A stretch of DNA of 64,000 bases, from NCBI GenBank assembly GCA_965248695.1, contig CBDFKD010000002.1, forward strand, positions 5,697,899-5,761,898, given 5' to 3'. Origin of the DNA: Acidobacteriota bacterium. Its GTDB lineage: Bacteria; Acidobacteriota; UBA890; WLXD01. Made by a program: the position numbers and the translations under genes. The notes under the pieces are model-generated. The model was not told the DNA's origin and searched no databases. It saw only the letters and a list, made by a program, of their open reading frames with translations. Positions 1-64,000 of the stretch are shown here, piece by piece. Numbering within the stretch: position 1 is the first letter of the stretch; each line of letters begins with the position of its first letter.

Positions 1-198
1 AACCGTACCAAGTTGTACCGCATGCAACCGTAGCTACCAGCCCGACGAGGATCTCACACGTGTGTATCTCGTCCAGCACCGACGGGCGAACGACGAGGCG
101 GAGTGGATCTTCGAGCACAAAGTGATTCGGGGTGACCTGACCCCCGAAAACGGATCCGGATGTAATCTCACGATCTGGGTCAAGAACGGGAGGTCAGA

Positions 199-477
199 AT
201 GCCGAGTAAGAGGCACAGCGCCGAGCAGATCGTACGCAAGCTCCGGGAGGCTGAGGTGGAGCTGGCTCGAGGGGCGACGGTCAAGGATGCCTGCCGCAAG
301 CTAGCAATCACCGAGCACACCTACTACCGGTGGCGGCGAGAGTACGGCGGACTGAAGCTCAACCAGGCCAGAAAGCTCAAGCAACTGGAGAAGGAGAATG
401 CCCGGCTCAAGAGGCTGGTGGCGGAAAAGGAACTCGACCTGTCGATCCTGAAGGAAGTGGCGGAGGGAAACTTCTGA
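199..477 (+). CDS. IS3 transposase OrfA (HTH)
   Basis: MPSKRHSAEQIVRKLREAE...TYYRWRREYGG...LEKENARLKRLVA; slippery GGGAAAC at 465-471 for -1 frameshift into OrfB. Confidence 0.93.
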   Translation: MPSKRHSAEQIVRKLREAEVELARGATVKDACRKLAITEHTYYRWRREYGGLKLNQARKLKQLEKENARLKRLVAEKELDLSILKEVAEGNF

Positions 478-1358
478 GCCCAGCTCGGCGGCGAGAGGCG
501 GTGGCACATGTACGGGGGCGGCTGGGCGTCTCGGAGAGGCGGGCGTGTCGGGTACTGAAACAACCACGCACGACACACCGGTACGTGCCAAGAGAGCCGC
601 AACAGGAGCAGATTTTGACGGAGCGGATCGTGGATTTAGCCCGACAGTACGGGCGCTACGGATATCGGAGGGTGACAGCGTTGCTGCGCATGGAGGGCTG
701 GTCCGTGAACCACAAACGAGTGCAGCGTATCTGGCGGCGCGAAGGGCTGAAAGTACCGAGAAAACAGCCCAAACGAGCACGGCTGTGGCTGAGCGATGGC
801 TCCTGCATCCGGCTGCGCCCACAGCACCGGGATCATGTCTGGGCGTATGACTTCCTGCACCACCGGACGCACGACGGTCGGGCTATGAGGCTGCTGACGA
901 TCGTCGATGAGTACACACGAGAAAGCCTGGCGATCCATGTAGCACGGAAGCTCAACTCTGAGGACGTGCTGGAGCAGCTCGGGAGGTTGTTCGTACACCG
1001 GGGCATACCTGAGCACATCCGGTCGGATAACGGACCAGAGTTCACCGCCGAGGCGGTTCGCGACTGGCTGGGCCGGTTGGGCGTGGGGACGCTGTTCATC
1101 GAGCCGGGCTCGCCGTGGGAGAACGGTTACGTGGAGAGCTTCAACGGCAAGCTACGCGACGAGCTGCTGGATGGAGAGATCTTCTACACGCTCAAGGAGG
1201 CAAAGGTTCTGATCGAGAGATGGCGTCAGCACTACAACCGCATGCGACCGCACAGCTCGCTGAGCTATCGGCCGCCCGCACCCGAAGCGACGTTGTTGAA
1301 GCCGGCTGCGCTCCGCTTCGCCGGCCTCAACAACCTCTTGTCAGCACCGAGTTACTGA
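465..1358 (+). CDS. IS3 transposase OrfB (rve/DDE), expressed via -1 frameshift
   Basis: YGYRRV, WAYDF, IRSDNGPEF, PGSPWENGYVESFNGKLRDE, YNRMRPHSSL motifs. Confidence 0.93.
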   Translation, partial: GKLLSPARRREAVAHVRGRLGVSERRACRVLKQPRTTHRYVPREPQQEQILTERIVDLARQYGRYGYRRVTALLRMEGWSVNHKRVQRIWRREGLKVPRKQPKRARLWLSDGSCIRLRPQHRDHVWAYDFLHHRTHDGRAMRLLTIVDEYTRESLAIHVARKLNSEDVLEQLGRLFVHRGIPEHIRSDNGPEFTAEAVRDWLGRLGVGTLFIEPGSPWENGYVESFNGKLRDELLDGEIFYTLKEAKVLIERWRQHYNRMRPHSSLSYRPPAPEATLLKPAALRFAGLNNLLSAPSY

Positions 1359-1555
1359 GATAAGACATGGTACTAACCGCGGGGTCAGGTCAGGGGGATG
1401 GAGCGGCATAAACAACGCGGGCTACGAGACAAGATCGCTCGATCATTCACCAGAGTCGACTTGCGTACCCCAAGCGGTCTGTACATGGACACTGCCACTG
1501 CCATGCGTGTCGACGCGAGCGATGCTAACCGAGTGGAGCGTGTCATGGAGTGGAG

Positions 1556-2551
1556 TTACCCCGTTTCGGTGGACAGTTGAACGCTTGGATTTGAGGCCGT
1601 AGTCGTAGTGCTGTGGGAACTCGTGGGAGCCGCAGAGCGGCTTCCAAGTGGCGGTGCGGATCGCGGCGCGATCTGCATGGGTACGGCAGTTTCCACAGCC
1701 GGTGACGGGGTCTCGGAGTAGCTCCTCTCGTAGGCGATTGGGGATTGGTTTCCGAGCGCCGAGTGGCGCCGTCGTGGGTTGTAGAACCCCTCGATGAACT
1801 CGAACACGGCCATGCGGGCTTCGACCTGGCTCTTGAAGCTCTGCCGCCATAGCAGCTCCGTCTCTAGCGTCGCGAAGAAGCTCTCGGCCATGGCGTTGTC
1901 GTAGCAGTCGCGAGCTGATCCGGTCGAGGGACGTACACCGAGCTGCTTGCAGCGGTGGCCGAAGGCGATCGAGGTGTATTGCGTGCCCTGATCAGAGTGG
2001 TGGATCACGCTCTCAGGTCGGCGTTGCCAGATCGCCATGTTGAGCGCCTCAAGCACCAGTTCGGTACGCAGGTGGTTGGCCATCGACCAGCCCACCACCC
2101 GCCGGCTGAAGGCATCCATCACCACCGCCAGGTACAAGAACCCCGACCACGTAGAGACGTACGTGATGTCGGCAACCCACAGGCGATCGGGTGCACCGAC
2201 CGCGAAGTCACGTTTCACCAGATCGGGCACCGGCTGCGCGTCAGTACCGCGGCGCGTCGTGCGCAGCCGACGGCGGCGGCTGACACCCTCCAGCCCCGCC
2301 TGGCTCATCAGCCGTGCCACGCGTTTGCGCCCCACCCGAACGCCGTCGGCGGCCAGTTCCGCGTGTACCCGAGGCACGCCATAGGTCGCACGGCTAAGTC
2401 GATGGATCGTCTCGATCTGCTCACGCAGCTGTGCATCCTGTCGTGCTCGCATACTGCTAGGGCGTTGTCGCCACGCGTAGTAGCCGCTGGTGGAGACCTC
2501 CAGCACTCGGCACATCGTGGCGATCGGATAGCAGGCCTGGTGAGCTCTCAC
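1556..2551 (-). CDS. IS3 transposase OrfB (DDE)
   Basis: TYGVPRV, LWVADITY, HHSDQGTQY, CYDNAMAESFF, YNPRRRHSAL. Confidence 0.93.
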   Translation of the reverse strand: MRAHQACYPIATMCRVLEVSTSGYYAWRQRPSSMRARQDAQLREQIETIHRLSRATYGVPRVHAELAADGVRVGRKRVARLMSQAGLEGVSRRRRLRTTRRGTDAQPVPDLVKRDFAVGAPDRLWVADITYVSTWSGFLYLAVVMDAFSRRVVGWSMANHLRTELVLEALNMAIWQRRPESVIHHSDQGTQYTSIAFGHRCKQLGVRPSTGSARDCYDNAMAESFFATLETELLWRQSFKSQVEARMAVFEFIEGFYNPRRRHSALGNQSPIAYERSYSETPSPAVETAVPMQIAPRSAPPLGSRSAAPTSSHSTTTTASNPSVQLSTETG

Positions 2552-2862
2552 GAACCCGAAGACTTCTTGGGTACTGCGCCGGTCTCCCGAGCGAACCAGG
2601 CCGCGGCTTTTGCCAGGATCTCCCGCTCCGTCTTCAACTGGCGGTTTTCCCGGCGTAGCCGCCGTAGTTCTTCCTTGTCCTGGCTACTCAGGCCAGCCGC
2701 GCTAAGCCCGTCATCTCGATCCGCCTGCTTGATCCATGTACGGATCGTCCAGTACGAGGGCTCGAACTCCTCGGCGAGCTCCTGCACGCTGCGTCCTGCC
2801 CGCGCTAGCTCGACGATCTGCCGACGAAACTCCGGCGGATAAGGCGGTCGTGTTCTTCGCAT
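2548..2862 (-). CDS. IS3 transposase OrfA
   Basis: MRRTRPPYPPEFRRQIVEL...EELRRLRRENRQLKTEREILAKAAAWF; 4-nt overlap with orfB. Confidence 0.9.
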   Translation of the reverse strand: MRRTRPPYPPEFRRQIVELARAGRSVQELAEEFEPSYWTIRTWIKQADRDDGLSAAGLSSQDKEELRRLRRENRQLKTEREILAKAAAWFARETGAVPKKSSGS

Positions 2863-3098
2863 CGCAGACTCCTTTGGCGTTAGCCATAAGGTGTCCACGG
2901 AAGCGGGTCAACTCCAGAGAAGGTCGTGCGGGGACTCTACTCGTACCACTACCGTGAGCGCCTAGCATCGGACCTACCCGTGCACATTCTGGACATAACA
3001 GAGCGTCAAAGCGGTCACGAGAAGGTGTGGCAACAGATGAATTCTGGCGGGTTTGGCGACGTGATTCTGACCTGACCCCGTCTTGGGGGTTTGGGTCA

Positions 3099-5087
3099 CT
3101 AGTCCGGCAGCGCCACGGCGGCGAGCGAACCGGAGTGCGCCGGCCCGCCTATCGGCAGTACGATGTACTGTTTGCCCTCGTGCATATAGGTCATCGGCAC
3201 CTGGTTGCTCGGTGCCGGGATATCCACCGTACCGAGCCGCTTGCCGGTGCGCTTGTCGACCGCGTGCAGCAGTGGAGCGCCACGGCGGCCCTCGGCGTAG
3301 ATCAGCAGCGTCTTGGTCACCACCTTGGTGGCATGTGAGCGCTTGCCGGTGTTGGAGATGTCGAGGCCCTGCAGCGCCGGATGGTGGGTGATCTCGTCGG
3401 GGGTATCGCCGTTGGGGATCCACCACAGATGCTCACCGGTGTTCAGATCGATCGCGGTGATCCGACCGTACGGCGGCTTGAGGTAACGCAATCCTTGCAC
3501 TCGACCGGGCCCGACGTACGGTCCGTTCGCCCACGCCATGACCGTCCTGCCGATCGGGTTGGGATCGTTGGCATCTGCCTCGATGCCGGGGATTAGAAAT
3601 TGCGCAGAGCAGCTCTTCCACGAGGCGACGTAAAGGATCTGGGTCTCTGGGTCGACCGCTGCGCCGCCCATGATATTGGTGCCGCCGTCCTCACCGGGGC
3701 AGGTCAACGATGCCTTGAGGCCGAGGTCGTTGTCGCGGTGTAGCGGCGGGTTGAACAGCGGACCCATCTCGAACTCGCTGAGCATCTCGACAGCTGCCTG
3801 CCGCAGCTCCGGGGTGAAATCGATCAGGTCGTCCTCGGTAATGCCCTGCATCTCGTACGCCGCCGGCCTTGTCGGGAACGGCTGCGTCGGCGACGTCTTC
3901 TCACCGGGGATCTTCGACGCCGGCACCGGTCGCTCTTCGATCGGCCACACCGGCACGCCGGTCTCGCGGTTGAGCACGTAGGCGAAGCCCTGCTTGGTCG
4001 TTTGTACCAGCGCCGGGATGTTCTTGCCGTCGACGGTGATGTCGATGAGGTTCGGCGCGGTGGGGATGTCGTAGTTCCAGATGTCGTGGTGCACGGTCTG
4101 GAAGTGCCAGCGACGCTCACCCGTCTTGATGTCGAGGGCGATGATGGAGGTGGCGAAAAGGTTGTCGCCGGGATGGAAGCCTCCCCAGTAGTCGTTGGTC
4201 GGCGGGTCGGTAACGACGTACACCAGGCCGAGCTCCGGGTCGGCGGCCATCGGTGCCCACGCCGAGACGTTGCCGGTGTACGACCAGGCATCGCTTTCCC
4301 AGGTCTCGTGGCCGAACTCGCCGGGCTGCGGAATGACGTTGAACTTCCACAGGTGCTCCCCAGAACGCGCGTCATACGCCAGCATGTGGCCGGGCACGTT
4401 CTCGCGGCGGGTCTGCAGGTACCCCTGCTCGTGCGAGTTACCCACCACCACCACGTCGTTGACCACCATCGGCGGCGACGAGTTGGTGATGTAGCCGGTC
4501 TCCTTGGGCAGGCCCTCGTAGGCGTCGTACTCATAACCGAAGTCGGCCAGCAGGTCGACCGTGCCCTCGTTGCCGAACTGCTCGATCGGCTGTCCGGTGA
4601 CCGCGTCGAGCGCGTGCAAGAAGAAGCCGGGCGAGATCATGTAGATCACGCCGCGGCGATCGATGTTGGCGTACCCGACGCCTTTGCCGTAGTTCTTGCG
4701 CATGGAGTCTTCCCAGCGCGGCGTGTGGGGCTCGCGGTAAGTCCACAACGTCTCGCCGGTGGCCGGGTCGATGGCGACGACCGTGCGCCGTTGGCCGGCG
4801 ACAGTGTAGAGCACGCCGTTCGCGTAGATCGGGGTGGAGCGCATGATGTTGTCCACCGAGGGGCCGTAGTTGTCGCCGCGCCAAACCCAGGCGACCTCGA
4901 GATCCTCGAAATTGTCGGCGTTGATCTGATCGAGCGGCGAGTAGCGCGTGCTGGCCGCATCACCGCCCCAGTGACGCCATTCACCGTTCTCGGTACCGGT
5001 GCTCGACCCGCCTTGCTGACCGACCGCCGGCATCGACATCAGGCACAGGGTTGCCACCATCGCGGCGCAGCAATTCAGTCTCGTCAT
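3099..5087 (-). CDS. PQQ-dependent (quinoprotein glucose-type) dehydrogenase, secreted
   Basis: Signal peptide; EWRHWGGD..STRYSPLDQIN, WHFQTVHHDIWNYD, KPPYGRITAIDL, PMTYMHEGKQYI; ATG 5087 preceded by GAGGGA. Confidence 0.9.
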   Translation of the reverse strand: MTRLNCCAAMVATLCLMSMPAVGQQGGSSTGTENGEWRHWGGDAASTRYSPLDQINADNFEDLEVAWVWRGDNYGPSVDNIMRSTPIYANGVLYTVAGQRRTVVAIDPATGETLWTYREPHTPRWEDSMRKNYGKGVGYANIDRRGVIYMISPGFFLHALDAVTGQPIEQFGNEGTVDLLADFGYEYDAYEGLPKETGYITNSSPPMVVNDVVVVGNSHEQGYLQTRRENVPGHMLAYDARSGEHLWKFNVIPQPGEFGHETWESDAWSYTGNVSAWAPMAADPELGLVYVVTDPPTNDYWGGFHPGDNLFATSIIALDIKTGERRWHFQTVHHDIWNYDIPTAPNLIDITVDGKNIPALVQTTKQGFAYVLNRETGVPVWPIEERPVPASKIPGEKTSPTQPFPTRPAAYEMQGITEDDLIDFTPELRQAAVEMLSEFEMGPLFNPPLHRDNDLGLKASLTCPGEDGGTNIMGGAAVDPETQILYVASWKSCSAQFLIPGIEADANDPNPIGRTVMAWANGPYVGPGRVQGLRYLKPPYGRITAIDLNTGEHLWWIPNGDTPDEITHHPALQGLDISNTGKRSHATKVVTKTLLIYAEGRRGAPLLHAVDKRTGKRLGTVDIPAPSNQVPMTYMHEGKQYIVLPIGGPAHSGSLAAVALPD

Positions 5088-5547
5088 GGCATCCCTCGTC
5101 CTGAAACGGACACTGGTTCGTACCCAGTCGTCCAGGAACATCAACGCAGTTGGTACTCCCGACGGACGACAACTGTCAACCCAGGCTGATAAGGGCGGTC
5201 GGCGTCGCTAGCCCACTTTCGATACCCATGGCCACCACTCGGTGTCGAGTTCAAGACAGGGCTCGTTGGAGCCACTACCTCCTACTGCCGTGTGACCTCC
5301 GAAAACATGCCGCTATAGGTCGGATAGCGAGTCGCTTTCGCCTCGTGAGGCGCACGGACGACCACCGGAGTGCTCAGGCGTGGATCAAAGAATGGCGTCG
5401 CTTCAGGAGCCGCAGAGCCTTTCTTCGTGAAAACTCGGTGGCGGGCAAGGATCAGTCAGCGAAGGCGGCATTCCGGCTGCTCCCGTGGACCCGTGCAACC
5501 CCCGGCGATAGGCTTCAGGCGCTCACCCACCCTGCCTCGGGAGCGCC

Positions 5548-8247
5548 ATGGAACCCGGCACCAAGTTAGGCCCCTACGAAATCACCGAGCAGCTCGGCGC
5601 GGGCGGCATGGGCGAGGTGTACCTGGCGCAAGACACACGCCTGGGCCGCAAGGTGGCCATCAAGGTGCTGCCTGCCGAGTTCGCCTCTGACCCCGAGCGC
5701 CTCGCCCGCTTCGAGCAGGAAGCCCGAGCTGCTGCCGCCCTGAACCACCCGCATATCGCCTCAGTCTTTGATGTCGGCACCGAGGACGGCACCCACTTCA
5801 TGGTGCAGGAGTACCTGGAGGGGGACACGCTCCGGGAGCCGCTACAGAAGGGCGCTCAGCCGCTCAAGAAGGCGCTCGGGTTGGCTACCGAGATCGCCGA
5901 GGCTCTGGCTGCCGCTCACGCCGCCGGGATCATCCACCGTGACCTGAAGCCGGAGAACATCTTCGTCACCAAGGAGGGGCACGCCAAGGTGCTGGACTTC
6001 GGCCTAGCGAAGCTCACCGAGGTGGCGGTGACGGGATCACCGGATGGTGCAACACAGTCACCCACGATGATGGGGACGGTGGCCGGTCAAGTGATGGGTA
6101 CTGCTGGCTACATGGCCCCGGAGCAGGTTGAGGGCTCTGACAGGATCGACCATCGGGCCGACCTTTTTGCCTTTGGCTCAGTCCTCTACGAGATGGTGAC
6201 CGGGAGGCAAGCATTTGCCGGTGAGAGCGTCCACGACACCCTCCACCGCATCGGACACGAGGAACCCTGTGAGCTAGTCGAGATCGACGCGTCATTGCCC
6301 TCAGAAATGCAACGCATTGTCAGGAAAAGTCTGACAAAGGAGCCAGAAGGCCGTTATCAAGACGCCGATGATCTGGTTGTCGACCTAGCGGCTCTCGCCG
6401 TGGAGGTTGGCATGGACCGGGCCATACCGATTTCGGCTGCCCTACTGGGCGGTGCAGTGGAATCGCCGGGTAGGCCGTCCTGGGCTGTTGTGCTCCCTTC
6501 CGCAGTTGCCCTCGTGTTCCTCGGAGCCGGGGCAACGTGGCTACTGACTCGTGCGGGTCCGCCGGCTCCGACGATCCCCATGAGCTTCGAGATTAGCCTG
6601 CCCCAAGGAACCAGCTTTCCCACCGGGGTGGGTTCGAACATCGCGGTTTCGCCGAACGGCAGCGCCACTGTGTTCGTCGCCGAAGACGAGTCTGGGCGCC
6701 AGCTCTATCTCCGGCGCACCGACGAACCGACCGAGGCCACGCCGATTCGCGGCACCGGAGGTGCCCAGAACCCGTTCTTCTCGCCGGATGGAGAGTGGGT
6801 GGGCTTCCAAGACAGATCGAGTATCAAGAGAGTGTCGCTGTCGGGAGGCGAGCTGTACTCGATATGCGACTTGTGCACCTCGGGCAGTTGGGTCGAGGAC
6901 GGGAGCATCTATTTCTCGTGGAGTGGCTCCCTATATCGGGTTCCCGAATCCGGCGGAGAGCGACAACTCGTGGCGGAGCCGATGCCGGAGCAAGACCTAC
7001 GTTTTCTTGAAAGCCCCGTTGCACTTCCGGGAGGCAAGATTTTGCTCTTCTCGATCGGCAACCTCTCGAATGGGGGAGTGGGCGCGCTGTCGCTCGAGAC
7101 GGGTGACTTCATCCGCATCTCGGCAACTGGCTCGAATCCCAAGTACGCAGAGTCGGGTCACGTCCTCTATCCGCGCAATGACACGCTGCTCGCCGTCCCT
7201 TTCGATGCAGAGGCTTTTCGAGTATCGGAGCGGGCCGTGCCGGTTCTGCCGGGCGTACGCGTGGAGAACGGCGGAGCGGTGCAGGTGGCCGTTTCGCGCA
7301 ATGGCCTTCTTGTCTACGCGCCCAGCCGGGGCCGCACGGGCACCCAGCTGGCGTTTGTAGATATAGGTGGCGACAACGTTGAGCCCGTAACGGCGGAGTG
7401 GCGTCGATTCCGCGCACCGAGACTCTCGCCGGATGGTGATCAGATTGCCGTTGCGATCATCGACGCTGGCGCGACCGACATCTGGCTCGTTGATGCCGAG
7501 ACGGGCACCATGAGTCCTCTGACCACCTCGGGCGACGCGTCGGCGCCACTATGGACACCGACGGGCGACCGAGTGACCTTTGCTTCGGGCTCGGTGGGTT
7601 CCTACGCCATCAAATCGCTACCCGCTGGCGGGGGCGGGTCGGAGCAGACGCTCTACACCAGCGCGAACCAGGTCTGGCCCGAGTCGTGGCACCCCGACGG
7701 TGTTCGACTCGTTCTTCGTGAGGTGGCAACGAGCAGCGACCTCTTGCTTCTCGACCTGCGTGACGGCAGCACGGCGTCGCTCGTGAACACCGATTCCAAC
7801 GAGGACGCCGCCGCCCTTTCGCCCGATGGGGAGCTGCTGGCGTACGAGTCGCACCGAGGCGGTTTGAACGAGGTGTACATCCGGCGCCTCGACGAGCAGG
7901 GAGTGGGAGTCCCGGTATCGAACGGTGGCGGCGGCGAACCTGTTTGGGGCCGCGACAACACAGCGCTCTATTACAGAAACGAGCAGGGGGGATCGGAAGA
8001 TCTTGTGGTCGCTTCCATTCAGACGGACCCGCAGCTCCGCGTTACCGGGTCCGAAGCTGGCTGGGACGGAGCTGACTTCTGGAGCTCGCCCGAGGGGCTC
8101 TCGCGCGCCCACTTTGACGTGCATCCCGATGGACAGCGCTTCCTCGTCTTGAATCAGAGAGGCACGGATGAGGGGCAGCAGAAGATGAACGTCGTCCTCA
8201 ACTGGTTCGAGGAATTGAACCGGCTAGTGCCGACAGGCGGCTCCTGA
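5548..8247 (+). CDS. Hanks-type Ser/Thr kinase with TM helix and TolB/PD40 beta-propeller
   Basis: [30 protein letters not shown]; repeated SPDG propeller motifs; C-terminal VVLNWFEEL. Confidence 0.93.
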
Positions 8248-10990
8248 TGATCGGCAAGACGCTCGGCCACTACGAGATCCTCGCCCCGCTCGGTGAAGGC
8301 GGGATGGGGCAGGTGTACCGAGCACGCGACACGACGCTGGATCGTGATGTCGCCATCAAGGTGCTGCCGGAAGACTTCGCCAGCGATGCCAGCCGACTGG
8401 CTCGCTTCGAGCGGGAAGCGAAGCTGCTCGCCTCCCTGAACCACCCCAACATCGCCACCATTCACGGGTTCGATGAATCGGACGGTGTGCGCTTCATCGC
8501 CATGGAACTGGTCGAGGGTCAGAGTCTCGCCGAGCGGATCACAGCCTCCGGTCGCATCGAAGTTGATGAAGCGCTGGAGATCGCCCGCCGGATCGCCCTT
8601 GCGCTGGAAGCTGCCCACGAGGCTGGTGTCATCCATCGCGACCTCAAACCCGCCAACGTGCAGGTGGCACCCGATGGCACCGTCAAGGTGCTCGACTTCG
8701 GTCTGGCGAAAGCCAACGAAGCGGAAGTGCGCCGGATCTCAGCCAATCGCCGACTGCGATGATGCCCACGGCAGCCGGCGTGATCATGGGCACGCCTTGC
8801 TATATGAGTCCGGAGCAGGCGCGGGGTTTGTCGGTCGACAAACGCGCCGACGTGTGGGCGTTCGGGTGCCTCGTCTACGAGATGTTGGCCGGTCATCGAG
8901 CGTTCCAGCGCGAGACGGTGGCTGACACCCTGAGCGCCATCCTGGAGCATCCGGTCGACTGGCATCAACTTCCGGCCAATACCACCAAGATCGTGCTGCA
9001 TCTGTTGCGGCGATGCCTCACCAAGGACACGGACCGACGCATGCGAGACATTCGAGAAGCTCGCATCGAGATCGAGGAGGTGTTGACGAGGCTGGATGGG
9101 CGGCGGGGCGCATCGCAGCAGATCGACCCCGGTGAGCTCGTCGCCGATTCGGGGGTGCCGGCGGAGTACCGGACCCGACGTGAGCTGGTCTACCGACTCG
9201 GAGTCATAGCGGTGGCGATCTCGGCGGCGCTGGCAGTCGTCTACCTGCGCTATTGGAGTGAGTCGTCGGGGTCGGTTCCCGCGGTCGTCAACACGCTGCA
9301 ACTCACCGCCGACCCAGCGGCAGAGGACTATCCGAGTTTTTCGCCAGACGGCACGGTCGTCGTCTACGCCGGCAATCGCGAAGGTCGCTGGGACATCTAC
9401 TCGCAGCGGATCGACGGCGGGGAGCCGTTCAATCTCACTGCACGGCGTGAGGCCCCGTCGGGACACCCGGCGCTCTCACCCGACGGTCAACAGATCGCAT
9501 TCCGCTCCGGCGGGCAGCCCAGTGCCGTAGGCATCTATGTCATGGGCGCTACGGGCGAGAACCCGCGCCGTCTGACTGATTTCGGCGTTGAGCCGGCCTG
9601 GTCTCCGGACGGCACGCAGTTGGTGTTCTCGGGCGAACCGTGGGGATGGCCCATGTCCAGTGATCCACGCGAGCTCGGCAGTAGCCACCCACTCTGGGTA
9701 ATCGACGTCGCCACCGAACAAGTGCGACAGCTCGGCGACAACCCAGCTGGGACCCCGCGTTGGTCGCCCAACGGTCATCGGATCGCCTACTGGGGGACCG
9801 TCCAGTCTCAACGCGATATCCACACGATTGGAGCCGAGGGCGGAGATCCCGTGCCGGTGACCAACGACCCGGCTGTGGAATGCTGTCCGGTCTGGTCCCC
9901 GGACGGTCGTTTCCTCTATTACTCCAGCAATCGCGGCGGCAGTTCTGCCGTATGGCGAGTCCCTATTGACGAGGAATCCGGCGCGGTGACGGGAGAGCCT
10001 GTGGCGATCACCGCGGGCGAGTTTCCGCTGAAGGTACGGCTGACAGTTTCCCAAGATGGTCAGCGTATTGCCTATGCGTCGCGAGATACGCGAAGCAACT
10101 TGGGCTACGTGCCGTTCGATCCCGAGACAGGACAAGTCGGAGCTTTCGAACCGATCACACACGGCGCCCGGCTGAGTGGCTGGCACGACTTAGATGTATC
10201 TCCTGACGGAGAATGGCTCGTGTATATCGAGGGCTGGCCGCGGGAAGACCTCTACCTGGTCCGAACTGACGGCACCGGGCAGTTCCGGCTCACCGATGAC
10301 TGGGCCAAGGATCGTCGCCCGGCGTTTGCCCCTGATGGTACGCAAGTCGCGTGGGACTCCAACACGGACGACACCCGTCAGATTTGGGCGATCAACGTGG
10401 ACGGCGGCGGGCGGCGGCAGCTCACGTTTGGCGGAGACGGGTCCCGCGTCTATCCCAGCTTTTCTGCGGACGGTCGACAACTGGCGTATTGGGACACCGG
10501 GCGGATCGCGATCATCGACCCGAGTATGGGATGGGATGATCAAGAGGCACAATTCCTGCCGCTGGGGCCGAACGGCGAGCTTGTGACCGAACCCACCTGG
10601 CTACCCGACGGTCGGCTGGCGGTCCGCTGGAACTATTCGGCGGTTGGGGAGGCAGCTCTCGCGGTGTTCGACTTCGACACCGAACGCTACGAGGTGTTCT
10701 CGGAAGCTCCTGGCGCCCAGTTCCTGGCGCCGTTCCTCAATCATCCGTTCATTCTGAGCCGCGCGACGACTCCCAGCGACACGGAAGATGGTTACTCATC
10801 CAGCATCCGACTCCTGAATCTGGAGACGGGACTAGGGCAGGATCTCTTGCCTGCTGACGGCGCCGACATTTCCAACGAGCCCGGAACGTACGGTATCTAC
10901 CCGCACCCATCTCCCGACGGCAAACGAATCTACATCGAGAATTGGGAACACGACAGCAATATCTGGGTCATCGAGCTTGCCAATCGATGA
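8247..10990 (+). pseudogene. Second Ser/Thr kinase-TolB propeller gene, split by a frameshift near 8720-8735
   Basis: 8247-8762 holds the kinase through DFG; 8759-10990 holds YMSPEQ, a TM and PD40 repeats; the alternative frame reads PDLSQSPTAMMPTAAG across the junction. Confidence 0.8.
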
Positions 10991-11019
10991 ACCCACGCTG
11001 CGTTCGTCCTCACGCCTCG

Positions 11020-11104
11020 CCGAGGCACCTCCGCCTTTCGACCGGTTGGTCCTGGTCTCAACTGGTTCGACGAGCTGAAGCGGCTCGTGCCGACTGACCC
11101 GTAG
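11020..11104 (+). pseudogene. Orphan 3' tail of a kinase-propeller gene
   Basis: Encodes LNWFDELKRLVPTDP*, homologous to the end of the 5548-8247 gene. Confidence 0.7.
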
Positions 11105-11387
11105 CTTCGTCAGCCGAGTCTCGCGAGCCACCTAGCGACCTTTCATCCCGCTCGTGCGCAATGCCGGCACAGACGCCAGTCATATGTCTGCTTAGCGGCT
11201 CCAGGAGCGCCGCTAACGAAAGGCTGACCTCAGAAGAAGACAGGAAGCGGTTTCTGCACGTGAGGAACGGCTGGCAGCCCATGAAAGGCGCGTCGAGGCG
11301 ACGATCATCGACGGTCGTTCGCTATCAGGTGGGCGAGTAGCCACAAGCCGCATCGGTCCCGGTCCGGCCGTCGTCCAGGTGCCACTG

Positions 11388-12374
11388 TCAGGGCATCTGC
11401 TCCGCAGCGGCACGCGCTATGTCTTCATGGGTGGCAAACCAGACGCCGGAGAACGACCTCATGTAGCGCACCAGATCCTCGAGCACGCCGATACGCGAGC
11501 GCCTGCCGATGATGTGCGGGTGGTTGGTGAGCAGAAAGAGCGTCCCTTCCTGGTAGGCGCGATCGAACTCCAGTTTCCAGATTTCCAGCACCTCGTCCGG
11601 GGTGATGAACGTGCGTAGCGATCCTGCGCCGCTCTGCGAAAAGTACGGCCAGTCGTCGAGGATCCAGGTCACCGGGAGCTCGACGAACGGCACCGGATCG
11701 CCCTGGTGGAGCACCTGGTGCGGTCGGTCGTCCATCATCAGGCTGCTGTCGTAGAACATGCCGTACTCGGCGATCAGCTTCGGTGTGTACGAGCTGTAGT
11801 CCCACGACGGTGTACGAACGCCGACGATCTTCTTGGAGATCAGCTCCTCGAGCGTTCGTATCGCCCGCCCCATCAATTCCCGCTCCTCAGCCTCGGACAG
11901 CTCGGAGCTGGCTTCGTGGATCCAGCCGTGCAGTCCGATCTCGTGTCCAGCGTCGGCAATGCGGCGAACCGTCTCGGCGTTGAGGCGGGCGCTCACAGCC
12001 GGCACGAAGAAACTAGCGGGGATCTCGTAGCTGTCCAGCAGATCGAGAATCCGCGGTAAGCCAGCCCGACTGCCGTACGCACCCTCGGCCATCAGTGCCG
12101 GCGACGTTTGCCCGCCGCTCAGAAACATCGTCTCGTTGTCGATGTCGAAGCTCAGCGCCACGGCAACCCGGTTACCACCCGGCCAGGACTCCGGAGTGAG
12201 GTCTCTGCCCGCCGTCACTTGGTTGACGACCTGCTCGATCCTCTCCCACGACCACTGCCATGAGGGGGGCTCGGAATCCTGTTCCTGGGAGCTCTGCCCA
12301 TGAGAGTTCGCCGTAAGAACCCCGATGCCCAACAAGGCTAGGACAACGATCAGGAAACGGTTTTTGAGACGCAT
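11388..12374 (-). CDS. Secreted polysaccharide deacetylase (CE4, PgdA/PuuE-like)
   Basis: LSFDID, HEIGLHGWIHE, GVRTPSW, YDSS, LDDWPYF, TNHPHIIGR; N-terminal signal. Confidence 0.88.
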   Translation of the reverse strand: MRLKNRFLIVVLALLGIGVLTANSHGQSSQEQDSEPPSWQWSWERIEQVVNQVTAGRDLTPESWPGGNRVAVALSFDIDNETMFLSGGQTSPALMAEGAYGSRAGLPRILDLLDSYEIPASFFVPAVSARLNAETVRRIADAGHEIGLHGWIHEASSELSEAEERELMGRAIRTLEELISKKIVGVRTPSWDYSSYTPKLIAEYGMFYDSSLMMDDRPHQVLHQGDPVPFVELPVTWILDDWPYFSQSGAGSLRTFITPDEVLEIWKLEFDRAYQEGTLFLLTNHPHIIGRRSRIGVLEDLVRYMRSFSGVWFATHEDIARAAAEQMP

Positions 12375-12479
12375 CGGCGTTACCTCCCGTTTGTTGCGTG
12401 ATCGGCGTCATCCCGCCGGCTGTTCGACACGCGAAGCCGATTCAACGGCGGCGAACGAATTAGATCACATGCCTTCGAA

Positions 12480-12577
12480 CTCACTCCTGACGGACGCGAG
12501 TTCGTCATGGTCGAACGGAGAGCCGCCTCGGTAGAAGAGCTGAATGTAGTGCTCAACTGGTTCGACGGACCCGTAGC
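12480..12577 (+). pseudogene. Second orphan kinase-propeller 3' tail
   Basis: TPDGREFVMVE...ELNVVLNWFD; matches the 11057 copy on both sides of a 23-bp deletion. Confidence 0.7.
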
Positions 12578-12607
12578 GCCTCAGCCGCGCCTGAAGGCCG
12601 AATCGGC

Positions 12608-12629
12608 TGATACCGATTTGATACCGATT
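12608..12629. repeat. Tandem 11-bp repeat TGATACCGATT x2, possible integrase arm-type sites at an island end
   Basis: Direct repeat about 80 bp from the permease stop codon, with a partial inverted copy AATCGG at 12601. Confidence 0.45.
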
Positions 12630-12706
12630 TGGGTGGTTTCAGGGGGTGTTTTCGAGGTTGGAGCCCACGAAAACAGGCCGGTTTTGCTGGGGCGTGTTAT
12701 CCCACA

Positions 12707-13480
12707 TCACACTACGATCCGACGGCGTAGGTTCAGCACGCTCAGCACCACCCCGAAGACGGCTGCGATCACCAACCAGAGGATCTCGAGCGCCCATCCA
12801 GCCGGCACCTGGCCGGCGCTCAGGGGGCGGATCAGGTGGACCGCGTGGGTGAGCGGATTGAGCTGCGCCGCGGCACGCAGCAACGGCGCCATGCCGTCAA
12901 GCGGAAAGAACACGCCGGACAGGAAGAACGACGGCATGATGAACAGCGCGTAGTAGTGATTGAGCGCGTCGAGCGCCCGCACACGCGATGCGACGCTCAG
13001 CGAGACGCCGCCGAAGAACAGCCCCTGAAGCAGCACAATGCCCACCGTCGCGACCATCCACAGACCCGGTCGCAACAGGCCGAACGCCAAGCCCACGAGC
13101 ATGGTCGCAACCGCCGCGATAATCCCCTTGGTCGACGCCCAGAGAACCTCGCCCGCCGCCAGGTCGGCGACCGACAGCGGCGTCGCCAGGATCGCGTCGA
13201 ACGTCCCCTGCACCTTCATGCGAAGGAACGAGCCGTAGCTGGTCTCGAAACAGGCCGACGACATCGCCGCCCCGGCGACCACACCGACCACGACGAAGGT
13301 GATGTATGGCACGCCACCGATCGGCGGCATGTAGGAGCCCAGACCGAAACCGACGACGGCCACGTAAAACAAGGGATCAGCCAGGTGGCCGAGGAGATTC
13401 CCCACCCACACCCGCCGGTAGGTGGTTGCGTTTCGCTGCCACACGCGCCAGGCGCGCCAGGTTGGACGGGCGTCGTTCAT
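12707..13480 (-). CDS. ABC-2 type permease (NodJ-like)
   Basis: VWQRN..., GTFDAILATPL...GEVLWA, FFLSGVFFPL, NPLTHAV; multiple TM segments. Confidence 0.88.
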   Translation of the reverse strand: MNDARPTWRAWRVWQRNATTYRRVWVGNLLGHLADPLFYVAVVGFGLGSYMPPIGGVPYITFVVVGVVAGAAMSSACFETSYGSFLRMKVQGTFDAILATPLSVADLAAGEVLWASTKGIIAAVATMLVGLAFGLLRPGLWMVATVGIVLLQGLFFGGVSLSVASRVRALDALNHYYALFIMPSFFLSGVFFPLDGMAPLLRAAAQLNPLTHAVHLIRPLSAGQVPAGWALEILWLVIAAVFGVVLSVLNLRRRIVV

Positions 13481-14397
13481 TCCAGCATCTCGCGTCCCGT
13501 AAGTCGCAAGAACAGATCTTCCAACGTCGCGCTGCGCTGCAGCAGCCGGTCGTTGGGAATGGCATGCAGCGCCGCCCAATCGATCTCGCCTCGGGGGTAC
13601 ATGTAGACCGTGTCACCGACCTGTTCTCGATGACCCTCGCCCACCGCTTCGAGGCGCGCATCGAGCTGGCCGCGCTCGGCCGGCAAGGCGCGAATCTCGA
13701 TGCACTGCTCACCGATATGCTCGCGCACCAGCTGTCCTGGCTCGCCCACAGCCAGAAGGTTGCCGGCGTCCATTACCGCGATGCGATCGCACAGCTGCGC
13801 CGCCTCTTCCATGTAGTGCGTCGTAAGAAGCATCGTCACCCCGGCGGCTTTCAGGCTCCGCAGCCGGCTCCATACCCAATGGCGTGCTTGCGGATCGAGT
13901 CCCGTGGTCGGCTCATCGAGCACCAACAGCTCGGGCGAGTTGACCATTGCCCGAGCCAGCACGAGCCGCCGCCGCATGCCTCCAGAGAGCGTCGGGATCA
14001 GCGTCTTGGCGCGATCACGGAGCTGCACGAACTCGAGCAGCTCATCGATCCGACGCGACGCCTCACGCCGAGGTATGTCGAAATAGCGCGCGTACACCAT
14101 GAGGTTGTCCCGCACGGTCACGTCGGGGTCCAGACTGTCGTCCTGAGGTACGACCCCGAGCCGGGCCTTGATCGCTCGCGCGTTGACACGCACGTCATGC
14201 CCGAGGACGGTCAATTCCCCCGATGACGGCGGCGACACACACTGCACCATCCGCACGGTGGTGGTCTTGCCGGCGCCGTTGACTCCGAGGAAACCGAAGC
14301 ACTCGGCACGACGAACCACAAAGTCGATGCCGGCCACGGCTTCGACGTCGGCGAAACGCTTCACCAGTTGTTGCGCGGCGATGGCGTCGGCGCTCAT
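13477..14397 (-). CDS. ABC transporter ATP-binding protein (NodI-like)
   Basis: Walker A GVNGAGKTT, LSGGMRRR, LDEPTTGLDPQAR, TTHYMEEA. Confidence 0.92.
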   Translation of the reverse strand: MSADAIAAQQLVKRFADVEAVAGIDFVVRRAECFGFLGVNGAGKTTTVRMVQCVSPPSSGELTVLGHDVRVNARAIKARLGVVPQDDSLDPDVTVRDNLMVYARYFDIPRREASRRIDELLEFVQLRDRAKTLIPTLSGGMRRRLVLARAMVNSPELLVLDEPTTGLDPQARHWVWSRLRSLKAAGVTMLLTTHYMEEAAQLCDRIAVMDAGNLLAVGEPGQLVREHIGEQCIEIRALPAERGQLDARLEAVGEGHREQVGDTVYMYPRGEIDWAALHAIPNDRLLQRSATLEDLFLRLTGREMLE

Positions 14398-14476
14398 GTC
14401 TTCCCACCCGAAGCGCTTGATCTGATCGACTGCCGACGCGTGCGACAATACCGTGCCGATCGCGAGAGGAATTCGC

Positions 14477-15271
14477 ATGAAACCATACCTCGACCTGATG
14501 CGTACCGTCCTGGAATCGGGGGTGCCCACCGGCGACCGTACCGGCACCGGCACGCGCAGCATCTTCGGTCACCAGATGCGCTTCGACCTGCGCGCGGGCT
14601 TCCCGCTGATCACGACGAAGAAGGTGCATTTGAAGTCGATCGTCCACGAGCTGCTCTGGTTCCTGCAGGGCGAGTCCAACACCCGGTATCTGAGGGAGCA
14701 CGGCGTCTCCATCTGGGATGAGTGGGCCGACGCGGAGGGCGAGTTGGGGCCTGTTTACGGCGTGCAATGGCGCTCCTGGCCGACGGCCAGCGGCACGAGC
14801 GTCGACCAGGTTGCCTGGGTGGTGAACGAGATTCGAACCAACCCCACCTCGCGCCGGCTGGTGGTGTCGGCATGGAACGCAGGCGAGATTGACCGCATGG
14901 CCCTGCCACCGTGCCACCTGCTGTGTCAGTTCTACGCGCGCGAGGGGACGCTGTCTTGCCAGCTGTATCAGCGCAGTGCCGACATCTTTCTGGGGCTGCC
15001 GTTCAACATCGCTTCGTACGCTTTGCTGACGCAGATGGTGGCGCAAGTCACCGGTCTCGGTGTCGGCGATCTGGTCATCACGCTGGGGGACGCGCACCTG
15101 TATGCGAACCACCTGGAACAGGCGCGCGAGCAAATGGGCCGCGCTCCGCGACCCTTGCCGACCTTGCGACTGGCGACCCACGTCGACGACATCGACGACT
15201 TCCGGTTCGAGGACTTCGAGCTCGCCGGCTACGATCCGCATCCGCATATCAAGGCACCGGTAGCGGTGTGA
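14477..15271 (+). CDS. thyA: Thymidylate synthase
   Basis: [43 protein letters not shown]. Confidence 0.98.
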
Positions 15272-15795
15272 TCACGGAGGAAGATGCGGCGAGGCCCCTC
15301 GGCCGCTGCCGACTCAGCCTGATCGTCGCCGTGGCCGAGAACGGCACTATCGGGCGCGACGGCGCTCTCCCCTGGCACCTGCCAGACGATCTTAGGCGAT
15401 TCAAGGCGGTCACCCTCGGACACCCGATCATCATGGGTCGGCGGACATACGATTCGATCGGCCGGCCGCTGCCGGGCCGGCGAAGCATCGTGCTCAGCCG
15501 CGACCCCGACTATCGGGTCGACGGCGTTGAGGTCGCCGGATCGCTCGACGCGGCGTTGCGGGCCGCGGCGGATCAGGATGAGGTCTTCGTCATCGGCGGC
15601 GCCGCGCTCTTCGACGCAGCACTACCGATCGCCGATCGGATCTATCTGACTCGGGTGCACGCCACCGTCGAAGGAGACGTTGGGTTTCCACAGCTCGATG
15701 CAAAGCGCTGGCGGCTGATCTCCGATGAGCCTCACGCTGCGGATGCGGAGCACCGTTTCGCCTTCAGCTTCCGCATTTACGAGTTAGTGGCGTAA
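15268..15795 (+). CDS. folA: Dihydrofolate reductase (last codons supplied by the integrated element)
   Basis: [41 protein letters not shown]; GTG start overlaps the thyA stop. Confidence 0.96.
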
Positions 15796-15808
15796 GTGAT
15801 TGACTCAA

Positions 15809-17056
15809 TTAGACTTGCTCATTCATCGTCTTGGACTGGGTGCGCGGGGGGTGCGCGTTCCGCCTCAGAGGGTGCATTACCAGGGTCGTCGCCTGACCCT
15901 CGATCACGTGCGAATACGTCTCCAGTATCTCGGTGGTGGAGTGCCCCATTCGCCTTGCTACTTCTTGCGGGTGCGCCGTCTTGAGCGCGTGGGTTGCCCA
16001 CGCGTGACGGAATCCGTGGAGCCCAAAGTCGGGCACGCCTGCCTTGCGCACGAGCCGCTTCCAGACCGTATTGCGATAGCTGCTAGCTCCGACCGGGCCG
16101 CCGTGGCGATGCCTAAACACCCACTTTGACGGCGCCCTCCCACAACTAACCGCGTCACGGTCCTGCTTGGTGCGATGGTGGCGCAGCCGGACCGCGAGAT
16201 CCGGGGAGATCGGTAGCTTTTGGTAGTTACGGTTCTTGGTATGGCCGCGCACCTCGGAGCGCACGAACTGCCGCTCGATCAGAACGTGGTTGTCCTCGAA
16301 GTCCAGGTCGGCCCACTGTAGCCCGCACGTCTGGGAGATCCTGCACCCGGTCTCCATCAGGAACTCGAGCAGGCACCTGTCGCGGGTTCCCAGGTAATCG
16401 GCGGCCCTATCAATCCGCTCCAGTTGCCCGCGTGTCCACGCCTTGGGCGGCTTCTTGATCTTGCGGACCTTGGGGAGTTGCTTGCGGGTGACCGGACTCG
16501 ACTCAATCAGTTCATCCTCGGCCGCGGACGCCATGAGCGCCGACAGCACGCGGAAGACATTGCGGACCGTCTTTTGGCCCAGCGGCCTGCCGTAACCCTC
16601 GCCACGCTTGCCCTTGTCTCCACGCTTGCCGTACTTCGCCACGCCGGCGATCCACAACTTGACCGCTCGCTTGGAAATCTCGGTAATGGGCCTGTGTCCT
16701 AGCGCCGGCAAGATGTGACAGTCGAGCGTCGATCTGTAGATGGCTATTGTCGTCGGCGCCCAACCGTCGTCAGTGGAGTTGACCGCCTCCCACTCTTTGG
16801 CGTACTCGCCAACGGTCACGACCTTGGCAGGCAGGACGCTGTCGGCCGCCTGGCGCAGCGCCTCCCTGACGCTCCCGCCGTAGCCTGCAGCATCGGCCCT
16901 CGCCATCAACCGCGAAAACTCAACCGCCGCTGCCTCCGCCTCGGCCTTGCTGATGAAGCTGTACGAGGCTCGGTGCCCTTTGCGGTTGATGAACACCCAC
17001 CACTTGTCTGAGCCTTTCTTACGCCTGACCCGCACCCCCACGTTGGCCCCCTTCAC
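15809..17056 (-). CDS. Tyrosine recombinase / phage integrase
   Basis: N-terminal arm-binding region; TGCRISQ, HTKN, HGFRH, MGH and Tyr (ETYSH) catalytic set. Confidence 0.93.
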   Translation of the reverse strand: MKGANVGVRVRRKKGSDKWWVFINRKGHRASYSFISKAEAEAAAVEFSRLMARADAAGYGGSVREALRQAADSVLPAKVVTVGEYAKEWEAVNSTDDGWAPTTIAIYRSTLDCHILPALGHRPITEISKRAVKLWIAGVAKYGKRGDKGKRGEGYGRPLGQKTVRNVFRVLSALMASAAEDELIESSPVTRKQLPKVRKIKKPPKAWTRGQLERIDRAADYLGTRDRCLLEFLMETGCRISQTCGLQWADLDFEDNHVLIERQFVRSEVRGHTKNRNYQKLPISPDLAVRLRHHRTKQDRDAVSCGRAPSKWVFRHRHGGPVGASSYRNTVWKRLVRKAGVPDFGLHGFRHAWATHALKTAHPQEVARRMGHSTTEILETYSHVIEGQATTLVMHPLRRNAHPPRTQSKTMNEQV

Positions 17057-17313
17057 GACGCGTCTCTCATCAGGCGTTCAAGCACGAGAGCCCTACCGTC
17101 GATTCGCTCGACGTTGTTGTAGGGCTCCAGCCACGCCTGAAAGTCGCCCCATCGTATACGGACTTCTCGGGTACCTGGGATGCGTTTTGCGGGCAGCGGA
17201 TTGATCTCACGATTAATCCACCTCGTGACACTGTTGGGGCTGACGTTGGCGCGGTCGCACAGCTGCTTCTTCCGCAGCATCGTGTCCGGGTGCAGCGGCG
17301 CCGGCTCGGTCAC
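17053..17313 (-). CDS. Excisionase-like HTH protein
   Basis: 86 aa, LCDRANVSPNSVTRWI...LPAKRI...VRIRWGDFQAWLE, coupled to the integrase. Confidence 0.78.
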   Translation of the reverse strand: MTEPAPLHPDTMLRKKQLCDRANVSPNSVTRWINREINPLPAKRIPGTREVRIRWGDFQAWLEPYNNVERIDGRALVLERLMRDAS

Positions 17314-17483
17314 TTGGCCCGCCTCAATGCGTTGCGCGACGCTACGACCCTGAAGCCGTCCTCGAACTCAACGAGCGCGCTGTTCATCTTCCCGCGGGCC
17401 AGGACACGACAGCGCTGGCCATTCCGGTCTACCGGGCGCCACCAGCTCGGCAGCCAGTACCAGATGTACGGGTAGTCCCTCAC
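17310..17483 (-). CDS. Small phage-type hypothetical protein (57 aa, not in ORF track)
   Basis: MRDYPYIWYW...RNGQRCRVLARGKMNSALVEFEDGFRVVASRNALRRAK; stop overlaps the xis start (GTGA). Confidence 0.65.
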   Translation of the reverse strand: MRDYPYIWYWLPSWWRPVDRNGQRCRVLARGKMNSALVEFEDGFRVVASRNALRRAK

Positions 17484-17708
17484 TTGGCGGCACTCCGGAC
17501 ATCTTCAATAGAGAGCGCCCCGTCGAAGAAGACGGAGAGAGCTCCAGCCACCGCATCCGTGTTGAGTGGATCAACGTCTCCTAGCCATCCGCGGCGATGT
17601 CTCCAGCCACACCCCGTCCAGGTGGGCTATCTGGGTGCTGGGCGTGGGACCAGCCGGCGACTCTCTTGCGTTCGCGGGGTGCCAGGGCCTTCTACTCGGA
17701 CTGTTGCC

Positions 17709-18158
17709 CTACGGCTCGTGCTTCGAGTGCGGGGCCTGCATTCGAACCCATCGCCGATACTGACTGGGCAGCATCCCGGTTTCGGCTTGGAACGCGTTGA
17801 GAAATGAGCGGTACGAATGTCGGCGATAGCCCGCCTCCGACGCGATCTCCTTCATCAGCTGCTGGGGCCGTGACTCCATCAGTTCGCGCGCTTTGTCGAT
17901 CCGCAAACGGCGGATGTCCTTGCCGATCGTTGTCCTGTAGGCGGCACGATAGTGGCGGCATAGTAGACTTCGGGAGATTCGGAGCTGCGCTGCGATGGTC
18001 CCGACCCCGCATCCATCTGCTGCTGCGAAGTGTCGTTTGATCTGCGCCTGTGCCAGCTCTGCGACGCCAATCTTGGCGGCGTCAGGCGCTTTCCTAGATG
18101 GCAGCGTCAGGTCGTGGCGCCTTTTCGTGCCGGGTATCGCCGCGTCTGATTCTACCAT
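17709..18158 (-). CDS. AraC-family HTH regulator lacking a sensor domain
   Basis: IAAQLRISRSLL...IRRLRIDKARELM...EIASEAGY...FLNAFQAETGMLPSQYR. Confidence 0.82.
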   Translation of the reverse strand: MVESDAAIPGTKRRHDLTLPSRKAPDAAKIGVAELAQAQIKRHFAAADGCGVGTIAAQLRISRSLLCRHYRAAYRTTIGKDIRRLRIDKARELMESRPQQLMKEIASEAGYRRHSYRSFLNAFQAETGMLPSQYRRWVRMQAPHSKHEP

Positions 18159-18162
18159 TGCC

Positions 18163-18486
18163 TCAGCCGCTGCCGGGCCAGCCCATCGTCTCGCAGAAGC
18201 CCGGCTTTGATTGCACGGTGAGCACCACCAGAACGCTGCACTCGCCGTTGTGCCAGTAATAGCCGCAGACGACGATCGGATCGCCATCGGCGGCCACTAT
18301 TTCGAAAACTTCCCGCATCCCGATCGCGCCAGGCACCAGATGCTCATGATCCCCGCAGTGATTCGTGAGGCAGTGAGTGACACGAACGTTGGATTCGCTG
18401 GTGCCGGCTTGAACGAACCCCTCAACACAGGCGAGCGCGCTCTCGGCGGTTCGCCGTGGGATTGGTACGTCATCGGGGTGGAGCAT
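18163..18486 (-). CDS. Unrecognised small protein, paralog A
   Basis: Aligns end to end with the protein starting at 19717; the minus-strand translation is the better conserved one. Confidence 0.72.
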   Translation of the reverse strand: MLHPDDVPIPRRTAESALACVEGFVQAGTSESNVRVTHCLTNHCGDHEHLVPGAIGMREVFEIVAADGDPIVVCGYYWHNGECSVLVVLTVQSKPGFCETMGWPGSG

Positions 18487-18802
18487 GCTGGCCTCTCACA
18501 CTCTTGAGCTTTCCAGGCCTTCGGCTTCGGTGCGGGCGGCCTAGCGCCTTCGCGATGAGACGGGCGAGCTCGCCGTCCCGATCCGCCTCGAGGGCCTGCC
18601 GGAACGCACGTCGTGCGCCATACCGATAGCCTGCCGCCGCCGCCGGTACAGCAACGACGATGGCAGTGAGCAAGCTGACGGTCACCATGACCAGGCCGAT
18701 CGTCTGGGGCCGGTTACCCGGCGTGTGAACGACCAGGGCCAAGGCCCCGACCGTGAAGATGTACAACCCCGCCGCTGCGACGGCCCAACGCTGCTTTCGC
18801 AC
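18470..18802 (-). CDS. Small 2-TM membrane protein
   Basis: Two hydrophobic segments and a basic tail; co-oriented with neighbours. Confidence 0.55.
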   Translation of the reverse strand: MRKQRWAVAAAGLYIFTVGALALVVHTPGNRPQTIGLVMVTVSLLTAIVVAVPAAAAGYRYGARRAFRQALEADRDGELARLIAKALGRPHRSRRPGKLKSVRGQHAPPR

Positions 18803-18840
18803 TCCGGTTCCCTCTTGCCAGCTCAGGCGTATCCCATGGC

Positions 18841-19311
18841 TCAGAGATCGACTTCTTTAAGCGCCTCGCGAGTGTCGGTCAACATGTCTAACAAAGTTGC
18901 AGATTCGGCTGCTCCAAGGACCTGCCGAATCTCCTGCTGAGCTCCTCTCCAATGCGCATGCGCTGCAGCGGCAACGGCGCTGCCTTTTTCGGTCAGTGAC
19001 ACGATCCTCTGCCGGCGGTCAGCGCCGGGCTCGATGACCAGCCAACCGCGCTCTACGAGCGGCCGCAGGATGCGGCCAAGGCTTGTGCGTTCGAGATCCA
19101 ACTGCGCAGCCAACGCACCAATAGCCATTGGTCCTAGGTACTGCACCATCGTCAACACCGGAAGCTGGGTCGAGTTCAATCCGACGGAACGCAATCGACG
19201 GTCATAGTGCCGCGTGACGCGGCGTGTGAGCTTGCGCAGCTGAAGGCAGATGCATGTGAGGGCACGTTCTTCGGCACCCACAGCAGCTGGCACGCTTGTG
19301 TCGTTCTGCAT
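18841..19311 (-). CDS. MarR-family regulator (CxC subtype)
   Basis: CICLQLRKLTRRVTRHYD, LERTSLGRILRPL, DRRQRIVSLTEKG. Confidence 0.9.
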   Translation of the reverse strand: MQNDTSVPAAVGAEERALTCICLQLRKLTRRVTRHYDRRLRSVGLNSTQLPVLTMVQYLGPMAIGALAAQLDLERTSLGRILRPLVERGWLVIEPGADRRQRIVSLTEKGSAVAAAAHAHWRGAQQEIRQVLGAAESATLLDMLTDTREALKEVDL

Positions 19312-19717
19312 GAAAAAGAGTGTATATACCCCTATTGAGCTGTGCAACCTCGTGTCTCTGCTGCCGCAACACTGAGCCGCTCTTACCCTCCCGCGGCTCC
19401 ACGCCGGCCCAGCCCATCATTTCGATGAAACCCCGCTTGGATTGGACCGTGAGAACAACCAGCACCGTGCACGCGCCGTTGTCCCAGTAGTAGCCGCACA
19501 CGACTACAACGATGTTGTCGTCGACCGACTTGTCGAGGCCTTCTCGGACCCCAAGCGCGCCGGGCACCAAACCCCGCAGATTCCCCTCGAGCTCCGCTAC
19601 GGCGTGGGTGACGCAATCGTTGTGGATGCTCTCATAGCGCTGACTGACGCCCTCGACACATGCCAACTGGCTTGCATCGGTACGCGGCGGAATCGGAGAG
19701 GGTTTGGAATCCGACAT
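19202..19717 (-). CDS. Unrecognised small protein, paralog B (3' end runs into the marR 5' region)
   Basis: PIPPRTDASQLACVEG...VVCGYYWDNGACTVLVVLTVQSKRGFIEMMGW matches paralog A; sequence after about 19390 is non-homologous read-through. Confidence 0.65.
   Translation of the reverse strand: MSDSKPSPIPPRTDASQLACVEGVSQRYESIHNDCVTHAVAELEGNLRGLVPGALGVREGLDKSVDDNIVVVVCGYYWDNGACTVLVVLTVQSKRGFIEMMGWAGVEPREGKSGSVLRQQRHEVAQLNRGIYTLFHAERHKRASCCGCRRTCPHMHLPSAAQAHTPRHAAL
19320..19330. promoter_or_regulatory. Palindrome GTATATAC, candidate MarR autoregulatory operator
   Basis: Perfect 8-bp palindrome at 19322-19329 in an AT-rich patch about 10 bp upstream of the marR ATG. Confidence 0.5.
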
Positions 19718-19845
19718 CACCTGCTCAGAGAGCGCCGCGCCGAGGTCGCTCAAATCATCCTGGTGGCCCGAAAGCTGAGTCGATCCCCTAAGCGCTTCGG
19801 CCCAGGGAGACGAACAGCAGGTCCTAGCCGACCGCGGTACGGCCG

Positions 19846-20209
19846 TCATGCGACCCGTCCCAGGCCGAGCAACTCCTCGAGCCGCCACACCACTTCGTCC
19901 CGGCTGATCTCCGGATGGTTCAGGTAGGTCGCCGCGTAGTAGCCGGCCACGTAGGGCTTGAACCACTCGGCGTGCTCGAAGATGTACGGCCGCTCCATGA
20001 CCACGCGGCCCTGAACGTTGAGGTGGCAGCGCTGGCAGAGCGCGACAAGGTTCCACCAGGAGCAGTTGGCCTTGTCCATGTCTAGGTGGTGGACGGTCAG
20101 CGTGTAACCGGACTCCACGTCGTGCGGGTGATCGCAGCGGGCAGCACCATCCGGAAGCGTTCTTCACGGCTGCGGCGATCTGGTGCCAGTCGTGCGGGTA
20201 GTCGTTCAC
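19846..20209 (-). pseudogene. Phage HNH endonuclease, frameshifted near 20140
   Basis: YPHDWHQIAAAVK..SGWCC in one frame; RCDHPH...LTVHHLD.DKANC...NLVALCQRCH in another. Confidence 0.8.
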
Positions 20210-20547
20210 ATCACCCTCTCGCTACCACCGAGCCCTTCGATCGCCTCGAGGACATCCGACCGGCTCGGCGGTAGAACACGGTCAGCGGCGAGGCGGGCGG
20301 CGACGGCCACGAACATAGGGTCGTGGCCTTGAACACACGCCGTTGTCGGGCGACAGCCGCAGACTGGGCACTCCCAAGACACGTCGTATCCCATCCGCTT
20401 CGCCAACTGCTGCACGGTCTCGTAGCTCGAAGCCCGTCCGCCCGGCGCTCCTTGCCAGATGCATTCGAACTCGTCCTCGCCCACGAGCCGCCAGGCGCTG
20501 GCGGTCGGGTACCGGCCGACGATGATGCAGCGCGGCTTGTCGCCCAT
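20206..20547 (-). CDS. Hypothetical protein with CPVC motif
   Basis: Start and stop overlap the neighbouring genes in the element operon. Confidence 0.5.
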   Translation of the reverse strand: MGDKPRCIIVGRYPTASAWRLVGEDEFECIWQGAPGGRASSYETVQQLAKRMGYDVSWECPVCGCRPTTACVQGHDPMFVAVAARLAADRVLPPSRSDVLEAIEGLGGSERVM

Positions 20548-20630
20548 CAGGCTGCGGGCTCCACAACCCAGGGCGCGAGCTTCCACTTGCCGCCGTGGTA
20601 CCGCATGATGGGGCGCGCCGGCGCGGTCAT
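20547..20630 (-). pseudogene. N-terminal remnant of a Dam/D12-class DNA adenine methyltransferase
   Basis: MTAPARPIMRYHGGKWKLAPWVV then stop; matches the (R)YxGGK start motif of D12 MTases. Confidence 0.7.
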
Positions 20631-20782
20631 CCCCAACCCCAGCCGGACGGATACCCACACCGATGGCACAGATTGCGAAAGACGATCGCCTCGATGCGTC
20701 CGGAGCCGCAGCGTGGGCAGCGGCCGAGCAGCGTCAGCGCGCCACGGCGCACCCGGATCCAGACCTCAGCCAGGCGCCTCAT
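20627..20782 (-). CDS. Small Zn-ribbon protein
   Basis: CPRC...CHRC; stop overlaps the MTase remnant start (ATGA). Confidence 0.5.
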   Translation of the reverse strand: MRRLAEVWIRVRRGALTLLGRCPRCGSGRIEAIVFRNLCHRCGYPSGWGWG

Positions 20783-20962
20783 GCGGCCCGCACCCAGCGT
20801 GAACGCCAGGGTGCGCATAGGGTGCGTTTTGAGCACCCGGCGAGAGGCCTGCCCCCCGAAACCACTGTCGCTAAAGGGGTTGGAAATGCCCCGATAAATC
20901 TTCCGCGTCTACGAGCCCACGGCATCCGCTTCCTAGCCGCGCTCCTGCTGCGGCCCAGGCGG

Positions 20963-23900
20963 TCAGTCGCGATCTAGCGGCAAGTTGACGCGACGAGCTG
21001 GCCGCGTGTTGTACTCCCGCTGCCATTCCTGATGCAAAGGCGAGTCCGGGAAGCTCTCATCCAGACCATACGGATAGCTGCTCATGGCATGAAACGGGAG
21101 CGGCTCCACACGATCACCATGCACGGTGTTCGGATCGCCGTCTTTTACCCAGCCGTTGAGGTACACGAGCCAGTCGCGGCGCCAACCGTCTGGTATCGGC
21201 GGCAGCGTGTCGACGAAGCGGAGCACGACCTCATCGCCGGCAGCAATGATCACATAGCGGTCATCCGCCTCCTGGACGAGCTCGTCGACGGCACCGTAGC
21301 GAGTGTAGCCACCGCGGTGCTGATCCCAGTTCGAGCTCGAGCTGACGGTCGCGTAGTCGAATGTCTCGTAGCCGTCGGCGGTGCGCTGCAGCGTCGAGAA
21401 CCCGCGCCAGCGGATCTCGGCCTCGGCGGGCTCCAGGACGTGCAACTGCACCTCGGGTATCGCTCCGGTCATCGGATCGTGCAGCATCACTTCGCCTCCG
21501 AGCGGCACCTCCCACTCTCCCTTCCAGAGCCCGGTGGGGCGTACCCCCTGCGGATGGCGGCCGCCGACGGTATAGAAGGCGGCGTCCCAGTACAGTCGCA
21601 TCGTGGTGGCGACGCGGACGCGCGGATCAGCCGGGTCGATCACATCGGTCACGTCGACGCTGATCGTCGAGTTCTTGGCGTTTGGCAGCCCGATATCCTC
21701 GATCGCCGTACGCCATCCGCCCCGGCCGTCGGGAACCTCGATGGCGACGGGCGCGAACGCGACTCGCGGGTCGTCATCGACCACCAGGTTGATACTGGCG
21801 GTCGCCCAGTACACCCAGCCGGTAAGAAACAGGCGCACGGTGCCGCCCGTTCCAGCGTCGGCGAGCGCCAGCTCCAGGGCGTGGGGAGTGGCGAGCCCCT
21901 CGTACAGTCCGGCGTCGAACGGCGCTGACCAGACGCCGTCGACCGCCGCTAGGGCGGCGCTCCAATCGCGCCCATCCTGATCGATTGCGCTCACCGCTCG
22001 GCGCTCCTCGACCACGAACAGCCGCAGCTCGGGATGGGGCGGCGGCACGAATTTCTCGTCCGGGATCACCGTCGAGCGCTCGGGATGATCCACCGCCACC
22101 AAGCGCGCCGCATCGAGGTATCCGGCCTCGCGGAGCTCCTCGCTCAGCCGCAGCTCCAGTACACCGTCCCGCGGCTTCAGCGCGTCGCCGTCGATGGGAA
22201 CGTACTCGTCGAAATCAGCCGGGTGAATTACTCCGTTGGCGAGCGGCATTCCCAGCGGCGCCACCCCGAGCACCTCGTTGATGAAGCGCCAAGAGGTCCC
22301 GTCCCAGGCGTACAGCAACGGGCACGAGCCCTCGAGGCGTTCCACCTCGGTGACCGGTCCCAGCGTTGCCCGCGCCGGCACGTCGGTCTCGTTCTGCAAG
22401 ATGCCGTTGGGCCAGGTGATCCTCACCACCTCAGCCACCGCGAGATCGCCCAGGCCGACATGCACCGCGGCACGCCGCAATCGGCGGCGCTGGTAGAGCC
22501 CCCCGGCCTTGACTTCTACCGATGCCCCGATGCCGCGAGCGTTGTTCTTGATGCCCGCGAGGCGCACGCTCAGCCAGCTGCCCAGCGGCGCTGGCTGCTC
22601 GTACCAGACGGCGCCGGTGGCCGAGGTCGTGAGAATGTCGACGGCGCCATCGTCGTTACCATCTATCGCGTCGACGAGCTCGGCGCCGTGGCTCTCGAGC
22701 ACCGGCCCGGCGGTGAACTTCCACTGCCCGAGGTTGAGCAGCGTGTGCAGCGCGCCGTCGGCATCGACGACGAGATCGAGCCAGCCGTCGTTGTTCAGAT
22801 CTGCAGCCACCGCACGCCGAACCGGGGTGGCGAAATCGAACTTCCGATCACCGAAGGTACCGTCGCCGTCGTTGCGCAGCCCCTGGAGCCCGTTGCCACC
22901 AGCGAGCACCAGGTCGACGGCACCGTCGTTGTCGAAGTCCTCGGCGATCGCGTCGACCGTCGCCGCATCTCCTGCAGCGCCGACCGCGGCGCCGATCTCC
23001 GCAAAGCTGCCACCGCGCAGGTTGGTGTACAGCGTCGTCGGGGCGCCATCGGCGACGACATAGAAATCGATGTCGCTGTCGTCGTCGAAGTCGGCCCAGG
23101 TGACGGCAATGGCCGGCGCCTGTGCCTCTAACCCGGCCGCGACGGTAGCGTCGGCGAACTCATCCCCTCCATGATTGAGGATCAGTCGCAAACCCGGGCC
23201 GTCTCCGCGTGTAGCGATCAGCAGATCAAGGTCGCCATCATGGTCGGCGTCTACCCAGGTGACCTCGGTGGCATCAGGCGTCGACGGTAGCCCGGTAGCC
23301 GCCACCGGCGCGAAGCGTGCTGTCGGTCCGTCCGCCAGGTTGCGGAACAGTCGCCCAGTCGCCGCCACCACGTAGAGGTCCGGGCGGCCATCGCGATCGG
23401 CGTCGCCGAGCGCCGCCGGGCCCGCCCCACGACCGCCGAGTGAAGGACTGCCGACCTGCACCAATTCCACGCGCTCGGCTCCGAGATCGCCAGCAAGCAA
23501 CCGCGAATCGGGAGCCGGCGGCAGCAGCACCTCGCGGCGCGTGAACGTCAGCTCTCCCGCCGTATTCGCCGACGGCAATGTGAAGTTGGTCCGCGGCACC
23601 TCGATACGCTTGTAGCGGCCCGCCTCCAGTGCTGCCGGCGCCCGTTGTGCCTGCGAAAGTCGACGCTGGTACGTCTGGTAGCTCTCCAGAAGCGGCCGTG
23701 CCGCTTCGCGATCACCGCCACGCTGCAACAGGAAAGCGGCACGGTAGGTGGCCGACACGAAGTGCTGCAGGCCGATATCGAACCCCATGCCCATCACGAC
23801 GCCATAGTGCTCGTGCGCCGACTCCACGTCTTGCAGCGCTTCGTAGGTCGCCCCGAGGTTGTAGCGGATCGCAGGATCGGCAGGATCGAGATCGACGGAC

Positions 23901-24268
23901 CGATCGAAAGCTGCCTGCGCTTCTTCCATGCGGCCCCGCTTGGCATGTAACAGACCCCGCAGATACGGTGCGCCGGCGTGATCCGGGTCGAGCCGCTCGG
24001 TCGTGTCGAGGGCGGCGAACACATTGGCGTCGTCGTCCGGGGTTTCTGCGACCTCGTACAGGGCCAGCGCCAGGTTCATCCAGTCCGGTGCGGTCGCTCC
24101 AGACTCAGCCACCACGGCGCCGAACGCCGCCACCGCAGCAGTATTCTGCTTTTCCTCATACAGAGCCTGGCCGCGGTTTCGCAGCGATTGCTGCGCAACG
24201 TCCTGGGAAAGGCCGGGCCCCACCAGCGGGCCACAGACGAAAGCGGCAGCCGCCACGACGATCGGCAT
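20963..24268 (-). CDS. Secreted TPR + FG-GAP + ASPIC/UnbV (CRTAC1-like) protein
   Basis: N-terminal TPRs, repeated D.D.DG..DL motifs, NARGIGASVEV...HVGLG...ITWPNG, GSCPLLYAWDG; start uncertain. Confidence 0.85.
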   Translation of the reverse strand: MPIVVAAAAFVCGPLVGPGLSQDVAQQSLRNRGQALYEEKQNTAAVAAFGAVVAESGATAPDWMNLALALYEVAETPDDDANVFAALDTTERLDPDHAGAPYLRGLLHAKRGRMEEAQAAFDRSVDLDPADPAIRYNLGATYEALQDVESAHEHYGVVMGMGFDIGLQHFVSATYRAAFLLQRGGDREAARPLLESYQTYQRRLSQAQRAPAALEAGRYKRIEVPRTNFTLPSANTAGELTFTRREVLLPPAPDSRLLAGDLGAERVELVQVGSPSLGGRGAGPAALGDADRDGRPDLYVVAATGRLFRNLADGPTARFAPVAATGLPSTPDATEVTWVDADHDGDLDLLIATRGDGPGLRLILNHGGDEFADATVAAGLEAQAPAIAVTWADFDDDSDIDFYVVADGAPTTLYTNLRGGSFAEIGAAVGAAGDAATVDAIAEDFDNDGAVDLVLAGGNGLQGLRNDGDGTFGDRKFDFATPVRRAVAADLNNDGWLDLVVDADGALHTLLNLGQWKFTAGPVLESHGAELVDAIDGNDDGAVDILTTSATGAVWYEQPAPLGSWLSVRLAGIKNNARGIGASVEVKAGGLYQRRRLRRAAVHVGLGDLAVAEVVRITWPNGILQNETDVPARATLGPVTEVERLEGSCPLLYAWDGTSWRFINEVLGVAPLGMPLANGVIHPADFDEYVPIDGDALKPRDGVLELRLSEELREAGYLDAARLVAVDHPERSTVIPDEKFVPPPHPELRLFVVEERRAVSAIDQDGRDWSAALAAVDGVWSAPFDAGLYEGLATPHALELALADAGTGGTVRLFLTGWVYWATASINLVVDDDPRVAFAPVAIEVPDGRGGWRTAIEDIGLPNAKNSTISVDVTDVIDPADPRVRVATTMRLYWDAAFYTVGGRHPQGVRPTGLWKGEWEVPLGGEVMLHDPMTGAIPEVQLHVLEPAEAEIRWRGFSTLQRTADGYETFDYATVSSSSNWDQHRGGYTRYGAVDELVQEADDRYVIIAAGDEVVLRFVDTLPPIPDGWRRDWLVYLNGWVKDGDPNTVHGDRVEPLPFHAMSSYPYGLDESFPDSPLHQEWQREYNTRPARRVNLPLDRD

Positions 24269-24508
24269 CGGGGCACGCCGCCAGCTGCTACGAAGGCTTG
24301 GTTGCGGACGCTCACACGACACGGTTTCTCTCCATCCCCCTCTCGTCCGGCCTATGTCTGTGCAGAGTTTAGTGCGTCCCCGGACTAGCCGCTGGTGCGG
24401 ACACCGCCGACCTCGCCCGGTAGTGGAAGAGATCCGATGCCGTCGGGGCACTCGTTTTGCTGGGGCTGCCGGCGTTATAAATAGGTACGCTCAAAAGTGG
24501 GGGAAGCC

Positions 24509-24883
24509 ATGCGGCGAAACATAGTCGTCTTTCTATTCGGGTTCTTGGCCGGTGTAACGGTGATCCATTTCCTCGAGGGCCCGCTGGATTTGGGGCTGCT
24601 GCGCGACGAGGCCTCGGAAGCATTGGACGAGGCCAGCCGCGGCGCCCGCGATCTGCGGCTGGCAACCAAGGTGCGCGCAGCGTTGGCACTCCACAAGGAC
24701 TTCGGTCTGTTCGACATAGGGGTCGAGGCCGACGCCGACGAGGGCAGCATCACCCTGGCGGGACAGGTGGGCACCACCGACCAGCGCGCCCTTGCGGCGC
24801 TCATCACGCGAGGCGTCGACGGCGTCGAGGACGTTGACAATCGTCTCGAGGTGCATCGCGCACCGGAGCCCACGCAGGAGTAG
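24509..24883 (+). CDS. BON-domain protein
   Basis: DLRLATKVRAAL...ITLAGQV...GVDGVEDVDNRL; N-terminal TM. Confidence 0.82.
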   Translation: MRRNIVVFLFGFLAGVTVIHFLEGPLDLGLLRDEASEALDEASRGARDLRLATKVRAALALHKDFGLFDIGVEADADEGSITLAGQVGTTDQRALAALITRGVDGVEDVDNRLEVHRAPEPTQE

Positions 24884-25009
24884 TCGGAGCAATCCGCGGG
24901 CCACAAGAGAAATGGGCCGACGACGCGGTCATCGGCCCCTTGTGCTTCTGGTCGTCTTCGCGCCGCGGGATCGGCAACCTTCGCGCCGCGGCTCGACTAC
25001 GGAATCAGG

Positions 25010-25306
25010 CTACTCGTCGTACGGCACGTCGGACAGCACGTAGTTCAGCGGCGTGTATTCGGTCCACTTGGCCGGTACTTCCTCGTCCATGAAGATCGCG
25101 TCCACCGGACAGACAGGCTCGCAGGCGCCACAGTCGATGCACTCCTCGGGGTGGATATAGAGGATCTGCTCCTTACCCTCGGGTGCTTTCACACCGTGCA
25201 CGCTCATGCCGTCATCGTCGATCTCGTAGATACAGTCGACCGGACAGACTTCTACGCAGGCTCGATCGCGTACGTTCACGCACGGCTCAGCGATGATGTA
25301 GGTCAT
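25010..25306 (-). CDS. Ferredoxin (7Fe/8Fe type)
   Basis: [10 protein letters not shown] and [12 protein letters not shown]. Confidence 0.93.
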
Positions 25307-25623
25307 CCTGACATCTCTCCTACTGTGACCCGCTTCCCAGTATGACCAGACTCGTCAAGAGGCCGGGGTTGCTTTCTGGACGTCATGACGAGCCCTGATG
25401 TGCTCGCACGGTCACAGTAACACAAGGCCTCGGAGCCAGCAAAACACCTTTCAGCGCCTCGATTCGGGCGCCATTTCGAAAAAAACCTCGTCGCGTTTTG
25501 CACACCCCGACCGCCGCACTTTCGCCCACCTTGGCGTATTTCCGTCGCACCGGTGAACACTGTACAGACTGAACATACGGGCGCTCCGCAGCCCTGCGGG
25601 CCTTGTTGTTTTCCACACAATTT

Positions 25624-25671
25624 CCACAATACCTTGCGGACCTGTTGATGCTGACCCCCCACATGTTGTGG
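25624..25671. promoter_or_regulatory. Tandem NrdR boxes
   Basis: CCACAATACCTTGCGG (25624-25639) and CCCCCACATGTTGTGG (25656-25671), 32 bp apart, upstream of an RNR gene; TTGACA-18-TAGAAC follows at 25680-25709. Confidence 0.75.
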
Positions 25672-25792
25672 TCGGTGTCTTGACAAGCTCGAAAGCAGCG
25701 AGGTAGAACATGGAGCCTCGGTAGGATCGCTAGCGGTCGCGCAGCGGGCCAATCAGCCTCCGAAACGCCCCAAACTGCGGAGCACCTGTACT

Positions 25793-28591
25793 ATGTCCCC
25801 TGACAAGAACCCGCCTCCCGGCTCCAGCGCCTCGCAGACGGTGGATCCCTCTCCACGCGGGGCTCAGGCCAGCAGGAAGCAGTCAACGGCAAAGAAGCGC
25901 AAAGCCGCTAAGAAACGCGCCGGCCTGAGCTTCACGCGTTACTACAGCACCGAAGGCGTACACCCCTACGACGCCGTCGAGTGGGAGCGTCGCGACGCCG
26001 TCATCGAAAGCCATTCGGGAGGCTTGGTTTTCGAGCAGGCGGACGTCGAGTTCCCGGTGTCCTGGAGCCAGCGCGCCACAAACATCGTGGCGTCGAAGTA
26101 CTTCCATGGCCAGCTCGGTACACCGGATCGTGAATCGAGCCTCAAGCAGCTGATAGGCCGTGTCGTCGGTGCCATGACGCAGTGGGGAATCGATGGGGAC
26201 TATTTTGCCAGCGACGAGGATGCCGAGGTCTTCTCGGATGAGCTGACGCACCTGCTACTGCATCAGATGGTGGCGTTCAACTCGCCGGTTTGGTTCAACA
26301 TCGGCGTCGCGGGCGAGCGCCAGCAGGCGTCCGCCTGCTACATCAACCACGTCGCGGACAAGATGGAATCGATCCTCGACCTGGCGAAGACGGAAGGGCT
26401 GATCTTCAAGTTCGGATCAGGCGCGGGCGTCAACCTGTCGCGACTACGGGGGTCCACCGAGCATCTGTCGGGGGGCGGCATCGCGTCCGGGCCGGTTTCG
26501 TTCATGAAGGGGTTCGACGCGTTTGCCGGGGTGATCAAGAGCGGTGGGAAGACCCGCCGCGCCGCCAAGATGATCATCCTCGATATCGATCACCCGGACA
26601 TCGTCGAGTTCATCGAGTGCAAGGGGGCAGAGGAGCGCAAAGCCTGGGCGTTGATCAGCGCCGGCTATGACCCGTCGCTCGACGGCGAAGCCTATGCCTC
26701 GGTGTTCTTCCAGAACGCCAACCACAGCGTGCGCGTATCGGACGCGTTCATGGAAGCAGTGGAGAACAACGCCGACTGGACCACTGTGGGGCGCGTCGAA
26801 GGCAAGCCGGTCGGGTCACACAAAGCCAGAGAGCTGCTGCACAAGATCGCCAACGAGACCTGGCAGTGCGGCGACCCCGGGATGCAATACGACGACACCA
26901 TCAATCGCTGGCACACCTGCAAGGCCACCGATCGGATCTACGGGTCGAACCCGTGTTCCGAGTACATGTTCCTGGATGAAACGGCCTGCAACCTGGCGTC
27001 GCTCAACCTCCTGCAGTTTCAGCAGGAGGACGGCACATTCGACGTGCAGAGCTTCCGCAAGGCGGTCGACACGGTGTTCACGGCGATGGAGATCGTGGTC
27101 GGTTACGCCGACTACCCGACCGAGAAGATCACCAAGAACTCACACGACTACCGGCCGCTGGGGCTTGGCTACGCCAACCTCGGTGCCCTGCTGATGCACC
27201 AGGGGCTGCCCTACGATTCCGAGGAAGGGCGCACCTACTCTGCCGCCATCACCGCGATCATGACTGGTGAGGCATACGCGCAGTCGGCGCGCATCGCCGA
27301 GGTGAAGGGTCCGTTTGCGGGCTACCCGGCGAACACGGAAGCGATGATCGGCGTGACCCGCATGCACCGCGACGCGGCGTACGACATGGACGACGCTTCG
27401 CTTCCGAGCTCGATGTCGCGCGCTGCGCGACATGTCTGGGACCGCGCAGTGGATCTCGGAGAGGAGCACGGTTACCGCAACTCCCAGGCGTCCGTGCTCG
27501 CTCCGACAGGAACGATCAGCTTCATGATGGATTGCGACACCACCGGTGTTGAGCCCGATCTGGCGCTCGTGAAGCACAAGCGCCTGGTCGGCGGTGGCAC
27601 GCTCAAGATCATCAACGAATCCGTACCGGCGGCGCTGCGCAAGCTGGGCTACAACCGCGACCAGGTCGAGCGGATCGTCGAGCACATAAACACGACGAGC
27701 ACAATCGAAGGATCGGCCGATCTCAGAGACGAACATCTGCCGGTTTTCGATTGCGCCTTCCGGCCACCGAACGGCGACCGCTCGATCCACCACTCCGGCC
27801 ACCTGACGATGCTGGCGGCAACGCAGCCGTTCATCTCCGGCGCCATCTCGAAGACCATCAACATGCCGGCAGACACCACCGTCGATGACGTCGGCGATGC
27901 CTACATGGAGGCGTGGAAGCTGGGGCTGAAGGCAGTCGCGATCTACCGCGACGGGAGCAAGCGGTCGCAGCCGCTGGCGACGACCGCCTTGCAGTCCCAG
28001 GGCCAAGCAGCAGAACCGGGCGCCCCTGTCCGGCGCCGGCTTGCCGATGAGCGCAATTCGGTCACCCACAAGTTCTCGATCGCCGGCCACAAGGGGTACA
28101 TCACCGTGGGCCTGTACGAGGACGGGCAACCGGGCGAAGTGTTCATCACGATGGCGAAGCAGGGCTCAACTATTTCGGGCCTGATGGATTCCTTTGCCAG
28201 CATGACCTCGTTCGCCCTGCAGTACGGAGTACCGCTCCGGTTCCTGGTGCAGAAATGTGTCAACGCCCGATTCGAGCCGTCCGGCTACACGGGCAATCCG
28301 GAAATCCGGTTCGCGAAGTCGATAACGGACTACATCTTCCGGTGGATGGCGGGCCGTTTCCTGACCGAAGCCGAGCGCCAGCAACTCGGACTCGGTAGCG
28401 AGGAAGCGGCCGCACCAGCGCCGATGGAAGCAACCGACGTGAACACGACCACCAGCACGGCGACGGCCGACGTTTACGGCTTCGTCCCGCCAACGGACGC
28501 ACCCCTGTGTGCCGAGTGCGGGTCGCTCATGGTCGCCAACGGAAGTTGTCACAAATGCATGAACTGCGGATCGACCTCGGGGTGCTCCTGA
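25793..28591 (+). CDS. nrdJ: Class II (B12-dependent) ribonucleotide reductase
   Basis: FNSPVWFN, SACYI, SNPCSEY, CNLAS, APTGT, ISKTINMP; C-terminal TSCPD region and Zn ribbon CAECG...CMNCGSTSGCS. Confidence 0.96.
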   Translation: MSPDKNPPPGSSASQTVDPSPRGAQASRKQSTAKKRKAAKKRAGLSFTRYYSTEGVHPYDAVEWERRDAVIESHSGGLVFEQADVEFPVSWSQRATNIVASKYFHGQLGTPDRESSLKQLIGRVVGAMTQWGIDGDYFASDEDAEVFSDELTHLLLHQMVAFNSPVWFNIGVAGERQQASACYINHVADKMESILDLAKTEGLIFKFGSGAGVNLSRLRGSTEHLSGGGIASGPVSFMKGFDAFAGVIKSGGKTRRAAKMIILDIDHPDIVEFIECKGAEERKAWALISAGYDPSLDGEAYASVFFQNANHSVRVSDAFMEAVENNADWTTVGRVEGKPVGSHKARELLHKIANETWQCGDPGMQYDDTINRWHTCKATDRIYGSNPCSEYMFLDETACNLASLNLLQFQQEDGTFDVQSFRKAVDTVFTAMEIVVGYADYPTEKITKNSHDYRPLGLGYANLGALLMHQGLPYDSEEGRTYSAAITAIMTGEAYAQSARIAEVKGPFAGYPANTEAMIGVTRMHRDAAYDMDDASLPSSMSRAARHVWDRAVDLGEEHGYRNSQASVLAPTGTISFMMDCDTTGVEPDLALVKHKRLVGGGTLKIINESVPAALRKLGYNRDQVERIVEHINTTSTIEGSADLRDEHLPVFDCAFRPPNGDRSIHHSGHLTMLAATQPFISGAISKTINMPADTTVDDVGDAYMEAWKLGLKAVAIYRDGSKRSQPLATTALQSQGQAAEPGAPVRRRLADERNSVTHKFSIAGHKGYITVGLYEDGQPGEVFITMAKQGSTISGLMDSFASMTSFALQYGVPLRFLVQKCVNARFEPSGYTGNPEIRFAKSITDYIFRWMAGRFLTEAERQQLGLGSEEAAAPAPMEATDVNTTTSTATADVYGFVPPTDAPLCAECGSLMVANGSCHKCMNCGSTSGCS

Positions 28592-28932
28592 GCTAACGAT
28601 CCGCGGATCTTCTCGCGCAACGCGGTGGGCGGGCCGCACTGGGGTGGGCGGCGGCCTTGCTCACCGCGTTGCCGAGTTTTCGTTATGGACGGGTCGGCCG
28701 GGGCCGGGGGCTGCCTCCCGCCAACGGTCGAGGGCTGCGCTGGCCGACCCGTCTGATCGCCTCTACGAGCCGGCGGCGGTGACGTAACGCCGGCGCGCTT
28801 GCGCGGACCTGATTCCGACGATTGCGGGACGCCACGGCCGCTTGATCCCGTTGCTCCCGGTGGCGCCATCCTGGCCGGCTTGATCTCGCCCGTGAGCCCG
28901 TCCGGCGCTATCGACTTCACTGCTACAGGCCG

Positions 28933-29209
28933 CTAGTGGCCTGTAACAGATGAACGTTGCCTATCGCAGATGGGATTTGCGGGTGAGATCAAGGCGCGGC
29001 GACAAAGTCGATGCTTGGACATCGTCCAGGAGCCGCAACGCCGAGATCGCCCGCAACTGCCCATCTGTCCGCAGGATGGTGGCGAACTGGGCCCGTCTGC
29101 TTCGTTGCTCCTCCTCGAAGATGGGCAAACATCGTCTCGTCGGAGCGCCTGGCATCCGGGCCCATTTCGCCACCACGATAGGCAACGTTCATCTGTTACA
29201 GGCCACTAG
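28933..29209. mobile_element. MITE-like element with perfect 34-bp terminal inverted repeats including flanking CTAG
   Basis: CTAGTGGCCTGTAACAGATGAACGTTGCCTATCG (28933-28966) and its exact reverse complement (29176-29209); no transposase. Confidence 0.85.
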
Positions 29210-30984
29210 TAGGCGGCTGCCGCTCCGGATCGGCGACCATCGGCGACCGCCAGCCGGGCGCCGTCCGGATAGATGTAGATGCAATGTGCATCGCCCTGTA
29301 GCCGCGACGAGCCGAGTGAGTGGCCCATCTCCTCGAGTGCCTCGATCGTTGCCGCCGGGAAGCTGCTCTCGAGACGAAGCGAGTCCGGCATCCATTGATG
29401 GTGCACGCGCGGGGCGTCTACCGCCTCCGCAAGGTCGAGGTCGAAATCAACCAGGTTCGTGATCACCCGCAAGACGGTGTTGATGATCGTCTTGCCGCCT
29501 GGTGAGCCGATCAGCGCCAACGGCACACCGTCGCGCGCGAGGATTGTCGGCGTCATGGACGACAGCGGCCGTTTGCCGGGCGCGATCAGGTTCGACTCCG
29601 TGCCGATGTAGCCGCGCGAGTCGGTAACACCGGGCCACTCGTTAAAGTCGCCCATCTCGTTGTTGAGCAGAAAGCCCGTGCCTGCGGCGACGACCTTGGC
29701 ACCGAAGCCCGCCTCGATCGTGTACGTCAGCGATACGGCGTTGCCGGCGGCATCGACGACGGAATAGTGCGTCGTCTCCGGCGATTCGGCCGGCGTCAGG
29801 ACGCCGGCGCCGAGCTCGGCGCTGGCCCGCGCCCGCATCCGAGGAATGTCGGCGGCCAGATCGCGCGCGTACGACTTGGAAGTGAGCCGGTCGATCGGAA
29901 CCTCTACGTGATCTGCATCGCCAAGGTGCCTGGCACGATCGAGGTACGCTTGCCGCATCGACTCCGCCAGCAGGTGGATGAGCTGGGGAGAGGTCGGTTC
30001 CATGGCGCTGAGATCGAACTGTTCGAGAATATTGAGCATCTCGACGAGGATCGTGCCGCCGGAAGACGGCGGGCCCATCGAAACGACCTCGAAGCCACGA
30101 TAGCTGCCTCGAATGGGCTGCCGCTCGACTGCCTCGTAGGCGGCGAGATCCGCCGCCGTGATCAGGCCGCCGTTAGCGGCCATCGCCGTGGCGACGCGCT
30201 CTGCGATCGGGCCGTTGTAGAACGCCCCCGCGCCGCCGTCGGCGATCTGCTGCAGCGACCACGCCAGATCCGGCTGGCGGAAGTTCTCCCCGGCCGCGTA
30301 CGGCGTGCCATCGGGGTGCAGAAATGCTGCGGCAGAAGCCTCGTGCTGGCGAAAGGTCCGCGCTACCCGCGCCAACGACCCGGCCAGATAGGGGCTGACG
30401 TAGAAACCTTCCGACGCCAGTCGCACGGCGGGCTCCACGAGACGCGACCAGGGCAGCTGCCCCCAGCGTTGGTGCGCCGTTCCGAACCCGGCCACCGTGC
30501 CGGGCACACCAACCGCCTTCCAGCCGACGTAATTGAGGCCGCGCACCGGCCTGCCGTCCTCGCCGAGGTACATCGTGCGCGTCGCCGCAGCGGGAGCTTT
30601 CTCCCGGAAGTCGAGCGTCGTATAGCGGGCCTCATCGGCCAGGTAGACGACCATGAACCCGCCGCCGCCCAGGTTCCCCGCCTGTGGGTGCGTAACGGCC
30701 AACGCCAAACCTACGGCGATGGCAGCGTCGATCGCGTTGCCGCCGGCGCGAAGCACCTCGATGCCCACACTGGTGGCGTGCCCGTCGACGCTCACCACGG
30801 CGCCGTGCGCTCCCATTGCCAGCCGACCGAAGTCGATCGGCGCCTGAGAGCCCGTCGCCGAGGGCACCACCATCAGCATCACGGCCGCCGCGATCGCGAC
30901 CGTCCGTCCGATCACGCCGCGACTCGTCCTCAGCACTCTCACGTTGCGCATCCCTCGAAATTCGGCTGGGTCGTTGTTGGCCAT
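29206..30984 (-). CDS. ggt: Gamma-glutamyltransferase
   Basis: GGNAIDAA, GNLGGGGF, DFREKAP, PPSSGG, ETTHYSVVD, LNNEMGDF, KRPLSSMTP. Confidence 0.95.
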   Translation of the reverse strand: MANNDPAEFRGMRNVRVLRTSRGVIGRTVAIAAAVMLMVVPSATGSQAPIDFGRLAMGAHGAVVSVDGHATSVGIEVLRAGGNAIDAAIAVGLALAVTHPQAGNLGGGGFMVVYLADEARYTTLDFREKAPAAATRTMYLGEDGRPVRGLNYVGWKAVGVPGTVAGFGTAHQRWGQLPWSRLVEPAVRLASEGFYVSPYLAGSLARVARTFRQHEASAAAFLHPDGTPYAAGENFRQPDLAWSLQQIADGGAGAFYNGPIAERVATAMAANGGLITAADLAAYEAVERQPIRGSYRGFEVVSMGPPSSGGTILVEMLNILEQFDLSAMEPTSPQLIHLLAESMRQAYLDRARHLGDADHVEVPIDRLTSKSYARDLAADIPRMRARASAELGAGVLTPAESPETTHYSVVDAAGNAVSLTYTIEAGFGAKVVAAGTGFLLNNEMGDFNEWPGVTDSRGYIGTESNLIAPGKRPLSSMTPTILARDGVPLALIGSPGGKTIINTVLRVITNLVDFDLDLAEAVDAPRVHHQWMPDSLRLESSFPAATIEALEEMGHSLGSSRLQGDAHCIYIYPDGARLAVADGRRSGAAAAY

Positions 30985-31076
30985 CGTACCGCCTCGAGCT
31001 TGCCGCTGCCGTGCATCGGCCCCGGCACGGCGCCCGCGGGCGGGAACGACTTTCGGTGTGGCGTCAGAGGCGACGG

Positions 31077-32246
31077 CTAGTCTCGGTCTGCAGCGTCGCC
31101 CTCGCCGGCGGCGAGCCGGGCGCGGCCGAACGGCACCGCTGAATGGGGAAAGCCGCGCGTCAGCCACATCGTGCGGTGCGCTTCGCCGATCTCCGAGACC
31201 AACAGGTGTCGCAACGCCAGCCATGCCGGATCGTCCGTTCGCCCGGGAGCCGTGGCGCACAGACCGATCAGGAACACCCGGAGGCTACACAGCTCACCAC
31301 CCGCGAACCCCTGCTCCTGGGCGATCCGTCGCAGGTTTCCGAAGTCCACCTGTGTGGTGATGTCGTCTGACCCCGGGCAACGCAGCGGGTCATCGTGCAG
31401 CGTGAACCGACGCTGACAAACGAGCGTCCCGATGGGGCGAGACTCGTTGTACAGCGTGCTGGTCTCGTGACCGTAGTCGATCGTCAGCCAGCCTCCCCTC
31501 GCCAGGCGCGCACCGACCTGCTGGCCCCAGGGCTCGGCCGCGAGGCAGACTTCGGCGATCTGTCCCTCGCGCAGGTCGACGCCATTGTGCGCCAGATGCG
31601 CCTCGATAGCCTCGGTGCTCGGCGGCAGAAAGCGCTCCACGAAGCCCGCTTCATCGACATCGACATGCCCCTCCAGCAGTACGCCATCGCGGAGCACTAC
31701 ACGGTGCACCGGGAACGCGTCCAGGAGCTCATTGGAGTAGACCAGTCCGGTCAGCCCGCTCGCGACCTGCTCGAGATCGGCAACGAGATCGAACCCACCA
31801 GGTACGTCGGGCAGCTCGCCGATCTGACTTTCACGACCTGACTGCCCGCGCTCGACGCTGCAGGCGCGGACACGACGCCAGAGCCCGGGGAACCGTTGCT
31901 GAAGCGCTGTGAGCGTCGATCGGATCAGCCGACCGTCACCGCTACCGATGTCGACAAGATCGAAACGATCGGGCCGATCGATGGCGACGTCCACCGCGGC
32001 CGCGAGGGTGGCAATGGCATCGCCCAACGCCGGACCGATCTGCGGGGCGGTAAGGAAGTCCGGCGACGAAACCCAGGGACCGGGCGCGGAAGTATAGTAC
32101 CCGTAGTCGGGGTGATACAGCGCGCTAGCCATGAACGCGGCGAACGGCGTCGGGCCAGCCGCCGCGATGCTTTCCGAAAGGCAGCGTATCAGGGCCTGGG
32201 AGCCGCGTCCGGGACCTTGGAATTCGAGTTGCACCGCTTCGACCAA
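31077..32246 (-). CDS. SAM-dependent methyltransferase, MidA/NDUFAF7 family
   Basis: FMASALYHP.YGYY, DFLTAP, DIGSGDG, SNELLDAFPV, IDYG, PGSDDIT. Confidence 0.88.
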   Translation of the reverse strand: MVEAVQLEFQGPGRGSQALIRCLSESIAAAGPTPFAAFMASALYHPDYGYYTSAPGPWVSSPDFLTAPQIGPALGDAIATLAAAVDVAIDRPDRFDLVDIGSGDGRLIRSTLTALQQRFPGLWRRVRACSVERGQSGRESQIGELPDVPGGFDLVADLEQVASGLTGLVYSNELLDAFPVHRVVLRDGVLLEGHVDVDEAGFVERFLPPSTEAIEAHLAHNGVDLREGQIAEVCLAAEPWGQQVGARLARGGWLTIDYGHETSTLYNESRPIGTLVCQRRFTLHDDPLRCPGSDDITTQVDFGNLRRIAQEQGFAGGELCSLRVFLIGLCATAPGRTDDPAWLALRHLLVSEIGEAHRTMWLTRGFPHSAVPFGRARLAAGEGDAADRD

Positions 32247-32347
32247 TCAGCTAACTTGACAGCTGTACGTTGGGCGATCTCTGTCTTCCGTCCATTTCCT
32301 CCCCAGTCCGCTTCGCGGCCGTCGAATTCTAGGTAAGACATACGGGT

Positions 32348-33922
32348 ATGGCAAACGAAAAGGTCGAGGAAATCCAAGCCCTCATCGAAAAGGGCAAGAA
32401 GCGGGGCTACCTGACGTTCGCCGAGGTCGACGAGATTCTCCCCGAAGGGGCGGACCCCGAGCTCAACCGGCGTCACCTCACGTCGATGTTCGAGAGCATG
32501 GAAATCGATGTCGTCGAGGACACGCCCGAGGACCCGGACGGCGACTTCGAGGAAGACGAAGAAGAAGACGAGAAGGAAGGGTACGAACCCGGCGCCGGGG
32601 ACCTCGACGATCCGATCAAGATCTACTTCCGCGAGATGGGCGAGAAGGCCCTGCTCGACCGCGAGGGTGAGATCCGGCTGGCGCGCGCGATCGAGGAGGG
32701 ACTCGAGGGTCGGGTCGTGGCGGTGCTCAACTGTCCCATGGCCTCCCAGTACCTGGCGGAGCTGGCGGCGCACGTGTACGACGAGCCCGCCGATATGGAT
32801 CGCCTGTCGGACAAGTACGACGACATGGATCCAGCGCGCGCGATCAAGGAGGTGCGCAGGGTCGTCAACGTGGTCGAGCGGCACCGCAAGGCCCTTCGCA
32901 AGGTGCGCTCGAAGCTGAAGCGCAAGCTGCGCGAGGAAACGGCGCTGCGGGTCCGACTCGAGATGATCCAGGTGCAGTCGAAGGTAGCCGCGAAGATGGG
33001 CGAACTGGCTCCGAGTGAGCGCTTTCTCGACGAGAGCATCGTGCGTATGCGGCGCCTGGCGGCCAACTACGCTGTCGCGATGCGCGCCAAGGACACCGAG
33101 CGCACCGCCGCGCTCGAAGCCAAGTACGCCCTCAGCCGCGACGAGCTGCGCCGCTACCTGCGCGCCATTGAAGAGGCGGAGCAGCAGGTCGAGTGGGCGA
33201 AGAGCGAGCTCACGCAGGCGAACTTGCGGCTCGTGGTTTCGATCGCCAAGAAGTACGTCAACTATGGCCTGCCGTTCTCGGATCTCATCCAGGAAGGCAA
33301 CATCGGCCTCATGAAGGCGGTCGAGAAATTCGACTACAAGAAGGGTTACAAGTTCTCGACCTACGCTACGTGGTGGATTCGACAGGCGATCACCCGCGCG
33401 ATCGCCGACAAGGGCAAGACGATCCGTGTGCCGGTGCACATGATCGAGACCATTCGCAAGGTTTCCCAAACATCACGGCGGCTGTTCAAGAAGCTCGGAC
33501 GCAAGCCGACTCCAAAGGAGATCGGCGACGAGATGGACATGCCGGTCGACAAGGTCAAGGAGGTGCTGCGCGCCGCCAAGAAGACTCTGTCGTTGGAAAC
33601 GCCGATCGGCGACGGTGAAGACTCGTCGCTGTCTGATTTCATCGAGAACGAGCAGGTTGTTTCACCACTCGACATCGTTCTGTCGAAGAACCTCTCGGAC
33701 CAGACGCGCAAGGTGCTCGCCACCCTGACGCCACGGGAAGAGAAGGTGTTGCGCATGCGCTTCGGCATTGGCGAGGAGCGCGAGTACACCCTCGAAGAGG
33801 TGGGCGAGTACTTCAGCGTGACGCGCGAGCGGATTCGCCAGATCGAGGGCAAAGCGCTCCGCAAGCTGCGCCACCCGCTGCGCTCGAAGAACCTGAAGGA
33901 ACTGCTCGACGAGGCCAGCTAG
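32348..33922 (+). CDS. rpoD: Primary sigma-70 factor
   Basis: Region 1.1, [55 protein letters not shown]. Confidence 0.95.
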
Positions 33923-33923
33923 C

Positions 33924-35126
33924 CTACCGGCTTCGGAGCCAGTTGAGCGGGTTCAGCGCGTCGGTCCCCTCACGCACCTCGAAATAGAGGTTCGGACCGA
34001 TCAGCGAGGCCGTCTCCCCTACCTCACCGACGACATCACCGGCGCCCACAGCCTGGTTCACGCGCACGCTGATGGCATTGAGATGACCGTACAGGCTGAA
34101 ATAACCGCCCCCATGGGCGACGATGACCATCAAGCCGTAGCCACTGTACCAATCGGCGAAAACGACGCTGCCGCCGAAAACCGCCGCCACCGGGTCGCCC
34201 TGCTCGCCGTCGATCTCGATGCCCCGCGACACGGTAAAGGTGTCGTACACAGGATGCCGACGCCGCCCGAAGTCGCCCACCACCGCTCCGTCCACCGGCC
34301 ACACGAGCTGGCCACGGGCAGAGGCGAAGGCCGCGGGAGCGCTGGCCTCGGCGGCCCGTGAAAGCATGAGCATGGTCGATTCGAGCCGACTCTCCGAACG
34401 CTGCGCGGCGGCCAGCGCCACCCGTTGCACCTCCGCCTCGCGATCGATGGCGGTGAGCAGGTCCCGGCGCTGCTCCTGTTGCCGAGCCAGAGCAATCGCG
34501 GTTGCCTCGGTGTCGCTGGCAACCGCCGCGAGCCGGCTCTCGGTTTCCGCCAGCGCCTCGCGAGCCTGATCGAGTTCGGCGACAGTCGAGCGCACCGACT
34601 GCAGCAAGTCACGATCACGCGCCGCCAGGTACGTGATGATCTGGTAAGCGGCCAGGGCATCCGATGCGGTCTCTGCCGCCAGCAGCAAACGGCTGTACGA
34701 CAAAGGTCCAGCACGATAGAGCGATGCGACACGCACTCGCAGTGTCTGGCGACTCTCCGCGAACAACGCCTCGAGGCGCTCCAGCTCGCTCTCGTGCTCG
34801 ATCCGTTCCTGTGCCAGTACGCCGTCGCGCTGTTTAAGGATGGCGAGCTGCTCGCGACGAAGTGCCAGCTCGACGTCCGCCGTTTCGAAGCTGTTGACGA
34901 CCGACTCACGCTCCGACGCCAAACGTTCGAGCTCGGCCTCCAGGCTGCCTACGCGCTCACGCAGCGAGGCGAGCTCCTCCTCGGAGCCACGCTCGGTCGC
35001 CTCCTGGGCCGACTCCTGCGCCGGCGCGGCGGCCAGCAAGGCCATCGCCACCGCCAGGCACCGCCAGCCGACTCGTCTCGGTCCCGGGACCCGTCGTCGC
35101 ATCACGCCGATGCGCTCCTTGCCCAT
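33924..35126 (-). CDS. envC: Murein hydrolase activator EnvC-like (coiled coil + degenerate M23)
   Basis: Signal peptide, long coiled coil, WPVDG, GIEI, GYG..VIVAHG..YFSLYGH, LYFEVR. Confidence 0.8.
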   Translation of the reverse strand: MGKERIGVMRRRVPGPRRVGWRCLAVAMALLAAAPAQESAQEATERGSEEELASLRERVGSLEAELERLASERESVVNSFETADVELALRREQLAILKQRDGVLAQERIEHESELERLEALFAESRQTLRVRVASLYRAGPLSYSRLLLAAETASDALAAYQIITYLAARDRDLLQSVRSTVAELDQAREALAETESRLAAVASDTEATAIALARQQEQRRDLLTAIDREAEVQRVALAAAQRSESRLESTMLMLSRAAEASAPAAFASARGQLVWPVDGAVVGDFGRRRHPVYDTFTVSRGIEIDGEQGDPVAAVFGGSVVFADWYSGYGLMVIVAHGGGYFSLYGHLNAISVRVNQAVGAGDVVGEVGETASLIGPNLYFEVREGTDALNPLNWLRSR

Positions 35127-35162
35127 GCTCGTTCGGTCCTCCCGACAAGAAGAAGCCGCTGG

Positions 35163-36347
35163 CTAGTCGTCGCGCTCGACTGCCAGCGCTACGGCGTTGC
35201 CCCCACCCAGGCACATGGCCGCGATGCCGCGGCGACCCCCACGGTCGCGCAAAGCGTACAGCAGCGTGGTCAAGATCCGTGCCCCCGACGCGCCGATCGG
35301 GTGGCCGAGCGCGATGGCTCCGCCGCGCACGTTGACCCGCTCGGCATCCAGTTGCAGCTCCCGTACGAGCGCCACCGCCTGCACCGCAAATGCCTCGTTG
35401 AGCTCGAAGAGATCGACCTCGTCCGGCTCCCAGCCCGTCTTGGCGAGGACCAGGCGGATCGCCTCCACGGGAGCCATCATCACGAGCTCCGGCTCGGTGC
35501 CACTGGTTGCGTACGCTACGACTCGCGCGAGGATGTCCAGGCCGTGATCCTCCGCCTGATCTCGCGACGTCAAGCAGACGGCGGCAGCGCCGTCGTTGAC
35601 GCCCGGCGCGTTCCCAGCCGTGACCGTCCCGTCCGTCTGAAATACCGGCTGGAGGCGCGCAAGCGCATCTGCGGTGGTATCCGCCCGAATGGTTTCGTCA
35701 CGACCTACGAGGACCGGTTCGCCGCGCCGTTGGGGTACCGACAGCGGTAGCAGCTCGGCTTCGAAGCTGCCGGCAGCCTGCGCCTCTGCAGCGCGGCGGT
35801 GCGACTCCAAGCTCCAGGCGTCCTGCTCCTCGCGGCTCACTCCCCAGCGCTCGGCCACCACCTCGCCCGTGCAACCCATGTGGTAGTCGTTGTAGGCGTC
35901 CCACAGGCCGTCATGTAGGGTGGCATCCAGCAGTTTCCCGTGCCCCATTCGGTAGCCAGCGCGCGCACGCGGAAGCAGGAAAGGTCCGTTGCTCATGCTC
36001 TCCTGACCGCCGGCAACCACGTGCTCGGCGTCGCCGAGTCGGATCGCTTGCGTTGCCAGCACGACTGCCTTGAGCGACGAGCCACAGACCTTGTTGACGG
36101 TCAGGGCAGCAACGGTCACCGGCAGCCCGGCTCCCAAGGCCGCCTGGCGAGCCGGGTTCTGTCCGCTGCCCGCCTGCACAACGTGGCCCATGATGACCTC
36201 GTCGATGACGGCGGGGTCGAGCCCGGCGCGTTGCACCGCCGCGCCGACCACCAGCGCACCGAGATCGGTCGCCTTGAACCCGCTGAGGGCACCCATCAAC
36301 CGTCCGGTCGGTGTACGCACGGCAGATACGATGACGGCTTCGCGCAT
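35163..36347 (-). CDS. Acetyl-CoA C-acetyltransferase (thiolase)
   Basis: [23 protein letters not shown]. Confidence 0.95.
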
Positions 36348-36541
36348 GCAATGAGACTAACAGGCCGGGCGACCACTTTTCGCCGCCGCCGGCCTCCGTC
36401 GCCGTGCCCCACACGCGGCGCCGAGAGGACCGTTTGTCGACCTCTGAGGGGCACCGTACACTGCATTCATCCCTCTCCCGTCCACGGTGCGCGCCCGCAC
36501 GGGTAACCGACGCAGGCAGCACAGTGGCCCTGGTACGAGCC

Positions 36542-38449
36542 GTGTCCTCAGACGCCATCGATCGCTACCGAATCGTCGGTACCGCCGGCCATATCGATCA
36601 CGGCAAGAGCGCGCTGGTGCAGGCTCTGACGGGCGTCGATCCCGATCGGCTCCAGGAGGAAAAGGAGCGCGGGATCACCATCGACTTGGGCTTCGCGGAC
36701 ACTCACCTCGGCAACCTGCACGTCGGCTTCGTCGACGTACCGGGTCATGAGCGCTTCGTGAAGAACATGCTCGCGGGCGTCGGCGGCATCGACGCATTGT
36801 TGATGGTCGTAGCTGCCGACGAGTCGATCATGCCGCAGACTCGGGAACACTTCGCCATTTGCCGACTGCTGGGCATCGACGCCGGTGTCGTGGCGATCAC
36901 CAAGTGCGATCTCGTCGACGACGAGATGGCCGAATTGGTGGAGCTCGAGGTGGAGGAACTGCTCGCCGGCAGTGGGCTCGAAGGCTCTCCCATCGTCCGC
37001 ACCAGCGCCGCGAGCGGGGAGGGGCTGGATACCCTTCGCGACCGGCTCGGGGAGGTGCTGGCTTCAACGGCGGCGCGGCCGGCTGAAGGGGTCCTGCGCC
37101 TGCCGATCGATCGCATCTTCACGATGAAGGGCTTCGGGACGGTGATCACCGGAACGCTGCTAGCCGGGCGCGTAGCGGTGGGCGATCGGCTCGAAGCGCT
37201 ACCGTCCGGACGCACAATAACAGTACGCGGCGTTCAGGTCCACGGCCACAGCCAGGACCGTGCGATCGCCGGCCAGCGCACGGCGCTCAACCTGCAGGGC
37301 GTCCAGGTCGAGGAGCTGGCGCGCGGCATGGTGCTTGCCGCTCCCGGGACGCTACAGCCGTCGCACATGATCGATGCGCGGCTGGAGGTTCTGGATGGCT
37401 TCGAGATCAAGCATCTGCAGCGCCTACGCTTCCACCATGGCGCAGCCGAAGTTCTCGGGCGTGCGGCGGTGATCGGCAGCGACCGCATTCGCGGGACCGA
37501 CGGCTTCGTCCAGTTGCGCCTCGAGTCTGCCTATCCGACCGCCCCCGGCGACCGGTTCATCATCCGACGCTACTCGCCGGTGGTGACCATCGGCGGTGGC
37601 ATCGTCCTCGACACGGCAGCGCCCAAGCGACGCCGTGGCGCCGCCGCCATCGAGGCGATGCGCCACCTCGACGGCGCCGACAACGTCACTAGGCTGACGG
37701 CCTGGATCGATGAGGCGGGCGAGGCGGGGTTGCCACGCGACGGGCTGCGCAGACGTTTGGCGTGCACAGACGAAGCGCTGGCGGGCATTGTTGGCGCCGC
37801 AGTCACCGCGGGTGATATCGCGGAGGTCGGCGGCCACGAGCCGCGGCTGGTGCCGCTGTCAGCGATCGAACGCGTCTGTACCGAGGCACTCGAGAGCCTC
37901 CGTCAGTACCACGAGCGCTATCCGCTCCGCCCGGCGCTGCCGAAGCAGGATCTGCGGAGCGCCGTCGCCTCCCGGATCCCGGAGCCGGTGTTCGACGCCG
38001 CGCTGGCGCACCTGGTGCGCCAGGGAGGCGTTCGTGCCGCCGGCGACGGGTTCGCGCTGGCGAGCCACGAAGTATCCGTCGACTCGACGGACCCGACGCT
38101 GCGCGACGAGTTGCTACGACGCTTTGCGGCCTCGGGGGTCGGGATTGGAGCGCCCGAGGAGGTCATGGCGAGCGTAACGGGTGATCCCGGGGTGGTGCGC
38201 GAGCTATTCCATCATCTGGTGCGCAGCGGACAGCTGGTGCGCATACGCGATGCACTGGTGGTCGAGGCCGGGGCGCTGGGCAGTGTCATCGACGATCTTC
38301 GTGCGCGGCTGCAACCCGGCGACCGGTTCACCGTCGCTGACTTCAAAGCGTGGACCGGGCTGACACGCAAGAACTCCATTCCGCTGCTCGAGTACCTCGA
38401 CAGCACCCGCGTGACGCGCCGTGTTGGCGACCAGCGCGAGCGCGTCTGA
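36542..38449 (+). CDS. selB: Selenocysteine-specific elongation factor
   Basis: [32 protein letters not shown]; C-terminal winged helix [13 protein letters not shown]. Confidence 0.95.
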
Positions 38450-38571
38450 TCGAAAGCGTGATCAGCGTGCCGCGTGTTTCGCATACCATAGGTGCCCCGG
38501 CTCGCGTCATTGACCGCCGCTGCGCTACACGCCTATCATGGAGCTACAAGATTCTACGGAGGGAACGAACA

Positions 38572-38733
38572 ATGTTCGGTTCGCTAGGACCTACGGAACT
38601 GCTACTGATTTTCTTGATCGTGATGCTGATCTTCGGCGCCAGAAAGCTACCTGAGATCGGCAAAGGCTTGGGGAACGGAATCCAAAACTTCAAGAGCGCC
38701 ATGCGCGGCGGCAGCGACGAAGACACCAGCTGA
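38572..38733 (+). CDS. tatA: Twin-arginine translocase TatA/E
   Basis: [37 protein letters not shown]. Confidence 0.95.
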
Positions 38734-38777
38734 GCTCCGAGACATCCACTCACCGCCCCTGGTTGGAGAGGACTTCC

Positions 38778-39284
38778 ATGCCTACGAGGCGACTCGTACG
38801 GGCTAGCGCCTTGCTTGTCGCGCTCGCGCTGCCAGCGTGCCAGATCACCTGGCGTGAGCCCATCCTGCAGCCGCTCAACAGCAACCGCTACTACGATTCC
38901 ACCCTGGAGGCGACCTGCAACGCCGCCGAACAGGTGGTGACGCACCTCGGGTTGACCGTCAAGGAGTCGCAGCAGCAGGAGCGCGCCTGCCTGCTGGAGA
39001 CCGACTTCAAGGTGTTATCGGACACAGGCGAGGATCCCACCGAACACCTCGATCGCGTTGCCTTCGTCAGCGTCGGCCCGTTTATCGGGGGGCGCTACAC
39101 GCTAACGATCACAACACGGAACGTGCGCGACAGCGGCACCCGCGTCAAAGTCTCGACGCGGGTCGAGGGATACATCAACGAGGAGTTCGGCTATCAGGTG
39201 CTGCGCTCCCGGGGAATCATCGAGGAGCGCGTGTTCGCCGCCATCGGCCAGTCGGTCGGCGCTGCGCCAGTCGAGGCCAACTGA
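38778..39284 (+). CDS. Putative lipoprotein
   Basis: Basic N-terminus, hydrophobic core, LPAC lipobox-like motif. Confidence 0.65.
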   Translation: MPTRRLVRASALLVALALPACQITWREPILQPLNSNRYYDSTLEATCNAAEQVVTHLGLTVKESQQQERACLLETDFKVLSDTGEDPTEHLDRVAFVSVGPFIGGRYTLTITTRNVRDSGTRVKVSTRVEGYINEEFGYQVLRSRGIIEERVFAAIGQSVGAAPVEAN

Positions 39285-39303
39285 GGCTGGTCCAGCGTCC
39301 AGC

Positions 39304-40017
39304 TCAGAAGCGGAACTCGACTCCAGCCGACCAGTACAGGTTCGTGGCAACAAAGCCGCGGAAAAAAACGCTCGGCAATTGCCCCTCCTCTTGCTTGGGC
39401 CCAAAGCCGGTTCGGAGCCCACGAACGTCGGCACGCAGGCCGAGGTTCTCTACGATTCGAACTCGGAGCCCGCCTCCGAAGACCAGCCCCATCTGGCGGC
39501 TGGAGTCGATCTCTGCCGCAGCCGAGCTCACGCCGACCGTCCCGTAGCCGAGCGAGAGTATCGGCACAATGCGACGGGAGCGCTCGAGCAGGGAGTAGTT
39601 CACCACGCCCATCGTGTAGTTGATCTGCAGGTCCGCGAACGGGAACTCCGTCTTCCCCTGCCCGGCGAGGTTCGTCAGGATCACGTTCATCGGCGGAGAG
39701 GACCGACCATATTCGAGCTCGACGTCGAAACGCGAAGAGAAGATGAACCCGGCGCGCAACCCCCACATCGAGTTCGAATCCATCACGTACGACGAGCGGA
39801 AGAAGATGTTCTCGACGCTTCCGAGCGGCGTACCGCCCGTCATGTTTCCGGCGAACCCTCCGACGTAGAACCGCTGATCCTTCCATCCCGCGTCGGGCTC
39901 CATGTAACTCGATTCCTGGGGTAGCGGCGCCGGCGCGTCCTCCTGACCGACGGCCGTAGAGGGTACGAGCGTCAGCGCACCGAGCGTCGCCAGCCACATC
40001 CAGGTACGACGCATCAC
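39304..40017 (-). CDS. Outer-membrane beta-barrel protein (OmpA/OmpW-like)
   Basis: Signal peptide, alternating beta strands, C-terminal VEFRF. Confidence 0.8.
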   Translation of the reverse strand: MMRRTWMWLATLGALTLVPSTAVGQEDAPAPLPQESSYMEPDAGWKDQRFYVGGFAGNMTGGTPLGSVENIFFRSSYVMDSNSMWGLRAGFIFSSRFDVELEYGRSSPPMNVILTNLAGQGKTEFPFADLQINYTMGVVNYSLLERSRRIVPILSLGYGTVGVSSAAAEIDSSRQMGLVFGGGLRVRIVENLGLRADVRGLRTGFGPKQEEGQLPSVFFRGFVATNLYWSAGVEFRF

Positions 40018-41012
40018 TGAACGTCCACGGTGACGCCGGTAACCGTCTGGCCGGCACCGACGCGCAACGTCTGGCTGGCGAAGGCAGAGCGGAAGGTCGT
40101 ATCGACACCGTCGCGCAGAAAGATGCCGCCGAGCGCAGCGGGCGTGATCTGACCACTGAGCGGAAATGCCGCGAGCAGATACGTGCCCGGCGGTAGTCCC
40201 CCGACACTGAAGCTGCCGTCGGGCAGGCTGACCGCGCCGATGAGTATGTCCTGGAACGGCTCGTGGACGACGACGTGGGCCCCGAAGACGGGAGCGCCGG
40301 CACGGGTCACCCAGCCGGTGATCGCTGCACGCGCGGAGCCTGGTGCCGGATACAACGCTGCCAGGGCAGCGATGTCATCGTCGCGCAGCGTGCGCGCCGC
40401 ATCCCCGACGCCGCGGCCAAACGGGAACATGACCGACGTCTCGGCGGCGAGCGTACCGTCGGCCCCGAACCCTCCGAGGGGCGAGCTCGCGAGTCCGAGG
40501 AACCGGCCGATCTGCTGGACCATCGTGGTCTCCAGATCGAGCCCGACATTGCTCCCTTCGGTCGTTGTGAACCCGATGGCTCGATCGTTGATCAGCATGT
40601 CCGATTCAACGATGCTGCCGTCGGCGTCCATCAGCGTGAACGTCAAGGCGAGGAACTGGGCGGCGTCCAGCGAGGCATCGTTGGAGAACTCGATGACGTT
40701 GATACCGTCCAGGACGTCGGCCTCGAGCCCGCGTTGCTCGGCCTCGACAAAGATATCGACGATCGAATCGGGTGACGTGCTCCAAGTGCTCATCGCCGCA
40801 TCGAGGGCGGCGCGACCCGCCGCCGCCGGGACGTCGTTGGTGAGACCCCGAGTTACTCGTGTAGCAATCGGAAACGCGGCTGCGGGCCAGTGTGCTACCA
40901 CCGCGGAGCCGCCGACGAAGTCGATCGTGTTCGGCACATAGGCCGGAACCGGCGAGGCCGCAACAACCAGCGCAACGAGCATCACGGCGGAGGTGGACCT
41001 GGCCGTGCTCAT
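40014..41012 (-). CDS. Matrixin(M10)-like secreted protein with degenerate Zn motif and C-terminal CarboxypepD_reg-like domain
   Basis: IVESDMLIN, DLETTMVQQIGRFLGL, SVMFP Met-turn, DDIAALAALYP, PVFGAHVV, GLPPGTY. Confidence 0.75.
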   Translation of the reverse strand: MSTARSTSAVMLVALVVAASPVPAYVPNTIDFVGGSAVVAHWPAAAFPIATRVTRGLTNDVPAAAGRAALDAAMSTWSTSPDSIVDIFVEAEQRGLEADVLDGINVIEFSNDASLDAAQFLALTFTLMDADGSIVESDMLINDRAIGFTTTEGSNVGLDLETTMVQQIGRFLGLASSPLGGFGADGTLAAETSVMFPFGRGVGDAARTLRDDDIAALAALYPAPGSARAAITGWVTRAGAPVFGAHVVVHEPFQDILIGAVSLPDGSFSVGGLPPGTYLLAAFPLSGQITPAALGGIFLRDGVDTTFRSAFASQTLRVGAGQTVTGVTVDVQ

Positions 41013-41530
41013 CGTGCCACCCGGACGTTGCCGACCAGCTGCGAGACGGTGCGCTCGGGCTGGTCAACCGCAGCCCGGCCACCGTTCGGGGCAACCAACG
41101 CAGCGCCGCCGGACGAGCTGGCGCGAGCCCACTTGGGGTCGTCGCGATCAAGCCGCCAGACGCCCTGGAACAGACCGACAGGCCGCCACGCGTCTGCATC
41201 CGGATAGAGGAACAGCAGCACGCTCTCACTCTCGGTGAAAGCCGGCGATCCCTGCACCACCAGGCGACGTCCACCGTGGAGACCGCCGGGAGTGCGCACC
41301 GTCAACATACGAGACGCAGTGCCCTTGAAGGCGCGATCCACACGTACGCGCGTCACCGTCTCGATGCTCTTCGCAGTGCGCACCGTTCGCACATTGACCA
41401 CGGTGCCGACGACGATCGCCTCCGCGCCTGCCCGCAGGCTCTTGAGGGTCAGCGCGCGAATGATCGACGCGTCGGCAGCAGTCGCCAGGACCAGCAACGG
41501 CACCAGCGCGCCAAGCGCCAGACGGGACAC
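41009..41530 (-). CDS. Secreted protein resembling the N-terminal/propeptide partner of matrixin-like proteins
   Basis: Signal peptide; LTLKSL...AEAIVVGTV, PGG, GSPAF..ESVLLFL, VGLFQG. Confidence 0.65.
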   Translation of the reverse strand: MSRLALGALVPLLVLATAADASIIRALTLKSLRAGAEAIVVGTVVNVRTVRTAKSIETVTRVRVDRAFKGTASRMLTVRTPGGLHGGRRLVVQGSPAFTESESVLLFLYPDADAWRPVGLFQGVWRLDRDDPKWARASSSGGAALVAPNGGRAAVDQPERTVSQLVGNVRVAR

Positions 41531-41585
41531 AAGACGGCCTCGACGGTCGGACGCTACGAGCGCCCAGGCGTCAGAGCACCGGCGA

Positions 41586-42776
41586 TCAGGACTGGCCGCC
41601 GTAGTAACCCGGCTTGGTGCGAACCTCCCTCGCGCCGTCGGCACGCACTTCGATCTCACGCCACTCGCCTGCCGACGCGGGGTCGGTCGGCCGATACGCG
41701 AGGGCATACTGGCTCTTGAGCTCGTTGGCGATGTCTTCATAGGCGGAAAGCAACTCTCCAAGGGAATCGAGAATGATCGAACGGCCGCCAGTACCGTCGG
41801 CAAACGAACGCAGAGAATCTTCGCCCGGATTCATCATGTCAAAGGACCGCCGCCCGCGTATGTCGCCGGAAATCGCTCCGAAAATACCGATGGTGTAAAC
41901 GCGAACGTCGAGGCGCCGAGCATAGTCGACCGCCTGGTCGACAGAAACCGTCTGGGTTGTGTCGTAGCCGTCCGAAAGCACGATCAAGGCACGCCGCTCC
42001 GGTCGGTCCATCAACACATCTGCGCCTTCCACCACCGCCAGGTTCATGGACGTCGCGCCCCCCGGCACCAGGTCGCCGAGCGCCTCGCGCAGCATCGCTT
42101 GGTTCGCCGTCAGGTCCTGTTGAAGCATCGGGAACGAGTCGAACGTCATCACGAACGCCTCGTCACCGCCGTCGATCTGATCCAGGAACGCCAGCGCCCC
42201 CTGCCTGGCGCGCTCGAGCTTCGCTCCTTCCTGCATGCTTCCGGATGTGTCCAGCAGCAGACCCACGACCATCGGTCTGGGTTCGGAGGAGAAGCTGCTG
42301 ATCGGCTGCCGTTTGCCGTCCTCGTAGACCTCGAAATCATCGGCGTCGAGGTCAGGAACGTAACGCCCTTGCCCGTCGAGCGCGCTCACGTACAGCAGGA
42401 CGGCGTTGACCTCGGCACGAAAGACGGCCGTTTCCAGATCGCGTGTGAGGACAGTGTCGGTCGCCTGGCGCCCGGTGACGTCCACCACCTCGGCGTCGAC
42501 CACGTGCTGGTCAAACTGCTCACCGGAATTCCACTCGACCTCCCACGGCTCCTGCTCGAGGACCGCCAGCACGGCGCCATCGACCCTGATCGTGACGCTC
42601 GAGATGGCCGTATCTCCGACCTGATCCACCTCGATGCGGATCGTCGTCGTGCCGGAAACGTAGGTATCGTTTTCCGGCGAGACAATCCGAACTCTGAGAT
42701 CACCTTGCTGCGAAGCGACCGCCGTAGCGGCCATCGTCAGCGCGAGCAGAACCACTGCGAGGCGTTGGCTTCTCAC
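41586..42776 (-). CDS. Ig-like (Big) + VWA domain protein, Acidobacterial VWFA type
   Basis: DFEVYEDG, MIDAS DTSGSM, LSDG.D, TGGR, QYALAYRP. Confidence 0.88.
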   Translation of the reverse strand: MRSQRLAVVLLALTMAATAVASQQGDLRVRIVSPENDTYVSGTTTIRIEVDQVGDTAISSVTIRVDGAVLAVLEQEPWEVEWNSGEQFDQHVVDAEVVDVTGRQATDTVLTRDLETAVFRAEVNAVLLYVSALDGQGRYVPDLDADDFEVYEDGKRQPISSFSSEPRPMVVGLLLDTSGSMQEGAKLERARQGALAFLDQIDGGDEAFVMTFDSFPMLQQDLTANQAMLREALGDLVPGGATSMNLAVVEGADVLMDRPERRALIVLSDGYDTTQTVSVDQAVDYARRLDVRVYTIGIFGAISGDIRGRRSFDMMNPGEDSLRSFADGTGGRSIILDSLGELLSAYEDIANELKSQYALAYRPTDPASAGEWREIEVRADGAREVRTKPGYYGGQS

Positions 42777-43088
42777 GACTCACCATGTCGCCAGCGACGC
42801 ACGCGTCGCCGCGACAGTACCGGCGCGGGGGGAGATTCAGGGGAGACATTTCCAAGGCTAGCACAGCGGTTGTCGGGCGCTCAAACGGCCATGTCGACGG
42901 ACTGCAGCGGCAGTCCGAGCCAACGACGGAGCGCTGCCCCCGGCGTCGTCATGGAACGGCCTCAGGCGCGGCTCGTCCCCCCCCTGCCAGCGAACACCCT
43001 GCTAGTGTCCTGGACGGAGCTAGTTGCCTCGCGGTCCGCCGGGTCGGCACCGGCAGCCGCGCATCACCACTCGGCGAGGGCGACCGGG

Positions 43089-44393
43089 ATGCGCTTTGTC
43101 GATTTGATCGAACGGAAAAAGAACGGCGGCTTGCTGACAGCCGACGAGATCAGCTGGACGATCACCGCGTACCTCGCCGAGGAGGTACCCGACTATCAGA
43201 TGGCGGCTTTGCTGATGGCGATCCGCTGGCGCGGCCTGGCCGACAGCGAGACCGTGGCATTGACCGACGCGATGGTGGCTTCGGGCGACCGTTACGAGCT
43301 CGACACGCTGGGTGGAACGCTGGTCGACAAGCACAGCACCGGCGGCGTCGGCGACAAGGTGAGTCTGATTCTGGCGCCGCTAGCAGCCGCCGCCGGCTGC
43401 ACCGTGCCGATGGTGTCGGGGCGGGGGCTGGGACACACCGGCGGCACCCTCGACAAGATCGAGAGCATACCGGGGCTCCGAACCGACCTTTCCGCCACCG
43501 CCTTCCACCGGCAACTGGAGCGCATCGGCGTCGCCATGGGCGCCCAGACCGACAGTTTCGTGCCCGCCGACAAGCGACTGTACGCGCTGCGCGACGTTAC
43601 CGGAACCGTCGACGATACCGGTCTCATCACGGCAAGCATTCTGAGCAAGAAGATCGCCGAGGGTGCAACCGCTCTGGTGCTCGACGTGAAAGTCGGTCGC
43701 GGCGCCTTCTTTGCCGCCATCGAAGACGCGCGGGATCTGGCAGATCGGATCGTGGCGGTGGCTAAGCGATCCGGCATGCGCTGTAGCGCGATGATCACCG
43801 ACATGGAGCAGCCCCTCGGCAATGCGGTGGGCAACGCCCTCGAGGTGGCGGAGTCAATTGCCGTGCTGCGCGGTGACGGGCCCACCGATCTGCGCCGTCT
43901 GACGCTGGAGCTGGGAGCGGAGATGCTTCAGCTCGGCGGGCTGGAGGGTGACCACGACGCCGCCCTGCGAAGGGTCACCGACTGCCTCGACAGCGGCGCA
44001 GCAGCAGAGCGCTTCGAAACCCTGGTGCAGGCCCAGGGGGGCGACCCGCGAGTGCTGTCCGACACCAACCTGCTACCGACAGCCCGGCACCGAATCGGAT
44101 TGCAGCCACCGCGATCCGGCTACGTCGCCCGACTCGATGCGAGAGCCATAGGGCTGGCGAGCGTGTGTCTGCGCGCCGGCAGGAATACCCAGGACGAGGT
44201 GCTCGACCTCGGCGCCGGCATCGAGCTTCACGCCAAGTGCGGCACCGAGCTCGACCGCGGCAGAGCATGGGCGACCTTGCATCACGGCCCAACGGCGGAC
44301 GTAGACCGGGCTACCGAGTTAGTGCAAGCTGCGCTTACTGTGGCTGAGATTCCACCCGAACCACGCCCCCTGATCCTAGAGGCGCGCGCATGA
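43089..44393 (+). CDS. pdp: Pyrimidine-nucleoside/thymidine phosphorylase
   Basis: DKHSTGGVGDK, SGRGLGHTGGTLDK, PADKRLYALRDVT, SILSKK. Confidence 0.95.
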   Translation: MRFVDLIERKKNGGLLTADEISWTITAYLAEEVPDYQMAALLMAIRWRGLADSETVALTDAMVASGDRYELDTLGGTLVDKHSTGGVGDKVSLILAPLAAAAGCTVPMVSGRGLGHTGGTLDKIESIPGLRTDLSATAFHRQLERIGVAMGAQTDSFVPADKRLYALRDVTGTVDDTGLITASILSKKIAEGATALVLDVKVGRGAFFAAIEDARDLADRIVAVAKRSGMRCSAMITDMEQPLGNAVGNALEVAESIAVLRGDGPTDLRRLTLELGAEMLQLGGLEGDHDAALRRVTDCLDSGAAAERFETLVQAQGGDPRVLSDTNLLPTARHRIGLQPPRSGYVARLDARAIGLASVCLRAGRNTQDEVLDLGAGIELHAKCGTELDRGRAWATLHHGPTADVDRATELVQAALTVAEIPPEPRPLILEARA

Positions 44394-45769
44394 TTGGCAT
44401 CCTCGGACTCGTAGTGCTGTACGGCATCGTCTACGCGCTCTCCCGGAACCGGGCGGCGGTGAACCCGCGCACGATCGTGTGGGGACTCGGCCTGCAGCTG
44501 ACCTTCGCCGTCATCATCATGAAGACCACGCCGGGTCAGATGGTTTTCTCGGCGCTGGCCGCTGGGGTGACCCGCCTGCTCACTTTCGCGGACGCGGGCT
44601 CGGAATTTGTCTTCGGCGCGCTCGCGCACAGCGATCAATCCGGCTTCGTGCTCGCCTTCCAGGTGCTGCCGGTGGTCGTATTCATCGCCTCCTTCTTCTC
44701 GGTGCTGTACTTCATCGGGCTGATGCAGCGCGTCGTGTTGCTGATGGCCCGTGGCATGCACCGCACGATGAAGGTGTCCGGCTCGGAGTCACTGTCGGCG
44801 GCCGCCAACGTGTTCATGGGGCAGACCGAGGCGCCCATCATCATCGCCCCGTTCATCCCGACGATGACCACCTCGGAGCTCATGGCGCTGATGACCGGCG
44901 GGTTCGCCACGGTCTCGGGCGCTGTCCTGGCCGCCTATATCGGCCTCGGCGTGCGCGCCGACTACCTGCTGTCAGCGAGCGTAATGGCGGCGCCGGCTTC
45001 GCTGATCATGGCCAAGTTGTTGTTTCCCGAGACCGAAACCTCGAAGACTGCGGGCGCGGTTGACATCAACGTCGAAGCGAGCGACGCCAACATCCTCGAC
45101 GCGGCAGCTCGCGGTGCGAGTCAGGGCGTGACCTTGGCGCTCAACATCGCGGGTATGTTGATCGCCTTCCTCGGATTGATCACGCTGATCAACGGCGCCT
45201 TGGGTTTGGCCGGTGGGGCGTTCGCCAGTATCGGCGGCGTCATGCGGCTGAGCGTGGCCCTCATGGCTCTGCTGCTCGCCTACGTGCTGCTCTGGAAGCC
45301 GCCGCGCGAGCGCGCCCTGCGCGCCGGCGCCGGAGTGGCCGCGTTGTTGGTGGCCAGCTGGGCGATCGTCTTGATCCGCGGGCCTGGCGAGTTGCCGCTG
45401 CGGCTCGAGAGCTTGCTCGGCATGGTGTTCGCGCCGCTCGCGTGGGTCATGGGGATCCCATGGGCCGAGGCGAGCTTGGTCGGAGAGCTATTCGGCACCA
45501 AGCTCGTGCTCACGGAGATCGTTGGCTTCCGGCGCATGGTGGAGATGACGGAGGCAGGACTGCTGTCGCCGAAGTCGGAGCTCATCGCCTCCTATGCGCT
45601 CTGCGGATTCGCCAACTTCGCCTCCATCGCCATCCAGATTGGCGGCATCGGCGGACTGGCTCCGAGCCGTAAAGCCGAGCTCGCGCGCATCGGGCCGTGG
45701 GCAATGTTTGCCGGCATGATGTCGTCGTACACCACGGCTACGCTCGCCGGGTTGCTGTCGGGGCTTTGA
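44390..45769 (+). CDS. nupC: CNT-family nucleoside transporter
   Basis: FQVLP, GQTEAP, GFATVSG, MAAPA, CGFANFASIAIQIGG. Confidence 0.93.
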   Translation: MIGILGLVVLYGIVYALSRNRAAVNPRTIVWGLGLQLTFAVIIMKTTPGQMVFSALAAGVTRLLTFADAGSEFVFGALAHSDQSGFVLAFQVLPVVVFIASFFSVLYFIGLMQRVVLLMARGMHRTMKVSGSESLSAAANVFMGQTEAPIIIAPFIPTMTTSELMALMTGGFATVSGAVLAAYIGLGVRADYLLSASVMAAPASLIMAKLLFPETETSKTAGAVDINVEASDANILDAAARGASQGVTLALNIAGMLIAFLGLITLINGALGLAGGAFASIGGVMRLSVALMALLLAYVLLWKPPRERALRAGAGVAALLVASWAIVLIRGPGELPLRLESLLGMVFAPLAWVMGIPWAEASLVGELFGTKLVLTEIVGFRRMVEMTEAGLLSPKSELIASYALCGFANFASIAIQIGGIGGLAPSRKAELARIGPWAMFAGMMSSYTTATLAGLLSGL

Positions 45770-45800
45770 TGCGCGGCACGGCAGTACCCGCGGCGCCTCG

Positions 45801-46670
45801 ATGAGCGGCCTGGCACCGGCGGATCTGGTCGGGCGTCTGGATCTGGCGCGCGACTCCATCGCCGCGCGCGTGCGACTGGCGCCGCGCGTCGGGCTGATTC
45901 TCGGATCAGGGCTCGGCGCCATGGCCGAGACCCTCGACGACGCTTCGGTGATCCCCTACGGCGACATCCCGGGCTGGCCGATCTCCACCGTCGCCGGCCA
46001 CTCCGGACGTCTGGTCATCGGCAAGAGCGAGGGAGTGGCTTTGGCCGTGATGCAAGGACGCGTGCATCTGTATGAGGGATACGCACCGTGGGAAGTCGTA
46101 TTTCCGACGCGTGTGCTGGCCTTGCTGGGATGCGAAGCCCTGATGCTGACCAACGCGGCCGGAGCAGTCAACACCGACTTCGCGCCGGGCGACTTGATGC
46201 TGATCACCGACCACATCAACTTGCAGGGATCGAACCCGTGTGTCGGCCCCAACTTGCAGTCCTTCGGCGAGCGCTTCTTCGATATGAGTCGGGTGTACGA
46301 CCCCGACTACCTCGAGGTGGCCCGGATGACGGCCGTGGGACGGAGCCAGACCCTGCGCGAAGGCGTTTATGCGGCGATGCTTGGGCCATCCTTCGAGACT
46401 CCGTCCGAGATTCGTATGCTACGCACCATGGGCGCAGATGCGGTCGGCATGTCGACCGCCCCCGAAGCCATCGCCGCCGCTCACGCCGGTCTCAAGGTGT
46501 CGGGCTTTTCCTGCATCACCAACATGGCAGCCGGTATCCTCGACCAACCGCTCGACCACGTCGAAGTGATGGAGGTTGGCGAGCGCGTTCGCGACGATCT
46601 GGTCGGGCTTCTTCGCGGCACCATCCTGGGGATCGCCGAGCTCGAAGGCTGGAACAGCGACGATGGTTGA
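45801..46670 (+). CDS. punA: Purine-nucleoside phosphorylase (trimeric type)
   Basis: ILGSGLG, GRVHLYEG, TNAAG, GPSFET, VGMST, TNMAAG. Confidence 0.94.
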   Translation: MSGLAPADLVGRLDLARDSIAARVRLAPRVGLILGSGLGAMAETLDDASVIPYGDIPGWPISTVAGHSGRLVIGKSEGVALAVMQGRVHLYEGYAPWEVVFPTRVLALLGCEALMLTNAAGAVNTDFAPGDLMLITDHINLQGSNPCVGPNLQSFGERFFDMSRVYDPDYLEVARMTAVGRSQTLREGVYAAMLGPSFETPSEIRMLRTMGADAVGMSTAPEAIAAAHAGLKVSGFSCITNMAAGILDQPLDHVEVMEVGERVRDDLVGLLRGTILGIAELEGWNSDDG

Positions 46671-47148
46671 CTACGACGAGGCACGATCGACGCGAGCGCT
46701 TCTCCAGATAGGAGACCTGGAACCCGACCACCGCAAGCTGGTCGAGGCAGCAATCCGCGCCCGCTCACGGGCGCACGCACCGTACTCGCGCTTCAAGGTC
46801 GGAGCCGCCGTCCTGGACGCGGAGCTGAGACAACACCGCGGCTGCAACGTCGAGATCTCCTCCTACGGGCTGACGATGTGTGCTGAGCGCGTGGCCTTGT
46901 TCGCCGCCCGTGCCGCCGGCAGCGCCCCGATCACCGCTCTCGCCGTCGCCGGCCCCGGACACGGATCGCATCCGACCCCGCCGTGCGGAGCCTGCCGGCA
47001 GGTGATCTGGGATCTCGCCGGCGACATTCCGGTCTTGATGGCGACGCTGGACGGGCTGGTCGAGGTCTGGCGTGCCTCGGAGCTACTGCCAGCGGCATTC
47101 GGTCCCGATCACCTCGACAATCCGTCGACACCCGACGAGAACCCATGA
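46663..47148 (+). CDS. cdd: Cytidine deaminase
   Basis: APYSRFKVGAA, GCNVE, CAERVA, PCGACRQ. Confidence 0.93.
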   Translation: MVDYDEARSTRALLQIGDLEPDHRKLVEAAIRARSRAHAPYSRFKVGAAVLDAELRQHRGCNVEISSYGLTMCAERVALFAARAAGSAPITALAVAGPGHGSHPTPPCGACRQVIWDLAGDIPVLMATLDGLVEVWRASELLPAAFGPDHLDNPSTPDENP

Positions 47149-48599
47149 GGGCACGCTGCACCAGGGTCACCTCACTCGTCTTGATGGCGGCCGTGGTGGC
47201 GTACGGATGCGCCGACACCGACAGCACCGGAACCGGCAGCCCGACGAGCGGCGACGAGCAGGACAGGTCCATCGCCGACCTGCTGATCGTTGGCGGCACC
47301 CTGGTCACCATGGATGCCACCCGCAGAGTAATCGCCGACGGCGGCATTGCGGTGGTCGATGGCGCGATTGTCGCGATCGGTACCGCCGACGAGATCGAGG
47401 CCTCGTGGCGAGCCGACGAGCTGATCGTCAACAACGAGCATGATCTCGTCACGCCCGGACTGATCAACGGCCACGGTCACGCCGCCATGGTTCTGCTGCG
47501 CGGAATCGCCGACGACCTGGCGCTGATGGACTGGCTGGAGAACTACATCTTTCCGGCCGAGGCGGCGACAGTGACCGCGGAGTTCGTGCGCGCCGGCACG
47601 CAACTGGCCGCGCTGGAGATGATTCGCACCGGTACCACGACGTTCGTCGACATGTACTACTTCGAGGACGAGGTCGCCAAGGTAGTCGACGAGTCCGGCA
47701 TGCGGGCCATCGTCGGCGAGTCGGTCCTGGAGTTTCCGGTGCCCGACGCTGACTCGGTCGACGAGGCGCTGGCGTATACGCGCGAGCTGATCCTCAAGTG
47801 GAAGGACCACCCGAGAGTTACGGCCACGGCGGCCCCGCACGCGCCGTACACACTGCAACCCGAGACGTTGCAGCGCACCGTCGCTCTGACGCGTGAGCTC
47901 GGGGTCCCGGTGTTGATCCACCTGGCCGAGACCAGCGATGAAGTACGACAGATCCGTGAACGCTACAACCGCACCCCCACCGAGCACCTCGAGGCGATCG
48001 GCTTTCTGGGTCCCGACGTGATCGCGGCGCACGCCGTTTGGCTCGAGGATCGCGACATCCAGATCTTGGCGCGCCATGACGTCGGTGTCGTACACAACCC
48101 CGAGAGCAACATGAAGCTCGCCTCGGGCACCATGCGCGTGGAGGATCTGCTGAATGCCGGTGTGGCGGTGAGCCTGGGAACCGACGGGGCAGCTTCAAAC
48201 AACGATCTCGACATGTTCGGCGCCGTATTTCTCGCACCCCTGCTTCAGAAACATGTCCGCATCGACCCGACCGCTCTCCCGGCCGTGGAGGCCTTTGCGA
48301 TGGCAACCATCGGCGGCGCACGCGCCCTGGGATTGGAGAGGCAGATCGGTTCGCTCGAGGTAGGGAAACGCGCCGATTTGGTCGTCGTGTCGGGCGACAT
48401 ACCGAGCCTCGTGCCGCGCTACGACCCCTACTCGCATCTCACCTATGCGGCCCGCGGCGACGCCGTGCGCACCACCATCGTGGACGGTCAGGTTCTGTTC
48501 AGAGATGGGGTGTTTTCGACCCTCGACCGCGAGGCGATACTGAGAACGGCACGAGCGCTGCGCGAGCGCATCGAGTCGGCGGTGGCGAGCGCCCGATAG
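47145..48599 (+). CDS. MTA/SAH deaminase-like amidohydrolase with lipoprotein signal
   Basis: PGLINGHGH, DMYY, PHAPYT, HLAET, HNPESNMKLASG, GTDGAASNN; N-terminal ...VVAYGC lipobox. Confidence 0.87.
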   Translation: MRARCTRVTSLVLMAAVVAYGCADTDSTGTGSPTSGDEQDRSIADLLIVGGTLVTMDATRRVIADGGIAVVDGAIVAIGTADEIEASWRADELIVNNEHDLVTPGLINGHGHAAMVLLRGIADDLALMDWLENYIFPAEAATVTAEFVRAGTQLAALEMIRTGTTTFVDMYYFEDEVAKVVDESGMRAIVGESVLEFPVPDADSVDEALAYTRELILKWKDHPRVTATAAPHAPYTLQPETLQRTVALTRELGVPVLIHLAETSDEVRQIRERYNRTPTEHLEAIGFLGPDVIAAHAVWLEDRDIQILARHDVGVVHNPESNMKLASGTMRVEDLLNAGVAVSLGTDGAASNNDLDMFGAVFLAPLLQKHVRIDPTALPAVEAFAMATIGGARALGLERQIGSLEVGKRADLVVVSGDIPSLVPRYDPYSHLTYAARGDAVRTTIVDGQVLFRDGVFSTLDREAILRTARALRERIESAVASAR

Positions 48600-48660
48600 A
48601 CGCCATCAGGCGCGCCGACGGGAAATGTCGTGAATCGCCTCTGTAGACAAGCAGATTGCC

Positions 48661-48688
48661 TTGACACCACGGCCCATCGGCATAGCAT
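48661..48688 (+). promoter_or_regulatory. Sigma70-like promoter for the TonB receptor
   Basis: TTGACA-16-TAGCAT. Confidence 0.5.
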
Positions 48689-48881
48689 CAGACGCAGACG
48701 GGTAGGGGCTATCCGTCTTGCGTTACGCAACCCTCCCCCCGGGAACGCAAGCTTGTGGGTTCGAAGTCAACAACTTCGAAATATTGTGGTTTCGAGCATC
48801 GGCGGCTGGCCGACGCTCGCGGGGGTAACACGATTAGGCGAGCGTTTTGTCGTTCGCCGTTCTTCCGAACGGGAGGCAGAT

Positions 48882-51707
48882 GTGAAGCCAGCGCGCTCAG
48901 TGCTGATCTTCGTCCTGGCAGCTTTCCTGGCGGTGTCGTTTTCGTCCACGGCGTGGGCGCAGACTCAGGCAACGTCGGGCAACCTCCAGGGTGTCGTATC
49001 CGATCCTGACGGCAACCCGCTTCCGGGTGTCAGCATCACGGTGACCGGGCAGGAAACGGGCCGTGTTCGCACCACGGTAACGTCGGCAACCGGCAACTAC
49101 CGCGTACCTCTGCTGCCGACCGGTGTGTATACCGTCAAGGCCGAGTTGACGGGATTCCAGCCCGTCGAGCGGACCGATATCCGGGTCCGGCTGGGCGGTG
49201 CCCAGGAAGTCGGTATCCAGATGTCCTTGGCTTCCATACAGGAAGTACTGATCGTCACCGGCCAGGCGCCGGTCATCGAGACCTCCAAGACCCAGGTGTC
49301 GACGAGCATCGACGAGGCGGCGATCGACTCGCTGCCGATTCTGGGCCGCAACTTCACCGACTTCACCCTGCTGACGCCGGGCGCACAGATCGAGGCCTCG
49401 CGCAACACGGTGGCGCTGTCCGGTCAGCGTGGCGTGAACACCTCGGTGAACATCGACGGCGCCTCCGACAACAGCGCTTTCTTCGGCTACCAGCGCGGCG
49501 GCACCGACTCGCCGTTCACGGTGAGCCAGGAGTCCGTGCAGGAGTTCCAGGTCATCACCTCCGGCATCATGCCCGAGTTCGGCCGCTCCGGCGGTGGCCT
49601 GGTCAACGTGGTCACCAAGTCTGGAACCAATCAGTGGCGCGGTGGCGGGCATCTGTTCTGGCGCGACGAAGGGCTGACTTCGCAGGATCCTTTCGGTCGT
49701 GATCAGGCCGAGTTCTCCGTGAAGCAGTTCGGCGGCAACATCGGCGGCCCGCTGCAGCGCAACGAGCACTTCTTCTTTGCGTCGGTGGACTTCCAGGACT
49801 TCAGCACGCCGTACTTCGTCGACTACGACATCTCCGATGCCGAGTTCGCGCAGCTGCAAGCGTACGTGAGTCAGTTCCGGCCGAACTGGAACATCACGCA
49901 GTCGCAGTTCAGCCGCACCAATGATGTCGTGGTTCCGTTCGTGAAGACGGACTTCACGATCAGCGACAATACCCAGCTGACGTTGCGGCTCAACTACTCG
50001 AAGCACCAGACGGTAGGCGGCGGTACCGACACCAACCTGCAAGGCACGACGACGGCGTCGAACTCCAGCCTGGGCGACCAGAAGGAGAAGACGCTGTCGG
50101 CGATCGCACAGGTCACCACGGTGATGGGTGATCGGGCCTTCAACGAGCTCCGTGTGCAGTACGCCTACGATGATCTCGATCGGCTATCGAACGACCTGGA
50201 CGGTCCGGACACGGACATCCGGAACCCGTTCGTGCAGCTCGGTCGTCGGTTCTTCATGCCGATCTTCGTGGACGAGAAGAAGATCCAAATACAGAACAAC
50301 TTCTCGTACCTGTTCGACAGTCACGACATCAAGATCGGCGTCGACTTCGAGACCGACAAGACCAGCGAGTTCTTCGCCGGGTTCCCGAAGGGTGAGTTCC
50401 GCTTCAACGGCCTCGACTCGTTCATGGCCAACGAACCGGACTTCATGCTGCAGAGCTTCGGCGTCGCAACGCCGAACTTCGAGGACAACTTCAACGTCCG
50501 CCAGTCGATCCTGGCGTTCTATGTCCAGGACTCCTGGCGCGCCGGCAACAAGATCACCGTGAACTACGGCCTGCGCTGGGAAGGGACGATGAACCCGACC
50601 CCGACCGGCAACGCGGCGTTCCCGGACACGCAGTCGATTCCAGACGACATGGCTGGCTGGCAGCCACGCGCCGGCATCGCCTATGCCCCGGACCCGAAGA
50701 CCGTGTTCCGTGTGTCGGCCGGTCGCTTCGTGTCGCGTACGCCCACCCTGTTGTTCTTCAACCCCTTCACTTCAGTCGGCACCCCCGGCGTAGGGATCTT
50801 CTTCATCCCCGGATTCGGCGGCGAGCTCGACGGCCTGTGGCCGAACGTATTCGACAGCCTGCCGGAAGGGATCACCGCCGACCAGGAGGTCTACTGGTTC
50901 AGCGACAGATTCGTTAACCCTCGAACGTGGCGCTTCAACATAGGAGCGGAGCGTGAGGTGGTTAACAACCTGTCGCTCGGCGTTTCGGTGGTGCACGCGC
51001 GCTCTGACACCCTGCAGACGCTGTGGGACATGAACTTCACTGGCGGTAGCCGCGACGCCGACGGCCGCTTCATCTACGACGGCCGCATCACCGACGGGCA
51101 GATCTGGAAGATCGACCAGTCCAACGGGCGTTCGCGGTACACAGCCGCGATCTTCGAGTTCAAGAAACGGTTCGGCGACGGTTGGGGTGCCTTCGGCTCC
51201 TACACGTACGCAACGGACAAGGACGACGACTCGAACGAGCGGTCGGCCGGTGGCACACAGACGAGCAACATCTTCAACGCTGGCGACGACTACGGCTTCT
51301 CGGATCGCTCGATCCGGCACCGCATCGTGGTCAGCGCGTTCGGGGATTTGCCCGCCGGCTTCAAGCTGGCAGGAACGTTCGTCTGGCGAACGGGCACACC
51401 GTACAGCGCCGTCGACAGTCAGGACCTGAACGGTGACTCGGAGACCAACGACCGCGCCCTCATCAACGGTCAGATATCGGAGCGTAACGCCTTCCGCCAG
51501 CCAGACTTCAAGAACATCGACATCCGAGTGACGAAGGAGTTCAGCACCGGTGTGGGCCGCTTCCAGGCCTTCCTCGAGGTGTTCAACGCCCTCAACTTCG
51601 AGAACCTGTTCACCACCCGGACACAGTTCAACTCGCGATTCGGAGATCTGAACACGTTCATCGGCAACGTCCGTCAGCTGCAGCTCGGCTTCAAGTACGT
51701 CTACTAG
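48882..51707 (+). CDS. TonB-dependent receptor (Oar-like, N-terminal CarboxypepD_reg)
   Basis: Signal peptide, LPILGRNF, EFGRSGGG.VNVVTKSGTN, YGLRWE, C-terminal RQLQLGFKYVY; GGAGG RBS. Confidence 0.92.
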   Translation: MKPARSVLIFVLAAFLAVSFSSTAWAQTQATSGNLQGVVSDPDGNPLPGVSITVTGQETGRVRTTVTSATGNYRVPLLPTGVYTVKAELTGFQPVERTDIRVRLGGAQEVGIQMSLASIQEVLIVTGQAPVIETSKTQVSTSIDEAAIDSLPILGRNFTDFTLLTPGAQIEASRNTVALSGQRGVNTSVNIDGASDNSAFFGYQRGGTDSPFTVSQESVQEFQVITSGIMPEFGRSGGGLVNVVTKSGTNQWRGGGHLFWRDEGLTSQDPFGRDQAEFSVKQFGGNIGGPLQRNEHFFFASVDFQDFSTPYFVDYDISDAEFAQLQAYVSQFRPNWNITQSQFSRTNDVVVPFVKTDFTISDNTQLTLRLNYSKHQTVGGGTDTNLQGTTTASNSSLGDQKEKTLSAIAQVTTVMGDRAFNELRVQYAYDDLDRLSNDLDGPDTDIRNPFVQLGRRFFMPIFVDEKKIQIQNNFSYLFDSHDIKIGVDFETDKTSEFFAGFPKGEFRFNGLDSFMANEPDFMLQSFGVATPNFEDNFNVRQSILAFYVQDSWRAGNKITVNYGLRWEGTMNPTPTGNAAFPDTQSIPDDMAGWQPRAGIAYAPDPKTVFRVSAGRFVSRTPTLLFFNPFTSVGTPGVGIFFIPGFGGELDGLWPNVFDSLPEGITADQEVYWFSDRFVNPRTWRFNIGAEREVVNNLSLGVSVVHARSDTLQTLWDMNFTGGSRDADGRFIYDGRITDGQIWKIDQSNGRSRYTAAIFEFKKRFGDGWGAFGSYTYATDKDDDSNERSAGGTQTSNIFNAGDDYGFSDRSIRHRIVVSAFGDLPAGFKLAGTFVWRTGTPYSAVDSQDLNGDSETNDRALINGQISERNAFRQPDFKNIDIRVTKEFSTGVGRFQAFLEVFNALNFENLFTTRTQFNSRFGDLNTFIGNVRQLQLGFKYVY

Positions 51708-51730
51708 GGCGTAGCTGAACGACAGCTCGC

Positions 51731-51761
51731 GGGGCCCCTCCCCAGCACGGGGAGGGGCCCC
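51731..51761 (+). terminator. Strong hairpin after the TonB receptor
   Basis: GGGGCCCCTCCCC-AGCAC-GGGGAGGGGCCCC, 13-bp stem; weak U-tract. Confidence 0.7.
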
Positions 51762-51813
51762 TGTGCTTTAGTTACATTTGGATACAGCCCCCCACCACCT
51801 GCGGAACCGCAAC

Positions 51814-53298
51814 ATGGTCCGTTCACCCCGAATAGTGGGACCGCGTCTACGCGTGCGGGCGGCGGCTCTGATGACGCTCACCGGTCTGGCCGCCAGCGCG
51901 GCAACCGGTGCGCCGGCGCAGGACACCGCCGAGGTCATCGCGCGAATCCGCACCGCACTCGATGCCGGGCGCACCGAGGAGGCGCTTGTTGCCGCCGAGG
52001 ACGCCGCGAATCGTTACCCCGAGGCCCCGAGGGTAGCTGTCTGGGTGGCCCACACGCTGCGCCATGCCGGTGACCTGGCCGCGGCCGCCAGCGCCTATGC
52101 GCGCGCCGATACTCTCGCACCGGCGAACCCCGAGGTGGCGATGGGGCGCGGTGCGCTCCACGAGGCTGTCGGCGACCCATCGGCGGCGATGGCAGCGTAC
52201 GACGACGCCATCGAGCTGGCGCCTGATGCCGCCGCTCCGTGGAGGGCGGCAGGGACGCTGCAGATGCGGGCCGGAAATCATGAGCGTGCCGCCGAGTACT
52301 TCAGCGGCTACCTCGACCTGCAGCCCGCAGATCTACAGGTTCGCTACCTGCTCGGCGTAGCCCTGTACTTCGTCGCCGACTACGAGTCCGCCGTAGACGT
52401 CCTCGAGGTGGCCCTGGATCAAGCTCCCGACGATGTTCCCGCCGGCTATGCGCTGGGCGTGATCCTGGCCGACCGCCCCGCCGACCACGATCGCGCGCTA
52501 CGACTCCTACGCCGTGCCGCGGCGGTGCGCTTCGAGGAGTCCGAAGCGAGCTACCTGGTGGGCCGGATCCTGTCCGACGCCGGCGAGTTCGAGCCGGCGA
52601 TCGTGCATCTTCGCCGCGCGATCGAGCTGCAACCGCAACACCTCGAGGCAACCTACCGGCTGGCTCAGGCGCTGTCGCGCACCGGCGCGAGCGCCGAAGG
52701 CGGACTCCTGATGGACCGCTTTCGCCAGCTCCAGCAGGATTTCAACGCCCGTGAGTCAGGCTCCAAGGAGCTCAAGACGCTGAGCAATGCTCTCGTGGCA
52801 GCGACTCGCGCCAGCGATCGCGACGAGGCAGATCGGGTGCTCGCGGCGATGCTGGCGGTGGCCCCCGACGATCCCGAGGTATTGCTCCGGGCCGCCAAGA
52901 TCTGGCTGTCGTCGGACAAGCTAGAGGCGGCCGTGAGCGCGGCGACGGCGGCGGCCCAGATCGACCCGGACAACTGGGAGGCCCTTTATCTGCAGGGTCT
53001 CAGCCTTGAACGGGACGGGCGAGCGGCGGACGCCGTGCGCCCGCTGCGGGCGGCGTTGGTGAAAAACCCGCTGTTTGCCGACACGTACGCGGTGCTCGGC
53101 AACGCCCTGCTTGCCCTCGAGCAAACGAAGGCTGCGGTGAGCGCCTACCTTGCGGCGGCCGATCTCGATGCAGAGAATCCCGTGTACTGGCTCAATCTCG
53201 TAACTGCCTATCAGGACCTCGAACAGACCGATCTTGCCGAACGCGCGTTGCGGGAGTATCGCCGGCTGAGCAACGGTCGAAGCAGCGAAGGGCGATGA
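51814..53298 (+). CDS. Secreted TPR protein
   Basis: Signal peptide, many TPR repeats. Confidence 0.82.
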   Translation: MVRSPRIVGPRLRVRAAALMTLTGLAASAATGAPAQDTAEVIARIRTALDAGRTEEALVAAEDAANRYPEAPRVAVWVAHTLRHAGDLAAAASAYARADTLAPANPEVAMGRGALHEAVGDPSAAMAAYDDAIELAPDAAAPWRAAGTLQMRAGNHERAAEYFSGYLDLQPADLQVRYLLGVALYFVADYESAVDVLEVALDQAPDDVPAGYALGVILADRPADHDRALRLLRRAAAVRFEESEASYLVGRILSDAGEFEPAIVHLRRAIELQPQHLEATYRLAQALSRTGASAEGGLLMDRFRQLQQDFNARESGSKELKTLSNALVAATRASDRDEADRVLAAMLAVAPDDPEVLLRAAKIWLSSDKLEAAVSAATAAAQIDPDNWEALYLQGLSLERDGRAADAVRPLRAALVKNPLFADTYAVLGNALLALEQTKAAVSAYLAAADLDAENPVYWLNLVTAYQDLEQTDLAERALREYRRLSNGRSSEGR

Positions 53299-54980
53299 GA
53301 ACAACCGATCGATTCCGGGCTGCGGCACCCCCGCTGATCACCCTCACAGCGATGATCATGCTGGCGCTGCTCATGACGCCACCGGGCGCTGCGGCACACC
53401 CGCAGCAAACTGACGAGGCACGGCCCACGTTCGAGGCGATGCTGTCGGCAAGCGGCTGGTCGCCGACGCGCGAGGAGCTCGAGGAAACGCTCGACCGCTG
53501 GCTGGAACGCTTCGTCACCTACATCATCACCGATGAGGAACGGCGCATCTTCGAGAAGCTCCCGAGCGTCGAGCAGAAACTGGCCTTCACCGAGCGGTTC
53601 TGGGACGTGCGCGACCCGACCCCGGGCACGCGCATGAACGAGTATCGCCAGGAGCACTTCGAGCGTTGGGCCATCGCCAACCGCCGATTCAGCGCCGGCA
53701 AGCCGGGATGGGCCACCGACCGTGGCCGTACGTTCATCATTCTCGGCGCCCCCAATAACCTGCAACGCAACCCCATGGGACGCGGAGGCGCCGAACGAGG
53801 CTCCGAGGTGTGGTCCTACAACATGCCCGACAACCCGCTACTCCCCGGCGTGCTGGACCTCAACTTCGTCGACTTCCACGGCACCGGCGAGTTCGAGCTG
53901 GTCAGCAACCTCGATGCGGCGGCCCCGATCGTCTCGGCGCAGTTCGGCTACGTCAACAACCCGCTCGATGTCATCGCGCTGAGACGCCATGCTGACTCGA
54001 TCTACGATGAGAACTTCCTGCAGTATCGATTCGCCGACCCTACCGCCGTGGCACGCGAGTTCCTCGACTTCCAGGGCAACCTGCGAGAGATCTTGCGGAT
54101 CCCCGAGATCCACAAGGAACGGCTCGCCGCGCTGCGGCTGGCCACCGTCGAGACCGCCGTCGCGTTCGACGCCACGCCGATTGGCCGCAGCCTGGATTTC
54201 TACGAGGCCGTGGCCGGCAACACGTCCGTCCAGATAACCCTGGCGCTCGAGTACGACAGGCTTGTCGCCGCCCCCATCGGGCTCAATCAGCACTTCTCTG
54301 CCGATATGTACGTAGCCCTAGAACAGGATGGGCAGATCATCGGTGAGTCGGAGAAACGGCTCAACTTCACGCTTACCGACGAAGAGCTGCAGCAGCTCGG
54401 GGGCAGCCAGATCCTACAGAGCTTCCAGCTCATGGTTCCGAGCGGCACTTACGATCTGGTCGTGCTGGCGCGCGACAACACGTCTGATCGAGTCACTCGC
54501 ACTATAGACGCGATCGACGTACCGAACCTGTCGAGTACAGGTCTGAGGTTGTCGAGCCTGACGCTCGCCAGTCGGATCGAGCCGGTGCAGCCGGGCGCAG
54601 CCGACGCACCGCTCGACTTCCAGCACGGCGACATGCGTGTCGTCCCCAACGTCAATCGCGTCTACTTCCTCGACCAGCAACTGTTGCTCTACGTACAGGC
54701 CTACGGGCTCGGAATCGACGATGCGACGCACACCAACCGGGTCACGATCCGTGGAGAGATCTTGCAGAACGGCGAGCGCGTCCGCCGCATCCCGGAGCAG
54801 CATCCGTTTCCGGCGCCGATGAACCGGCAGTCGTTCTCGTTCGGAATGCCGTTGAACGGCTACCGTCCCGGCGTGTACGAGGTCGTGCTGGAGATCGTCG
54901 ACGAGATCGCCGCTACGAGCTCCAGTGTAACGACCGACTTCGCCATACTTCCGACGGCCGCACGGACCGACCGGCGCTGA
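53295..54980 (+). CDS. GWxTD-domain protein
   Basis: [28 protein letters not shown]. Confidence 0.88.
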
Positions 54981-54982
54981 GC

Positions 54983-56098
54983 ATGCAACGCTCGCTGAGC
55001 GCCGACCGCCTCGAAGCACTCGTCTGCGACGCCGTCCGCCGCCTCGTTGACGATGGCCTGTGGCCGGGTGCCAGCGGGCACGGACAGCGGGATCGCGCCG
55101 CCAGGGTGGTCATCACGGCGCGCGAGGTAGCAGAGGCGACCAACGGCAAGCTGGTGGTGCCCGATGGAGCCCTGATCACGCCGGAAGCGCGGGATCAGGC
55201 CCGCGAGCGCGGGGTCCGACTGGTCGATGTAGCCGCGACGGCGCCGAACCGGGATCTGTCGGCGTCCCAACGCACCCTGGTGGACAAGCTGGCCGCGCAG
55301 CTTGCAACCGAGCTGTCGGCGCCGGAGATCGAGCAGCTCGCCTGCTGGTGCTGGAGCGAGGGATCATGCGCCGACTCCAACGGCGTGGCGCGCATCATCG
55401 ACGCTGGAGCCGATCGAGTCGGCTTGACTGCCTGCGCGCCGCCGCTCGACGACGCCATCGTGCCGCTTATCGATCACACCCTGCTCAAACCCGAAGCGAC
55501 GGAGGAGCAGGTGCGCCGCCTGTGCGCAGAGGCGCTGGAATACGGCTTTGCCAGCGTCTGCATCAATCCGTGCTACGTCGAGCTAGTCGCTGACCTGCTG
55601 CAGGGCAGCCGGGTCCAAGCATGCACGGTGGTCGGATTCCCCCTCGGCGCCAGCAACCCGGACGTAAAGGCGCACGAGGCCGGACTGGCGGTGCAGCAAG
55701 GCGCCAGCGAGATCGACATGGTGATCAATATCGGCGCCCTCAAGTCAGGGCACGATGAGCGGGTGCAGCAGGATATCGAGCGCGTCGTCGACGCGTCGCA
55801 CCCGCGCGCGATCGTCAAGGTCATCCTGGAATCTGCGCTGCTATCGGACGAGGAGATTGTGCGCGCTTGCCAACTCGCCCGCGCCGCCGGGGCCGACTTC
55901 GTCAAGACCTCGACCGGCTTCGGTCCGGGCGGCGCGACGGCGGAGGACGTGGCCTTGATGCGGGCCACCGTCGGTCGAGGTATGGGTGTCAAGGCATCCG
56001 GCGGAATCAGCACCCGCGCAGATGCTGCCGCCATGATCGCCGCCGGAGCCACCCGCATCGGTGCCAGCGCCGGTGTCCGCATCGCGGCAGGAAACTGA
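54983..56098 (+). CDS. deoC: Deoxyribose-phosphate aldolase with long N-terminal extension
   Basis: [46 protein letters not shown]. Confidence 0.95.
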
Positions 56099-56202
56099 GG
56101 CGGGCAATACGGAACATCGGTGCATCGGCAGGCTTGCGCCCGCCGGCCAGGCACACGATGATCGCCCAACATGAGCGAGAGTTCACCGACAAGGAGCACC
56201 GG

Positions 56203-56532
56203 ATGAGTGGGGACATCGACTGCCTGGCGTGCGCGACACGAGCGAAGCGCGACGGAACCGAGGCTCCGGATCCGCCGACCGGCGGTCCGATCGCCAGCCG
56301 CATACCGTTCCGCGGTGAGCTCCAGCAACAGGTACAGGAAAGCGTCTGCACGGTGTGTTGGGGCGCCTGGCTCGAAATGCAGATCAAGGTGATCAACGAG
56401 CTCGCTCTGAACCTCGGCGACTCCCGTAGCCACGACCTTATCGAGGCCCACGCCCGCGACTTTCTCGGTCTGTCCGACGGATCGGAGACCGGGACGGACT
56501 TCTCGGCGCTCGGCGAGCAACCGCCCCAGTAA
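56203..56532 (+). CDS. Fe(II)-trafficking/oxidative damage protection protein (YggX-like)
   Basis: PFRGELQQQV..SVC..CW.AWL..Q.KVINE..L. Confidence 0.75.
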   Translation: MSGDIDCLACATRAKRDGTEAPDPPTGGPIASRIPFRGELQQQVQESVCTVCWGAWLEMQIKVINELALNLGDSRSHDLIEAHARDFLGLSDGSETGTDFSALGEQPPQ

Positions 56533-56545
56533 GGCGGGGCGGACC

Positions 56546-57148
56546 CTACCCGACGCCGGTAAGGCGCCGGTGATCGTCCGGCGTGTCGGCATCACGAACG
56601 ACCCACGGATCGTCGACGTCGACCTCGAGCAGGTCGGCGCGATGGGCGTCAACGACCGCGCGCGCCCCGTGGTCGGTGGGTGCGCACAGGAGCTCGTCGA
56701 AAAGCGCCCGCGCAAAGAGCACGGGGTGTCCGTGCCCGCCGGCGTACGTCGGCACGATCAGAGGTGCCCGCGATCGGGAGAAGGCCGAGACCAGTCGTTC
56801 TACGGTAACGGTGCAGAAACGAGGCACGTCCACGAGCACGAGCAGTATCGCGTCCGCCTGGCTCCCGTCCCGCAGCTTGTGGACAGCAAGCTGGAGGCTA
56901 CTCAACATGCCGCGCGCCCAGTGCTCGTTGACCACCACGCCGGCGCTCTCCAGATCGACCGCGGCGACAACTTCGGCGGCCGAGTGCCCGAGCACGACCA
57001 GCGGCTCGACGACCGGAGCGCGCGCCAGCGTTTTCAAGATCGCGCCCAGATACGTGTCGTCGCCGAGGGGCAACAGGGGCTTCGGGCTGCCCATTCGCGA
57101 CGACGCTCCGGCGGCGAGGACTACCGGAACAACTACCGGCAGGCTCAT
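56546..57148 (-). CDS. MocA-like molybdenum cofactor nucleotidyltransferase
   Basis: LAAGASSRMG.PK, GMLSSL, LVDVP, GHPVLF, DADTPDD. Confidence 0.87.
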   Translation of the reverse strand: MSLPVVVPVVLAAGASSRMGSPKPLLPLGDDTYLGAILKTLARAPVVEPLVVLGHSAAEVVAAVDLESAGVVVNEHWARGMLSSLQLAVHKLRDGSQADAILLVLVDVPRFCTVTVERLVSAFSRSRAPLIVPTYAGGHGHPVLFARALFDELLCAPTDHGARAVVDAHRADLLEVDVDDPWVVRDADTPDDHRRLTGVG

Positions 57149-58260
57149 GCGCGCGTCGCGCGACGGCGCGACGACGTGCCCGATTGCATGGCTGACGGCA
57201 CAGCGGCACCGCGGCGCACGGCAATCATCTCGGCGACCACCGCTACGGCGATCTCCTCCGGCGTATCAGCGCCGATCGCCAGGCCCATCGGCGAGCAGAG
57301 CCGATCCAGCTCGTCCTGGGCGACACCCTCGCTGCGAAGCGTCTTGCCGAACAGGTGCCGCTTACGCTCGCTACCGATCATGCCGAGATAGGCGCTCGGC
57401 CCGCCGACAACCTGCCGCAGAATGGTCAGGTCATGCTCATGTCCTCGCGTGACAATCACCAGGTACGAGCTCGGGTCGACCGTCGGGAGCGCCGCGTAGT
57501 CGACGTGGTGCAGGCCCGCCGCCCACGGCATGTGCTCGCCCTGGAGGAACGTCGGACGATCCTCCAACACGTGCACCTGGAAACCAGCGTTGGAGGCCAG
57601 CGCCCCGATGGCCGTGCCGCAATGACCCGCACCGAATATCAGTACCGTCGGTGGTTGCCGCAGTGGTTCGACGAAATACGCCGGCGCGCCTTCCGAGTCT
57701 ACGTCCGAGACCAGATCGGCAAGGCCGTCGCCTGCCAGCATTCTGGCCTTGTCGGGCAGCGATGCCGGCAACGACCCATCTGCTGCCACGGAGCCGTCGG
57801 CGCGGACTACAGCGTGCATGGCCATGTCGTTGTCGGGCGCCGGGCTCGGCAGGTCATTCTCGGCCGGAACCCAGCTCAGGAACGCCGCCGCCTCACCGTC
57901 CTCGAGCGCCTCCAGCGCCGATCGGATGAGGCCTCGGGTAGGGTCCGTCGGCAGCAACGGCCTGGTCAGGATGGTGACCGAGCCGCCGCATACATGGCCT
58001 TGAAGGCCGTCCTCGATCTCGGTCAGATCAAAGCTCTCAAGCGACACACCGCCTTCGCGCAGCAAGGTACGCGCGGTAGCGTAGACCTCAGCCTCCAGGC
58101 AGCCCCCGCCCACCGTGCCCTCGGCGCTTCCATCGGCGCGCACCAGCATCTTGGCAGTGCTGCTCATCGGCAGCGACCCGCGGCGTCTGACCACGGTCGC
58201 GAGCGCCACTGGCTCCCCGGCATCAAGCGCCGCGGCGATGCGCGGCAACAGTTCGTGCAT
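57145..58260 (-). CDS. xdhC: XdhC/CoxI xanthine dehydrogenase accessory factor
   Basis: GTVGGGCLE, CGG, IFGAGH, TRGHEHD, YLGMIGS, IGADTPEEIA. Confidence 0.9.
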   Translation of the reverse strand: MHELLPRIAAALDAGEPVALATVVRRRGSLPMSSTAKMLVRADGSAEGTVGGGCLEAEVYATARTLLREGGVSLESFDLTEIEDGLQGHVCGGSVTILTRPLLPTDPTRGLIRSALEALEDGEAAAFLSWVPAENDLPSPAPDNDMAMHAVVRADGSVAADGSLPASLPDKARMLAGDGLADLVSDVDSEGAPAYFVEPLRQPPTVLIFGAGHCGTAIGALASNAGFQVHVLEDRPTFLQGEHMPWAAGLHHVDYAALPTVDPSSYLVIVTRGHEHDLTILRQVVGGPSAYLGMIGSERKRHLFGKTLRSEGVAQDELDRLCSPMGLAIGADTPEEIAVAVVAEMIAVRRGAAVPSAMQSGTSSRRRATRA

Positions 58261-58263
58261 CAA

Positions 58264-58308
58264 CTAAGGCCTGTGGCAGTGAACGAGTGGCCTGTTACAG
58301 GCCACTAG
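58264..58308. repeat. Collapsed 45-bp remnant of the 28933 MITE family
   Basis: CTAAGGCCTGTGGCAGTGAACG...CTGTTACAGGCCACTAG, sharing the terminal sequence. Confidence 0.7.
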
Positions 58309-59033
58309 ATCGCGAAGCGGTTGAGGAACGACAGCCAGCGCTGGAACAGGAAGAAGTTGTTCGTGAAGATCATCACGCCTACGGCGACCAGCAGGACGCC
58401 GCCGACCATCTCCACGATCCAGAGTGACTCCCTGAACCGCTGGAACGCCCCCATGAAGCGCTGCGTGGCCCAGCCGGTCAGCAGGAACGGGATCCCGAGC
58501 CCTGCTGAATAAACCGCCAAGAGAGCAACGCCGTACCAGAGGCTGCTCTTGGTGGCCGCCAGGGCCAAAATGCCGGCCAGGATGGGGCCAATACACGGCG
58601 TCCAGCCGGCGGCAAACGCCAAGCCCAGCAGCAGGGCACCGACCGGGCCGCGTGGCTTGGAGGGTCCGTGAAAGCGCTTCTCACGGTACAGCCAACTGAT
58701 CTTGAGCAGTCCGACCATATGGAGGCCGAACAGCACGACGATCACCCCGGCGACACGCTGAAGCCAGAGGAGGTTGTCGCGCAGCAAACCGCCGATCACA
58801 CTGGCCGACGCGCCCAGCACGACGAACACGATGGTGAAGCCGGTGACGAAGAACATCGTGTTCACCATCACGGCTTGGCTGGCGGCGGCTTGGCGATCGT
58901 CGGCGCGCATCTCCTCCAGAGAAACGCCCGATATGAACGATAGATAGCCCGGTACGAGGGGCAGAACACAGGGCGATAGGAAGGACACGACGCCGGCCGC
59001 GAATGCCGCCAGGAATGAGACTTGGTCGGTCAT
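58305..59033 (-). CDS. ccdA: Cytochrome c biogenesis protein CcdA
   Basis: SFLSPCVLPLVPGY, GWTPCIGPIL, YSAGLGIPF. Confidence 0.93.
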   Translation of the reverse strand: MTDQVSFLAAFAAGVVSFLSPCVLPLVPGYLSFISGVSLEEMRADDRQAAASQAVMVNTMFFVTGFTIVFVVLGASASVIGGLLRDNLLWLQRVAGVIVVLFGLHMVGLLKISWLYREKRFHGPSKPRGPVGALLLGLAFAAGWTPCIGPILAGILALAATKSSLWYGVALLAVYSAGLGIPFLLTGWATQRFMGAFQRFRESLWIVEMVGGVLLVAVGVMIFTNNFFLFQRWLSFLNRFAI

Positions 59034-59145
59034 CGTGGCGAAATTCTAGCACGCAGCCTGGCGCTTGACCGCTTGCCGAAACCGCCCTTACCATGTCGCC
59101 TGTGATGCGGCTCGCGACGTTCTCGTCAGGGGAAAGAGCCTGACC

Positions 59146-59547
59146 ATGCAGGGACAGCGCCCGACCTCGGACGGTGGCGTGTTGAGCCAGCTGACGCTTC
59201 CAGAGCTCGTCGAAGTGTGGGTCGAGAACGAGATCAACAAGCGCCTGCGAGAGGTCGAGTTCTTCTACGAGGAGATTGTCGCCGGCGCCCGGGCCCTGGA
59301 CCACCTCCAGGTAATGCCGATGCGAGGCGGCTTCCGCGACAAACCTCGGAGTATCGAGGTCCTGGTCGAGATCCGCGACAACGAGCAGCGCCGCAGTCGA
59401 ATCGGTGCAGCCGAAGAACGCAAGCGCGGGCGTAACGACCCGGACGCGTTCCAGCGGGCCTATGACAAGGCCATGGCGCACGCCATCATCCAGCTGCTCC
59501 CCGCCGACGTTTGGCGTCGGTGGATCGGGGCCGCGGCGCACGCGTAG
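59146..59547 (+). CDS. Hypothetical protein
   Basis: Clean ORF with core-like codon usage; TTGACC-18-TACCAT upstream. Confidence 0.65.
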   Translation: MQGQRPTSDGGVLSQLTLPELVEVWVENEINKRLREVEFFYEEIVAGARALDHLQVMPMRGGFRDKPRSIEVLVEIRDNEQRRSRIGAAEERKRGRNDPDAFQRAYDKAMAHAIIQLLPADVWRRWIGAAAHA

Positions 59548-59581
59548 CGCATCCGGGCCAGCAAACAGGCCTGGTGATCAG

Positions 59582-59665
59582 TGCCGAGGGGGGGACTCGA
59601 ACCCCCACGGGCTTTCGCCCACATGGCCCTCAACCATGCGCGTCTGCCAATTCCGCCACCTCGGC
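59582..59665 (-). tRNA. tRNA-Leu(GAG)
   Basis: GCCGAGG acceptor, D-loop GGAATTGGCAGAC, anticodon loop TTGAGGG, long variable arm, GGTTCGAGTCC; CCA not encoded. Confidence 0.95.
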
Positions 59666-59737
59666 ATTGGGCGTCCAGAACGTTAGATCACCGCCACAAC
59701 GATGCATAGCCGGTAGTCGGCGCCTGTCGAGCAGAGA

Positions 59738-60181
59738 CTACGGCCGCGCGCCGCCGCTGCCACCCTGCTCGGGCTGCTCGCCGGAGCTGGCGCCCGACTC
59801 GGTACCGGCGCCGTCCTGGGCATTTCCGTCTGTCTGCTCGTCGTCACCGCCCGCCGGATCGGCATCGCTCGCCGGTGGTACCTCGGCGCCCGGCTGCGCT
59901 GCGGCCGGCGCAGTGGCGGCCGGATCTTCTAAGCCTTCGATCAGCGAAACCGATCGCCGGCCGGTCATACCGAGCGTCAGAGAGGTGAGCATGAAGACGA
60001 CCGCCGCCGTGGTCGTCGCCTTCTGCAGCAGGGTGGTCGCGCCGCGCATCCCGAGAGCCGTCTGGCTACCGCCGCCGCCGAACGCACCCGCCAGGTCAGC
60101 GGCCTGCGCCGACTGCAGCAACACCACGAAGATCAAGAACACACAGGCGACGACGTGGATGGTAACGAGAACGGCTGTCAT
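59738..60181 (-). CDS. secG: Preprotein translocase SecG
   Basis: IHVVACVFLIFVVLLQ...DLAGAFGGGGSQT; conserved tpiA-secG-tRNA-Leu order. Confidence 0.93.
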   Translation of the reverse strand: MTAVLVTIHVVACVFLIFVVLLQSAQAADLAGAFGGGGSQTALGMRGATTLLQKATTTAAVVFMLTSLTLGMTGRRSVSLIEGLEDPAATAPAAAQPGAEVPPASDADPAGGDDEQTDGNAQDGAGTESGASSGEQPEQGGSGGARP

Positions 60182-60367
60182 TGTGGAAATCCTGGAGAGG
60201 ATCCTGAATGGAGGCGGGCGGTTCCGATCGCCGGGAAACCACGCCGGCACCGCGGGCAATCTGTCCCGATGTGGCAGCGCGGCGGGGCGCTCGCCGGACA
60301 AGAAGTTAACTGTAGCATCGGCCGGCAAGAGCGGCCAGCCGACCGTCCCTTGGCAGAGTCGACGGCG

Positions 60368-61129
60368 CTAGCAGACTGCCTGGGCGATGCCGCCAAACGA
60401 CGCAGCGTCGAGGCTGGCACCGCCTACCAGGGCACCGTCAATGTCGGGCTGCGATAGTAGCTCGGCAGCGTTGCCTGACTTCACGCTGCCGCCGTACAGG
60501 ACGCGAACGACTTCCGACGCCTCGGCACCGAACAGGTCGCTCAACAGCGCACGAATGAACGCATGGACCGTCTGCGCCTGTTCGGGCGTCGCGGTCAACC
60601 CGGTGCCGATCGCCCAGACGGGCTCGTAGGCGACGACCAGGCGGCGCGCCTGTGACGCGGGCAGCCCCTCGAGAGCGGTGCGCAGCTGGACGTCGACCAC
60701 GCTCTCGGTGTCTTCGGCCTCGCGTTGCTGCTGCGTTTCGCCGCAACAGACATAGGGGGTAAGGTCGTGCGCCAGCGCGGCGCGCAGCTTGCGCGACACG
60801 ACCCGGTCGCTGTCACCGAACAGCGCGCGACGCTCCGAATGTCCCAGAATCACGAAGCTGGCTCCGAGATCGGTGAGCATGACCGGTGAGATCTCGCCGG
60901 TATAGGCTCCCTCCTCGGCATGGTGCATGTTCTGCGCCCCGAGGCCGATGCTGCTTCCCTGCAGCGCCTCGGCGGCCGCCGACAGCGCCGTGAACGGCGG
61001 TGCGACGGTGACGTCGACCCCGGACAGCCCATCGACGCTCTTGCGCAGCTCCGCCAGGAGCGTACGCGTGGCGGCGAGCGTCTTGTGCATCTTCCAGTTC
61101 CCGGTGATCAACGGCCTTCGCGAGCTCAT
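60368..61129 (-). CDS. tpiA: Triosephosphate isomerase
   Basis: GNWKM, GHSERR, AYEPVWAIGTG, YGGSV, LVGGASL. Confidence 0.98.
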   Translation of the reverse strand: MSSRRPLITGNWKMHKTLAATRTLLAELRKSVDGLSGVDVTVAPPFTALSAAAEALQGSSIGLGAQNMHHAEEGAYTGEISPVMLTDLGASFVILGHSERRALFGDSDRVVSRKLRAALAHDLTPYVCCGETQQQREAEDTESVVDVQLRTALEGLPASQARRLVVAYEPVWAIGTGLTATPEQAQTVHAFIRALLSDLFGAEASEVVRVLYGGSVKSGNAAELLSQPDIDGALVGGASLDAASFGGIAQAVC

Positions 61130-62340
61130 CCGATGTCGCCTCCGTAGGATTCACGGTCCGTCAAGGACGAAACGCCGGGGAGTATGCGCCCGGCAAGGAG
61201 ATCCAGGCAGGCACCGCCGCCAGTCGATACATGCGAGACCCTACTGGAGATCGAGAACTTCGCAGCTGCCGCGGCTGTATCGCCGCCCCCGATCACGGTG
61301 AAGGCAGGCGGACCGAGGGCGCCGACGCTGTCCGCAATCGAGCGCGTCCCTTCGGCGAACGCCGGTGTCTCGAACACGCCCATCGGGCCGTTCCAGACCA
61401 CCGTGCGCGCCCCCACGAGCGCCGCTGCGAATCGCCCTCGGGTCTCCGGGCCCAAGTCGAGCGCCATCTCGTCGTCCGGCACATCATGAACGACATGGGC
61501 TCGATCGGGTCGGTCTATCGCCGGCGCCACCACCAGGTCGTCGGGCAGCACCACTTCGACGCCCGAGGCGGCGGCCGCGGCGAGCAACTGGGCGGCTTGT
61601 GAGATCGCACCTTGCCCTGCCAACGATGCTCCGATCTTGCGGCCCTGGGCGGCAAGGAAGGCGTTCGCCATAGCACCCCCGATCAACATGCGGTCGATTA
61701 ACGGCAGTAGGTTGCCGATGATCGAGACCTTGTCGCTCACCTTCGCACCGCCGAGAATCAACGCGAATGGCGCCTCCGGTTGCACCAGCACCCGGCTTAG
61801 CATGCCCACCTCGCGCTGCAACAGATCCCCTGCCGCTGCGGCGGGGGCCCTTGCCGCAACACCGGCAATAGAGGCGTGTTCGCGATGCGCCGCACCGAAT
61901 GCGTCGTTGACATAGGCCTCCGCGAGCTCGGCCAGCGTGGCGGCAAACCCCGCGTCGTTGGCGGTCTCAGCAGCATGGAATCGGAGGTTCTCCAGCAACA
62001 AGACGCCTCCCGAATCGAGAGCGCTGACGGCGTCTCGCACCGACTGGCCGACACAATCGGGAACGAAGTCAACATGGGTGCCGAGGCGATCAGCGAGCAC
62101 ATCGACGATCGGCTGCATCGACAGCTCGGCAACCCGCTGACCCTTCGGCCGGCCGCGATGGGACATGACGACGATGCGCGCTCCGGCGCGCTGCAAGTGA
62201 CGCAGCGTCGGCAGTGTACCCATGATGCGGGTGTCGTCGGTGACCACACCGCCTTCGACCGGCACATTGAAATCGGTGCGCACCAGAACCGTGCGCCCAC
62301 CAGCGGCGAGGTCCTGCAGTCGTAACTTGGTGCGCAACAC
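61126..62340 (-). CDS. pgk: Phosphoglycerate kinase
   Basis: RTDFNVP, LLENLRF, NDAFG, GGAKVSDK, WNGPMG, STGGGA. Confidence 0.97.
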   Translation of the reverse strand: MLRTKLRLQDLAAGGRTVLVRTDFNVPVEGGVVTDDTRIMGTLPTLRHLQRAGARIVVMSHRGRPKGQRVAELSMQPIVDVLADRLGTHVDFVPDCVGQSVRDAVSALDSGGVLLLENLRFHAAETANDAGFAATLAELAEAYVNDAFGAAHREHASIAGVAARAPAAAAGDLLQREVGMLSRVLVQPEAPFALILGGAKVSDKVSIIGNLLPLIDRMLIGGAMANAFLAAQGRKIGASLAGQGAISQAAQLLAAAAASGVEVVLPDDLVVAPAIDRPDRAHVVHDVPDDEMALDLGPETRGRFAAALVGARTVVWNGPMGVFETPAFAEGTRSIADSVGALGPPAFTVIGGGDTAAAAAKFSISSRVSHVSTGGGACLDLLAGRILPGVSSLTDRESYGGDIG

Positions 62341-62455
62341 GGCCGCCGTCGGCGCAGTACGCCCTTCTGCACCTCTGCGTGCGCCGCGGAGCTCGCGGCC
62401 GTCCTCGCCGGACGACCCGCCCCGACTACCCTGCACCGGCGCCACGGGGCTCGTT

Positions 62456-63466
62456 CTACAACCGCGCGCCGATGAACTCGGCCAGGTCTTTCACCCGCGT
62501 CGAGTATCCGGCCTCGTTGTCATACCAGGAGACCACCTGAACCAGGTTCTTCTCGATCACGCGAGTGAACGGCGCGTCGACCGTCGACGACATCGTGTTG
62601 CCGACGTAGTCAACCGACACGAGCGGCTCATCGGTGACCGCCAGCACTCCCGTCATCGGCCCCTCGGCTGCGGCGCGGAGGAAACCGTTGACCTCCTCCG
62701 CGTCCGTGTCGCGGTCGACATGAGCAACTAGGTCAATCACCGACACATCCGGAGTCGGCACCCGGATTGCGAACCCATCGAGCTTGCCCGCCAACGCCGG
62801 CAGCACCAGCCCGACTGCCTTGGCGGCTCCGGTGGTCGTAGGAATCATCGAGATTGCCGCCGCCCGCGCTCGGCGCAAGTCCTTGTGCGGCAAGTCGAGA
62901 ATGCGCTGTCCGTTCGTATAGGCGTGGACTGTCGTCATCCAGCCCTTGTGAATCGTCAGCGACTCATGCAGCACCTTGGCGACCGGCGCCAGGCAGTTGG
63001 TGGTACACGAAGCGTTCGAGATGATGTGATGTTCCGCCGCGTCGTACTCCTCGTGGTTCACTCCAAGACAGACGGTAAAGTCCGGATCGCCAGCCGCCGG
63101 GGCCGAGATGATCACCTTTCTAGCTCCGGCCTCGAGGTGCTTGCCGGCAAGCTCTCGACTGCGGAAGAACCCGGTAGCCTCGACCACCACGTCGACGCCG
63201 ATGTCGTCCCACGGGAGCGCCGCCGGATCGCGCTCCGACAGTACCTGTATGGCGTCGCCGTCGATCCGTAGCGCACCCTCCGCGGCCTCGACGGTGCCTC
63301 CGTAACGCCCGTGCACGGAGTCGTACTGCAGTAGATGGGCCAGTGTGTCGGCGTCGGTCAGGTCGTTGATCGCGACGAAATCAATGTCGGACTGGTCGCG
63401 CTTGGCGGCCCGCAGCACATTGCGGCCGATACGTCCGAAACCGTTGATCGCAACTCGGACAGGCAT
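62456..63466 (-). CDS. gap: Glyceraldehyde-3-phosphate dehydrogenase type I
   Basis: [26 protein letters not shown]; GGAGG RBS. Confidence 0.98.
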
Positions 63467-63661
63467 GGGTTGCCTCCTTGGAGAGATCGGCAGAGCGAAG
63501 AATTGGCGAGGATGCCCAGGCGGATTATCGGAGCGGCCCGCTAGCCTGTCAAACTCGTTGAATCGAGGTCGGGGCACACCGCGCGCAGCAACCGTTCACA
63601 CGTCCTCAGCAGCCCCAAACCTCGGTCAATAGAAGATTCTATGGCGATCTAAAAGTTAGTT

Positions 63662-63679
63662 TTAGTCATTATTGACTAA
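63662..63679. promoter_or_regulatory. Palindromic operator candidate upstream of the gap operon
   Basis: TTAGTCA-TTAT-TGACTAA in an AT-rich patch. Confidence 0.5.
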
Positions 63680-63772
63680 CTAAACGCAGTCGATAATCAC
63701 CGAGACAGTTTTTTGGCCTTGACTGGCCGAGGCTGTCCTCTAAACTCGAACTTGTACCAATTGGTTCTCGGC

Positions 63773-64000
63773 TCACGGGGCTGACGCCGAGACTCCTTCC
63801 GACCCCTTAGTCAACTGGTCCCCCACCCCGGGTCGGGAATACATCGGAGGTATCGGGGGGATCTTCGCAACGTAGCTCACCCGCCATAGATCCGGGTGAG
63901 AGTGTGCGCGAACTCGCGCACCCGCGCTACGCGCGAACACTGGAGTCAGGACGATGTCGAGCAACGTACGGTGGGTCGCAATCGCCTCCTTGGCGGCGAA
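63773..64000 (-). CDS. Possible 3' end of an unidentified gene cut by the window edge
   Basis: Open frame from the window edge to a stop at 63773; no recognisable motif. Confidence 0.25.
   Translation of the reverse strand, partial: FAAKEAIATHRTLLDIVLTPVFARSAGARVRAHSHPDLWRVSYVAKIPPIPPMYSRPGVGDQLTKGSEGVSASAP

Follow-up and report, generated by a model that had tools for sequence, protein, structure and literature searches.

Paralogous orphan genes placed ahead of AraC- and MarR-family regulator genes on a small integrase island at folA in an Acidobacteriota genome

The window analyzed comprises 64,000 nt of contig CBDFKD010000002.1 (positions 5,697,899 to 5,761,898 of the forward strand) from an Acidobacteriota bacterium (GCA_965248695.1), and all coordinates are given relative to its first base. 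It carries an integrase-bearing island of ~5.1 kb inserted at the 3' end of folA (Table 1). The island is bounded by two att-like cores of 16 nt that are identical at 14 of 16 positions, and from the left core on, the tail and stop codon of folA are new and come from the island. The stretch following the right core can be aligned to the intact 3' ends of folA in three members of the same genus (G003, G004 and G005), and in all three the site is empty, with folA directly abutting a convergent large gene. Nine island proteins queried against the 14-kb folA-site loci of these congeners gave no match. With a tyrosine integrase at one end, flanking repeats and an empty site in relatives, the island has the organization of an integrative mobile element, in agreement with the mobile location proposed in an earlier reading of the DNA made without database searches (the sequence-only reading).

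Table 1. Features of the folA island, in window coordinates (Pfam cut-offs are gathering scores)
Feature	Position	Strand	Details
Left att-like core, CTTCCGCATTTACGAG	15768-15783		Within last folA codons; similarity to three congeners breaks here
Tyrosine integrase	15809-17056	minus	415 aa; Phage_integrase 96.1 bits (cut-off 27.1) plus SAM-like N-terminal domains
Excisionase-like HTH protein	17053-17313	minus	86 aa; HTH_17 E 1.3e-4 (below cut-off); phrog_66 E 6.7e-6
ORF	17310-17483	minus	57 aa; no family match
AraC/XylS-family regulator	17709-18158	minus	149 aa; pI 10.6; HTH_18 51.7 bits (cut-off 33.6)
Copy A	18163-18486	minus	107 aa; pI 4.95; 6 Cys, 6 His
2-TM ORF	18470-18802	minus	110 aa; pI 11.95; basic tail; possible gene only
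MarR-family regulator	18841-19311	minus	156 aa from ATG 19311; pI 9.6; alternative TTG start 19347
Copy B	19202-19717 (conserved core 19403-19717)	minus	Core 105 aa, pI 4.77; open frame 171 aa
HNH endonuclease gene	19846-20209	minus	Apparent frameshift near 20140; phrog_1571 E 1.6e-7
ORF	20206-20658	minus	150 aa (113 aa from ATG 20547); no family match
Short ORF	20547-20669	minus	40 aa; 'YHGGKWK' start; no match
CxxC...CxxC zinc-ribbon-like ORF	20627-20836	minus	69 aa; zinc-ribbon matches below cut-offs
Right att-like core, CTTCCGCGTCTACGAG	20900-20915		Followed by displaced original folA tail and stop codon

The excisionase-like protein matches phrog_66 ('excisionase and transcriptional regulator') and is 44% identical to the product of a gene adjoining a related integrase in G003, itself 44% identical to the island integrase (40% by tblastn). 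In G003 this integrase and excisionase pair adjoins ordinary metabolic genes, and the neighborhood gives no clue to cargo. To judge from its gene remains, the island is partly decayed. In the HNH gene the N-terminal 30 codons, counted from GTG 20209, and the HNH motif lie in different frames (frames read by eye), and the 40-aa ORF begins in a way that may resemble the N-terminus seen in D12-class adenine methylases. Independent short-read contigs cover the HNH region without gap or difference and reproduce the sequence of copy B, so that the island defects are not assembly errors. At three other copies in the genome a related HNH remnant is followed by a DNA methylase gene; here copy B occupies that place.

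A compact block on one strand has the order B-MarR-2TM-A-AraC. A promoter scan returned no sigma-70-like site, and the terminator-like sites found were uninformative; a palindrome lies at 18901-18932. The product of the AraC gene belongs to the AraC/XylS family by its two-HTH domain, which scores above the Pfam gathering score; this HTH_18 match (residues 55-136) is the sole Pfam domain in the 149-aa protein. Lacking a sensor domain, that is, any N-terminal ligand-binding or dimerization domain, the protein has the MarA/SoxS/Rob-type 'DNA-binding domain only' architecture. Similarity to relatives, which are encoded by ORFs of 140-180 aa, begins at about residue 18-31. Homologs 43-61% identical, likewise consisting of the DNA-binding domain only, occupy a conserved chromosomal site in six related genomes; in the present genome the chromosomal copy is deleted and the island gene is the only intact member of the subfamily. 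At none of nine homolog loci was a match to A, B, the 2-TM protein or MarR detected within ~1.5 kb. Because the chromosomal homologs in related genomes lack an A-like neighbor, a regulator of this type needs no A-like partner, and these neighborhoods speak against an obligate A-AraC pairing.

The MarR-family protein scored above the gathering scores (in brackets) of MarR_2 (30.4 bits [27]), MarR (30.0 [24.6]) and HTH_27 (33.9 [22.2]), and carries a CIC motif in its N-terminal helix. In a set of 400 other genomes from the phylum, the protein closest to it shows 47% identity and also carries the CIC motif; no A-like gene lies beside the nearest MarR homolog. Between the two modules, where the sequence-only reading had placed a 2-TM protein, the ORF indeed encodes two hydrophobic segments (Kyte-Doolittle, 19-residue windows). 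It overlaps the start of copy A by 17 nt, and a search of 5.8 billion clusters returned no homolog, its own record being absent too.

Copies A and B align without gaps at 55 identities in 98 positions (56%; BLASTP, E 2e-33). A MAFFT alignment has 56 invariant columns, among them C20, H38, C74 and C83, which are the three conserved Cys and one His reported previously, and both copies contain the motifs PIPxRT, LACVEG, VTH, LVPGA, VVCGYYWxNG and VLVVLTVQSK. An HCxxxHCxxHxH cluster is present in copy A only and is not kept in copy B. At the DNA level the similarity is confined to the ORFs; it extends over 169 nt at 75% (18172-18338 versus 19403-19569) and ends at the last shared codon. In an all-against-all BLASTP comparison of the island proteins, A and B were the sole related pair. 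Neither contains a hydrophobic segment by Kyte-Doolittle analysis. AlphaFold2 models built from two-sequence alignments were unusable (mean pLDDT 38.4 for A and 40.9 for B), the only elements common to both low-confidence models being a hairpin at ~70-92 and a short helix at 97-100.

The ATG of copy A is preceded at 5 nt by a Shine-Dalgarno-like GAGAGG, rated good. Its stop codon (18163-18165) lies 4 nt ahead of the AraC ATG at 18158, a spacing that had been read correctly from the sequence; it suggests that translation is coupled and that the two proteins are made in nearly equal amounts. An origin of A as a split-off N-terminal domain of AraC was considered and rejected: in relatives too the AraC subfamily has the DNA-binding domain only, and A is read in another frame than AraC. 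Copy B starts at ATG 19717 and has no stop codon of its own past the shared core, which ends at about 19403 and not near 19390 as first estimated. Its frame stays open to 19202 and so runs into the MarR gene, as had been noted, overlapping it by 109 nt (MarR ATG 19311, 91 nt from the core end). The resulting tail of 66 codons has a GC content by codon position of 0.63/0.54/0.52, compared with 0.65/0.43/0.76 in the core; its composition is non-coding-like, and it raises the pI of full-length copy B to 8.15. Copy B may be impaired, because it lacks its own stop codon and carries this 66-residue tail. A public gene call, P0002 (215 aa), extends copy B upstream to a start at 19849.

Relatives of A and B were sought in profile, protein, genome, phage and plasmid collections. 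Neither copy matched a Pfam family at E <= 0.1, an NCBIfam model or a PADLOC model; PHROGs gave one match (E 0.02) to copy A only, and a profile of A plus B found no PDB chain at E <= 10. When 1.84 billion representative proteins were searched exhaustively with a profile, the only accepted hits were A and B themselves. Two long repeat proteins, P0003 (781 aa, E 4.5e-5) and P0004 (1285 aa, E 9.3e-5), matched over 30-residue stretches and were set aside as spurious. The ESM Atlas gave no usable match for either copy. Scans for the motif pattern gave 29 matches in genome, 215 in metagenome and 31 in viral contigs, none of which was confirmed by tblastn, and tblastn of A found nothing in 50,697 phage records or 72,556 plasmid records. 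Six-frame searches with the A plus B profile found nothing in ten other genomes of the family. Of 400 other genomes sampled from the phylum one, G379, gave a match (per-genome E 0.0027), which falls in an antisense frame rich in Arg; it was rejected because about one chance hit is expected over 400 genomes and because the frame lies opposite a real gene. Thus the family, which the sequence-only reading had been unable to assign, has no detectable relative in these collections, and a match to a known phage family, looked for specifically, was not found. As far as public data reach, the A/B family appears restricted to one genome, and therefore no generalization is drawn yet. Four sequencing runs hold the sequence; all belong to one sample of one study, probably the source, and no RNA run is among them.

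The dN/dS between A and B, a comparison that the sequence-only reading had proposed, was computed in all six reading frames, and purifying selection is present. In the annotated frame dN/dS is 0.43 overall, 0.20 over codons 67-105 (the C-terminal third) and 0.62 over the N-terminal two thirds, which are weakly constrained. The pN/pS of 0.58 (bootstrap interval 0.42-0.82) compares with a median of 0.90 in a neutral simulation and was reached in 4 of 2000 stop-free replicates, these being 6% of the 32580 replicates simulated. With dS at about 0.9, both cores are intact nonetheless. A and B are old copies, by now diverged, of a genuine coding gene that purifying selection has maintained; the tests cover the time since duplication and not selection today. 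That the similarity instead belongs to a gene on the opposite strand, or to a DNA or RNA element, is highly improbable. An antisense frame is likewise open through both copies, and the 'recognition' scores from a protein language model are low (1779 and 1538); against this, dN/dS across the six frames is lowest in the annotated one (0.68-1.33 in the others, 0.86 in the open antisense frame), codon positions differ most at the third (46 differences, compared with 36 at the first and 33 at the second), antisense translations have no Pfam match better than E 0.12, and Rfam gave nothing at E <= 1 over 14000-22000.

For the role of these proteins, our tentative preference is that A and B are small acidic partners that modulate the basic regulator encoded after each of them, a reading that we hold with less than even confidence. 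Each copy would be a small acidic cytoplasmic protein (pI about 4.8-5.0) made jointly with the DNA-binding protein of the following gene, which is strongly basic (pI 10.6 for AraC, 9.6 for MarR) and to which it would bind as an anti-regulator or co-regulator. A regulator without a ligand domain, such as the MarA/SoxS-like AraC protein, could thereby gain a response to a signal through its bound partner. The conserved C20/H38/C74/C83 set is a candidate metal or redox site, and the HCxxxHCxxHxH cluster of A would be a second. By analogy with marRAB, the block would be under repression by MarR, with the AraC protein as its output. Counted for the partner reading are the evidence of selection on a real gene, the pI contrast between A/B and the regulators, the 4-nt gap, the closeness of the B core to the MarR ATG, the mobile location and the sensor-less AraC protein, together with precedents for regulation by small proteins beside HTH regulators (XRE-DUF397, BldB/WhiJ) or through protein contacts (ExsA), described below; counted against it are the AraC and MarR homologs without an A-like neighbor, the missing stop codon and tail of B, the weak constraint on the N-terminal two thirds, the decaying island and the His/Cys cluster that is not conserved. 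The 'split sensor or anti-regulator' role put forward in the sequence-only reading would draw on gene order, the 4-nt gap, acidic pI and conserved Cys/His residues, and its 'interchangeable transcription factors' on two cases at one locus, an association without statistical weight.

A near rival, possible although somewhat unlikely when taken by itself, is that A and B are payload, for example for exclusion, stress or metal handling, and that MarR and AraC control the operons they share with it. The commonest cause of such adjacency is co-transcription of a regulator with its target gene, and autoregulation is frequent. This explanation would also fit the AraC and MarR homologs that occur elsewhere without an A-like partner, the location of A and B in the island segment expected to hold morons or cargo, and the position of B, which is that of the DNA methylase gene after the HNH remnant in the three other copies. 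It accounts less readily for both copies standing immediately 5' of a regulator gene when HTH proteins make up only ~3 of 11 island ORFs, for the coupled translation suggested by the 4-nt junction, and for the lack of a match to defense, phage or metal-protein families. Less probable again is that the genes were once functional and are now purposeless remnants, at least in the case of B with its lost stop codon. The eroded state of an island of 5.1 kb in total (the apparent HNH frameshift, the 40-aa methylase-like stub), defects that recur in independent short-read contigs, the 66 codons of non-coding composition beyond the B core and the lack of a relative in any database searched all agree with decay. 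Both cores have nevertheless remained intact through ~0.9 synonymous changes per site, when only 6% of neutral replicates stay open, and their pN/pS lies below nearly all of these.

The small proteins and HTH proteins might also form toxin-antitoxin-like addiction modules whose members neutralize each other and stabilize the island, although we consider this improbable. The two-gene layout, the tiny gap and the mobile element location would suit such modules, and paralogous small proteins with different DNA-binding partners resemble the mixing and matching of partners seen in type II systems. However, A and B differ in their acidic character from type II toxins, which are usually basic; antitoxins do not usually have AraC or MarR folds, and relatives carry the gene of this AraC subfamily as an ordinary part of the chromosome. 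Searches of Pfam, NCBIfam and PADLOC linked none of A, B, AraC and MarR to a known family of toxins or antitoxins, and the XRE-DUF397 pairs, once predicted to be such systems, behaved otherwise in the available part of the report (PMC10364602). Returning to the partner reading, its boldest form, in which A and B have an unseen fold and act as a portable Cys/His metal or redox sensing anti-regulator that, placed before unrelated DNA-binding proteins (here the sensor-less AraC and a MarR), makes them respond to signals, a modular 'plug-in sensor' spread by mobile elements and sampled a single time to date, is unlikely, and clearly more so than the partner reading as such.

If A and B do bind and modulate two unrelated classes of DNA-binding protein, sensor-less regulators would gain signal input from an exchangeable small protein, and a new fold would join the short list of anti-regulators. 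Solid in any case are a duplicated orphan gene on which selection is demonstrable, an integrase island whose target is not a tRNA gene but the folA 3' end, and an island AraC gene that is the sole intact member of its subfamily, the chromosomal copy having been deleted.

Among known systems, marRAB comprises the repressor MarR, the activator MarA and the small MarB. The island block resembles it in combining a MarR gene and a DNA-binding-domain-only AraC-family gene with small accessory ORFs, compactly and on one strand. The genes are not orthologs (in NCBIfam, 22.7 bits for the SoxS model, whose cut-off is 174, and 31.6 for the E. coli MarR model, whose cut-off is 240), and the island block adds two paralogous ORFs, whose products lack a hydrophobic segment, and a 2-TM ORF, all on an integrase island; marRAB is described, in the text available, as the operon encoding MarA (PMC6900184). 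In Streptomyces, the XRE-DUF397 and BldB/WhiJ/AbaA systems likewise place paralogous small proteins of obscure biochemistry beside HTH regulators, according to the accessible portions of the sources (PMC10364602, PMC10294661, PMC6262351). There the XRE-DUF397 pairs are presented as regulatory and not toxin-antitoxin (PMC10364602), and BldB/WhiJ as a small protein near an HTH regulator acting in regulation (PMC10294661). A and B show no DUF397- or BldB-like Pfam match at E <= 0.1; DUF397 lies downstream of its XRE regulator, A and B upstream of an AraC and a MarR gene, and here there are two copies only, at one locus. The AraC-type activator ExsA is, in the parts of the reports consulted, regulated through protein contacts and not through a small ligand (PMC7303211, PMC4552939), the mechanism that would apply to A. 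ExsA is there said to have a 'regulatory domain' (PMC4552939), unlike the island AraC protein. ExsD is the anti-activator in this system, and A, without sequence relation to any Pfam family, has none to ExsD. For AppY of E. coli K-12, an AraC-like regulator from a defective prophage, the available text of the source describes no paired small protein (PMC10057817), and the island AraC gene differs further in being the only intact member of its subfamily. Like the island gene, appY is an AraC-family gene on a degraded integrated element, and as far as that text goes its product can act on the host (PMC10057817).

In three congeneric genomes, no more than a few dozen bases separate thyA-folA from a large FG-GAP/TPR gene; when twelve window proteins were used as queries against these three folA sites, thyA, folA and the large FG-GAP/TPR gene matched and the others did not. 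Similarity to the congeners breaks at a 16-nt core within the last folA codons, and this core recurs (14/16 bases identical) at the far end of an island of ~5.1 kb, where the original folA tail, now displaced, comes next with its stop codon. All genes between the two cores lie on the minus strand. The sequence-only reading had placed the locus on a mobile element, which is borne out by the flanking cores, the integrase and the three congener sites without the island. The target of this integrase island is the folA 3' end, not a tRNA gene, and the island replaces the last folA codons and stop.

Features of the folA island and its flank, in order along the window
Feature	Position	Strand	Remarks
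16-nt core	15768-15783		
Integrase	between cores	minus	
Excisionase-like HTH protein	between cores	minus	
57-aa ORF	between cores	minus	
AraC-family protein	ATG 18158	minus	149 aa; follows A
A	18163-18486	minus	107 aa; longest possible reading of its own frame
2-TM ORF	18470-18802	minus	between the two modules; two hydrophobic segments
MarR-family regulator		minus	follows B; MarR_2, 30.4 bits vs 27; CIC motif
B	ATG 19717, frame open to 19202	minus	171 aa; runs past the shared core without a stop
HNH gene	beyond B	minus	N-terminal 30 codons and HNH motif in different frames
150-aa ORF	beyond HNH gene	minus	
40-aa stub	between cores	minus	no family match
Zinc-ribbon-like ORF	last listed island gene	minus	
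16-nt core, second copy	20900-20915		
Large FG-GAP/TPR gene	20963-24451		convergent to folA

By our reading the HNH gene is probably frameshifted near 20140. Over its last 164 nt it shares 79% identity with a 1.3-1.8 kb repeat, three copies of which (at least 99% identity) lie elsewhere in the same genome, outside the window (G000:C2, near 3846126-3846281, 2319475-2319630 and 709270-709425). Each repeat copy carries an HNH C-terminal remnant and then, with an ATGA overlap, an N4/N6 DNA methylase gene (SPPY motif); in the island, similarity to the repeat stops exactly at the HNH stop codon and B stands in place of the DNA methylase. This makes the island a mosaic remnant and not an intact phage; it is a small, decayed integrative element. 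The HNH N-terminal piece (20119-20209, MNDYPHDW) and the 57-aa ORF (17457-17483, MRDYPYIW) begin alike, with 27 nt in their first codons at 78% identity, and we take the start of the 40-aa stub to resemble D12 adenine methylases. Outside the window (G000:C2:4613362-4613787), a fragment of a second integrase aligns with residues 273-410 of the island integrase at 54% identity, which hints at a further remnant from a related element.

A and B, the two orphan ORFs, are paralogs (BLASTP, 55/98 identities, 0 gaps, E 2e-33) with 56 invariant alignment columns, including C20, H38, C74, C83 and the block VVCGYYWxNGxCxVLVVLTVQSKxGFxExMGWxG. The A stop codon lies 4 nt before the AraC ATG, and the open frame of B and the MarR gene overlap by 109 nt. 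The B tail adds 66 codons of non-coding composition (GC by codon position 0.63/0.54/0.52, vs 0.65/0.43/0.76 in the B core). Contigs from independent short reads (four runs, one sample) match 15600-19972 and 19960-21100 with no gap and a single variant, and therefore the absent B stop is not an assembly error. The variant, A>G at 19155 inside the MarR gene, was seen in one run (X4); the rest of 15600-21100 was identical. Predicted pI values are acidic for A (4.95) and the B core (4.77) vs very basic for AraC (10.6) and MarR (9.6), and AlphaFold models had mean pLDDT of 38.4 (A) and 40.9 (B), too low for a usable structure. Coordinates, BLASTP and domain matches agree with the original description of a duplicated ORF, each copy before an HTH regulator gene, with a 2-TM ORF between.

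A and B had no matches in Pfam, NCBIfam or PADLOC, no PDB chain matched at E <= 10, and PHROGs gave a single match (A, E 0.02). In 5.8 billion clusters, a word-indexed search recovered A itself and nothing else. Among 1.84 billion representatives, standing for about 15 billion proteins, an exhaustive profile search gave four proteins at E <= 0.001: two were the copies themselves (B as a 215-aa gene call), and the others, long repeat proteins aligned over short stretches, were rejected. Scanned for motifs, genome contigs gave 29 pattern matches, metagenome contigs 215 and viral contigs 31; none was confirmed. No relative was found in six-frame searches of 10 other genomes of the family or in phage and plasmid records; one match among 400 other genomes of the phylum was rejected as a chance-level, antisense junk frame. 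The genome itself holds just these two copies. The family could not be assigned from sequence alone, and it is, judged by these searches, new in sequence.

Selection between the copies was estimated by the Nei-Gojobori method, giving an overall dN/dS of 0.43 (dS ~0.93); the value falls from 0.62 over codons 1-66 to 0.20 over codons 67-105. Purifying selection, whose absence would have counted against the sequence-only reading, is therefore present. A non-coding or other-frame explanation of the conservation is very improbable. An antisense frame is indeed open across A/B, with dN/dS of 0.86; the annotated frame had the lowest value of the six (others 0.68-1.33), antisense translations gave nothing better than E 0.12 against Pfam, and an Rfam search gave no match. 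Differences at codon positions 1, 2 and 3 numbered 36, 33 and 46 of 105, third positions being the most variable, and DNA similarity (169 nt at 75%) lies entirely within the ORFs, ending at the last shared codon. Observed pN/pS was 0.58 (bootstrap interval 0.42-0.82). When the same 115 changes were placed randomly, the frame stayed open in 2000/32580 replicates, with a median pN/pS of 0.90 and 4/2000 as low as observed. The duplicated orphan gene A/B is genuine and under selection.

The sole domain of the island AraC protein is HTH_18 (residues 55-136, 51.7 bits vs a cut-off of 33.6). At E <= 1e-8, 15/400 other genomes of the phylum have a homolog, 58-61% identical in three congeners and 43-46% in two other genera of the family; that of the fourth congener appears frameshifted. 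The chromosomal ortholog in G005, of the same genus, is split across two frames (L025, G005:C8:1256144-1256471), which looks like a frameshift. At 6/9 homolog loci the gene has an ACT-domain gene on one side and a sigma-54-type AAA+ activator gene on the other; in the ~3.3 kb examined per locus, 0/9 loci had anything matching MarR, the 2-TM ORF, A or B. Such an AraC protein, found at a conserved chromosomal site with no A-like neighbour, so does not need an A-like partner, and the DNA-binding-domain-only AraC gene is an ordinary chromosomal gene of the lineage. The chromosomal locus of the window's own genome (G000:C2:539738-540712, outside the window) carries a deletion that fuses activator residues 1 to about 290, in frame, with the C-terminal 43 residues of AraC; the HTH of the activator and the greater part of AraC are lost, where relatives keep two separate genes. 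The island AraC is therefore the only intact copy in this genome.

MarR relatives are generic, with matches in 42/401 genomes (a count that includes one unpublished genome, G156, on which nothing here rests) and none in the four congeners; the best, 47% identical, is in another family of the order, and its locus has no A-like neighbours. A near-perfect palindrome at 18901-18932 (15-nt arms, 13/15 paired, 2-nt gap; about 0.2 expected by chance in 7 kb, a rough estimate) falls within the 3'-terminal part of MarR, with the 2-TM ORF about 100 nt further downstream; it could be an operator or internal regulatory site. Directly before the MarR ATG, within the B tail, an AT-rich patch (19312-19347, TATATACACTCTTTTTC) in a 63% GC region, with TTGCAC further upstream, could be a promoter for a nearly leaderless MarR transcript; a consensus promoter scan did not call it.

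The initial proposal was a split sensor or anti-regulator, metal or redox, paired with interchangeable transcription factors. Both copies do lie directly 5' of HTH genes, and the regulators' homologs have no A-like partner. We tentatively favour, at less than even confidence, A and B as partners or anti-regulators of the neighbouring regulators, because both directly precede DNA-binding protein genes (with the 4-nt A-AraC junction), acidic cores face very basic regulators, the AraC protein has no sensing domain and four Cys/His residues are conserved. Against this count the two cases only, both in one locus, and the partnerless homologs of AraC and MarR, which would sit well with A and B as plain regulated cargo, a nearly as likely reading that the close junction would fit less readily. 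B may be damaged and the N-terminal two thirds are weakly constrained, which also weighs against partnership. Damage to B would suit decaying remnants, an unlikely account. A toxin-antitoxin-like pair, which the gene arrangement would allow and the partnerless homologs would not lead one to expect, is more improbable still.

Partnership, the preferred reading, has precedents. DUF397 small proteins pair with XRE regulators in a regulatory, not toxin, role (PMC10364602), BldB paralogs adjoin WhiJ paralogs (PMC10294661), and ExsA is an AraC-type activator controlled via protein contacts (PMC7303211, PMC4552939). The A/B family is known from one genome, from which its role cannot be generalised, and the locus is less remarkable than had been hoped; what is solid is an orphan gene, duplicated and under selection, carried by an island that targets folA. 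In marRAB, a MarR gene lies beside a sensor-less AraC-type gene. The island likewise has a MarR gene together with a sensor-less AraC gene, a likeness to marRAB (PMC6900184).
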